A stretch of 35,803 nucleotides of DNA from a virus. Lineage: Duplodnaviria; Caudoviricetes. Each line of letters opens with the position of its first letter. Within the stretch, counting starts at the first letter, position 1. The notes under the pieces were generated by a model. The model was not told where the DNA came from. It worked only from the letters and a program-made list of their open reading frames with translations, and made no database searches. This document shows positions 1 through 35,803 of this stretch, one piece after another. The position numbers and the translations under genes were made by a program. The stretch lies in IMG/VR virus record IMGVR_UViG_3300030376_003609, positions 1 through 35,803 of that record, one strand, 5' to 3'.

Positions 1-21
1 TTTACTTGTTATTCTTTAATT

Positions 22-990
22 ATGGTTTTAAACATTAACGGCACTACTGGTATTTCTGGGGTTGACGGGTCAGCTTCCGCACCAGCAGTAACAGGAACAG
101 ATAGTAATACAGGTATAAATTTTGCATCTGATACTGTCAATATAAATACAGGTGGATCGACTAGGGCAACTGTTGATAGTGCTGGAAGATTACTTTTAGG
201 AACCACTACAGAAGGACATACTAGTGGTGATGATTTAACTATTGCAACATCTGGCACTACTGGCATAACACTTCGTTCTGGCACTTCAGATGGTGGAAGA
301 ATATTCTTCTCTGATGGTACAAGTGGTGATGATGAATATAGAGGAGTTGTTGGTTACGATCATTCCACAAATCATTTATATTTTTCAACTAATGCTTCAG
401 AACGTATGCGTGTTACAAGTGCGGGAAAATTTTATGTAGGTACTACAAACGGAGCTTTTGCTAATGATGCTACACAACACGCTGCTATTGTTAATTCTGC
501 TGCCAATGAATATACTCTTGCTTTAAGAAACAATCTTGATAGTTCAGATGGTAGAGGTTTATTAGTTGCTGCTGGTAATGGAAGCGGTGGTCGTTTAATA
601 TTTTTTGAAAGATTTGATGGTGGAACATTAGGAAGTATTACAGTAGCCAGTTCAAGTTCTGTTTCATATAATACTTCTTCTGATTATAGGCTCAAAGAAA
701 ATGTAACTACCATAACTGATGGCATAACAAGATTAAAAACATTAAAACCTTCTAAATTTAACTTTATAGGTGATTCTAAAACTGTTGATGGATTTTTAGC
801 ACATGAAGTAACACCAGTAGTACCAGAGGCTATTACAGGAACAAAAGATGAAGTTGATTCTGACAATAATCCTGTTTATCAAGGTATAGATCAAAGTAAA
901 CTTGTACCTTTACTTACTGCTGCATTACAGGAAGCTGTTGCTAAAATTGAAGTATTGGAAACAAAAGTAGCTGCATTGGAGGCTGGATAA
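22..990 (+). CDS. Tail fibre protein with C-terminal intramolecular chaperone (Peptidase_S74-like)
   Basis: Gly/Ser/Thr-rich fibre repeats (ERMRVTSAG, RATVDSAGRLLLGTT); S|DYRLKEN cleavage motif, GFLAHEV and IDQSKLVPLLTAALQE coiled-coil end. Confidence 0.9.
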   Translation: MVLNINGTTGISGVDGSASAPAVTGTDSNTGINFASDTVNINTGGSTRATVDSAGRLLLGTTTEGHTSGDDLTIATSGTTGITLRSGTSDGGRIFFSDGTSGDDEYRGVVGYDHSTNHLYFSTNASERMRVTSAGKFYVGTTNGAFANDATQHAAIVNSAANEYTLALRNNLDSSDGRGLLVAAGNGSGGRLIFFERFDGGTLGSITVASSSSVSYNTSSDYRLKENVTTITDGITRLKTLKPSKFNFIGDSKTVDGFLAHEVTPVVPEAITGTKDEVDSDNNPVYQGIDQSKLVPLLTAALQEAVAKIEVLETKVAALEAG

Positions 991-1599
991 ATGACAGCAA
1001 AGATTAAACTAAACGCAGCATCAGGTGGTGGATCTTTTAGCTTACAAGCACCTTCTTCTTCTAGTAATGCAAGGGTAATGACTTTACCTGATACAGCAGA
1101 TGGAACGATATTAACAACAACAAACCCAAAGGCAGGGAATATTCTACAAGTAAAACATACAACAAAAAGTGATTATTTTTCTACAGGTAGTACAAGTTTT
1201 ACTGATATAACAAACTTCTCTGTAGCAATCACACCAGCTTCATCTTCAAGTAAAATTTTCATTGTAGCTTGTGTCCAATATTCATCTGCTGGTTCAGGTG
1301 GTTCAAGAGTACAATTTCGCCTTGTAAGAGATTCTACCTCAATAGGGATAGGTGACTCTAATGGAAGTAATTTACGAGTTTCGGGGGGAAGTGAAGCAAC
1401 TGGTGGCGGTGGAAACATGAAGTCAGCAACAATTAATTTTTTAGATAGTCCTAGTACTACAAGTGCAACTACATACAAGATTCAAGCTATTGCTCCAGAT
1501 GGTGGTGATTTTAGATTAAATCGCCCAGTAAATGACTCAACTGCTTCAAGCTATCATCAAACAGCAAGTTTTATTACAGTAATGGAGGTAGCAGGTTAA
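991..1599 (+). CDS. Short tail-fibre / tail-associated protein
   Basis: TLPDTADGTIL anchor; ILQV...FLDSPSTTSATTYKIQ...ITVMEVAG beta-sandwich seen in marine phage fibres; abuts upstream stop. Confidence 0.75.
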   Translation: MTAKIKLNAASGGGSFSLQAPSSSSNARVMTLPDTADGTILTTTNPKAGNILQVKHTTKSDYFSTGSTSFTDITNFSVAITPASSSSKIFIVACVQYSSAGSGGSRVQFRLVRDSTSIGIGDSNGSNLRVSGGSEATGGGGNMKSATINFLDSPSTTSATTYKIQAIAPDGGDFRLNRPVNDSTASSYHQTASFITVMEVAG

Positions 1600-1925
1600 T
1601 GAGTAGTTTAGATCACACAGCAATAAGAAAGGCATATCCTAACGCTGTAACTATTGATGATGGCACAGGTGCTTTTGATAAAGATGGCAAATCTATTACC
1701 TTAGAGCAAAGCAAAATAGACGCTGCACGAACCACGCTAGATGCTGAAGCTGCTGCTGTTAAGTACAAAACCGATAGAACAACTAATGGTTCTACTGTTT
1801 ATGCTTCTTTTGGAGATCAACTTGATATGTTGTATGCCGACATTAAGGCAGGTAAACTAGATACAACTGGAACGTGGGCAACCCACATCAAAGCGGTTAA
1901 AGACGCTAATCCAAAACCTAGTTAA
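1599..1925 (+). CDS. Putative tail-fibre assembly/accessory protein
   Basis: YASFGDQLDMLY...W..HIKAVKDANPKP motif typical of small genes following fibres; TAATG coupling. Confidence 0.7.
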   Translation: MSSLDHTAIRKAYPNAVTIDDGTGAFDKDGKSITLEQSKIDAARTTLDAEAAAVKYKTDRTTNGSTVYASFGDQLDMLYADIKAGKLDTTGTWATHIKAVKDANPKPS

Positions 1926-1927
1926 TT

Positions 1928-3019
1928 ATGTCAGAGATCAAAGTAAATTCGATAAAAGGAGTAGGTGCTAGTTCTGCTGCTATTACTGTCAACAATACTG
2001 ATGGAACGTGTACTGCCAATATTACTTCTCTTAATGGCGGTCAATTTGCTAATAGAAATAAACTAATAAATGGTGGAATGACTGTTTCACAAAGAAACGG
2101 AACATCAACTGTAACAACCACAAACTATAATATAGATCGCTGGCAAACTATGGTTGATGGAACAATAGGAGCTTATAATTTTTCTCAATCAACTGATTCT
2201 CCAAATGGATTTGCTAATTCTTATAAAGTTGATGTAACTACTGCTGACACTTCCTTAGCTTCGACAGATGCACATATTTTCAGACAAAAGATTGAAGGAC
2301 AAAATTTACAGGATTTTGCAAAAGGAACATCTGCTGCTAAAGAATTTGCTTTATCTTTTTATATAAAAACAAATAAAACTGGAACATATATAGCTGAATT
2401 GTTTGATGATGATAATAACAGGACTTGTTCAAAAACATATACAGTTTCAGATACTAATTGGAATAGATACACTCTCACTTTTCCTGCTGATACATCAGGT
2501 GCTTTGAGTAATGATAATGGTGCCAGCTTAAATGTTCATTTTTGGTTGTCTGCTGGTAGTAGTTTCTCTGGTGGAAGTCTAGCTTCTGCATGGGAAGCAA
2601 AGACAGATGCAAATAGAACTGTTGGCATGAATGTAAATCTTGCAGATTCAACATCTAATGAGTGGTTTATTACAGGAGTTCAATTAGAAGTAGGTAGCGT
2701 GGCAACAGATTTTGAGCATAGGTCATTCGGTCAGGAGCTTGCTTTATGTCAGAGGTATTTTCAACATCTAGGTCGTGATAATCAGCTTGTGTTTACAACC
2801 CAAACTCTAGGCAGTTACAATCCTGCTATGTTTTTAGTTTTACCTGTTGAAATGAGAGCAACACCAACAACTACTATTAACCAAACAACTAACAACAATG
2901 GAACTATATCAACAGGCGATTTATCGCCTAGAAATCTAGCTATTAATATAGCAAGATCAGGAAGCTCGGCAGCATTAATGCAAGCTGAGTTTGATATAAA
3001 ATTTTCAGCAGAACTTTAA
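1928..3019 (+). CDS. Tail fibre protein with carbohydrate-binding-like domain
   Basis: [15 protein letters not shown]...DRW...[31 protein letters not shown], a common marine phage fibre signature. Confidence 0.8.
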
Positions 3020-3021
3020 TC

Positions 3022-3210
3022 ATGTCTTTTACTTATAAAAAAAGAATAAATCCCTCAACATTAATAGGAAATTCAACTGGTTCCGTTGATGCCAAAGGCG
3101 TAATAAGAAAAGAAGATGGTGCGTTTATTCCATTTGACGAAGCAAATGCCGACTACCAAGAGTACCTTGAATGGGTAGCAGAGGGAAATACAGCCGAAGC
3201 TGCTGATTAA
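3022..3210 (+). CDS. Small tail-fibre accessory protein
   Basis: [27 protein letters not shown] motif. Confidence 0.75.
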
Positions 3211-3338
3211 TTAACCTTTTCCTGCATTTGTCTTGTCATAATCCCCATAGTGACGTAGAGAGGGGATAGACCTATAATTAGCAGTAATGTAGCGAATGTC
3301 ATAACTGACATAGCTCTAATAATTGCAAATTTTATCAT
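3207..3338 (-). CDS. 43-aa single-TM peptide (not in ORF track)
   Basis: Manual translation [43 protein letters not shown]; fills the gap exactly; start overlaps ATG 3337, stop overlaps TAA 3208-3210. Confidence 0.6.
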
Positions 3339-3561
3339 GTTTCAAAAAATTGCTAATGTTTTGAGTATTGTCTCATTCATAATGGTAACTTCTGTTATTG
3401 GTGGAGGATACTTTGGATATAAATATGTAACATCAGAACAGGTAAAGGCAAAATTAATGAATCAAATACTTGGCGAGGTAAAAGGGCTGTTACCTAATGT
3501 ATTAGATAAAGGTTTACCAAAAACAACTGGCATATCTATACCAACACAACCAAAAAATTAA
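3337..3561 (+). CDS. Small N-terminally anchored membrane protein
   Basis: TM segment IANVLSIVSFIMVTSVIGGGYFGY; Pro-rich tail. Confidence 0.75.
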   Translation: MFQKIANVLSIVSFIMVTSVIGGGYFGYKYVTSEQVKAKLMNQILGEVKGLLPNVLDKGLPKTTGISIPTQPKN

Positions 3562-4188
3562 TTGGAAATACCAGAGATAAGTATTCCAGAAATACATATT
3601 CCTGAGGTTCATATACCTTATACTTTTTTACCTAACTATGAACATTCAAATGTAGAAGTTATAGGTTGTAATTATTATCATCGAGACACAAAAAATACAG
3701 GCAATAGAAATCTATTATTAGATGATCCAAACGGAGTAAGTAGTAACTGTCCGTACCCAAGTTTTTACCCATTGAACTATGTACCAGATCAATTAATTAT
3801 TGTTGAAGAGGCTGCACCAATAAATAAAGAACCTGATAAATTACCAGAAGGAAAACAACCACAAACACAGATTCCAAAAGAAGAAAAAAAAGAAGATGAC
3901 TATAAACCTTGTCCACCTAAAAATGCAGTATTTAGGCAGGGCGATTTTAAAAATGAACTTAGGCTTGAGAGACTGTTAAAATATGAACGTAATATTGATG
4001 GTTCATGTAATGCGGTCTGGGAAAAAGTACCTTTCATCGACCAATATATACCTAGTGCTTCCGTGGTTGTCTCTACTGCTCTTATTGCATCTGTGGCTGC
4101 GACTACTCCTATTATTTTAAATTTAGTAAAACCAATCGTTAAAAATTTAATTAAAAAATTATCAAAAAAGAAAAAAAATTCTAATTAG
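3562..4188 (+). CDS. Membrane protein with IPEI repeats, four Cys and C-terminal TM anchor
   Basis: TTG start directly after upstream TAA; (IPEI)x3; hydrophobic VVVSTALIASVAATTPIILNLV followed by Lys-rich tail. Confidence 0.75.
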   Translation: MEIPEISIPEIHIPEVHIPYTFLPNYEHSNVEVIGCNYYHRDTKNTGNRNLLLDDPNGVSSNCPYPSFYPLNYVPDQLIIVEEAAPINKEPDKLPEGKQPQTQIPKEEKKEDDYKPCPPKNAVFRQGDFKNELRLERLLKYERNIDGSCNAVWEKVPFIDQYIPSASVVVSTALIASVAATTPIILNLVKPIVKNLIKKLSKKKKNSN

Positions 4189-4897
4189 TCTCTATTTTGT
4201 GTGTATGTGGTATAACTTGATTTGGTGGTACTGTTACTTTTATCCCTTCACAAATCTGTGCGTATTTGCCTACGAAGGTCACTCCTAGGTTTGCTTGCTC
4301 TCCGCAGACCTTCAAACGAAACATTGCAAGCTCAAGCATCTGTTTCTGGTATAACAATTCTTGATTCTTTATATTTACCTCTGTAGCTTTCAAACATAAA
4401 TCAGGAGCTTTACCTAAAGGAATAGTGATCTGTGCTGAAATTCCATAATTTAAGTTGTAATTATCTTTCTCGAACCTTGGAGTTTCTTGAACGTATTTAA
4501 TTTGGCCTGTATCTTCATCGTAAATGTTTTGTTTAGTGACTGTTTCTATTGGTCTATTAAATGACCAAGCATCTGTCACATAAGGAGTAATCGTGAGACT
4601 TGGTGAACTACAAACAATTCCCTGTGACATACGAAACTGAGGTGTAGATTGAGGTGCAATCATTGTCGCATTATTGTTTACTGTACCCTGTGCATTTGAG
4701 CTAGGACTTGCAACAGTTGTATTAGCAAAAACCCTTACAGGGCAAAGGATTACAAGAATTACTGACCAAAGGTAGTTTCTACTGTGGTTGTTGTTGTGGT
4801 ATTTATGACCCGATCTATTTTCGTTATTGTGTCTATTCCATTTCCTAGAAATGTTTCGACTAAAGAAAATGGCTGACCTTCGTTTACTATTTTCCAT
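4181..4897 (-). CDS. Putative exported beta-rich protein (start uncertain)
   Basis: Signal-like LWSVILVILCPVRVFA|NT; amphipathic strands PSLTITPYV and NYGISAQITIPLG; Cys pairs; the only ATG lies 139 nt inside the upstream gene. Confidence 0.75.
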   Translation of the reverse strand: MENSKRRSAIFFSRNISRKWNRHNNENRSGHKYHNNNHSRNYLWSVILVILCPVRVFANTTVASPSSNAQGTVNNNATMIAPQSTPQFRMSQGIVCSSPSLTITPYVTDAWSFNRPIETVTKQNIYDEDTGQIKYVQETPRFEKDNYNLNYGISAQITIPLGKAPDLCLKATEVNIKNQELLYQKQMLELAMFRLKVCGEQANLGVTFVGKYAQICEGIKVTVPPNQVIPHTHKIETN

Positions 4898-5196
4898 CTT
4901 GGAACCCCCTCAAGGTTAGGGCTTGTATATGAAAAATTAATTCCATTAACTGTTTGTGTGGCTTCTGCTGTAGGAATTGAATTAATATAGCCATTAACAT
5001 CTGCACTCTCTATATTTGTGCCTGATACGCTCAGAGAATATCCTGTGCGGTATTGATAACTGGTTATGCTCTCGGTAACTACACTTTGAGATGTAGAATT
5101 TGTACTTGAAGATCCTGTGCGAAACGTTGGTATGACTGGGTTTGCAAGGGTTTTTACAGGAAATAATATTATTAATAGCAGCCAAAGTTTTTTCAA
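4759..5196 (-). CDS. Secreted Ser/Thr-rich protein
   Basis: Sec signal MKKLWLLLIILFPVKTLA|NPVIPTF; beta-rich; poly-Thr C-terminus. Confidence 0.8.
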   Translation of the reverse strand: MKKLWLLLIILFPVKTLANPVIPTFRTGSSSTNSTSQSVVTESITSYQYRTGYSLSVSGTNIESADVNGYINSIPTAEATQTVNGINFSYTSPNLEGVPRWKIVNEGQPFSLVETFLGNGIDTITKIDRVINTTTTTTVETTFGQ

Positions 5197-5714
5197 TCTA
5201 TGGTTATGGTTACTGTAGTTGACGCAACGCAGCTAGAACCTGATCCAAATGCACCTGAACAGGTGGTGACCCCACTACTTAAACTCGTCATTGCCCCACT
5301 ACCTAGAGTCCCCCCAGAACCTATGGTTGTTTGTCCCGACAGATGAGGTAATGATGCTATGCCTGATGATGGAGTGATCGCAGAAGGAGTACTATCACCA
5401 ATATTTATAGCTTCTGTTAGAGAAAATGCAGATCCGCTAGTGGTCACACTCTTATCAGTTTGTATTAAAGCAGGTACACCATCAGTTAAACTTCCCAAGT
5501 TTAATCCACCAATTTGACCAGCCGTAGTACTGCCACCAGAAGTCACAGAAGGAGTAATATTATTACCAGATATTGAATAAGTCGTTCCAAGCTTATTTGT
5601 AACGCTATATGGCATATCTACAGTAATTTGTGCAGAGGTTGTGAACTTTTGAGTGATGTCTGCTAGTGCTACAGAAGGACTAAACAAAAATAAAAGTGCA
5701 AATAGTTTTTTCAT
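5193..5714 (-). CDS. Secreted Gly/Ser/Thr-rich protein
   Basis: Sec signal MKKLFALLFLFSPSVALA|DIT; C-terminal Cys pair; 4-nt overlaps with both neighbours. Confidence 0.8.
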   Translation of the reverse strand: MKKLFALLFLFSPSVALADITQKFTTSAQITVDMPYSVTNKLGTTYSISGNNITPSVTSGGSTTAGQIGGLNLGSLTDGVPALIQTDKSVTTSGSAFSLTEAINIGDSTPSAITPSSGIASLPHLSGQTTIGSGGTLGSGAMTSLSSGVTTCSGAFGSGSSCVASTTVTITID

Positions 5715-6130
5715 TTTTTTATGGGATCAACTTTGATTACGTCAGGTTTTGTTGTGACGATTTCTAAGGGTTGTTTTATTATTATAGTTTGAGTACCACC
5801 TGTAGAGTTACCAATAGTACCATTTTCATCTTCTTTCTTTTTCTTTTTAGCTCCCTGTGCTGCATTAACACTAATTCCTAGACCACCCAAAATGTTTCCT
5901 AAAAGTCCAGCAGCAAATGTGCTATCAACTCTCGGCTGATCTGGAATATCTACACCAAATAATTTGCTAGGAAGCTTAATATATCCAAGAGATAAAACTA
6001 CCAAACACCAAGTTAAAATAAATCCTTGTGCAAAAGTAGAAACTAAAAAGGTAATTTTTTCTTGATAATCAGGTTTATCATCATCTAATTGCTGTTTTTT
6101 TTGCTCTTTTTCGGCTGTTTTATCTGCCAT
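5711..6130 (-). CDS. Two-TM membrane protein (holin-like topology)
   Basis: TM FILTWCLVVLSLGYI; DSTFAAGLLGNILGGLGISV; poly-Lys stretch after the second helix. Confidence 0.75.
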   Translation of the reverse strand: MADKTAEKEQKKQQLDDDKPDYQEKITFLVSTFAQGFILTWCLVVLSLGYIKLPSKLFGVDIPDQPRVDSTFAAGLLGNILGGLGISVNAAQGAKKKKKEDENGTIGNSTGGTQTIIIKQPLEIVTTKPDVIKVDPIKK

Positions 6131-6176
6131 AATCTAGTTTTATTAGCAATAATAGGCATAATTATAGATTTAAGCA

Positions 6177-6338
6177 ATGACAGAGGTACAAGCAGCATTA
6201 ATAGGAGCAGCAGTTACAGCTTTGGCTATGACTTTATCTAATATGAGTAACCGCAGAGAAAAAACAATTATTGATATATACAACAGATTGAACAAGTTAT
6301 CACAAGCGGTTAGTAGGTTAGAAGGCAAGATCCAGTAA
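6177..6338 (+). CDS. 53-aa TM + coiled-coil protein, holin/XhlA-like (not in ORF track)
   Basis: Manual translation MTEVQAALIGAAVTALAMTLSNMSNRREKTIIDIYNRLNKLSQAVSRLEGKIQ. Confidence 0.65.
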   Translation: MTEVQAALIGAAVTALAMTLSNMSNRREKTIIDIYNRLNKLSQAVSRLEGKIQ

Positions 6339-6372
6339 TTTTTGGTATGTTTGGAAAAGAAATCACAAAGTT

Positions 6373-6534
6373 ATGTCTAAATTTCTTGTTAATTTGATTA
6401 TTAAATTTGGTAGAAGTGAATCTCTACGCAAAGCTTGTTTGTCGCTTTTGAAAGATTTGGCGGCAAAATCAGATAATGATGTAGACGATGCCATAGTCAA
6501 AATGATTGAGGAAAAATTGTTTCCAGTCAAATGA
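6373..6534 (+). CDS. 53-aa amphipathic protein with SDNDVDD motif (not in ORF track)
   Basis: Manual translation MSKFLVNLIIKFGRSESLRKACLSLLKDLAAKSDNDVDDAIVKMIEEKLFPVK; ATGA overlap with next gene. Confidence 0.7.
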   Translation: MSKFLVNLIIKFGRSESLRKACLSLLKDLAAKSDNDVDDAIVKMIEEKLFPVK

Positions 6535-6824
6535 AAGATATTATCAAGGCTTTAACATCTACCTACAGCCTTGAAGGTGAGTTTGAGGTGCAAAAGTCTA
6601 TACAATTCATAAATAACTTAAAAGATATTGAACTGCTTAAGCCTTATTCAATAAAGCTATTACAGACAAATGCAAAGCAAGCCCATTTTGTAAGCACTTC
6701 ACTTGATCTTATAGCTACACAACAGGCATATATTTATAAACTAGAAAAACGACTAAGCAAGAAAAAAGCGACCCTGTGGGATCGCATAAGATACGTTTTG
6801 TTTAATAAAAAGTCAAGGAACTAA
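6531..6824 (+). CDS. Hypothetical helical protein
   Basis: 97-aa ORF coupled to upstream gene; basic amphipathic C-terminus. Confidence 0.65.
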   Translation: MKDIIKALTSTYSLEGEFEVQKSIQFINNLKDIELLKPYSIKLLQTNAKQAHFVSTSLDLIATQQAYIYKLEKRLSKKKATLWDRIRYVLFNKKSRN

Positions 6825-6983
6825 ATCTTTTTCTGTAATATCAAACCATGTTGCAGACTCAATGACCTTTCCAGTTTCGTGATCTGTTCTTGTTGTTTCA
6901 CAAAACTCATAAGTTCTTTCAGATTCTGGGTGATAAAAAATCTGACCTACATAAGGATTGTTTGGAAAAGTTACTAAGTACAT
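6813..6983 (-). CDS. 56-aa hypothetical protein (not in ORF track)
   Basis: Manual translation MYLVTFPNNPYVGQIFYHPESERTYEFCETTRTDHETGKVIESATWFDITEKDLVP; starts 2 nt after the upstream stop. Confidence 0.6.
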   Translation of the reverse strand: MYLVTFPNNPYVGQIFYHPESERTYEFCETTRTDHETGKVIESATWFDITEKDLVP

Positions 6984-6985
6984 AA

Positions 6986-7327
6986 TCAAAAAGGTAAATC
7001 TTCTGGAAGTTCACGTTGGTTTGCTTTGACGTTTACAGTCCTCTCAGAGGCTGGTTTAGGGTTCATGGGTGCAATCTTGCCTGAGTTACCCCAGAGGCCA
7101 CCCCAAAGCGAAAAGCCAGCAATTTCATCATAATCTGACTTGCTTTTATAGACACGAATTGTTGTGCCTTCCATTCTTGCAGTTTCAGCAGCTTGTTTAA
7201 ACCAGTTTGCTGCTTTTTCTGCTTCTTCACAAGAAAAATCCATAATTACGTTTCTTTCTGGTGCGTTTTCTCTATCGCTGTTGTTGTCAACGATTCTTAG
7301 TTTTGCGTTAAATGCTGTGTTAGCCAT
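6986..7327 (-). CDS. Putative non-canonical single-stranded DNA-binding protein
   Basis: Acidic C-terminal tip ELPEDLPF as in SSBs; located in the annealase/exonuclease operon. Confidence 0.55.
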   Translation of the reverse strand: MANTAFNAKLRIVDNNSDRENAPERNVIMDFSCEEAEKAANWFKQAAETARMEGTTIRVYKSKSDYDEIAGFSLWGGLWGNSGKIAPMNPKPASERTVNVKANQRELPEDLPF

Positions 7328-7332
7328 AATAA

Positions 7333-7557
7333 TTAAAAGGGTTCAATGGGTGTAATGCCGTTTGCTTCTTCCCAAGCAAGCACCTTATGTAGTTCATAAC
7401 GTACTCTGGGATCTCCGAAAATGGCTTCAAGTTTAGAAAGTTCGTAGAACTCAGGGCCATAGCCTTTGTATCTCCACTTTCTGATTGTTTGAGGAGTTTT
7501 GCCATATCTTGAGGCTAGTTGCTCTGTTGTGAAAAACTGGCTCTCAGCTACTGTCAT
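7333..7557 (-). CDS. AlpA/excisionase-like winged HTH protein
   Basis: FTTEQLASRYGKTPQTIRKWRYKGYGP...RVRY..V.AW. Confidence 0.85.
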   Translation of the reverse strand: MTVAESQFFTTEQLASRYGKTPQTIRKWRYKGYGPEFYELSKLEAIFGDPRVRYELHKVLAWEEANGITPIEPF

Positions 7558-8177
7558 GTTGTAATCACCTCTTTTCTAGTTTTGATTAAGTCGCAAAGGT
7601 CGTTGTAATCGTTTTGCGGTATTTGTCTGCTAGCATAACGCACCTCTAAAGACTCAGCACATTTATCAAGTCTTTCTCTGGTGTCAGCCTTGAGAATTGC
7701 ATCTTTGGCAACAACTGTAAGGTTTTGAGTGGAAACTGGAGTTCTGTCTTTTTTAGGATTCTTCCATGCTTTAGTGCGGTCATAAAGAGATAAACCAAAC
7801 TGAGAACCAAACTGCATAAAAGCCCGCTTTCTTGCATCTGATTCAGCCTCTTTTACTGCTGATTCATGCTTGTCTCCAACATTGACGCTTTTGCCTTTAC
7901 CATGACCAGCACCAACTCCCTCTCTGATTACATCACCAATAGTCACTCTGACTTTTGCAATGTAAGTTACACAGAAGTCATCACTTTGCACACAGTCAAG
8001 CTGTACTGTCTCAGACTGCCAGCCATCAAATCCAAAGATGCGGTTGGCTTCATTGATTACATACCAGCTTTCTAAGTAAGCAAGTTGCATATTGCCTTGC
8101 TGTCTGAAGGCAACAACTTTAGGATCAATGGGTTGATTGAGAAGTTCTGTTTGTTCTTTAGTAAATGTCATAACCAT
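7554..8177 (-). CDS. Rad52/Rad22-family (Sak-like) single-strand annealing protein
   Basis: LAYLESWYVINEANRIFGFDGW, REGVGAG, HESAVKEAESDARKRAF..FG..FGLSLY. Confidence 0.92.
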   Translation of the reverse strand: MVMTFTKEQTELLNQPIDPKVVAFRQQGNMQLAYLESWYVINEANRIFGFDGWQSETVQLDCVQSDDFCVTYIAKVRVTIGDVIREGVGAGHGKGKSVNVGDKHESAVKEAESDARKRAFMQFGSQFGLSLYDRTKAWKNPKKDRTPVSTQNLTVVAKDAILKADTRERLDKCAESLEVRYASRQIPQNDYNDLCDLIKTRKEVITT

Positions 8178-9004
8178 TTAGGGGGTGTAAGTGTTTTAAT
8201 GCCTTCTGGAGCTTGATCGGTATATCCAGCCCAGATGCCTGACTCTTGAGCGGCTTTAATGTCAGACAGTGTTTGTTCTTGAAGTTCATATCCACGCTCA
8301 ATAAAATGAGGTGAAAGTTCATAGATTCCCACGCTATATGGGAATACTTTTTCAACAGCCACAAAAATAAATCTTTTTTGGCCTGTCCCTTGTAAATAGT
8401 GAGCAGCCTGTAAATGATACTTGAATGAAGCAATAGTTCTAGTAAACACATCAGGCGCAGCCCCACCCTCACCTGTTGTTTTTAGATCAATGACCATATC
8501 ATCAATCACATAGTCACAACGGCATTTGCATTGCAAGCCTGTTTCCCTATGTTTCCACCAGTAAGATTGTTCGGCCAATCCTCTAGTATCTGTCAGGGTG
8601 TCTTGAATAATGTATTTATTAGCAAATTCATTTTCAGACAAAGCTTTTTTTATAGCAATACAAGTTTCAAGTTCTGGTGTTGTATAAGTTTCCATGCCAA
8701 GCTGTTGCATAGCAGAGGCCGCAGCCTTACCAGCTTTGGTGCGTTTCTCATCAAGCAAGCCATATCTTTGATGGAAGGTTGTTTCTTCAAGACAAAATTT
8801 ATGAACTAATGATCCAAACTTCATTGCTGTAGTTGCAATTCTGGGAGGATTGTTTTTGCCAAACTTGTAAGTGTGAAAAGCCTGTAAGCCATGATCTATG
8901 GCATATTTCAAATCAGATGCTGCAAAAGCTGGGTCTGACCTATACACTTGTTCGTCAATATCAACTGACGTTATGTGCGGTGTGGTGTTGTTTAAAGATT
9001 CCAT
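8168..9004 (-). CDS. RecE/exonuclease VIII-like PD-(D/E)XK nuclease
   Basis: FGSLVHKFCLE, AEQS, CKCRCDY, IDLKTT, YHLQAAHY, FIFVAVEK. Confidence 0.9.
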   Translation of the reverse strand: MESLNNTTPHITSVDIDEQVYRSDPAFAASDLKYAIDHGLQAFHTYKFGKNNPPRIATTAMKFGSLVHKFCLEETTFHQRYGLLDEKRTKAGKAAASAMQQLGMETYTTPELETCIAIKKALSENEFANKYIIQDTLTDTRGLAEQSYWWKHRETGLQCKCRCDYVIDDMVIDLKTTGEGGAAPDVFTRTIASFKYHLQAAHYLQGTGQKRFIFVAVEKVFPYSVGIYELSPHFIERGYELQEQTLSDIKAAQESGIWAGYTDQAPEGIKTLTPPKWL

Positions 9005-9063
9005 TTTGTTATAGTAATGGTGTCCTCTGGTGTTAGGACAAATGGGTGGAGTACTGGTAGAGA

Positions 9064-9309
9064 TCAGGGGTGGTCTTTACCAGTATTTTTTTGTTCTAAT
9101 TTTTCTACTCTTGAAGCAAGTTCTAAGATTGATTGAGTCATCATCTTCATAGTTTCGTGAACTTCTTTTTGAAGTATTCCGTTTTTTACATGAGCTTCAT
9201 TTTCATGTAGGTGAAATTTCTTCCATTGGTCATGCCAGAAAGAAAGTTCTTTGTAACCTTTTTCAAGATCAGCAAGCCTTTGCTTTATGCGTGTCATTTC
9301 AAAAGTCAT
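9064..9309 (-). CDS. Hypothetical coiled-coil protein
   Basis: Heptad pattern; co-oriented within the early operon. Confidence 0.65.
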   Translation of the reverse strand: MTFEMTRIKQRLADLEKGYKELSFWHDQWKKFHLHENEAHVKNGILQKEVHETMKMMTQSILELASRVEKLEQKNTGKDHP

Positions 9310-9526
9310 TTAAATCCTCAAATTTATTTAAAACAGTTTGAAGCAAATCATATTTGTTTGCTTTCTTTTTGTAGTCAGCAATTTTTTCTATAGCTTCTTC
9401 ATAGCTGTAGCATTGTCTGTTCTTATCAGTGCCATAAAGACCATCAAAAACTTTTCTGATAAAATCTTGGAACTGTTCTTCAGTTCCATGGTAAGTTCTG
9501 CCTGTTACGCTTTTTGTTTTGTTCAT
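9299..9526 (-). CDS. Hypothetical early protein
   Basis: 75-aa ORF overlapping both neighbours in the operon. Confidence 0.65.
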   Translation of the reverse strand: MNKTKSVTGRTYHGTEEQFQDFIRKVFDGLYGTDKNRQCYSYEEAIEKIADYKKKANKYDLLQTVLNKFEDLNDF

Positions 9527-9654
9527 TGTTGTAGCTCCTTACAAGCGAGTTCAATACCAGCATTACAATCTGCAACTGTCATGTCGTATAAAGTTCCAGT
9601 AAGGGTTGTATAAAACAACCCCATGCCAGCGAGTAAAAGGAAAAAGTTTTGCAT
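9523..9654 (-). CDS. 43-aa membrane peptide with C-x6-C motif (not in ORF track)
   Basis: Manual translation MQNFFLLLAGMGLFYTTLTGTLYDMTVADCNAGIELACKELQQ; TAATG and ATGA coupling at its two ends. Confidence 0.7.
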   Translation of the reverse strand: MQNFFLLLAGMGLFYTTLTGTLYDMTVADCNAGIELACKELQQ

Positions 9655-9926
9655 TAGTCAAGCTCCGTTTGATCGAATTGAATTTTGATTAGTGGATAAG
9701 ATTCAACATCTGTGAATTTTTCTTTTGCTCCATCAAGCATTAGTTCATAAAGTCTGACTGCTTGTTTTGCTTCATCTTCTGTGAACTTGTAGTTGCTCTG
9801 GTTAGCAAGGTTTAAGAGTTGCTTGTGTCTCATAACTAAAGCTTTGACTCTTTGAGAAAAGAGAGCTTTGAATCTGGCTCTCTTGTGCTGATCCTTTTCA
9901 GCTTGTGTCTTAGGTGTAGAAGTCAT
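9654..9926 (-). CDS. Conserved-type helical hypothetical protein
   Basis: KRARFKALFSQRV...LLNLANQSNYKFTEDE; start moved to MTSTPK (9926) to avoid overlap with the upstream gene. Confidence 0.65.
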   Translation of the reverse strand: MTSTPKTQAEKDQHKRARFKALFSQRVKALVMRHKQLLNLANQSNYKFTEDEAKQAVRLYELMLDGAKEKFTDVESYPLIKIQFDQTELD

Positions 9927-9931
9927 AAGGC

Positions 9932-10168
9932 TTATTGATAAGTTCTGTAAACTAACCACTTAGTTCCTCTGACTTCCCATCTGCTGAAATGGTTGATGTC
10001 TGTGTTTGCTGCAATTAACGCATCTGCGTATCTTGTAGCTAACTCACCACTGTAACCACCATTGATAAATCTGAGTGTAATGTCCTGTTTTGTAAACCAC
10101 TTGCCGCAATCCATAGCAGTGAAAATGCCTTGAATTACTTTTTTTGCTCTTGGTCTTGTGAAGTTCAT
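9932..10168 (-). CDS. First gene of leftward early operon, hypothetical
   Basis: 78-aa ORF directly downstream of the leftward promoter. Confidence 0.65.
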   Translation of the reverse strand: MNFTRPRAKKVIQGIFTAMDCGKWFTKQDITLRFINGGYSGELATRYADALIAANTDINHFSRWEVRGTKWLVYRTYQ

Positions 10169-10211
10169 TTGAAATACCTTGCGAAAGAATGGCTATCTCA
10201 GCCATGACTTA

Positions 10212-10240
10212 ATATTATATTACCTTTGTTTACCTGTCAA
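10212..10240 (-). promoter_or_regulatory. Leftward early sigma70 promoter
   Basis: TTGACA (10240-10235), 17-nt spacer, TAATAT (10217-10212). Confidence 0.85.
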
Positions 10241-10292
10241 TACCTATGAGATATTGTTACAGATTCAAAACATATAGAGGTAATTAGAGGTA
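10221..10292. repeat. 10-bp-phased TACCT/AGGTA repeats (putative operators)
   Basis: TACCT at 10221, 10231 and 10241; AGGTA at 10278 and 10288. Confidence 0.65.
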
Positions 10293-10297
10293 AAAGC

Positions 10298-10326
10298 TTG
10301 ACATATATATTTAATACATATATATT
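10298..10326 (+). promoter_or_regulatory. Rightward early sigma70 promoter
   Basis: TTGACA (10298-10303), 17-nt spacer, TATATT (10321-10326). Confidence 0.85.
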
Positions 10327-10380
10327 AAGTACATGAGGTCGAGAGATCGGCTGATTATTCAAACTTCGCAAAGGATTCAA

Positions 10381-10770
10381 ATGACTCAAACAGCTTTCCA
10401 AAAAGAACTTTTCAACTATCATGGTGGTTACTTAACTTACACAGGCAAGCACAGCCTTTCAAAAAACTTCGAGGAAGTTTACAAGATTGAAAACTTACAC
10501 CCATCAAATGTTGGCAGACACGTTGATACATTTATTGCAAGATTCAAGTACAACCAAAGACCTTATAAAAAGTGGATTAACTTTATTTGTAAGAATTTCA
10601 CTTGTGAAGAGTGGGTATCATTAGCAGAAACAGGTATGTGTCCAACAGACATTATTGAGTCAAAAGGTTATTTTGATGAAGTGACTGTTAGATGCCTAAG
10701 AGGTAGCGTTAAGACACAAAAGAAAATTATCGCTGAACTACAAAGAAGATTAGACGAGGCAACAAAATAA
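10381..10770 (+). CDS. First gene of rightward early operon, hypothetical
   Basis: ORF 10333..10770; ATG 10333 coincides with the predicted TSS, so ATG 10381 (after TTCAA, as for the starts at 10168 and 10822) is preferred. Confidence 0.7.
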   Translation: MTQTAFQKELFNYHGGYLTYTGKHSLSKNFEEVYKIENLHPSNVGRHVDTFIARFKYNQRPYKKWINFICKNFTCEEWVSLAETGMCPTDIIESKGYFDEVTVRCLRGSVKTQKKIIAELQRRLDEATK

Positions 10771-10799
10771 GGGGAGAACATTCCCCTTTTCTTTTTTTT
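10771..10799 (+). terminator. Rho-independent terminator
   Basis: GGGGAG-AACA-TTCCCC followed by TTTTCTTTTTTTT. Confidence 0.8.
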
Positions 10800-10821
10800 A
10801 TTTACTTACCAAATTATTCAA

Positions 10822-11181
10822 ATGACAAACGAAAACGTAACTTTAGGATTAGATCCTCAAATCGGTGACAAAGCTCATGTCCTTTATTACTCAGACATTC
10901 ACCCTTGTACTGTTATCAAAAGAACCAAAAAATTTGTTTGGGTTCAAAACGATAGCTACAAACTAAATAAAGAAGTAAAACCTAATATTATCGCTGGAGG
11001 TTTTGCTGGTCATTGTACAAATCAAAGATCATTAAAGTATGACATCACCAGAAACACAGAAGGTGGAATCATGAAATTTGGCTTGAGAGAAGATGGCAGA
11101 TGGTGTCAATGTGGAGATCATTGTTCTAATCCAACAACACTAGGCAGAGGCTGGAGAGCATTTTACGACTACAACTTTTAA
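10822..11181 (+). CDS. Hypothetical early phage protein
   Basis: PQIGDKAHVLYYSDIHPCTVI...GGFAGHC...YYD-like end (FYDYNF). Confidence 0.75.
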   Translation: MTNENVTLGLDPQIGDKAHVLYYSDIHPCTVIKRTKKFVWVQNDSYKLNKEVKPNIIAGGFAGHCTNQRSLKYDITRNTEGGIMKFGLREDGRWCQCGDHCSNPTTLGRGWRAFYDYNF

Positions 11182-11190
11182 AACCTATCA

Positions 11191-11219
11191 GCCCCACCTT
11201 AAGTGGTGGGGTCTTTATT
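11191..11219 (+). terminator. GC-rich hairpin, probable terminator
   Basis: GCCCCACC-TTAAGT-GGTGGGGT followed by CTTTATT. Confidence 0.6.
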
Positions 11220-11239
11220 CACCTATCACCCCAAAAACA

Positions 11240-11485
11240 ATGGATTTATCAAAAGAAAACTGGTACAACGGAGCGATTTGTGCAGCAGTATTAGCTTCAA
11301 CTGCTCCATCAGATGAAAAAGCAAAAGAATGTATTCAAGATGCAGAGGAAGCTTTAGATAACTTATTTAAAGTAGTAAAAGCACAAGTAATAAAAGAAGC
11401 TAAATTTTTTCTTGAATCAGATCCTAAAGTATTTAATTCTTGGTACAGAAAAAACATAAACTCTAAAATGAAGAAAATAGATTAG
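11240..11485 (+). CDS. Hypothetical protein
   Basis: 81-aa ORF in the rightward operon. Confidence 0.65.
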   Translation: MDLSKENWYNGAICAAVLASTAPSDEKAKECIQDAEEALDNLFKVVKAQVIKEAKFFLESDPKVFNSWYRKNINSKMKKID

Positions 11486-11487
11486 TT

Positions 11488-11688
11488 ATGACTCTTCAGT
11501 ATCAATTCAAAAAGGCATTTCTGGAGCAAGAGGCAGAAAGGTATATTGATTATCTTTGTGAGCCTAGAACAAAGCCAGAGGTTTATGCAGCAGTAGAAAA
11601 AATTGCTTTGCTACATCTTGAGATCAAAAATTGTGATGATATTATTTATACCGCAAATATTCCAGAATGTGATGATCCATTGTTTTAG
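11488..11688 (+). CDS. Hypothetical protein
   Basis: 66-aa ORF starting 2 nt after the upstream stop; acidic DDPLF tip. Confidence 0.65.
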   Translation: MTLQYQFKKAFLEQEAERYIDYLCEPRTKPEVYAAVEKIALLHLEIKNCDDIIYTANIPECDDPLF

Positions 11689-11742
11689 GAGTTAATATCT
11701 AAATGTAAGAGATTGCCCATGCTTCGCTACCTAAAACGATAC

Positions 11743-11907
11743 ATGAACATCTTTCTCAACATAAAAGCTGAAGATGCCCATAGGCTCAGACAGTTTTTGA
11801 AAAAGAACCCATCAACAAAAGGATCTGGAGTTGCAAGAGAGCATTTAGATGCTGGTATTATTTCCAGAGTTGTTTATTCCCTCGAACACGCATTGAATGA
11901 ACTATGA
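11743..11907 (+). CDS. Hypothetical protein
   Basis: ORF 11713..11907; ATG 11743 preferred because a -10 box (11693-11698) and a leader hairpin lie upstream. Confidence 0.6.
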   Translation: MNIFLNIKAEDAHRLRQFLKKNPSTKGSGVAREHLDAGIISRVVYSLEHALNEL

Positions 11908-11908
11908 A

Positions 11909-12019
11909 AGTCGGGTAGCCTGATGACTTAGCCAAGTAAGTCTGAAAGCCATACAATACCTATTTGCAAAGCATAGGGAAGGCAGGGGAGCAAGCGAAGT
12001 GCTTATCCATCACCCGACT
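11909..12019 (+). ncRNA. Candidate multibranch structured RNA
   Basis: Closing stem AGTCGGGT/ACCCGACT; inner stems GACTTA/TAAGTC, GCC/GGC, CCTAT/ATAGG, AGCA/TGCT; GC-rich island filling the gap between convergent genes. Confidence 0.65.
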
Positions 12020-12215
12020 ACTCACACAATGTATATTTTGCTTTTATATCTTCAACAGTTATTTCTGGTTGTTGGATTGTATGCCAGATATGACCACACT
12101 CATAACATTCTCTACGTCTTACAATAACGTGTTTCGAGTTGCGGTCTGATCTTCTTACTTTTTGGTCTGTATAATCCTTACATTTAGGACAAGCTACCCA
12201 TGAAATTCTTTTCAT
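12018..12215 (-). CDS. Stand-alone NrdR-like zinc-ribbon protein
   Basis: CPKC...V..SD.....IVRRRECYECGHIWHT; no ATP-cone. Confidence 0.8.
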   Translation of the reverse strand: MKRISWVACPKCKDYTDQKVRRSDRNSKHVIVRRRECYECGHIWHTIQQPEITVEDIKAKYTLCE

Positions 12216-12636
12216 TGATTGTTCTTATTTTTATGGTCGCACCAGTTTCAGATTCTGTTTCACAGTACTTTTTGACAGCGTGTAAAGATACAACTTGTGA
12301 ATCATCAGCAAATGCAGACTTGGTTAGACTATCCAGTAATGCTCTGCAATGTTTGTCCAGATCACCTTTGTTTTTGTTAGTGATATACACAGGAGCCTGT
12401 TGACGTACCATGCCATTTGGGAGATAGTGCTTAAGCGGCCTTTTGAACCAGAACACCACCTCTATCTCAACTGGTTCTTGTATTATATCGGTCACAATCA
12501 ACTTAGCCCTCAAATTCACCTGTTTACGCCATGACTTCAGACGCTTACTTGTCTCAATCATTATTCCATTTCCAACGTGTTTTTTGCTTCCCTGTGGAGC
12601 AGATTCCATGCCTTTCACAGAAATAATATATTCCAT
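12184..12636 (-). CDS. rusA: RusA-family Holliday junction resolvase
   Basis: PQGSKK, WR, FWFKRP, GDLDKHCRALLDSL, DDSQV. Confidence 0.9.
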   Translation of the reverse strand: MEYIISVKGMESAPQGSKKHVGNGIMIETSKRLKSWRKQVNLRAKLIVTDIIQEPVEIEVVFWFKRPLKHYLPNGMVRQQAPVYITNKNKGDLDKHCRALLDSLTKSAFADDSQVVSLHAVKKYCETESETGATIKIRTINEKNFMGSLS

Positions 12637-12641
12637 AGAAA

Positions 12642-13415
12642 ATGAGCTTTATCCCAGAGAATACCCCATTTATAGCTTTGCCAACAGCATTAAAAGGCAA
12701 AGTAACACCATATCAGCTTTCTGTTTTATGGGTTTTGCAAAGTTATTATCCAAACATTTGGCCCAGTTATCCAAAAATCGCTAAAGACGCAAAAATGTGC
12801 AGAGATAAAGTAATCAAGACTGTTGCTGAACTTGAGGAGCTTGGATTGCTACAAAAGCAGTATAGAGTTGATGAGTATGGCCAAAAGACAAACTGCTACA
12901 GAGTGAATATCTGGAGTCAATGCAAAGCCCTCCCTGTACCAGATACCAGTATTCATGCGGGGTCGTTAATACATACTACCCCAGTCGTTGAGAACTACCC
13001 CCCCAGTATGTCTCAGCTACCCCCCCAGTCGTTGTCAGCGACCCTAACTAAAACAAAGTTAACTAAAACAAATAACTATAAAACTTTAAGTCAGAAAAAA
13101 CCTGTAGATAAATTTTTTGAACCATTCTGGGAAGCTTACAGAAAGATACCTACTTCAATGCGTGTTGTATCGCAATCCAAGAAGCTTGCAAAAGCCGAAT
13201 TTGCCAAGTTAAGTAAAAAGACAAAGGAAAAGATACTTGACTGCTTACAGGCCGATATAAGGGCAAGAACAAAACAATTAAACAATGACAACTTCACACC
13301 ATTATTTCCTGATTGTTTCCGTTATCTCAAAAATGGTCAATTTGAACAATATCTATTGACAGTATCTAAAAAACCCACTACATTGAGAAAACCCAAACTA
13401 AATACACCCTTTTAA
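12642..13415 (+). CDS. Replication initiator with N-terminal winged HTH (lambda O-like organisation)
   Basis: WPSYPKIAKDAKMCRDKVIKTVAELEELGLL...TNCY; C-terminal FEPFWEAY...K.AKAEF; internal iterons. Confidence 0.85.
   Translation: MSFIPENTPFIALPTALKGKVTPYQLSVLWVLQSYYPNIWPSYPKIAKDAKMCRDKVIKTVAELEELGLLQKQYRVDEYGQKTNCYRVNIWSQCKALPVPDTSIHAGSLIHTTPVVENYPPSMSQLPPQSLSATLTKTKLTKTNNYKTLSQKKPVDKFFEPFWEAYRKIPTSMRVVSQSKKLAKAEFAKLSKKTKEKILDCLQADIRARTKQLNNDNFTPLFPDCFRYLKNGQFEQYLLTVSKKPTTLRKPKLNTPF
12961..13085 (+). repeat. Iterons plus AT-rich repeats: probable replication origin
   Basis: CTACC(C)nAGT units at 12976, 12995 and 13017, CGACCC at 13039; GTCGTT three times; then AACTAAAACAAA twice. Confidence 0.75.
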
Positions 13416-13421
13416 CACCCC

Positions 13422-13898
13422 ATGAAAAACTATAAAAGGCGACCTATCGACAGGGAGGTCACATTCAAAGCTCCACATTACGAATGTTTTGCTTGTAACG
13501 ATTCTGGAATAATCCACAATTCTGATGGACTAATAAACCAACATTTGCCCGACTACGACATGGACGATTCAGGAAAGCGTTTCTCTGGTCAGGATTTAGC
13601 TTTGATATGTTACTGCTCTGCTGCTAACGGCAAATACGATATTGATGGTCAACTTATCTGCAAAGGTTACAGAACTGATGAAGGAGTAATCAGGAACTTT
13701 GTTGGTGTAGACATTGATATTGATGTTGTAAGAGAGATTCACAACATGAGAAAAGAAGGCTGGGCAAAAACTACAAAGCTTATGAATAAAGTTATTCAAC
13801 AAAACAACAAAAACAATAATACAAAACTAATCAACTGCACTCCAGAAATACAAAAAGTAAAAGATCAACTAGCAAACTTTCAAATGAAATCACTATGA
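13422..13898 (+). CDS. Zn-finger replication accessory protein
   Basis: CFACNDSG...CYC resembles the Zn-binding N-terminus of DnaC/DnaI-type loaders; no P-loop. Confidence 0.6.
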   Translation: MKNYKRRPIDREVTFKAPHYECFACNDSGIIHNSDGLINQHLPDYDMDDSGKRFSGQDLALICYCSAANGKYDIDGQLICKGYRTDEGVIRNFVGVDIDIDVVREIHNMRKEGWAKTTKLMNKVIQQNNKNNNTKLINCTPEIQKVKDQLANFQMKSL

Positions 13899-14788
13899 AA
13901 AACTACAAGTATCGTCCACACCTTTCCTCTGAGTATAAACAAACAAGAAATGAACTTATTTTGCGTATGAGAAACGAAGGCTACTCTTTACAAAAAATTG
14001 GTGATAGGTTCAACGTGTCCAGAGAATACATAAGGCAAATCTTACAAAATGAATTTGATATTACAGGCTGCATCAAATTTGTTGCTGGGCAAGAGGCTTT
14101 GAATGATGAATATACTGCTCTTGATATTGCAAAAATGTTTGATACACCAACAAGCACTATCAACTTTTGGCTTATGAACAACTGGATTCCAAAACCTACA
14201 AGATTACTTGATAAGTCAAAAAACAGAGGACTTGATAAAAAGTTTTGGAAAAAAACAGATATTGATAAATGGATACAAATAAGATTGAAATATTTAAAAA
14301 TTCAACTTGAAAAATCTATTAAAAACAGAATGGGTCCTCCAGCCCCATATAGATTTAATCACCATAGAGTACAGGAGTTTTATAACATTTTACAGATGGC
14401 AAAAGCTGGTGATATAAAAAGTCTTACTCTTTACAAAAATGGTATCCCTGATGAAGTGATGCAGGAGTTTGACAATATTATTAAACCTATACAATATAAA
14501 CCAACAGACTATTCAAAATATATCAACATGAAAACTACTGAAGATTACAAGAAAATGGGGTTGTTTGATGCTTGTAAAACCGAAAGAATTATAAATATTA
14601 CAAATACAACCTTGAAAAGATATAGAAAAATTGGTGTTTTAAAAGAAAATGAACATTACATTGTAGGAGAGCATTACCATCATAGAACTATGTACTATCC
14701 AGAAAAAACTAAACAAGCAATTATTGATGCTGGTTATGATCAAAAGCTAGCTGCGTCACAAAGAGAAAGGTGGGCTAAAACAAAATGA
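13895..14788 (+). CDS. Multi-HTH regulator (sigma70 region 4-like + MerR/AlpA-like HTHs)
   Basis: EGYSLQKIGDRFNVSREYIRQIL; YTALDIAKMFDTPTSTINFW...IPKP; ITNTTLKRYRKIG. Confidence 0.7.
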   Translation: MKNYKYRPHLSSEYKQTRNELILRMRNEGYSLQKIGDRFNVSREYIRQILQNEFDITGCIKFVAGQEALNDEYTALDIAKMFDTPTSTINFWLMNNWIPKPTRLLDKSKNRGLDKKFWKKTDIDKWIQIRLKYLKIQLEKSIKNRMGPPAPYRFNHHRVQEFYNILQMAKAGDIKSLTLYKNGIPDEVMQEFDNIIKPIQYKPTDYSKYINMKTTEDYKKMGLFDACKTERIINITNTTLKRYRKIGVLKENEHYIVGEHYHHRTMYYPEKTKQAIIDAGYDQKLAASQRERWAKTK

Positions 14789-15537
14789 CTTCCTCCAATG
14801 AAGCTCTTTATGTTATTCAGCATAAAAAAAGTCAAGCAATAAAAATTGGTATTACCCAAGACTGGCCTTCAAGAGCAAATCAACTAAAAGTAGGTGAATA
14901 TTGCATTTCTTTAAAAGTTGTTCATTGTGAAAATTCTCTTGAAAAAGAAAAACAATTACATCAAAAATACAAAAAATGGAGATTACCTTCTTCTGAGTGG
15001 TTTTTTCTTACCAAATTTCAAATAAAAAATTTAATAAAAAAAATTAGATCATTTGGAAAAGATTTGATCTGGAAACCTAATAAAAGAGGCAGACCAATAA
15101 TTAGTAAAAAACCCAAAAAATTGCCTATTTATGTTTTTAGTCAAAAAGAAATTGATAAATATACAAAAAAAATTAAACTTATACCTAATCTTGTTAAAGA
15201 TGAAAATCTTCCAGATATATTTTTATGTAAAAGTGGTAATCCAAGACACCCAAAACACATACAAGGTAGGTGTACAGGGTTGATCTTTAAGGTTCAATAT
15301 TTTTGTGATATTACTAATGAATTTGAAACTATACATTGTTATATAAGAGGCAAGTATTATAAAGATAATTATAAAAATTTAATAACTTATACAATTTCTG
15401 GCTCTATCATTCACCCAAGTTTTGATATTGATAGAGATATAGATGTATTTCATGAACTTAGATATGAAAAAACCTTTTTTGATGCAATATATAAAGTTTT
15501 AGAAGCCAAAAATTTACAACCTTTAATTAATCCATGA
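14785..15537 (+). CDS. GIY-YIG (T5orf172/MUG113-like) domain protein
   Basis: LYVI...IKIGIT..W..R..QL...EKQLH..Y...R..SEWF; very AT-rich. Confidence 0.8.
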   Translation: MTSSNEALYVIQHKKSQAIKIGITQDWPSRANQLKVGEYCISLKVVHCENSLEKEKQLHQKYKKWRLPSSEWFFLTKFQIKNLIKKIRSFGKDLIWKPNKRGRPIISKKPKKLPIYVFSQKEIDKYTKKIKLIPNLVKDENLPDIFLCKSGNPRHPKHIQGRCTGLIFKVQYFCDITNEFETIHCYIRGKYYKDNYKNLITYTISGSIIHPSFDIDRDIDVFHELRYEKTFFDAIYKVLEAKNLQPLINP

Positions 15538-15662
15538 AAAACAAAAACTTTGACAGCTTCAATAATGACCGCATCACAGCGTTAAAAAAACGTATTGATG
15601 AACTTATATTCCTCAAAACAAGCTGGGAAAAACAAAGTAAATCGACAAAATCCAGCGATTGA
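15534..15662 (+). CDS. 42-aa hypothetical protein (not in ORF track)
   Basis: Manual translation MKNKNFDSFNNDRITALKKRIDELIFLKTSWEKQSKSTKSSD; ATGA overlap. Confidence 0.55.
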   Translation: MKNKNFDSFNNDRITALKKRIDELIFLKTSWEKQSKSTKSSD

Positions 15663-15698
15663 CGCTACATTTAGAATATTAAAAACCATAAATCCATA

Positions 15699-16022
15699 GT
15701 GGCTAACGGCAGAACTAGCAAGAATGAGCATGAGTTCAGAGTGAACAAAGTTGCAAAGCTTTTGTCTGTTGGCAGCGTTAGATCAGATATACACCAATTT
15801 GCAGCAAAGGAGTGGGGGGTTCATTCAAGAACTATAGATAGATATATCCAAGATGCCAGAGAGATTGTAAAGCAAGATTTTGACATTGATCGCAGACAAT
15901 TTACAGCAGATATTCTTTCTCAATATGCATCACTGGCAAAAGAGGCTAGAAAATCAGGGCAGTTGCACGTTGCATTAGGCTGTATAAACTCAATGGCTAA
16001 AGTAGGACAGGTAAGCACTTGA
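15699..16022 (+). CDS. terS: Probable terminase small subunit
   Basis: HTH-like WGVHSRTIDRYI; overlaps the start of terL. Confidence 0.7.
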   Translation: MANGRTSKNEHEFRVNKVAKLLSVGSVRSDIHQFAAKEWGVHSRTIDRYIQDAREIVKQDFDIDRRQFTADILSQYASLAKEARKSGQLHVALGCINSMAKVGQVST

Positions 16023-17359
16023 GCATACTGAATAGAGAGGGATCAGTATTAGATCACATAGGCAGTCACTACGTTGATATTGATACTGATGACTTGTTAA
16101 ACAGGATCAGGACTGATTTACACCCACCACAGCAACAGTTCTTTGATAATCAAAATGAAATTGTAGGCCTTAGTGCAGGTTATGGTGCTGGTAAGACAAG
16201 AGCCTTGTGCAGTATGGCAGTCAAGCTTGCAGCTATGAATATCGGGTTTATTGGTGCTGTTATGGAACCAACTGCCCCATTGATTAGAGACATTTGGCAA
16301 ACAGACTTTGAATTGTTTCTTGAGCAATATGAAATACCTTACACATTCAGAGCTAGTCCGCTTCCAGAATATACTTTGCACTTTAAGGAAGGTGACAGCA
16401 AGTTATTATGCCGCAGCTTCGAGAACTGGTCGAGGATTATAGGTTTAAATTTATCGCACGTTTTAGTTGATGAAATAGACGTTGTTTCGCCCACTATTGC
16501 AGACAAAGCCTTCCCTAAAATACTTGGTAGGTTAAGGGCTGGTAATGTTCGCCAGTTTTGTGCAGCCAGTACACCAGAAGGATTTAGATGGCTATACAAC
16601 ACCTTTGGTACAGATGAAGCAAAAGAGAGAACAGATAGGCAGTTAATCAAGATGAGGACTCAGGATAACCCACATTTGCCTAGTGACTTTATTGAACGTA
16701 TGCAAGCTAACTATGATCCATCAATGTTACAGGCATATCTCAATGGGGAATTTATCAATCTAACTACAGGTCAGGTATATGATCGCTTTACCAGAGAAAA
16801 CAATGTTACCACTGTCAAACCAGAGATAGGACTAGAACCATTGAGAGTGGGCATGGACTTCAACATAGGCAACATGAACGCAGTGATCGGTATTGTTCAA
16901 AATCAAAAATTGTTAATATTTGATGAGATTAGTGGCAGTCATGATACAGATAGCATTGCCCAAGAGATCAAAGCCAGATACCCTATGAATAAGATTTACA
17001 TATACCCAGATGCAAGTGGAGGCAACAGAAGTACTAATGCAAGTCAGACGGACATTCAGATTCTTGAAGGATATGGGTTCAGCAATCAAAGCCCACGCAG
17101 CAACCCGCCAGTCAGAGACAGGATCTCTTCCGTACAGGCTTTATTATGTAACGGCAAAGGGGAAAGCCGTTTACAAATCCATGCCAGTTGCAGAAAGCTG
17201 ATTGAATCAATGGAACTTCAGTCATACACAGAAAAGGGTGAACCAGATAAAGAGTCAGGCTATGACCATATGGCTGACGCTGTGGGATATTTGATATGGC
17301 GTGAGTTCAATCCATTATTTGCTAGGTCAGGCAAAGCTACAGGGATTAGAATATATTAA
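16019..17359 (+). CDS. terL: Terminase large subunit
   Basis: Walker A GYGAGKT, Walker B VLVDE, STPEG, nuclease GMDFN and DHMADA. Confidence 0.95.
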   Translation: MSILNREGSVLDHIGSHYVDIDTDDLLNRIRTDLHPPQQQFFDNQNEIVGLSAGYGAGKTRALCSMAVKLAAMNIGFIGAVMEPTAPLIRDIWQTDFELFLEQYEIPYTFRASPLPEYTLHFKEGDSKLLCRSFENWSRIIGLNLSHVLVDEIDVVSPTIADKAFPKILGRLRAGNVRQFCAASTPEGFRWLYNTFGTDEAKERTDRQLIKMRTQDNPHLPSDFIERMQANYDPSMLQAYLNGEFINLTTGQVYDRFTRENNVTTVKPEIGLEPLRVGMDFNIGNMNAVIGIVQNQKLLIFDEISGSHDTDSIAQEIKARYPMNKIYIYPDASGGNRSTNASQTDIQILEGYGFSNQSPRSNPPVRDRISSVQALLCNGKGESRLQIHASCRKLIESMELQSYTEKGEPDKESGYDHMADAVGYLIWREFNPLFARSGKATGIRIY

Positions 17360-17385
17360 GAACATGATAGTATTGAGGCAAAACT

Positions 17386-18807
17386 GTGTATAGCTCACTA
17401 AATATTTACAATCAGCCCATAACACAAGCTGCTACCACAGTTGCAAGCCCTAATGCGGCCTACCAGAGAATGAGTCAGTTCTGGGATTTGATAACAGATT
17501 TGAAGGAAGGAACATACAAAATCAGGAGTGAACATAGAAAGTATTTGCCACAGGAAGCAAGAGAAACAGATGATAGCTATGACGTAAGGCTAAGTAGATC
17601 AACAGTAGTGCCATATTTGCAGCGTATTGAGAAAATGCTCAGTGGTATGCTGGTCAGAAAGCCAGTCCGTTTAGATGACGTTTCTGATCTTGTTCGTGAG
17701 CAACTTTTTGATGTTGACCTTGAGGGTAATGATCTCAATGTTTGGTTATACAACACAGCAAGACTAGCAATCAGCTTTGGTCATGTTGGAGTACTAGTAG
17801 ATGCACCAAAGGAAGGGGACAAGACCAGACCCTACTGGGTGACATATACACCAAAAGATATTTTAGGATTTAGATCTGAGATTGTAGATGGCGTAAGGCA
17901 ACTCACACAGTTGCGTTTATTAGAACAGGTTGTTGAACCAGATGGGAAGTATGGTGACAAGATCATTAAACAGATCAGAGTGCTTGAAAGGGGCAGATAT
18001 GAGATTCATAGAAAAGATGAAAAGAAAGGTGAATATAAATTGTTTGATGAAGGTGAAATGAGCCTTAAGGACAAGATTCCTTTTGCTATTGCTTATTCAA
18101 ACAGAGTTGGTTACTACGAAAGTCGCAGTCCTTTGTATGACATTGCTGAACTAAACCTCAAGCATTATCAGATACAGTCTGACTTGGATAATATCTTGCA
18201 TATTAGTTCTGTTCCTATGCTTGCAGTCTTTGGCTATCCAAATGCAGATGAGATAACAACAGGCCCTAATGAAGCATTATCACTGCCACCTGAGTCACGC
18301 ATGGAATATATTTCTCCATCTGGCGATAGCTATGACAGTCAGTTCACAAGACTGAAAGATATTGCAGAGCAGATCAATACATTGTCATTAGCCGCAGTGC
18401 TTGGACAGAAACTTGTAGGAGAATCAGCAGAAGCTAAGAGGATAGATAGATCGCAGAATGACAGCACAATGATGGTAATAGCACAGCAGATGCAAGACCT
18501 GATTGATAATTGCCTTAAGTTCCACAGTGAATATCTTAATGAACCGAATGCTGGTAGTTCTTTTGTTAACAGGGATTTCGTAAGTGCAAGACTAGAACCA
18601 CAGGAGATTACAAGTTTACTTACATTGTTTACTGCTGGAACTATTACTCAGGAAACATTATTGAATCAACTTTCTGCTGGTGAGGTTTTGGGTGATGACT
18701 TTGACGTAGAGGAAGAGATTGAAGGCACACAGCAGGGAGGTCTTACAGAAGTTGAGCCACCAGAAGAACCTGACCCAGACCCAGAGGAGGAACAAGAGGA
18801 AGAATGA
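17386..18807 (+). CDS. Portal protein (DUF4055-type)
   Basis: Follows terL; YLPQE..E...Y..RL, GVLVDAP, PLYDIAELNLKHYQ..SD, ESAEAKRID; acidic tail. Confidence 0.9.
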   Translation: MYSSLNIYNQPITQAATTVASPNAAYQRMSQFWDLITDLKEGTYKIRSEHRKYLPQEARETDDSYDVRLSRSTVVPYLQRIEKMLSGMLVRKPVRLDDVSDLVREQLFDVDLEGNDLNVWLYNTARLAISFGHVGVLVDAPKEGDKTRPYWVTYTPKDILGFRSEIVDGVRQLTQLRLLEQVVEPDGKYGDKIIKQIRVLERGRYEIHRKDEKKGEYKLFDEGEMSLKDKIPFAIAYSNRVGYYESRSPLYDIAELNLKHYQIQSDLDNILHISSVPMLAVFGYPNADEITTGPNEALSLPPESRMEYISPSGDSYDSQFTRLKDIAEQINTLSLAAVLGQKLVGESAEAKRIDRSQNDSTMMVIAQQMQDLIDNCLKFHSEYLNEPNAGSSFVNRDFVSARLEPQEITSLLTLFTAGTITQETLLNQLSAGEVLGDDFDVEEEIEGTQQGGLTEVEPPEEPDPDPEEEQEEE

Positions 18808-18810
18808 TAA

Positions 18811-21066
18811 ATGAGTATTCCAGAGGTATTTTTTAGGGAAACTATTGATATAAATAGATACAGTAATGCCGTATCAGTAGATCTAGTTAGAACTTACAAT
18901 GACGTTATTTTACTTGCAGCAAGAAAGCTCAATGCAATAAATATCAGACAGGCAAAGGCTGGAGAAGGTGTAGTCATAGCACCGCAAACTAAAAAAAGAT
19001 TGAGGGCAATCATAGCTCAGTCAAAAAGTAGTCTGGATAAATGGTCTAAGACTTCAACAAAGAAGATGATAAAAGAGATTGAAGGTTTGGCAAAGGTACA
19101 GGCTGGATTTATAGAGGGCGAACTGAAAAAAGCTGTAAAATCAGGAAATATTCCCATCAATTCAGTAGCTGTTAGTTCTAAATATGCAGAGTCGTTTGTC
19201 ACAACAGATCCCACAAAGGTAAACATATTTACAAGCAAGCAATTTACAGAAGATGATTTTAAGAAGTTTGGCTCTGGAAAGTTTGAACTTACTGCAAGAC
19301 AAGGTGCAATGCAGACCTTACCAAATGGAGAAACAGTAGAGAAAGCATTTAGAGGTATAGCAACAAGACAACAGGAGGGTTTAGCTAGGACTATCAGACA
19401 GGGTGTATTTAGTGGAGAGTCAACACAGCAGATAGCAAGTCGAATGATAGGTAGGCTGGAGTTTGGACAGAGGGGAAGCGTTAGACAGATAGCACAAGCT
19501 GGTGGTGAACTTACAAAATTAGCTAATCATCAGATACAAACTATTGTCAGAACATCTGTAAACCAAGTCCAGAACCAAGCATCACAGGCTGTTTATGCAG
19601 CTAACAGTAAGGTCGCACCAAAGTATGAATATGTTGCAACGCTTGATTCAAAAACCAGTCCAATATGTAAAAGACTTGATGGTAGAAAGTTTGAATACAA
19701 CAAAGGCCCTACACCGCCACAGCATTTTAACTGCCGATCTACTACTGTTCCTGTTGTTGATTATGCAGGGTTAAAGAAACAAAAAGGATTTGAGGATCTA
19801 ACACCGCCACCCAAAGGCAAAGTTGTAACCCGACCTACAGGAGAGGGGACTGGTAGAGTACCACAGGACACTCAGTATGGTGACTGGCTTTTAGGGCAAG
19901 ATAAGAAACTAAAGGTCAAGACTTTAGGTAATGAACAGAAGGTAAGATATTTTGAACGCTTGGCAAAGAAGGAAGGGTCAGGTCAGAAGGCTATAAGAAA
20001 GATGGTGAGGGAAGATGGAAGCGAAAGAAGTTTGAAGGACTTGGAGAGATTGTATGGTAAGCCCAGTGATATAACGATCAAGATACCAACGCCTAAGCCT
20101 GTAACTAAACCTGTGGCGTTTGAGAGAAGGCTAGTTGACTCAAGTCCAGAGCAACTAAGAAAAGCTGGCAAAGGTTTGATTGATGAAGTGGGTGGACTTG
20201 ATGTTGATAAACTTAAAAAACTTGAGGCTGAATTTAAAGTTGCTGCGAAAGAGGCAGCTAGAGATATGAGTGCTTTTGATAAATTTGAAAAAGTTAAAAA
20301 GAATTACTTTGATTTCAGAGAAAAATTTGAAACTAGATTAACTACTTTGAGAAATAAAATGCTTGAAACGACTCTAAATGATGCACAAGTAAATAAATAT
20401 ATTAAAAATACAAAGATTACAACATGGAACGCTGCTCAGAAAACAGAAATCAGAGGTCAGTTAGATGAATATATAAGAATGTTTAATGGTAATGGTTTTA
20501 TTGATGCTGAAAATGGAGTTCCAGCTATAACAAAAATTGGTAAAGCAAGCAGAGCATCTAATTCACACTGGAAAGGTTCTATTACTACACAACTTAATAG
20601 ACAAGGAAAGATTAGTAAATCTACAACATTCCACGAAATCACTCATTCAGTGGAAGTTATGAACCCTAAACTAAATAATTATATGAATGAATGGAAATTT
20701 AAAAAGGGATTTACCGATAATGCAAAGATAAAGGAAGTTATCCATAACAAAAGAGCTTTTCCTGAGTCTGGTGCAATTGACAGGGCTGCTGGTAAGCCAA
20801 TTTATAAACTCAAAGATATAACAAATATTAGGTATCAACCAAGAGAAAAAGCATTTGTTGACAAGTATTTAGATCCTTATATGGGGAAAAAATATGAACC
20901 ATATGATTTTTCAAGATTTGGAATAAAAGAAAAACTTGAATCATCTGAAGTTTTAACAATGACTGTCCAACAGTTTGGAAAAGTAGAAAATATGGCTAAA
21001 TTATATAGAGAACACCCAGAACTGTTTGAGTTAATTGTAGGTATGTCTAGGGCAAAGGGTCTATAG
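18811..21066 (+). CDS. MuF/SPP1 gp7-family minor head protein with C-terminal HEXXH metallopeptidase-like extension
   Basis: TIVRT, YVATLDSKTSPIC..LDG, PPQHFNCRST; Pro-rich linker at ~20062-20118; FHEITH (H608, H612) and EVLTM (E713). Confidence 0.9.
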   Translation: MSIPEVFFRETIDINRYSNAVSVDLVRTYNDVILLAARKLNAINIRQAKAGEGVVIAPQTKKRLRAIIAQSKSSLDKWSKTSTKKMIKEIEGLAKVQAGFIEGELKKAVKSGNIPINSVAVSSKYAESFVTTDPTKVNIFTSKQFTEDDFKKFGSGKFELTARQGAMQTLPNGETVEKAFRGIATRQQEGLARTIRQGVFSGESTQQIASRMIGRLEFGQRGSVRQIAQAGGELTKLANHQIQTIVRTSVNQVQNQASQAVYAANSKVAPKYEYVATLDSKTSPICKRLDGRKFEYNKGPTPPQHFNCRSTTVPVVDYAGLKKQKGFEDLTPPPKGKVVTRPTGEGTGRVPQDTQYGDWLLGQDKKLKVKTLGNEQKVRYFERLAKKEGSGQKAIRKMVREDGSERSLKDLERLYGKPSDITIKIPTPKPVTKPVAFERRLVDSSPEQLRKAGKGLIDEVGGLDVDKLKKLEAEFKVAAKEAARDMSAFDKFEKVKKNYFDFREKFETRLTTLRNKMLETTLNDAQVNKYIKNTKITTWNAAQKTEIRGQLDEYIRMFNGNGFIDAENGVPAITKIGKASRASNSHWKGSITTQLNRQGKISKSTTFHEITHSVEVMNPKLNNYMNEWKFKKGFTDNAKIKEVIHNKRAFPESGAIDRAAGKPIYKLKDITNIRYQPREKAFVDKYLDPYMGKKYEPYDFSRFGIKEKLESSEVLTMTVQQFGKVENMAKLYREHPELFELIVGMSRAKGL

Positions 21067-21349
21067 CATATCCAGTTGTATAACTTTTTAAATCTTTGAC
21101 AGCTTGTAGTCTTGATTTTTCTGGCACTTTTACGTTTGACAACCCAACTGAGTTAACGGCTGCATTAATTACATCTGCAATATCACAACTGTTTTTATCA
21201 AATATATGACCATGAACACCATATAGTCCCTCTCTTACATCATTTTCCCAAAGCTCAACGGCATCTTTTGAACCTACAGCCTTTGCTGTTTTATTAGAAT
21301 GTTGAATCTCAATATCCCCTAATGGGGTGGTGATAGTTATAGTAAGCAT
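21047..21349 (-). CDS. 100-aa antisense gene, putative immunity protein
   Basis: Occupies an otherwise empty 300-nt gap; has its own promoter; 20-nt tail-to-tail overlap with muF. Confidence 0.7.
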   Translation of the reverse strand: MLTITITTPLGDIEIQHSNKTAKAVGSKDAVELWENDVREGLYGVHGHIFDKNSCDIADVINAAVNSVGLSNVKVPEKSRLQAVKDLKSYTTGYAIDPLP

Positions 21350-21355
21350 AGTTGT

Positions 21356-21384
21356 AGTTTAGTTATGCCACTTAAAAAAGGCAA
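21356..21384 (-). promoter_or_regulatory. Sigma70-type promoter for the antisense gene (leaderless mRNA predicted)
   Basis: TTGCCT (21384-21379), 17-nt spacer, TAAACT (21361-21356), 6 nt, then ATG. Confidence 0.55.
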
Positions 21385-21496
21385 ATCACAAAAGGCTATC
21401 TTTGGCAATATACGTTTGCTGATGAAAGAGGGCAAGACATTAAAACAAGCACAGGCAATAGCTTTATCGACTGCTAAAAAACGCAAAAGGAAGTAA
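21365..21496 (+). CDS. 43-aa basic protein (not in ORF track)
   Basis: MPLKKGKSQKAIFGNIRLLMKEGKTLKQAQAIALSTAKKRKRK; KQAxAIALS motif resembles DUF6496-type small proteins. Confidence 0.75.
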   Translation: MPLKKGKSQKAIFGNIRLLMKEGKTLKQAQAIALSTAKKRKRK

Positions 21497-21521
21497 TATA
21501 AAGACAGCTACTTTTATTGTT

Positions 21522-21596
21522 ATGCCTAAGGGTGTTGGTTATGGTTCTATGAAACCAAAGGGAACAAAGAAGAAAAAGAAAGGAGGCAAAAAGTAA
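21522..21596 (+). CDS. 24-aa Lys/Gly-rich peptide (not in ORF track)
   Basis: MPKGVGYGSMKPKGTKKKKKGGKK; TAATG coupling to the next ORF. Confidence 0.6.
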   Translation: MPKGVGYGSMKPKGTKKKKKGGKK

Positions 21597-21685
21597 TGGG
21601 ATATATTTTTAAGGTACAGGGCGAAGAGGAAACAAAAAAGCCCAAAGAAACCAAGCCCACTGCTAAAAAGAAAACTAAGAAGTGA
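21596..21685 (+). CDS. 29-aa Lys-rich peptide (not in ORF track)
   Basis: MGYIFKVQGEEETKKPKETKPTAKKKTKK; GTGA overlap with the next gene. Confidence 0.6.
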   Translation: MGYIFKVQGEEETKKPKETKPTAKKKTKK

Positions 21686-21909
21686 CTAGAAAACTAAGGC
21701 GAGTTCCAAAGGACAAAAAGACAGGTGTTCCCAAAAAATATCTGTCTGGTTCTAAAAACAGGTCTGCGAAAGCGGCTGAGATAAAGCGAACTGCCGAAGC
21801 TTATAGAAAAGGAGAGTATATTGATATAAAAGCTGTATCTAAATCACGCACCAAACAAAATGTCACAGGCAAAAAGAAGAAAACCACTAAGCGAAAAAGT
21901 AAAAGGTAG
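21682..21909 (+). CDS. Highly basic small protein
   Basis: VPKKYLSG motif; K/R-rich tail. Confidence 0.7.
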   Translation: MTRKLRRVPKDKKTGVPKKYLSGSKNRSAKAAEIKRTAEAYRKGEYIDIKAVSKSRTKQNVTGKKKKTTKRKSKR

Positions 21910-22117
21910 TCTCAAAAAAAAAGCTGATGGGACTAAGTTTTTTTATGGAGAACTTGCAGAAGTTTATCGCAAGGGACAAGGTGCTTACCTTTCTGCTGGA
22001 TCAAGAAATGTTCCTATGGGTGCGTGGGCTATGGGCAGAGTAAACAGCTACATGAGAGGTGATAAAGCAAGAACAGCAGACGCAGCTATCTACAACAAAT
22101 ACCAAAAAAGAAGATGA
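21860..22117 (+). CDS. Basic small protein, DUF5824-like
   Basis: L..VYRKGQGAY...GSR......WAMGRVNSY......TAD. Confidence 0.7.
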   Translation: MSQAKRRKPLSEKVKGSLKKKADGTKFFYGELAEVYRKGQGAYLSAGSRNVPMGAWAMGRVNSYMRGDKARTADAAIYNKYQKRR

Positions 22118-22269
22118 AACTTACTACCAGACAAAAAAACACACTTGCAAAGCACCAGAAGGCTCATGGTCACACAAAGGCTCACATGGAATATATGAAA
22201 CGCAAGATGAGAGAAGGTGTTTCATTTACTGAAGCTCATAGAATGGCTATGAGGCAAAAAGGCAAATGA
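22114..22269 (+). CDS. 51-aa His/Lys/Met-rich protein (not in ORF track)
   Basis: MKLTTRQKNTLAKHQKAHGHTKAHMEYMKRKMREGVSFTEAHRMAMRQKGK; ATGA overlaps at both ends. Confidence 0.75.
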   Translation: MKLTTRQKNTLAKHQKAHGHTKAHMEYMKRKMREGVSFTEAHRMAMRQKGK

Positions 22270-22547
22270 GTGATCCTAGACTCAAAAGATTTGGATTGTC
22301 TGGTTTCAACAAACCAAAAAGAACCCCATCACACCCAACAAAGTCTCACGTTGTTCTTGCAAAAGAAGGCGATAAAGTTAAATTAATTAGGTTTGGTATG
22401 CAAGGGGCAAAGACTAAACCGCCTAGAAAGGGAGAATCAGAGGCAGACAAAGCAAAACGCAAGAGTTTTAAGGCTAGACACGCTAAAAATATTGCCAAAG
22501 GTAAAATGTCAGCAGCTTTTTGGGCAGACAGAACAAAGTGGAGCTAA
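22266..22547 (+). CDS. Basic small protein, DUF5754-like
   Basis: NKPKRTP.HPTKSH, KLIRFGMQG, RKSFKARH, SAAFWA...KW. Confidence 0.75.
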   Translation: MSDPRLKRFGLSGFNKPKRTPSHPTKSHVVLAKEGDKVKLIRFGMQGAKTKPPRKGESEADKAKRKSFKARHAKNIAKGKMSAAFWADRTKWS

Positions 22548-22576
22548 TATTGTGAATAATTGTAAATTTTTTATTT

Positions 22577-23248
22577 ATGGCTGACGAACCAATCAAACCA
22601 AATCCACCTGTAGATAGTGCAGCGTTGATGGCAGAAGTTGAAGCACTCAGAAAAAGCAACAGAGAAATCTTAGACGATTACAAAAAAGCAAAGGAGGCGG
22701 CAAAAGCTGTACCACCAGATGTTGATGTAGATGCTCTAATTGCTTTTAAACAACAAAAGGAACAGGAAGAACTTGAGGCAAAAGGCAGATATGATGAAGC
22801 GATTGCTAAACAGGCACAGCAGTATCGTGATGCTGAAGAGGCTAAGAACAAAAGAATCCAAGAGCTAGAAGCTAGACAAAGACAACTTGAAGTTGAAGCC
22901 CCAGCAGTGACAGCCCTTGCTGATGTTGTACACGATCCCCAATATGTACTATCTCGCATCAGTAAGGATCAACTTGCAAGAGAAGCAGATGGGACAGTTG
23001 TTGTAGTTGATGGATACAACAGGACTCCAGTTAAAGATTGGGCAATGTCAAAAATGCCAGCATGGGTACAGAAGAACCCAAGACCTCAAGGCGGTGGAGC
23101 AACGACAACTAAAGTTCAGACTGAAACAGTGGCTGCTGGTGAAAAGAACCCCTTTGCGAAGGAATCTTTTAACCTTACAGAGCAAAGTAGGTTATATAGA
23201 ACAGATATAAATAAATATAATATGCTCAAAAACGCAGTTAGCGGTTAG
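22577..23248 (+). CDS. Capsid scaffolding protein
   Basis: Coiled-coil; GGGA and NPF....FNLTEQ.RL C-terminus; precedes the capsid gene. Confidence 0.8.
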   Translation: MADEPIKPNPPVDSAALMAEVEALRKSNREILDDYKKAKEAAKAVPPDVDVDALIAFKQQKEQEELEAKGRYDEAIAKQAQQYRDAEEAKNKRIQELEARQRQLEVEAPAVTALADVVHDPQYVLSRISKDQLAREADGTVVVVDGYNRTPVKDWAMSKMPAWVQKNPRPQGGGATTTKVQTETVAAGEKNPFAKESFNLTEQSRLYRTDINKYNMLKNAVSG

Positions 23249-23258
23249 TATAGTAACA

Positions 23259-23290
23259 ACGTGGTTGTGCCATGTCAGAGGTTGTGCCTC
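23259..23290 (+). promoter_or_regulatory. Twin hairpins with identical TTGTG loops in the capsid 5' leader
   Basis: ACGTGG-TTGTG-CCATGT and GAGG-TTGTG-CCTC; GGTTGTGCC at 23263 and 23280. Confidence 0.65.
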
Positions 23291-23316
23291 GAAGTAAACA
23301 TATTAATTAAATTCTA

Positions 23317-24354
23317 ATGGCAACATTAAGATCGGATTTAATTATTCCTGAGGTGTTTACTCCCTACTTAATCGAAGCGACAACTCAAACTGACAGCTTC
23401 TTACAGAGTGGGGTAGTGCAACCTTTGGCAGAATTAAATTTATCCGCAGAACGTGGGGGCGATTTCGTCAAGCTTCCTTTTTATAAAGCAAATTTATCTG
23501 GAGATTTTGAAGTCTTAACAGACTCAACATCATTAACACCTAGCAAGATCACTGCTGACAACCAGATTGGAGTTGTACTTCATAGAGGTAGAGCTTTCAG
23601 TTCTAGAGATTTAGCTTCACTTGCAGTAGGTGGTGGCATAGATCCTATGGCTGCTATTGCTCAGAAGATGGCTGCTTATGTAAACAACCAAAAGCAAAAA
23701 GATTTGTATTCTTGCTTAACTGGTGCATTTGGATCTATCAACGCAAACTCAAGCAGTTCAGCTTTATTTGATCTAACAATCGACAGTGAGTCAGGTGATT
23801 CTCCTACAGTATTAAGCCCTCGTCATATCGCAAGAGCTAAATCAAAGCTTGGAGATCAAGGCGGCAAGCTTACAGCAATAGCAATGCACTCTAATGTTTA
23901 TGGTGATTTGCTTGAGCGTAATATGATTGATCGTATCTACGACAACACAGGCGCACCAGACGGAGATGCTACAGGTGGTAGTACAACTAGAGCTTTTGAT
24001 GGCCCTAATGTTGTTGAGACATTTGGTGGTTTAAGAATTATTGTTTCTGACGATATTCCAACAACAGGTTCTGGAGCTTCAACTGAATATTCAACATTCT
24101 TCTTTACACAAGGAGCAGTTGTTACAGGTGAGCAAGCACCAATCAGAACACAAACAGATAGAGACATTCTTGCTCTTGAGGAAGCAATGGCAGTGGATCT
24201 CCACTATATCTATCACCCTGTTGGATTGAAATATGCAGTGTCTACTGTTAATCCCAACAGAAGCGTTCTCGAAACTGTAGGCTCTTGGTCGAAAGTCTAT
24301 GAAACAAAGAATATCGGTATTGTTAGAGCAACTAACGTATCTAATCAGGATTAA
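23317..24354 (+). CDS. Major capsid protein
   Basis: MAT..SDLIIPEVF.PY, FLQSGVV, DPMAAI, MHS, IIVSDD, HYIYHPVG. Confidence 0.92.
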   Translation: MATLRSDLIIPEVFTPYLIEATTQTDSFLQSGVVQPLAELNLSAERGGDFVKLPFYKANLSGDFEVLTDSTSLTPSKITADNQIGVVLHRGRAFSSRDLASLAVGGGIDPMAAIAQKMAAYVNNQKQKDLYSCLTGAFGSINANSSSSALFDLTIDSESGDSPTVLSPRHIARAKSKLGDQGGKLTAIAMHSNVYGDLLERNMIDRIYDNTGAPDGDATGGSTTRAFDGPNVVETFGGLRIIVSDDIPTTGSGASTEYSTFFFTQGAVVTGEQAPIRTQTDRDILALEEAMAVDLHYIYHPVGLKYAVSTVNPNRSVLETVGSWSKVYETKNIGIVRATNVSNQD

Positions 24355-24356
24355 TC

Positions 24357-24722
24357 ATGCCTTCATTATTTGACGTAACTGCTGGGTCTTTAGTAGGCCC
24401 AACTGCTGGTGGAACTGTTACTCAGGCTACTAGCAAATCAACAGGTGTAACTCTTAACGCTGAGAGTGGACAAATTACTATGAACGCTGCACAGCTTGAC
24501 GCTGGTGTTGAGGTATCTTTCACAGTAACTAACAGCAAGGTTGCAGCAACAGACGTTGTTGTGGCTTGTCATGGTTCTGCTGGAACTGCTGGTTCATACT
24601 TAGTAAATGCAAATGCTATTGCAGATGGTTCTTTTGCAGTAACAGTTTCTAACGTATCTGCTGGTAATTTAAGCCAAGCAATCGTTATTAACTTTGTTGC
24701 TCTTAAGGGTGCATCAAGCTAA
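24357..24722 (+). CDS. Putative capsid decoration protein
   Basis: Small-residue beta-rich GTVTQATSKSTGVTLN..GQITM; directly after the capsid gene. Confidence 0.65.
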   Translation: MPSLFDVTAGSLVGPTAGGTVTQATSKSTGVTLNAESGQITMNAAQLDAGVEVSFTVTNSKVAATDVVVACHGSAGTAGSYLVNANAIADGSFAVTVSNVSAGNLSQAIVINFVALKGASS

Positions 24723-24859
24723 TGGCAATTTTCGCTTTTAGGCGAATGAGAGAACAAAATGAGGCTGCTCAAAAGGCAGCTTCACTTGTTCAAACTCTTG
24801 AAAAGCCAAAACCAAAATCTAAGCCCAAAAAGGTAAAACTCAATGGCAATAACTCTTGA
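24722..24859 (+). CDS. 45-aa basic protein (not in ORF track)
   Basis: MAIFAFRRMREQNEAAQKAASLVQTLEKPKPKSKPKKVKLNGNNS; TAATG coupling. Confidence 0.65.
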   Translation: MAIFAFRRMREQNEAAQKAASLVQTLEKPKPKSKPKKVKLNGNNS

Positions 24860-25403
24860 TGCTACTGTTGGCGGTGCTAACGCAAACACTTATATAACTC
24901 TTGATGATGCAAACTCATTTATTGAGGGTTTAGTTCTCAGTGATGATACTGCGGCATGGGACGGCTCAAGCAACGATAATAAAAATCGTGCGCTTTTTAC
25001 AGCAGCCCAAAGAATTGATAGAGAAAAGTTTTTAGGGGCAAGGGTATCTGATACTCAAGCTTTAGAGTGGCCTAGATCAGGAGTAAGGAAGCCTGATACA
25101 TACACAAACTTGTATGGCTTAAGCTTTCCAAATAGATTAGTTGCTGATTATTATCTTGATACTGAAATTCCAGACAGGGTAAAACACGCACAGGTTATCT
25201 TGGCTGTTTATCTAAACAACAACAGGAACGGATTGGAACTAAGCGGCTTGGAGGACTTTGCTGCTGTCAGTGTTGGAAATATAAATGTGACCCCTAGATT
25301 TTATGGGGCTACTGGTATTGATCGTATTCCACCGATAGTTGATCATTACTTGATGGGTATTAGAATAGGTGGAAGAGCAAACTTATCAATCAAGAGGTCT
25401 TAA
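24843..25403 (+). CDS. Head-tail adaptor (DnaT-like annotated family)
   Basis: ANTYITLDDA..F, AL..A...ID, QALEWPR, IP..VK.AQ..LA. Confidence 0.8.
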   Translation: MAITLDATVGGANANTYITLDDANSFIEGLVLSDDTAAWDGSSNDNKNRALFTAAQRIDREKFLGARVSDTQALEWPRSGVRKPDTYTNLYGLSFPNRLVADYYLDTEIPDRVKHAQVILAVYLNNNRNGLELSGLEDFAAVSVGNINVTPRFYGATGIDRIPPIVDHYLMGIRIGGRANLSIKRS

Positions 25404-25404
25404 A

Positions 25405-25644
25405 GTGAACTACGGCTACTCATACCCAGCAGGGTTAATCATTACAGATACAAATGCACATACAGGCAGATTTGGTAAGGTGCATTGTTTATCAAACGCA
25501 GAGGTAACTCTTGTTGCTGAGAACTTAACAGAAAATGGATCTTCAACTATCAACGGCATCACAATGAAATCATCTTCAGAGATTGAAGGTGTAATTACAA
25601 GTATCACTCTTGCAAGTGGTCAGGTCATAGCTTATTCATTATGA
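25405..25644 (+). CDS. Small virion-associated protein
   Basis: In frame with ORF 25369..25644; GTG 25405 directly after the upstream stop; ITSITLASGQVIAY. Confidence 0.65.
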   Translation: MNYGYSYPAGLIITDTNAHTGRFGKVHCLSNAEVTLVAENLTENGSSTINGITMKSSSEIEGVITSITLASGQVIAYSL

Positions 25645-25994
25645 GCCTTGCTAATGCACTAAAAAAAGCTGCCAGTGCTTCACTGAAGAAGCTTGGTGGT
25701 GATGTGACTATCAGACAAGTAACAGCAGGGGCATACAATACCACTACTGGAGCCATTACAGAATCTACATCTGATACAACTATTAAAGGTGCATTGAGTA
25801 ATGTTTCTAGAAATCAAGTAAATGATTTGATTGAATCACAGGATAAGTTACTGACTATATCTGCTGGTGATTTAACCTTTGCCCCTACGACAAAAGACAG
25901 AGTGGTGATAAGTAATGTTGAATTTAAAATTATTCAAGTAATAACAAATGAGCAAAATAATACTGCTGTTAGCTTTGATCTTATCCTGAGGTAA
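25641..25994 (+). CDS. Head closure/stopper protein
   Basis: G..VTIRQVT.GAYN..TG; beta-rich; position in the neck module. Confidence 0.7.
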   Translation: MSLANALKKAASASLKKLGGDVTIRQVTAGAYNTTTGAITESTSDTTIKGALSNVSRNQVNDLIESQDKLLTISAGDLTFAPTTKDRVVISNVEFKIIQVITNEQNNTAVSFDLILR

Positions 25995-25996
25995 AA

Positions 25997-26347
25997 ATGG
26001 CAAGACAAATAACTATATTGGAAATCCCAGATGTGATGGAGGAAGCTGTGGAAACTTTAGTTGCTGCTACCACTTTGGAATGGACAGCAAGAGTAAAGAA
26101 GGCCACACCAGTCGATACTGGTAGATTAAGAGCCGCTTGGCAGACAGATATAAAAAAATTTGAAGGCATAGTGAGTAACAACTTGCCATATGCAGAACCA
26201 GTTTGTTTTGGTGAGAACTTACCACCATCATGGAATAATCAATACCGCACAAGACAAAAAACACAAGCTGGATTTCCAGAACTTATTGCAAAAGAATTAC
26301 AAAAGTGGGCTGGTGATGAATATGAAAAAATTAAGAGGAGAATATAG
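25997..26347 (+). CDS. HK97 gp10-family neck protein
   Basis: TPVDTGRLRAAW, NNLPYA. Confidence 0.85.
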   Translation: MARQITILEIPDVMEEAVETLVAATTLEWTARVKKATPVDTGRLRAAWQTDIKKFEGIVSNNLPYAEPVCFGENLPPSWNNQYRTRQKTQAGFPELIAKELQKWAGDEYEKIKRRI

Positions 26348-26769
26348 TGGCTGCTACAGATTTAAATACAGTAAGATCCACAATAGAGGCTAGGTTAGCA
26401 ACAGAGCTTGCTTCAAGCCCAGCAATCCCTGTTGTTTTTAATAATATGACCTTTGATTCAACAGCAGAGGATACTTTTGTTCAATGTATAACAAGCTTTG
26501 GTAACAATTCATATCTTACTCAGGGAGGAACAAGTGATTCTGATAACCAGATTGATGGCCTTGTTTTATTGAATGTATTTACAGAAGAAGGTCTTGGGGC
26601 AGGGTCTAACTTTACAATTTGCAAAAGACTAAGGGACTTATACAATAGAATTACAGTATCAAGTGTTATTTTTGATGCACCTATTGGCCCTGAGATTCTT
26701 ACCTCAAGTCCAGAAGGTAAATTTCAAACACAAATTAGAATAACATTTACAATTTACGAGGATCTTTAA
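26347..26769 (+). CDS. Tail terminator protein
   Basis: VVFNN..F, G.V.LNVFT..G.G; position before the tail tube. Confidence 0.75.
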   Translation: MAATDLNTVRSTIEARLATELASSPAIPVVFNNMTFDSTAEDTFVQCITSFGNNSYLTQGGTSDSDNQIDGLVLLNVFTEEGLGAGSNFTICKRLRDLYNRITVSSVIFDAPIGPEILTSSPEGKFQTQIRITFTIYEDL

Positions 26770-26771
26770 TC

Positions 26772-26924
26772 ATGCCAAAGCTTGTTTTTACAGAAGAGAT
26801 GTTAAACGCTATCGAAGCTGTCAAAGGTGTAAGAGATTCAAGAATGTGGGATCCTAATTGCAAAAGATATATGGAGAGTCAACAAAAATCTAAAAAAGAT
26901 GTAAAAAACTCTGAAAAGAGTTAA
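26772..26924 (+). CDS. 50-aa hypothetical protein (not in ORF track)
   Basis: MPKLVFTEEMLNAIEAVKGVRDSRMWDPNCKRYMESQQKSKKDVKNSEKS. Confidence 0.6.
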   Translation: MPKLVFTEEMLNAIEAVKGVRDSRMWDPNCKRYMESQQKSKKDVKNSEKS

Positions 26925-26953
26925 TATATTTATAAATCTTTCTTTTTTTTGTC

Positions 26954-27373
26954 ATGGCAGCTATCAGAGGTGATGTAGGCAAGATTATGTTTCATAATGC
27001 GGCTGGAACTGAAGCCGATATTGCTGGAACTAGGTCTTGGTCATTATCAGTTTCAAAGGATACTTTAGAAACTACAGTTCAAGGTGATACTTCAAAAACT
27101 TTTATTGGTGGTCTTATTTCTGGTGAAGGTTCAGCAGAATTGATTTATGACAATGCTGGTAATGCAGACTATCTTTCATTTGTTGAGGACATATTAACAA
27201 CAGGTGATGCTGGTGACGCATTATTTGAACTGTTCCCTGATAGTTCAGCTAGTTCTAAAAAATTAGCTTTTTCTGGAATTATTACAAGTGCTGAATATGG
27301 TGCAACACTTGGAGAAACTCAAGTAATAAACATTTCATTCCAGACAACAGGTGCAATAACTTCAGACATATAG
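26954..27373 (+). CDS. Major tail (tube) protein
   Basis: RSWSLSVSKDTLETT..GD..KTFIGGL.SG.GS, ISFQTTG. Confidence 0.85.
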   Translation: MAAIRGDVGKIMFHNAAGTEADIAGTRSWSLSVSKDTLETTVQGDTSKTFIGGLISGEGSAELIYDNAGNADYLSFVEDILTTGDAGDALFELFPDSSASSKKLAFSGIITSAEYGATLGETQVINISFQTTGAITSDI

Positions 27374-27401
27374 TAAATTAAGAATACTTCGCATTTAATT
27401 T

Positions 27402-27755
27402 ATGGCAGAAAAGAAAACCCTCGACCTTTTAAAGGACGCTTTTGACCTTTCTAAAAGGCGTAAATTTGACGTCAAAGATAATGACGGCAAAACAGTATGT
27501 AGTTTATATTTCAAGGCTATTACAAGGGCAGATAGAGCCAGAGCAACACAAAGGGCTGGCAGTGAGGATCCGTTAGTTGTTTCTACACATATGCTTTGTC
27601 AGTTGGCAGAGAATGAAGATGGTACAAAAGCATTTCACCCTGCTGATTTTGCAAATTTACAAAATGAGTTGCCAGAAAATGTATTAAACGAGATCGAGCT
27701 ATTTTTGTTTGGTGTAAATCAAAATGCAACTATTGATAACGTAAAGGAATTTTAA
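27402..27755 (+). CDS. Tail assembly chaperone (G-like)
   Basis: Between the tube and tape measure genes; AENEDGTKAF. Confidence 0.8.
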   Translation: MAEKKTLDLLKDAFDLSKRRKFDVKDNDGKTVCSLYFKAITRADRARATQRAGSEDPLVVSTHMLCQLAENEDGTKAFHPADFANLQNELPENVLNEIELFLFGVNQNATIDNVKEF

Positions 27756-27937
27756 GGGGGGATAACTGGTTAAATTTTGAGTTTTTCCTTGCAACAGAAT
27801 TAGGTAAGACAGTAAGTGAATTAAGGTGTCAACTCACTGAGGAAGAGTTGATATTTTTTGCTGGTTACTATGAATTAAAGTATGATAGAGAAAAGAAACA
27901 GGCAGATGCGGCTAAACGCAAAGCCAAGTATAGTTAA
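27740..27937 (+). CDS. Tail assembly chaperone T-like frame, reached by -1 frameshift
   Basis: ATG-less -1 frame ...ILRGDNWLNFEFFLATELGKTVSELRCQLTEEELIFFAGYYELK...YS*. Confidence 0.75.
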   Translation, partial: RKGILRGDNWLNFEFFLATELGKTVSELRCQLTEEELIFFAGYYELKYDREKKQADAAKRKAKYS

Positions 27938-27955
27938 AGGAGTTATTGTTTAGTC

Positions 27956-30010
27956 GTGGCAGTTTCTAATGTAGAACTCAGAGTCAATGCTAGTGGTGCG
28001 ACTAGATCATTAAGAAATGTACAAAATCAAACTGTTCAATTACAAAGATCTTTTGGAGGTTTACAAACTCAAGTTGCTAGAGTTGCATCTGCAATAGCAT
28101 TAGTTGGTGCATCAAGATTTGTTTTTTTTAAAACAGCAGAATTAGAAACACAAAGAAAAAGTTTAGAAGTTCTTACTGGATCTGTCAAAGACACAAATAA
28201 AATAATAAAAGAGCTTCAAGAATTTGGTGCTGTCACACCTTTTACAAGTAGTCAATTAATAGAGCAAACAAAGAGATTAAAAGCTTTTGGTTTTGAAACA
28301 GAAGAACTAGTTGATACTACAAAGAGATTATCTGAGGTTGCTGGTGCTACTGGTGCTGATTTAGAAGGTATAGCAACCGCATTCGGACAAATAAGGGCAA
28401 AAGGTAAATTGCAACAAGAGGAAAATTTACAGTTATTAGAAAGAGGAGTTGACATAACAAGTGAACTTGAAAAATTAACAAACAAACAAGGAGAGGCTTT
28501 TGCCTCTGCGATGCGTAAAGGTGAAATAGGTGCTGATCTTGTAAATCAGGCATTAATAAACTTAACTAATGAAGGCGGTGCATTTTTTGGTGGAGCAACT
28601 GCACAGGCAACAACGTTAAATGGTAAATTATCTACATTACAAGATTCTTTTGATACTTTAGGAAGAACTGTTGGACAAGTATTGAGTCCAGCTTTAAAAA
28701 CTGCCATTACTGCTTTTTCAGATTTAACTTTAAGTACTAGTAATTTTTTACAAACCTCAGAAGGAAAAACGGCTTTAATTTTTACAGGTGTTGCCTTTGC
28801 TGTTAAAGGAGTTGTTGCTGCAAACGCTTTGTTAAAAGCTTCACTTACTGTTTTGACTGCGAAATTCGCTGCTACAAGTGCTGGAGCAATTGCGTTGGCA
28901 AAAGCACAAGCAACAGCATCACTATCAACAAAAGCATTAGCTATAGCAACTGGTGGTTTAAGTTTAGCTTTAAGTGCTTTACCATTAGTAGCTATTGCTG
29001 GAGGGTTTGCATTTTTGACAAATGCAATTATTAAAGCAATAAATAAACAAAAAGAATTTAATGAACTACTAGATGGAGGTAGTGTTGAAGAATTTAAGTC
29101 AAAAATTAAAGAAACAGAAAAAGAAATTTCAACTTTAGAAGAAAAAATCGCAAAAATTACAAAAAATCAAGGAGATTTTGTCATGGTTTCTGGTGCGGAA
29201 GCTTTTGAAGTAGATTTAAAAAGAGCAAACGATCAATTAAAAGAATTAAAAAAAGGTTTAGAAAAAGCAGAAGAATTAAGTTTAGCAAATGAATTTAAAA
29301 CAGCAGCTAAAAATATACATGAACAAAAGAAAGGACTTGAACAAATAATTGAAAGATCAAAAATAAGAACTGAAGAGGGAAAAATTCAATTTGATATAGA
29401 ACAAAGAAGGTTGGAGTTGCAAAAAGAATTTGGAGTTGAATTAGGAAATGAACTTTTAAAAAAAGAACTGGCACTAAAACCTTTACAAAAGCAAGTTGAT
29501 AAAATTAAGGAATCTGAAGAAGCTGCTAAAAGATTATCTGAAGCTTTTAAAAAAATAGGAGATGATATTGCAACAGGTGTAAGTGATGCTTTAACAGATG
29601 CGATCATGCAGACAAAATCTTTAGCAGAGGTAGCAAACGCTTTATTAAACGATATTGCTAGACAACTCCTAAGACTTGGTGTTAATACACTATTATCTAG
29701 TACATTTGGTGGAATATTTAAGAGTTTACCTACCTTTGCCACTGGTGGAAGGCCAACTGTAGGGCAGCCTTCAATAGTAGGAGAAAAAGGCCCAGAATTA
29801 TTTGTTCCATCAAGGGCTGGCACTATTATTCCAAATAATCAATTAGGTGGAGGTAGCATGACAAATAATATTGTTGTTAATGTTGATGTAAGTGGAGGTG
29901 TTGACGCACAGGGAGGAGAACAAGAAGGCAGAGAACTTGGAAGACTTATTGCGGTGGCGGTACAATCTGAAATAATACAACAAAAAAGAGCAGGGGGTTT
30001 ATTAGCATAA
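27956..30010 (+). CDS. Tail tape measure protein
   Basis: TPF......, A.GQIRAKGKLQQEENLQL.ERG; Ala-rich hydrophobic middle; FATGG....VGEKGPELFVP. Confidence 0.92.
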   Translation: MAVSNVELRVNASGATRSLRNVQNQTVQLQRSFGGLQTQVARVASAIALVGASRFVFFKTAELETQRKSLEVLTGSVKDTNKIIKELQEFGAVTPFTSSQLIEQTKRLKAFGFETEELVDTTKRLSEVAGATGADLEGIATAFGQIRAKGKLQQEENLQLLERGVDITSELEKLTNKQGEAFASAMRKGEIGADLVNQALINLTNEGGAFFGGATAQATTLNGKLSTLQDSFDTLGRTVGQVLSPALKTAITAFSDLTLSTSNFLQTSEGKTALIFTGVAFAVKGVVAANALLKASLTVLTAKFAATSAGAIALAKAQATASLSTKALAIATGGLSLALSALPLVAIAGGFAFLTNAIIKAINKQKEFNELLDGGSVEEFKSKIKETEKEISTLEEKIAKITKNQGDFVMVSGAEAFEVDLKRANDQLKELKKGLEKAEELSLANEFKTAAKNIHEQKKGLEQIIERSKIRTEEGKIQFDIEQRRLELQKEFGVELGNELLKKELALKPLQKQVDKIKESEEAAKRLSEAFKKIGDDIATGVSDALTDAIMQTKSLAEVANALLNDIARQLLRLGVNTLLSSTFGGIFKSLPTFATGGRPTVGQPSIVGEKGPELFVPSRAGTIIPNNQLGGGSMTNNIVVNVDVSGGVDAQGGEQEGRELGRLIAVAVQSEIIQQKRAGGLLA

Positions 30011-30357
30011 TGGCTACTTTTCCAGACATCAAGCCTTCTTATGGGTCAAGAAAAACTAATGCACCTATCAACAGGGTTGTAAGATTTGCTGATGGGTTTG
30101 AGCAACGCATTGTTTTTGGTCTTGCACAGAATCAAAATCCAAAAGAATTTAATTTTACATTCAATGTTTCTGAAACTGATGCTGATACAATCGAAACTTT
30201 TTTAGATGCAAGGGCAAATGATCAGGCTAGTTTTGACTACACACCAGCAGGGGAAAGTTCTTCAATGAAGTTTGTTTGTGATACTTGGACAAAATCAATT
30301 CCATACAATAACAGGGCAACTATTAATGCAACATTTAGAGAGGTGTTTGAACCATGA
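30010..30357 (+). CDS. Minor tail protein M-like (distal tail)
   Basis: V.FADGFEQR..GL, FL.AR....SF.YTP, ATFREVFEP. Confidence 0.88.
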   Translation: MATFPDIKPSYGSRKTNAPINRVVRFADGFEQRIVFGLAQNQNPKEFNFTFNVSETDADTIETFLDARANDQASFDYTPAGESSSMKFVCDTWTKSIPYNNRATINATFREVFEP

Positions 30358-31343
30358 GTACTGCCCCAATAATTACAGATTTACAAAAGATAAATCCCTC
30401 TGCGATTATTGAGCTTTTTACTTTAGAAACAACTGTTGCTTTACATGGCTCTGCTCAAACTTATAGATTTCACAATGGAACAAACTTAAATAACAATGGA
30501 GATATAGTCTGGGCTGGCAATACTTATATTAAATTACCAATTACAGCAGAGGGGTTTGCTTATCAACGTGGGCAGATTCCTAGACCTACACTGACAGTTA
30601 GTAATGCTCTTGGAACTATTACAGCTATCTTGTTAAATGTTAATCAGGTAACGACAGGAAATGATCTGACAGGCTGCACTGTAACTAGGATAAGGACACT
30701 TGCAAGATATCTTGATAATGTGAATTTTCCAGTTACTACAACAAGTTCTACAACAACAACAACAATTGCCGACCCAGCAGATGCTGAATCTGTAACTTAC
30801 ACAGTTACTGTGGCAAACGTAGGTGGGATAAATATATTTTTAATAAATGGTGTTAATAACCCTGTTATAACAATGAAACGTGGGTCAACTTATATATTTA
30901 ATCAATCTGATAGCTCAAACGTTGGACACCCTTTGAGAATTAAATCTGATGCTGGAGGACAGCAGACTACAACAAATGCTGGGACTCTTGGAACAGATGC
31001 CACAGTCACTTATCAGCCAGCTTATCCTGATGCTCCTAGTGATTTGAGATATTACTGCACAGTTCATGGAAATGCTATGGGTAACACAATCACAATGAAT
31101 AATCCAAATACAACAACTCAAGAAACAACGACAACCTCAACACAGCAAGTCAATCCTTTAGGAACACCAGACCCAACAGCAGAATTTCCAAGAGAAATAT
31201 ATAAAATCGACAGAAAATCATCAGAAACAAGAGATATTGTAGAGTTTGAACTTGCTGCCCCTTTTGATCTTGCTGGAGTAAAAAGCCCTAAACGTCTTTG
31301 TACTAGAGACAATTTTCCAAGTATCGGAACATTTATTGCATGA
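30354..31343 (+). CDS. Minor tail protein L-like with inserted cupredoxin-like domain
   Basis: IELF.L, PI.AEGF, PRPTLTVSN, VTRIRTLARYLD..NF, DP.AEFP, IDRK..E....VEFELA; insert at ~30735-31148. Confidence 0.88.
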   Translation: MSTAPIITDLQKINPSAIIELFTLETTVALHGSAQTYRFHNGTNLNNNGDIVWAGNTYIKLPITAEGFAYQRGQIPRPTLTVSNALGTITAILLNVNQVTTGNDLTGCTVTRIRTLARYLDNVNFPVTTTSSTTTTTIADPADAESVTYTVTVANVGGINIFLINGVNNPVITMKRGSTYIFNQSDSSNVGHPLRIKSDAGGQQTTTNAGTLGTDATVTYQPAYPDAPSDLRYYCTVHGNAMGNTITMNNPNTTTQETTTTSTQQVNPLGTPDPTAEFPREIYKIDRKSSETRDIVEFELAAPFDLAGVKSPKRLCTRDNFPSIGTFIA

Positions 31344-32041
31344 ACTGGAAAGACGCTGCTCTTGCTCATGCGAAAGACCAAGACCCTAAAGAATCTTGCG
31401 GACTTTTATTAAATATAAAAGGTAAAGAAAGATATTTTCCTTGTAAAAATTTATCAATGACAGCTTTTCAGTGTTTTATTATTGACCCAGAGGATTATAT
31501 AAGGGCAGATAATACAGGAGATATTATAGCTGTGGTTCATAGCCACCCTGTTACACCACCAGTAGCAAGTCAATCCGATAAGGTAGCCTGTGAACAAAGC
31601 GGCCTTGTTTGGCACATAGTAAACCCTAAAACGGAGTCATGGGGTTATTTAAAGCCAACAGGTTATAAAGCTCCCATTCTTGGCAGAGAGTGGGCTTGGG
31701 GAATCACAGATTGCTATACCTTAGTTCGTGATTGGTATAAAGAAAAACTAAATATAAATTTAATTGACTGGCATAGACCTACAACACTGGAAGATTTCAA
31801 CAAAAATCCAATGTTTGAAAAATGTGCAGAAGAAACAGGTTTTAGAGAACTTAATCCTGATGAAAAATTAATAAATGGAGATTTGTTATTTATGTCGATT
31901 TTTTCCAATAATTTGAATCATGTGGCAATTTTCGTAGATGGTGATGTTTTACACCATTTAACAGATAGACTTAGTTGCATAGAGCCATACTCTGAATGGT
32001 TGCTAAAATGCACAGGTAAGAGGTTGCGTTATGTTGCGTAA
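31340..32041 (+). CDS. Tail tip assembly protein K-like (JAB/MPN + NlpC/P60)
   Basis: P.ESCG, HSHP......S.SD; DCYTLVRDWY, NHVAIF, LHH. Confidence 0.92.
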   Translation: MNWKDAALAHAKDQDPKESCGLLLNIKGKERYFPCKNLSMTAFQCFIIDPEDYIRADNTGDIIAVVHSHPVTPPVASQSDKVACEQSGLVWHIVNPKTESWGYLKPTGYKAPILGREWAWGITDCYTLVRDWYKEKLNINLIDWHRPTTLEDFNKNPMFEKCAEETGFRELNPDEKLINGDLLFMSIFSNNLNHVAIFVDGDVLHHLTDRLSCIEPYSEWLLKCTGKRLRYVA

Positions 32042-32648
32042 AATAAAACTATATGGAGAGTTAGCCAATTTTATTGGCCATAAAGAGTTTGAGATAAAGG
32101 CTGATACTTTGAGTCATGCAATTAGTTTTTTAGTGAATAATTTTGAAGGAGTAGAAAAGTATATGAATCCTAAATATTATCAGGTGAAAGTAGGTGATTA
32201 TGCTATTGATGAAAGTGAAATAGATCACCCTATAGGTCAACAGGATATACATTTTGTACCTGTCATACAAGGTGCTGGAGGTAATGTAGGTAAGATATTG
32301 CTTGGGGCTGCTCTTATTGCTGTTGGTATGGGTGCTTTCGGTGCTTTTTCAGGTAAGGCTGTTTCATTTGGAGCTAAAGGAATAGGCTTTTCTAAAGCGG
32401 CTCTTGGAGCAAAAGCTTCATTTGGTATTGGTGCGGCTTTGGTTCTTTCTGGTGTCAGTGATATGTTGTTTCCTGTGCCAAAAATGCCTGAGTTTTCTAG
32501 TGAACAAGACCCCAAGTTGTCATATAGTTTTGGAGGAACTCAAAACACTTCGAGGGCTGGAACTCCAGTGCCTGTTGTCTATGGCGAGATAATTACTGGA
32601 TCAGTGGTTATCAGTGGAGCTATTGACACCCAGCAGGTGAGAGCATGA
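32031..32648 (+). CDS. Tail assembly protein I-like
   Basis: IKLYGELA, IHFVPVIQGAG, SYSFGG.QNT...G.PVPVVYGE..TGS.VIS. Confidence 0.9.
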   Translation: MLRKIKLYGELANFIGHKEFEIKADTLSHAISFLVNNFEGVEKYMNPKYYQVKVGDYAIDESEIDHPIGQQDIHFVPVIQGAGGNVGKILLGAALIAVGMGAFGAFSGKAVSFGAKGIGFSKAALGAKASFGIGAALVLSGVSDMLFPVPKMPEFSSEQDPKLSYSFGGTQNTSRAGTPVPVVYGEIITGSVVISGAIDTQQVRA

Positions 32649-35600
32649 CAAAACCTAAAATTATAAGGGGTTCTGGAGGAGGAAGCCCACCACCACCACC
32701 GCAGCCAACAAGAACACCAGACACTTTACACAGTAGGCAGTTTGCAACTTTTCTTGACCTTATTTCTGAGGGGGAGATAGAAGGCTTTGCTTCAGCATCA
32801 AAGGAAGGACTTACAAAAGGAACAACTGCATATAACAACTCTTGCCTTAAAGATGTAATCCTTAACGATACTCCTGTTTTAAAAGCTACTGCAAACTCAG
32901 CAAATCCAGTTGCAACAGATTTTAATTTTCAAGATGTAACTTTTAATCCTCGCTTTGGTACGTCTGGACAAACAAAAGTTGAGGGTATTGAAAGTAGTTC
33001 CTCTGTTACAGCAGTTGGAGTAGTAGTTACAGCTTCAAGCCCTGTTACAAGACAGATAACAAATTCAAATGTTGACGCTGCGAATATCACAATAACTTTT
33101 CCTCAAATTCAAAAAGCTACAACAAAAGGAGATTTGCTTGGTTCATCTGTTTCACTCAAGATTTCTGTTCAATATAATTCTGGGGGTTTCAGCGATATTA
33201 TTACTGACACAATTACTGGAAGGACTGCTGATGCCTACCAGAGAGATTACAGAGTTGAGTTAACAGGTGCTTTTCCTGTTGATATTAGAGTCTCAAGAGT
33301 CACCGCAGATAGTACAGATGCAAGTTTAGTTGATGCTTTTCAATGGACAAGTTTAGGTGAGATTATAGATGACGCAAATACTTATGATAATAGTGCTTAC
33401 GCTGCAATCAGGCTTGACTCAATGCAGTTTAGTTCTATTCCATCAAGAAAATATAGAATTAGAGGAGTCAAAGTAAGAATCCCAGCCGCAGGAGCAAACG
33501 GCTCTGGTACACCAAACGTTGACAGTGCAACTGGCCGCATAATTTACCCAGACGGCTATATATTTAATGGTGTCATGGGTTCTGCTGTTTGGACTTCTTG
33601 CCCAGCAATGATATTACTTGATCTTCTTACTAACACAAGATATGGATTTGGAGATCATATAACAGATAGCAGCCTTGATTTATTTTCCTTTGTAACCGCA
33701 AGTAAGTTTGCAAACACTTTAGTTGATGATGGACAGGGAGGACAAGAAGCAAGATTTAGCTGCAATGTAAATATTCAAGGCAGTGCGGAGGCTTTTGATC
33801 TTATTAATGATCTTGCAGGGGTCATGCGTTGTATGCCTATCTGGTCTGCTGGTAGTATTTCTCTTAAACAGGACAGTCCAGCTTCAGCCTCATACCTTTT
33901 TAATTTGTCCAACATAACCAGTGATGGATTTACATATTCTGGTAGCAGCCTTAAACAACGTCACAGTGTAGTTTCTGTGTCTTACTTTAATATGGACACT
34001 CAAGACATAGATTTTGAGGTTGTAGAAGATGCCAACTTGATAAGTAAGATAGGCACAAGTATCAAGCAAGTAAAAGCTTTTGCCTGTACTTCAAGAGGAC
34101 AAGCGGCCAGATTAGGTCGGGCAATCCTTTTCGGGGAGGCAAATGAAACTGAGGTTTGCAGTTTTACAACTTCGATAGATAGCGGCATTGTAGTTAGGCC
34201 GTCAGCAATCATAGAAATAGCAGACCCTTTAAGGAGTGGTCTAAGAAGAGGTGGCAAAATTTCTTCAGTTACATCAACGACTGTTGTTACTGTTGATGAT
34301 TCCACAAACACTGACTTGCCATCTACAAACAACGCAAAGCTGTCTGTGGTGCTTCCAGATGGAACAGTGGAGACAAAGGATATAGTTTCCGTCTCTGGTG
34401 CAACAATCACTGTGGCAAGTGCCTTTTCTCAAGCACCAAATGTTAATGCAAACTGGTTGATTTCAGATGACACTGTGCAGTCTCAATTATTTAGAGTTAT
34501 TAGTGTTGAGGAAGTTGACGGCATAAACTATTCAATTACGGCTTTATCTTATGTAAATGAAAAGTATGCGTTTATTGAAGATGGTTCAACACTGCCGACA
34601 AGAACAGTATCAATACTAAATGAACTTAAAGATCCTCCTACTGCTTTACAGGCTGAAGAAAAATTAGTTGAGATAAATAATCAGGCGGTATCTAAACTTA
34701 TTGTCAGTTGGCAGCCTATTGTCGGTGTTACGCAGTATCAGGTTAACTATAGATTCAACAATGGTAACTTTGTTTCTACAACAGTTTCTTCTCCTGATTT
34801 TGAGATATTCAATACTGATATTGGAACGTATGAGTTTCAAATATTTAGCTATAATGCTGCATTGCAGACAAGTGCGACTTCTGCTGATCTGACTTTCAAT
34901 GCTGTTGGTAAAACTGCATTACCATCAAATGTTACTGGATTATCAGCCGAACCAATAAATGAAAAATTAGTAAGATTACGTTGGAATTTATCTACAGATT
35001 TAGATGTTACTCATGGAGGTAGGGTGTATGTCAGACATTCTCCTCTCGTAGACGGAAGCGGATCCTTTACTAATAGTACTGATTTGATTCAAGCGTTAGC
35101 TGGTAATACAACAACAGCAGAAGTTCCATATCTTGAAGGTGAATATATTTTAAAATTTCAAGATGACGGTGGCAGATTTTGTGCAGGAGAGACAAGTGTA
35201 ATTCTTGAACTGCCAGATAATTTAGCTCCACTTATTACACAGACTAGGAGAGAGGATACTGATAGTCCTAAATTCCAAGGAACAAAAACTAATGTTGATT
35301 TTGATGCAGTTACAAATACTTTAAATTTAGTTGGTGGTGGTAACTTTGATGCTATTACAGACTTTGATCTTGTTGGATCATTAGATGACTTTGGTGGAAT
35401 CGTTTCTGAAGGTACTTATGATTTTGGAGGAACTGCTGGTGGGGACACTTTAGATTTAGGTGGTGTATTTAGTCTTGATTTAAAACGTCACTTCTTGACA
35501 GAAGGTTTCTATCCATCAGATTTATTTGATTCAAGAGGTTTGATTGATGATATTACAGACTTTGATGGACTTACAGCTACAGAAGTTAACGCTGAAATGT

Positions 35601-35803
35601 TAGTAAGAGTCACACAGGACAATCCATCTGGATCTCCCACTTATACTGACTTTCAAACTTTTGCTAATGGAACGTATAAAGGAAGAGGATTTCAATTCAG
35701 AGCAAAACTTACAAGTAATGATATTGCACAGGATATAAAAGTTTCTCAGCTAGGTTATACAGCATCTTTACAGAGAAGAACAGAACAAGGTAATGTTATT
35801 GCA
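32645..35803 (+). CDS. Central tail fibre / tip attachment protein J-like (truncated by window end)
   Basis: ATG 32645: MTKPKIIRGSGGG...DLISEGEIEG; later WTSCPAMILLDLL.N.RYG.G, EARFSCN, CTSRGQAARLG; FN3-like segments; reads in frame at the window end. Confidence 0.92.
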   Translation, partial: MTKPKIIRGSGGGSPPPPPQPTRTPDTLHSRQFATFLDLISEGEIEGFASASKEGLTKGTTAYNNSCLKDVILNDTPVLKATANSANPVATDFNFQDVTFNPRFGTSGQTKVEGIESSSSVTAVGVVVTASSPVTRQITNSNVDAANITITFPQIQKATTKGDLLGSSVSLKISVQYNSGGFSDIITDTITGRTADAYQRDYRVELTGAFPVDIRVSRVTADSTDASLVDAFQWTSLGEIIDDANTYDNSAYAAIRLDSMQFSSIPSRKYRIRGVKVRIPAAGANGSGTPNVDSATGRIIYPDGYIFNGVMGSAVWTSCPAMILLDLLTNTRYGFGDHITDSSLDLFSFVTASKFANTLVDDGQGGQEARFSCNVNIQGSAEAFDLINDLAGVMRCMPIWSAGSISLKQDSPASASYLFNLSNITSDGFTYSGSSLKQRHSVVSVSYFNMDTQDIDFEVVEDANLISKIGTSIKQVKAFACTSRGQAARLGRAILFGEANETEVCSFTTSIDSGIVVRPSAIIEIADPLRSGLRRGGKISSVTSTTVVTVDDSTNTDLPSTNNAKLSVVLPDGTVETKDIVSVSGATITVASAFSQAPNVNANWLISDDTVQSQLFRVISVEEVDGINYSITALSYVNEKYAFIEDGSTLPTRTVSILNELKDPPTALQAEEKLVEINNQAVSKLIVSWQPIVGVTQYQVNYRFNNGNFVSTTVSSPDFEIFNTDIGTYEFQIFSYNAALQTSATSADLTFNAVGKTALPSNVTGLSAEPINEKLVRLRWNLSTDLDVTHGGRVYVRHSPLVDGSGSFTNSTDLIQALAGNTTTAEVPYLEGEYILKFQDDGGRFCAGETSVILELPDNLAPLITQTRREDTDSPKFQGTKTNVDFDAVTNTLNLVGGGNFDAITDFDLVGSLDDFGGIVSEGTYDFGGTAGGDTLDLGGVFSLDLKRHFLTEGFYPSDLFDSRGLIDDITDFDGLTATEVNAEMLVRVTQDNPSGSPTYTDFQTFANGTYKGRGFQFRAKLTSNDIAQDIKVSQLGYTASLQRRTEQGNVIA

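Follow-up and report, generated by a model that had tools for sequence, protein, structure and literature searches.

A 111-nt element lying between two convergent genes of a Prochlorococcus-type siphophage genome is a real, conserved structured RNA on the plus strand, and our comparison of its sequence with those of its relatives indicates, with a probability of about 0.65, that it is an antisense RNA acting in trans, which would lower several phage genes through the loop of its P5 hairpin. We consider the best reading of the sequences to be a C4- or CI-like control of a small regulon, in preference to the control of one adjacent antirepressor. The evidence that points in this direction consists of the fold itself, its kinship with the sRNA-Xcc1 family (Rfam RF02221), complements of the loop seed at four genes of the window (the whole stretch of 35,803 nucleotides that was analysed), and a joint change of seed and targets with respect to the cultured phage MED4-184 (also catalogued as P-HS2). 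The siphophage record that makes up the window spans 35.8 kb and is 94% complete; its head and tail genes are lambda-like, and its genes are ordered as in the Prochlorococcus phages MED4-184/P-HS2 and MED4-117.

A conserved fold between convergent genes

As the initial annotation had described, the element fills its intergenic gap, beginning 1 nt past the stop of the upstream ORF and overlapping by 2 nt the stop of the convergent one, and it is richer in GC than its surroundings (48.6%, against 37.1% for the window). All the stems proposed there were recovered at the same positions, and the comparative structure contains no mispair in the window copy. The features of the RNA, its neighbours and its predicted targets are listed in Table 1.

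Table 1. Features of the window discussed in the text.
Feature	Position	Strand	Remarks
Sigma-70-like promoter	10298-10326	+	11/12 consensus matches; consensus match only; start of the rightward unit of small genes whose last element is the RNA
54-aa gene, phrog_34258	11743-11907	+	Start shifted from 11713 according to homologue leaders; immediately 5' of the RNA
Whole RNA, three-arm sRNA-Xcc1-like fold	11909-12019 (111 nt)	+	1 copy in the genome; scores 91.6 bits with model R1, the window copy being among the sequences of the model
P1	11909-11916 / 12012-12019	+	Outer pair variable, other 7 pairs conserved
P2	11919-11921 / 11985-11987	+	
P3 (extra arm)	Stem 11925-11930 / 11937-11942	+	Arm with flanks GAU / UGAAA, 11922-11947
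P4 arm	11948-11983	+	P4a 11948-11950/11981-11983; P4b 11959-11963/11973-11977; AUACAAnA / RAA internal loop
P5 hairpin	11988-12004	+	Stem 11988-11992/12000-12004; loop 11993-11999 holds the predicted seed GCGAAG
J5/1 return strand	12005-12011	+	Nearly fixed among relatives of the window element
Convergent gene, NrdR-like zinc ribbon	12018-12215	-	Downstream of a RusA-like resolvase
Predicted target 1	10363-10369	+	7-nt seed complement, 11 nt ahead of ATG 10381, which starts the first gene downstream of the promoter-like site
Predicted target 2	11721-11728	+	15 nt before ATG 11743 (54-aa gene); kept as CUUCGY, in MED4-184 CUCUCGC
Predicted target 3	27386-27392	+	9 nt ahead of ATG 27402, whose gene follows that of the major tail protein; in MED4-184 a base here differs together with the seed
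Predicted target 4	10181-10186	-	6 pairs including one G.U; 12 nt before ATG 10168, leftward early unit

Three pattern scans of viral contigs gave 247 matches, which a structure filter removing chance matches reduced to 132 distinct elements of 90-193 nt. The initial annotation had proposed that homologues be collected and their covariation examined. In 42 sequences of at most 130 nt and <90% identity, 97.0% of the cells are paired and both sides change in a compensatory manner at 18 of the 25 pairs, which none of 500 shuffles reached; the structure was derived from these same sequences, whose relatedness is uncontrolled. When 93 held-out metagenome copies, from a search of 100 of 116 loci, were fitted to the model, 95.8% of cells were paired and 16 of the 25 pairs showed compensatory change, a number attained by 21 of 500 shuffles. 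Folding energy is modest and does not decide the strand (z -2.04 for the plus and -2.75 for the minus strand), so that the fold is rated above chance because of its covariation and not because of its energy. The strand had originally been called from G-U pairs, and this call held up, with 203 G-U against 3 A-C at 20 paired columns of the 132 copies, 105 of the 203 coming from one column and two C-A-rich columns being left out of the count (the outer P1 pair and the third P4a pair; 64/132).

The invariant bases are found in the junctions and the internal loop, outside the seed. An alternative register of P2, in which G11922 pairs with C11983, is possible, both bases being invariant, and the flanks of P3 may form tandem G.A pairs plus a Y.Y or A-U pair. 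Long insertions in the P4 arm, of up to about 85 extra nt, occur in five loci (L092, L123, L175, L192 and L217). Parts of the element may resemble a k-junction, T-loops, the tRNA acceptor stem and an anti-Shine-Dalgarno sequence.

A hammerhead core is not conserved

The hammerhead family is characterised by CUGAnGA, GAAA and a cleavage block, and permuted hammerheads retain all core bases (Eckert et al., PMC10085705). The words CUGAUGA (11920-11926) and GAAA (11944-11947) that had drawn attention to the element are present as noted and, together with a three-way junction, recall the classical and permuted forms in the window copy alone. Among the 132 copies CUGAnGA is kept in only 45, and UGAGA is found in 7. 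The equivalents of G8 and A9 are ordinary, covarying pairs of the P3 stem (G-C in 124 and A-U in 6 of the 132 copies for the former; C-G in 78, A-U in 45 and G-C in 5 for the latter), and the base that follows the third stem is A, not U, in 42 of 42 aligned copies, at variance with the GAAA, A15.1-U16.1 and NUH requirement of the hammerhead. The arm that carries both words is dispensable, being absent from 7 natural two-arm loci, and an Rfam search of the window copy returned no hammerhead match at E 10. The initial judgement that this is not a canonical hammerhead thus stands, while the lead towards a ribozyme variant is dropped, permuted types included, since its core words are unconserved and base-paired. 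A compact RNA with two three-way junctions and unpaired invariant purines, placed between small phage genes, would suit a self-cleaving ribozyme, whether a hammerhead variant or a new class, but the missing cleavage triplet, the pairing of the core positions and the natural loss of the arm make it very improbable.

The element is related to sRNA-Xcc1

The description of the element as an unassigned ncRNA applies to the window copy, which had no relevant match in the Rfam search proposed in the initial annotation; its homologues, however, match RF02221 with scores below the cut-off, and there are natural intermediates. With the cut-off at 53 bits, the best three-arm copy, from Synechococcus WH7803, scores 25.9 bits, and two-arm forms found in nature reach 36.3 and 33.2 bits (2 of 15 loci) with RF02221 and 46-49 bits with our model R1 (7/7). 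Conversely, R1 detects 19 of 26 Xcc1-type loci, at 9-21 bits, versus 0 of 14 pattern-only controls, the two classes having been assigned by eye. True sRNA-Xcc1 copies from other phages exceed the Rfam cut-off at 7 of 20 loci. The RF02221 consensus corresponds to the fold of the window element minus P3, with the AUACAAnA/RAA loop in common; P3, present in the window, is clearly missing in just 2 of 111 distinct matches of an arm-blind scan. The natural two-arm forms without P3 (L743-L749) bridge the window-type RNA and RF02221. Judged by these comparisons, the element is a diverged three-armed relative of sRNA-Xcc1 and not a member by score.

Both RNAs have a closing stem, an arm with the AUACAAnA/RAA internal loop and a short inner hairpin, an adjoining second hairpin, a strand of 6-7 nt returning to the closing stem, a mobile-element setting and several copies per island. 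sRNA-Xcc1 is a discrete 88-nt RNA in Xanthomonas (PMC2996969), is present in five tandem copies in Xylella (PMC12189769) and occurs in integron cassettes (bioRxiv 2025.06.18.660453). The window element differs from it in its extra arm and second junction and in its score below 53 bits. It also differs in position, since it lies 3' of a gene with its predicted targets upstream or distant, whereas sRNA-Xcc1 has its targets 15-50 nt downstream. No antirepressor or replication operon adjoins the window-type RNAs (0 of 23 downstream ORFs), whose hosts are cyanophages and Synechococcus, while 8 of 17 ORFs downstream of true Xcc1 copies match antirepressor families.

Among 45 distinct true Xcc1-type phage copies, 34 have a downstream complement of J5/1 of at least 7 nt and 40 have one of the P5 loop of at least 6 nt, the loop-5 target overlapping the Shine-Dalgarno sequence. 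The P4 CI RNA follows the same logic (PMC4825925). So does the P1 C4 RNA. In true phage sRNA-Xcc1 (L503, L505, L508, L510, L516, L525, L547 and others) there are two covarying seeds, with targets 13-50 nt downstream by the ribosome site of the antirepressor, an arrangement of which we found no statement in the accessible parts of the literature examined. In contrast, the J5/1 strand of window-type RNAs is nearly fixed and does not behave as a second seed, with no target in the flanks or the window and a complement in 1 of 126 copies.

Seed complements precede phage genes

The predicted targets in the window are small genes without assigned function plus one tail gene, whose leader is 15.4 kb from the RNA. 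By its position and the nearest named Atlas clusters (0.94; Pfam share 40% and 12%), the gene at 27402 could be tail-assembly-chaperone-like, which we offer as a lead only. Outside the RNA, CTTCGC occurs at five sites of the window, at three of which an ATG follows 9-15 nt downstream (background 4.8%, binomial p 0.001; rank 4 of 3512 six-mers), and no loop-5 target was found within 80 nt of the element. Neither the gene at 11743 nor that at 27402 has an obvious purine-rich ribosome site.

The seed and its predicted targets change jointly. In MED4-184 the seed is GCGAG, and CTCGC is found 15 nt before the orthologous upstream gene and 9 nt before the orthologous tail gene, as well as 2 and 9 nt before the first genes of both early units; TTCGC precedes a start there in 0 of 21 places. 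This joint change comprises two alleles and two orthologous sites. Of 80 relatives whose flank was long enough, 77 have a tail-gene leader that belongs to one of three classes, most of them carrying CTTCGC or TCTCGC. From a TCTCGC leader a GCGAG seed was expected, and it was found (one relative). The prediction for L806 failed as made, its tail leader being CTTCGC and its loop-5 seed GCGAG; this still leaves five pairs, one of them G.U, and its P3 loop holds GCGAAG. In L833 (1500-1635) the exact complement of the tail leader lies in the P3 loop and not in the P5 loop; the extra arm may sometimes carry a seed. The third class of leader, CAACCCC (about 9 of 77: L776, L779, L784, L792, L794, L796, L809, L811 and L822), had no matching seed in the scan for it, and a search for copies with the predicted GGGUUG seed returned only a UUGAGG clade and one chance match.

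Clade by clade, the complement of the P5 loop is found upstream of the RNA ahead of start codons. We compared how often leaders, taken from -25 to +3 of the start, match their own seed and foreign seeds, a test that was framed after the pattern had been seen in the same loci. Own seeds beat foreign ones on upstream leaders (15 seed families, p 0.0014; coding, opposite-strand and downstream controls p 0.24-0.36) and also with 35 held-out seeds (p 0.0026; controls p 0.08-0.59), and significance is lost with coarser families (p 0.13 with 6 families, 0.079 with 5). Other loops did not perform as seeds: p was 0.83 for the P3 loop, and for the P4b loop 0.008 over all seeds but 0.18 per family. Genome-wide, using exact 6-mers with G.U excluded, the result in eight more phages was mixed, the signal being strong in one (8/36, rank 3 of 4063), modest in three and absent in four (exact p 0.054); by the rule of the same script, the best word of MED4-184 differed from the expected one. 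For host copies the coding-window control gave p 0.004 versus 0.02 for the leader window, perhaps through a spurious upstream ATG that shifts the true leader into that window.

Distribution and genomic settings

Among cultured phages, BLAST over the element found MED4-184/P-HS2 and MED4-117 only, a match in S-CAM1 being due to chance. Of ten phage records searched, nine carry one copy each; the tenth gave none, its copy being truncated at the end of the contig. We estimate about 990 metagenome stretches with a pattern match, which makes the element common in the ocean. A pattern scan of GTDB returned 32 stretches, of which three (L313, L315 and L334) are chance matches and the remainder belong to Synechococcus or Cyanobium, plus two differently named bins. 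These, labelled Salipiger and Sansalvadorimonas (L327 and L335), hold Synechococcus-type copies, L335 matching L314 around the element, and are probably mis-binned contigs. With model R1, 14 of the 151 genomes of the host family contained the element, and 3, 24, 10, 7 and 11 copies were found in five Synechococcus genomes chosen for having a match; Synechococcus WH7803 has three, on the minus strand of CT971583 at 850745-850836, 852783-852876 and 857628-857720.

Crude ORF calls show the closest upstream ORF to have the same orientation as the RNA in 115 of 132 phage copies; for the most part it stops only a few bases away. In one AT-rich phage clade (L079, L122, L140 and L250) a -10-like sequence, not a gene, precedes the RNA and a small conserved ORF (phrog_2738) follows it, and there the RNA may have its own promoter. 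Host copies in Synechococcus lie on one strand, clustered in islands and placed after unrelated genes; a terminator-like hairpin is found 3' of 21 of 36 host copies, versus 5 of 400 random places, and of 0 of 129 phage copies. A terminator/antiterminator switch in host copies was rejected, as the terminator arms do not vary with P1 (by eye). The island cassettes (L369-L383, e.g. L371 5169-6500) consist of a conserved upstream palindrome block, a short G-rich hairpin, an A/C-rich leader, a gene, the RNA, an A/C linker and a terminator; their genes are often RTX-repeat or secreted-looking, and several leaders contain 7-9 nt complements of their own loop 5. Two phage-integrase genes were present among 84 island ORFs scanned.

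In the window, terminator-like hairpins (10769-10788 and 11191-11212) lie behind genes 1 and 2 of the rightward unit, and transcription could reach the RNA only by read-through or from further promoters. The RNA runs (X1, X2, X3 and X11) consist of contigs and cover genes of both strands, and their coverage is uninformative on expression. Elsewhere in the window, a plasmid-stability-like gene (phrog_568) and a conserved neighbour, also present in MED4-184, occupy 3337-4188, between the tail-fibre and early regions.

In the literature we found no description of the window-type RNA family, nor of sRNA-Xcc1 in cyanophages. A catalogue of 10,000 viral RNA candidates (PMC10690425) gave no match in three of its six supplement files, and the family may be listed unnamed in its alignments. 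Yfr103, a multi-copy structured RNA of marine Synechococcus and Prochlorococcus of 290-328 nt with its own start site and a homologue in WH7803 (PMC5069720), resembles the present element as a multi-copy structured RNA of picocyanobacteria that include WH7803. The two are set apart by description, the WH7803 copies of the window-type element following ORFs or a short gap.

Discussion

The closest functional parallels are the phage RNAs P4 CI, P1 C4 and Gifsy-1 IsrK, which like the element are small folded RNAs of phage operons with short seeds matching their own transcripts. According to PMC4825925, the P4 CI RNA arises by processing of a primary transcript and has pairing sites both upstream and downstream, and IsrK, a phage RNA of a related kind, acts as an activator. 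The element differs in that it has no Rfam match to these families and in that its one seed matches several separate genes, a tail gene included; termination control and lysogenic immunity are unsupported for it.

A cis-acting 3'-end module of the preceding mRNA, either a processing signal or an exonuclease block, with leader matches due to chance or to fold-back of the same transcript, would account for the co-oriented ORF that closely precedes most phage copies and for the terminator-like hairpins next to host copies that follow unrelated genes; as phage copies have no such hairpin, the RNA could replace one. We nevertheless consider it unlikely, since it leaves unexplained the matched site 15 kb away, the matched unit on the opposite strand and the joint change of seed and targets, and some copies (the L079 group) have no co-oriented gene upstream. 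We give little credence to a real pairing that activates translation, by opening or tagging leaders without a Shine-Dalgarno sequence, or to an RNA that serves chiefly as a decoy, with its invariant loops binding protein. The confinement of invariant bases to regions outside the seed, the two targets lacking a purine-rich ribosome site and the activation by IsrK speak in favour, but sites 2-15 nt before the AUG fall within the ribosome footprint, and the loop-5 target of true Xcc1 copies overlaps the Shine-Dalgarno sequence.

The many same-strand copies of the host islands, their two phage-integrase genes and the presence of sRNA-Xcc1 in integron cassettes also bring to mind a DNA-level joint for cassette shuffling, similar to attC. 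This is very unlikely: nine of the ten phage records searched carry a single copy, the host cassettes possess leaders and terminators of their own, and a branched fold with variable arms differs from attC.

Under antisense control of the regulon, the RNA would form the tail end of the rightward early transcript, from which a stable RNA of ~110 nt closed by P1 would be cut out, in the manner of the P4 CI RNA, and would then pair in trans through 5-8 nt. Sites 2-15 nt before an AUG are inside the ribosome footprint, and pairing there would block ribosome loading and lower translation. Since it is encoded last in its unit, the RNA would accumulate after its targets had first been translated, and its feedback on the two divergent early units and the tail-assembly gene would come with a delay. 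The Synechococcus islands may be domesticated cassettes of gene plus RNA. More tentatively, and as a possibility that we hold to be rather less than even, the element would be a phage antisense scaffold open to re-programming, with a regulon made up of the first genes of both early units and a tail chaperone 15 kb away, its seeds and targets co-rewritten between lineages, with up to 24 differently seeded copies in Synechococcus, some of them perhaps silencing incoming phages with matching leaders.

To our knowledge, marine cyanosiphoviruses have few recognisable regulators. The element provides a candidate RNA regulator with named predicted targets in a cultured pair, MED4-184 on Prochlorococcus MED4, with three copies in Synechococcus WH7803. 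It also brings cyanobacteria and their phages into the range of the sRNA-Xcc1 family, of which little is understood. Our results suggest a shift within this family from a switch of one operon to the control of multiple genes.

What the first reader, a model, noticed from the sequence alone, without database searches (positions are those of the whole stretch)
30735..31343. gpL tail-tip protein lacks the Fe-S cysteines and carries an inserted type-1-copper-like domain
Seen: between the normally adjacent gpL motifs YLD..NF and NP..DP.AEFP lies an insert of ~138 aa bounded by Thr-rich linkers (TTTSSTTTTT; TTTQETTTTST). It contains GH192PL and YYC235TVH238GNAM242G. The protein ends KRLCTRDNFPSIGTFIA with a single C-terminal Cys. 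Known: lambda gpL binds a [4Fe-4S] cluster through four C-terminal Cys; cupredoxins such as plastocyanin bind Cu through His...Cys-x2-His-xn-Met. Inference: an iron-free tail tip that displays a possible blue-copper domain on a flexible stalk, perhaps for receptor binding, metal mimicry or redox sensing in iron-poor water. The loss and the gain may be independent events.
Basis: partly seen in the sequence, partly recalled or inferred. Interest (0 to 1): 0.8.

Follow-up and report, generated by a model that had tools for sequence, protein, structure and literature searches.

The report
Swappable copper-type domain in tail-tip hub
In this marine virus, a close relative of Prochlorococcus siphoviruses, the tail-tip hub protein gpL has lost its iron-sulfur domain and carries an optional inserted domain predicted to have the blue-copper-protein fold with four conserved likely metal ligands, which probably acts as a swappable, likely metal-bound attachment aid; the loss and the insert look like separate events.

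Summary
Observation confirmed. gpL (30354-31343) carries a 137-aa insert. Its domain is predicted with high confidence (pLDDT 96) as a cupredoxin (best Z 10.2) and keeps His192/Cys235/His238/Met242 in 120 of 120 close relatives and 162 of 174 copies in distant non-repeat proteins. All four Fe-S cysteines were removed by an internal ~54-aa deletion; the remaining Cys316 is not one of them. The phage is MED4-184/P-HS2-like (capsid 90% identical). The two oddities are uncoupled one way: 192-aa gpLs up to 99% identical in the core lack both the insert and the Fe-S domain, and insert carriers do not form one clade (AU p=2e-5). None of 69 Fe-S-bearing gpLs had the insert. The Thr linkers are predicted as a β-ribbon stalk, not flexible coil. 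The same loop holds a CBM-like domain in other gpLs, so it is a display site. Best reading: an optional, likely metal-bound attachment module, like 'evolved Dits'. Copper binding and function are untested. Fe-S-less gpLs were already reported. This scan found the same module before in cyanophage fibres and baseplates; placement in gpL and its on/off polymorphism are what this locus adds.

The parts
30354..31343 (+). gpL tail-tip hub protein gene, 329 aa
30354..30731 (+). gpL HDI beta-sandwich, N-terminal part (res 1-126)
   Evidence: aligns to lambda gpL 18-119; HDI = lambda res 1-166 (PMC10721106)
30741..31151 (+). optional 137-codon insert, absent from 192-aa relatives
30732..30770 (+). Thr-rich stalk strand 1 (res 127-139), predicted beta
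30771..31109 (+). cupredoxin-fold domain (res 140-252)
30927..30929 (+). His192, likely first ligand (GHPL)
31056..31079 (+). Cys235-x2-His238-x3-Met242 likely ligand loop
31110..31148 (+). Thr-rich stalk strand 2 (res 253-265), predicted beta
31152..31283 (+). gpL HDI C-terminal part (res 267-310)
31284..31340 (+). 19-aa remnant of the Fe-S domain: both ends kept, ~54 aa with all four ligand Cys deleted near res 319/320; C316 is a non-ligand position
30010..30357 (+). gpM distal tail protein (context)
   Evidence: PF05939
31340..32041 (+). gpK JAB + NlpC/P60 (context); no match to the Fe-S domain profile
32031..32648 (+). gpI (context), no Cys
32645..35803 (+). gpJ central fibre, runs off the window (context)

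Best explanation
This is an Fe-S-less gpL hub of a MED4-184-like marine siphovirus that carries, in a loop inferred to face outward, an optional domain predicted to fold as a cupredoxin and likely binding one metal ion (probably copper) through His192, Cys235, His238 and Met242; it most likely serves as an accessory attachment or surface-contact module. Shown: the insert, the conserved ligands, the internal deletion of the Fe-S domain, and the on/off pattern among near-identical gpLs. Predicted: the fold, and a two-stranded stalk formed by the Thr-rich segments. Inferred: three copies per virion (gpL is a trimer in lambda); outward display; swapping of insert-plus and insert-minus alleles by recombination; a metal that stabilises the domain or forms part of its binding face; and a role like that of carbohydrate-binding inserts in 'evolved Dits', i.e. 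helping adsorption to some hosts without being essential. The Fe-S loss is likely the older, lineage-wide event and is not compensated by the insert.
For: Fold: model pLDDT 96, pTM 0.89. All listed Foldseek PDB hits are cupredoxin-fold copper proteins. VIA Z 10.2, rmsd 2.5 A over 101 residues to the N-terminal domain (24-134) of Hyphomicrobium nitrite reductase. In the Foldseek-free search the top 33 rows are cupredoxin-fold chains by title (the family assignment is my knowledge). Relative P0129 passes the PF00127 cut-off (22.3 vs 21.2 bits); an Atlas neighbour cluster has PF00127 in 17% of members. Ligands: 120 of 120 close relatives. 162 of 174 copies outside six giant repeat proteins keep all four; H192, M242, H238 and C235 are among the eight most conserved residue positions; 56 of 67 giant-repeat copies lost H, C and H together. 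The motifs recur in named isolates P-SSM4 gp9, ACG-2014d gp9, S-TIM66, pelagiphage Baldr and Melnitz fibres. dN/dS 0.14 in the domain vs 0.11-0.13 in the core, 65 distinct CDS. Optional: 192-aa relatives, P0273 179/192 identical; 88 of 117 insert carriers have an insert-less core at >=95% identity; AU test rejects one clade, p=2.3e-5 on a random 25+25; 16-17 state changes, at least 4 forced by starred branches. Neighbours gpM/K/I/J are equally similar to the window in both allele groups. Display site: the same loop holds a ~180-aa other domain in Fe-S-bearing P0426, P0469 and P0493, CBM4/9-like by Atlas features (0.92; PF02018 in 56% of that cluster). The module sits on T7-like fibres, T4-like baseplate and virion proteins. 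Precedent: evolved Dits (PMC7291167).
Against: No metal-binding or adsorption data. Ligand distances could not be measured because no coordinates are returned. Hits were collected with the query itself, which favours retention of H/C/M. Within close relatives non-ligand M174 is also invariant, so only the distant set discriminates. The six giant proteins were set aside after I saw the output. The window domain itself has no Pfam or NCBIfam hit, and profile similarity to two phage plastocyanins is not significant (prob 0.2-1.8%). The module also occurs in a non-tail virion protein (SU10 adaptor-like P0251), which fits a host-attachment role less well. Strict ligand retention is more than an adhesion module would need and could mean chemistry. 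0 of 69 Fe-S-bearing gpLs have the insert, so dependence of the gain on the loss is not excluded. Outward position and stalk pairing are inferred; full-length pTM is 0.58.
Confidence: 0.45

Rival explanations
1. Redox-active blue-copper site: the domain cycles Cu(II)/Cu(I) on the virion, protecting it from oxidants or light, or exchanging electrons with a host envelope partner as an infection cue.
For: Complete H/C/H/M set kept across thousands of module families (2436 representatives at E<=0.001; conservation); closest folds are electron-transfer cupredoxins; found on many different virion parts.
Against: No redox partner is evident in the window; the domain is dispensable in near-identical phages; a shared fold shows no function.
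Confidence: 0.2
2. Metal bait or carrier: the domain scavenges seawater copper and uses it to dock on a host metal-uptake protein or delivers or removes copper at the cell surface, a copper version of the Ferrojan-horse idea.
For: Position at the tail tip; concentrated in marine phages of cyanobacteria, Pelagibacter and Methylophilales; the iron version is described in PMC11705849.
Against: Type-1 sites bury the metal except for one His edge (my knowledge); hosts are unrelated, so a common receptor is doubtful; no receptor data.
Confidence: 0.15
3. The site holds Zn or another ion, or is purely structural; copper is not the physiological metal because virions assemble in the copper-poor cytoplasm. 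The module is a stabilised spacer or decoration.
For: Ligand-less copies persist in giant repeat proteins (56 of 67), so the fold can work without the site; cytoplasmic Zn loading of cupredoxins is known (recalled, no call).
Against: Axial Met kept in 169 of 174 copies with type-1 spacing; mature virions sit in oxic seawater where exchange is possible (inference).
Confidence: 0.15
4. The copper-type domain functionally replaces the lost Fe-S cluster (iron-sparing swap).
For: All 135 parsed insert carriers are Fe-S-less, and 0 of 69 Fe-S-bearing gpLs carry it.
Against: 111 parsed Fe-S-less gpLs have no insert, including isolate MED4-184, whose record gave no match to the domain; no domain in the flanks of 80 insert-less loci; insert and deletion are at different ends of the protein; nesting may reflect a single origin.
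Confidence: 0.05

Closest known systems
Lambda gpL / tail-tip protein L family (PF05100, TIGR01600; PDB 8IYK_L, T1 9L9P_J, F2 pyocin 25VF_7)
   Same: Gene order, HDI beta-sandwich, sequence and fold match.
   Different: Lacks all four cluster Cys (lambda C173, C182, C205, C212; PMC10721106) through an internal ~54-aa deletion; has a 137-aa insert after the position of lambda Phe118.
gpL of Prochlorococcus phages MED4-184 / MED4-117 / P-HS2
   Same: Same short C-terminal end (18 vs 19 aa), no Fe-S domain; capsid protein 90%, terminase 74.5% identical.
   Different: 190 aa, 46% identical, no insert. Synechococcus relatives KBS-S-2A, S-H1 and S-CBS4 keep the four Cys.
Type-1 cupredoxins: N-terminal domain of Hyphomicrobium nitrite reductase (2DV6), small-laccase domains, rusticyanin, plastocyanin, amicyanin (PF00127)
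   Same: Predicted fold (Z 10.2, 9.7, 7.2, 6.0-6.1, 5.8) and His...Cys-x2-His-xn-Met order; a forced global alignment puts all four ligands in register with phage plastocyanin (not significant).
   Different: 10-21% identity; HP rather than HN after the first His; loop C-x2-H-x3-M vs x4 in the two phage plastocyanins; fused in a virion protein; no partner known; metal untested.
Evolved Dits and Tals of Gram-positive siphophages (PMC7291167)
   Same: Accessory domain inserted in a loop of a core tail-tip protein and present in only part of a phage group.
   Different: Here the host protein is gpL and the insert is a cupredoxin-fold domain, not a carbohydrate-binding module; binding untested.
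Unnamed marine-phage cupredoxin-like module (within PHROG 677, 708, 30742; weakly Pfam PF25489 At5g54830-like)
   Same: Same domain and ligands.
   Different: Usually in fibres, baseplate or other virion proteins; here in the siphovirus hub, as an on/off allele.

Membership tests
Lambda-like gpL | HDI beta-sandwich homologous to lambda gpL | tested here: met
Lambda-like gpL | Position between gpM and gpK-gpI-gpJ | tested here: met
Lambda-like gpL | C-terminal four-Cys [4Fe-4S] domain | tested here: not met
   deleted; so a gpL homologue but not an Fe-S gpL
Lambda-like gpL | Trimer in the virion tip | not tested
   inferred from lambda (PMC10721106)
Type-1 (blue) copper cupredoxin | Cupredoxin beta-sandwich fold | tested here: met
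   predicted model
Type-1 (blue) copper cupredoxin | His, then Cys-xn-His-xn-Met loop before the last strand, conserved | tested here: met
Type-1 (blue) copper cupredoxin | Ligands converge with type-1 geometry | not testable with these tools
   no coordinates returned; implied only by fold and by a non-significant register alignment
Type-1 (blue) copper cupredoxin | Cu bound, ~600 nm band, small EPR hyperfine coupling, electron transfer | not testable with these tools
   needs experiment
PF00127 Copper-bind | Score above the Pfam gathering cut-off | tested here: not met
   window domain has no hit at E<=1; one of 88 scanned relatives (P0129, three copies) passes
Evolved tail-tip protein with accessory binding module | Optional domain inserted in a loop of a core tip protein | tested here: met
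Evolved tail-tip protein with accessory binding module | Insert binds the host surface | not testable with these tools
   needs binding assay

The most novel reading that the evidence does not exclude
Abundant Prochlorococcus-type siphoviruses build an iron-free hub and switch, allele by allele, three true blue-copper centres onto stalks at the tail tip. With the same module on myovirus and podovirus tails, ocean phages would be a class of copper metalloprotein particles that use the metal in host recognition or redox chemistry. The natural insert-plus and insert-minus pairs make this directly testable.
Probability: 0.25. Interest if true: 0.85.

Novelty: new variant of a known kind. Interest (0 to 1): 0.52.

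Why it matters
First, the function of the gpL Fe-S cluster is stated to be uncharacterised (PMC10721106). This lineage is a natural clean deletion with cultured members (MED4-184, P-HS2), so the cluster is dispensable at least there. Second, a cupredoxin-fold domain with a full ligand set on a virion was not found described in my paper searches. If it holds copper, viruses are part of the marine copper-ligand pool and may use copper at infection. Third, this locus offers the best control for that widespread module: near-isogenic phages (core up to 99% identical) with and without it at one defined site.

Tried and rejected
Frameshift or misassembly at the 3' end: rejected. Cys-rich domain moved to another gene: a two-sequence profile found its own sources (and S-CBS4) but nothing significant in the window or in loci L001-L080 and L085-L244; the genome is 94% complete, so the stretch beyond gpJ is unseen. 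Sequence search of PDB with the domain alignment gave nothing significant (best E 0.07; a copper oxidase at E 2.6). Derivation from phage plastocyanin petE: no significant similarity. A second copy in this genome: none. HxH iron motifs in the window's fibre genes or the visible part of gpJ: none, too little to call the virion iron-free. No RNA holder listed. Laid contigs showed no joint skipping exactly the insert among the rows shown. A first AU test (p=1e-9) included rows picked after seeing the tree, so it was repeated on a random draw. Paper searches for the module gave nothing relevant: (listings only; PMC8115048 passages irrelevant). Searches were listings only. PMC12557496 had only a reference hit. 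Tam et al. 2013 is not held. Subscription journals and supplements were not seen and could mention the domain. Earlier-findings look-ups by sequence and place were empty. No complex prediction was run, since no binding partner is claimed.

Full report
Context. The window is a 35.8-kb virus record, 94% complete, with the gene set of a lambda-like-tailed siphovirus. The major capsid protein is 90.4% and the terminase 74.5% identical to Prochlorococcus phages MED4-184, MED4-117 and P-HS2; Synechococcus phages KBS-S-2A and S-H1 come next. A Prochlorococcus host is therefore likely but inferred. The best sequencing runs are marine metagenomes.

Observation. ORF 30354-31343 encodes a 329-aa gpL. The ligand pattern appeared in 17 of 100,000 shuffles of the insert. 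Contigs from two other studies span both junctions and the stop codon. The 120 best of 7424 protein hits (7999 candidates scored) all keep the HP and CxxHxxxM motifs, and their printed C-termini are the same short end.

The missing Fe-S domain. [quoted passage not shown] Aligning the ends of Fe-S-bearing relatives (P0400, P0493) with this lineage shows a 73-aa tail reduced to 19 aa by an internal deletion of about 54 aa that keeps both ends. The surviving Cys corresponds to a fifth Cys in those relatives, which aligns with lambda Met168 (my count), so no ligand remains. The loss is lineage-wide. Of 120 hits of at most 221 aa, 91 parsed as complete; 89 have one C-terminal Cys, one has two and one none. 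16 more complete ones missed my pattern and 13 lacked the end motif, most being fragments. Of 80 insert-less loci, 78 have the 19-aa tail and 2 did not parse; 42 of 80 MED4-184-like loci parsed, all with an 18-aa Cys-free tail. KBS-S-2A, S-H1 and S-CBS4 keep the four Cys. A profile of the Cys domain found no relocated copy in the window or in related loci. Fe-S-less gpL homologues are not new: PMC13243795 (passages) says they were reported by Tam et al. 2013 and describes a truncated gpL in phage Jersey. PMC10721106 calls the cluster universal, so the texts disagree. I could not read Tam et al.. The remnant tail is low-confidence in the monomer model and probably folds on gpJ (inference).

The insert. 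Residues 140-252 fold with pLDDT 96 on a 57-sequence alignment. Foldseek returns copper nitrite reductase, two-domain laccases and rusticyanin. VIA-align gives Z 10.2, rmsd 2.5 A over 101 residues to residues 24-134 of 2DV6. In the wide search of 48,161 chains, 3 reached Z 8 and the top 33 rows are cupredoxin-fold proteins by title. The Z values are moderate, but the uniform list makes the fold call safe. The module is widespread: 2436 representatives at E<=0.001 and 276 phage records, mostly cyanophages, also pelagiphages and Methylophilales phages. It lies in T4-like gp9 and baseplate proteins, T7-like fibres and other virion proteins. In the best 150 representatives I found 260 copies, 241 with all four columns filled. 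165 keep H/C/H/M: 162 of 174 outside six giant repeat proteins (set aside after viewing) and 3 of 67 inside them, where 56 lost H, C and H together. 142 of 150 proteins have at least one full site. The four ligands are among the eight most conserved residue positions. Caveats: query-based retrieval favours these residues, the window domain itself hits no Pfam or NCBIfam model, and similarity to two phage plastocyanins is not significant although a forced alignment puts the four ligands in register. dN/dS is 0.14 in the domain and 0.11-0.13 in the core (65 distinct CDS from 68 recovered of 81).

Stalk. In the full-length model (mean pLDDT 82, pTM 0.58) the Thr-rich segments are strands 127-139 and 253-265 at pLDDT 84-95. 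In 86 homologues that matched my pattern their lengths were 14/15 (75), 15/15 (8) and 11/12-13 (3), shortening together. This suggests a two-stranded ribbon; the pairing itself is not shown. Foldseek on this model returns lambda gpL, T1 gpL and the cupredoxins.

The insert is an on/off allele. Insert-less 192-aa gpLs reach 93% identity to the window's core. 88 of 117 carriers have an insert-less core at 95% or more, up to 99.4%. Of 366 sequences 315 parsed: Fe-S-minus with insert 135, Fe-S-minus without 111, Fe-S-plus without 67, Fe-S-plus with another insert 2. These counts reflect my search design, not natural frequencies. On a tree of 121 cores the insert needs 16-17 changes, at least 4 forced by well-supported branches, and the window's nearest rows are insert-less. 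A single clade of carriers is rejected (p=2.3e-5, random 25+25). Insert-less alleles have the same short loop as Fe-S-bearing gpLs, which points to exchange by recombination rather than repeated exact deletion (inference). Divergent carriers about 50-70% identical to P0273 exist, so the insert is old within the Fe-S-less lineage. Neighbouring tail genes do not differ between allele groups. No Fe-S-plus gpL carried the insert (0 of 69), which may be a single-origin effect.

A display site. The same loop holds a different ~180-aa domain in three Fe-S-bearing gpLs, resembling CBM4/9 by language-model features (0.92, a lead only). Other relatives have B-lectin and further inserts inside the Fe-S domain, or N-terminal Ig-like additions. 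gpL is thus decorated as 'evolved Dits' are, whose inserts bind the host with lower affinity than the main receptor-binding protein (PMC7291167, passages).

Mechanism and odds. My estimates: cupredoxin fold about 0.95; a metal at the site about 0.85; copper as the metal on virions about 0.55. Role: accessory attachment 0.45, redox 0.2, copper bait or carrier 0.15, structural or Zn 0.15, replacement of Fe-S 0.05. The Ferrojan-horse idea for iron is described in PMC11705849 (passages); extending it to copper is speculation.

Novelty. Ten paper searches were run; six aimed at this module found no description, within a library that lacks most subscription journals. The scan's earlier notes report the module in cyanophage fibres, baseplates and a SAR86 protein; these are AI notes, not independent support. 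A look-up on gpL returned only the ordinary lambda case. What this locus adds is the placement in the hub protein, the Fe-S-less background and a natural presence/absence pair. Verdict: new variant of a known kind, interest 0.52.

Noticed in passing
L081:4411-4983 (MED4-184 gpM): gpM of MED4-184-like phages is 189-191 aa vs about 115 aa here, with a ~75-aa Thr/Ser/Val-rich insert; one insert-plus locus also has a 189-aa gpM. A second swappable tail-tip decoration.
   Followed up: partly
L081:5552-6520: In MED4-184 one 322-aa ORF joins a JAB domain to a gpI-like C-terminal part, with no NlpC/P60 hit; the window keeps separate gpK and gpI.
   Followed up: partly
proteins P0394-P0509; L084:2504-3901: Many Fe-S-bearing gpL relatives carry large inserts within the Fe-S domain (B-lectin PF01453, endosialidase-barrel-like, unknown); S-CBS4 has about 230 aa there.
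   Followed up: partly
proteins P0426, P0469, P0493: CBM4/9-like ~180-aa domain in the same gpL loop as the copper-type insert.
   Followed up: partly
proteins P0125, P0392, P0393, P0407, P0416, P0430: Insert-carrying gpLs with N-terminal extensions: Big_5 Ig-like, or phrog_20658 / weak CBM5/12-like modules.
   Followed up: partly
proteins P0127, P0139, P0221, P0254, P0201: Giant proteins of 1447-3815 aa built from 8-26 tandem copies of the module, nearly all without the ligands.
   Followed up: no
window 22-990: Fibre-like protein ending in an intramolecular chaperone domain (Peptidase_S74); with ORFs to 3019 it probably continues the tail region past the window's end (permuted genome, inferred).
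   Followed up: no
window 18811-21066: 751-aa head morphogenesis (Mu gpF-like) protein with a long unannotated extension.
   Followed up: no
BFVD entry K7XRW7: A 329-aa viral protein 80% identical over the domain is already in UniProt/BFVD, with no name shown.
   Followed up: no
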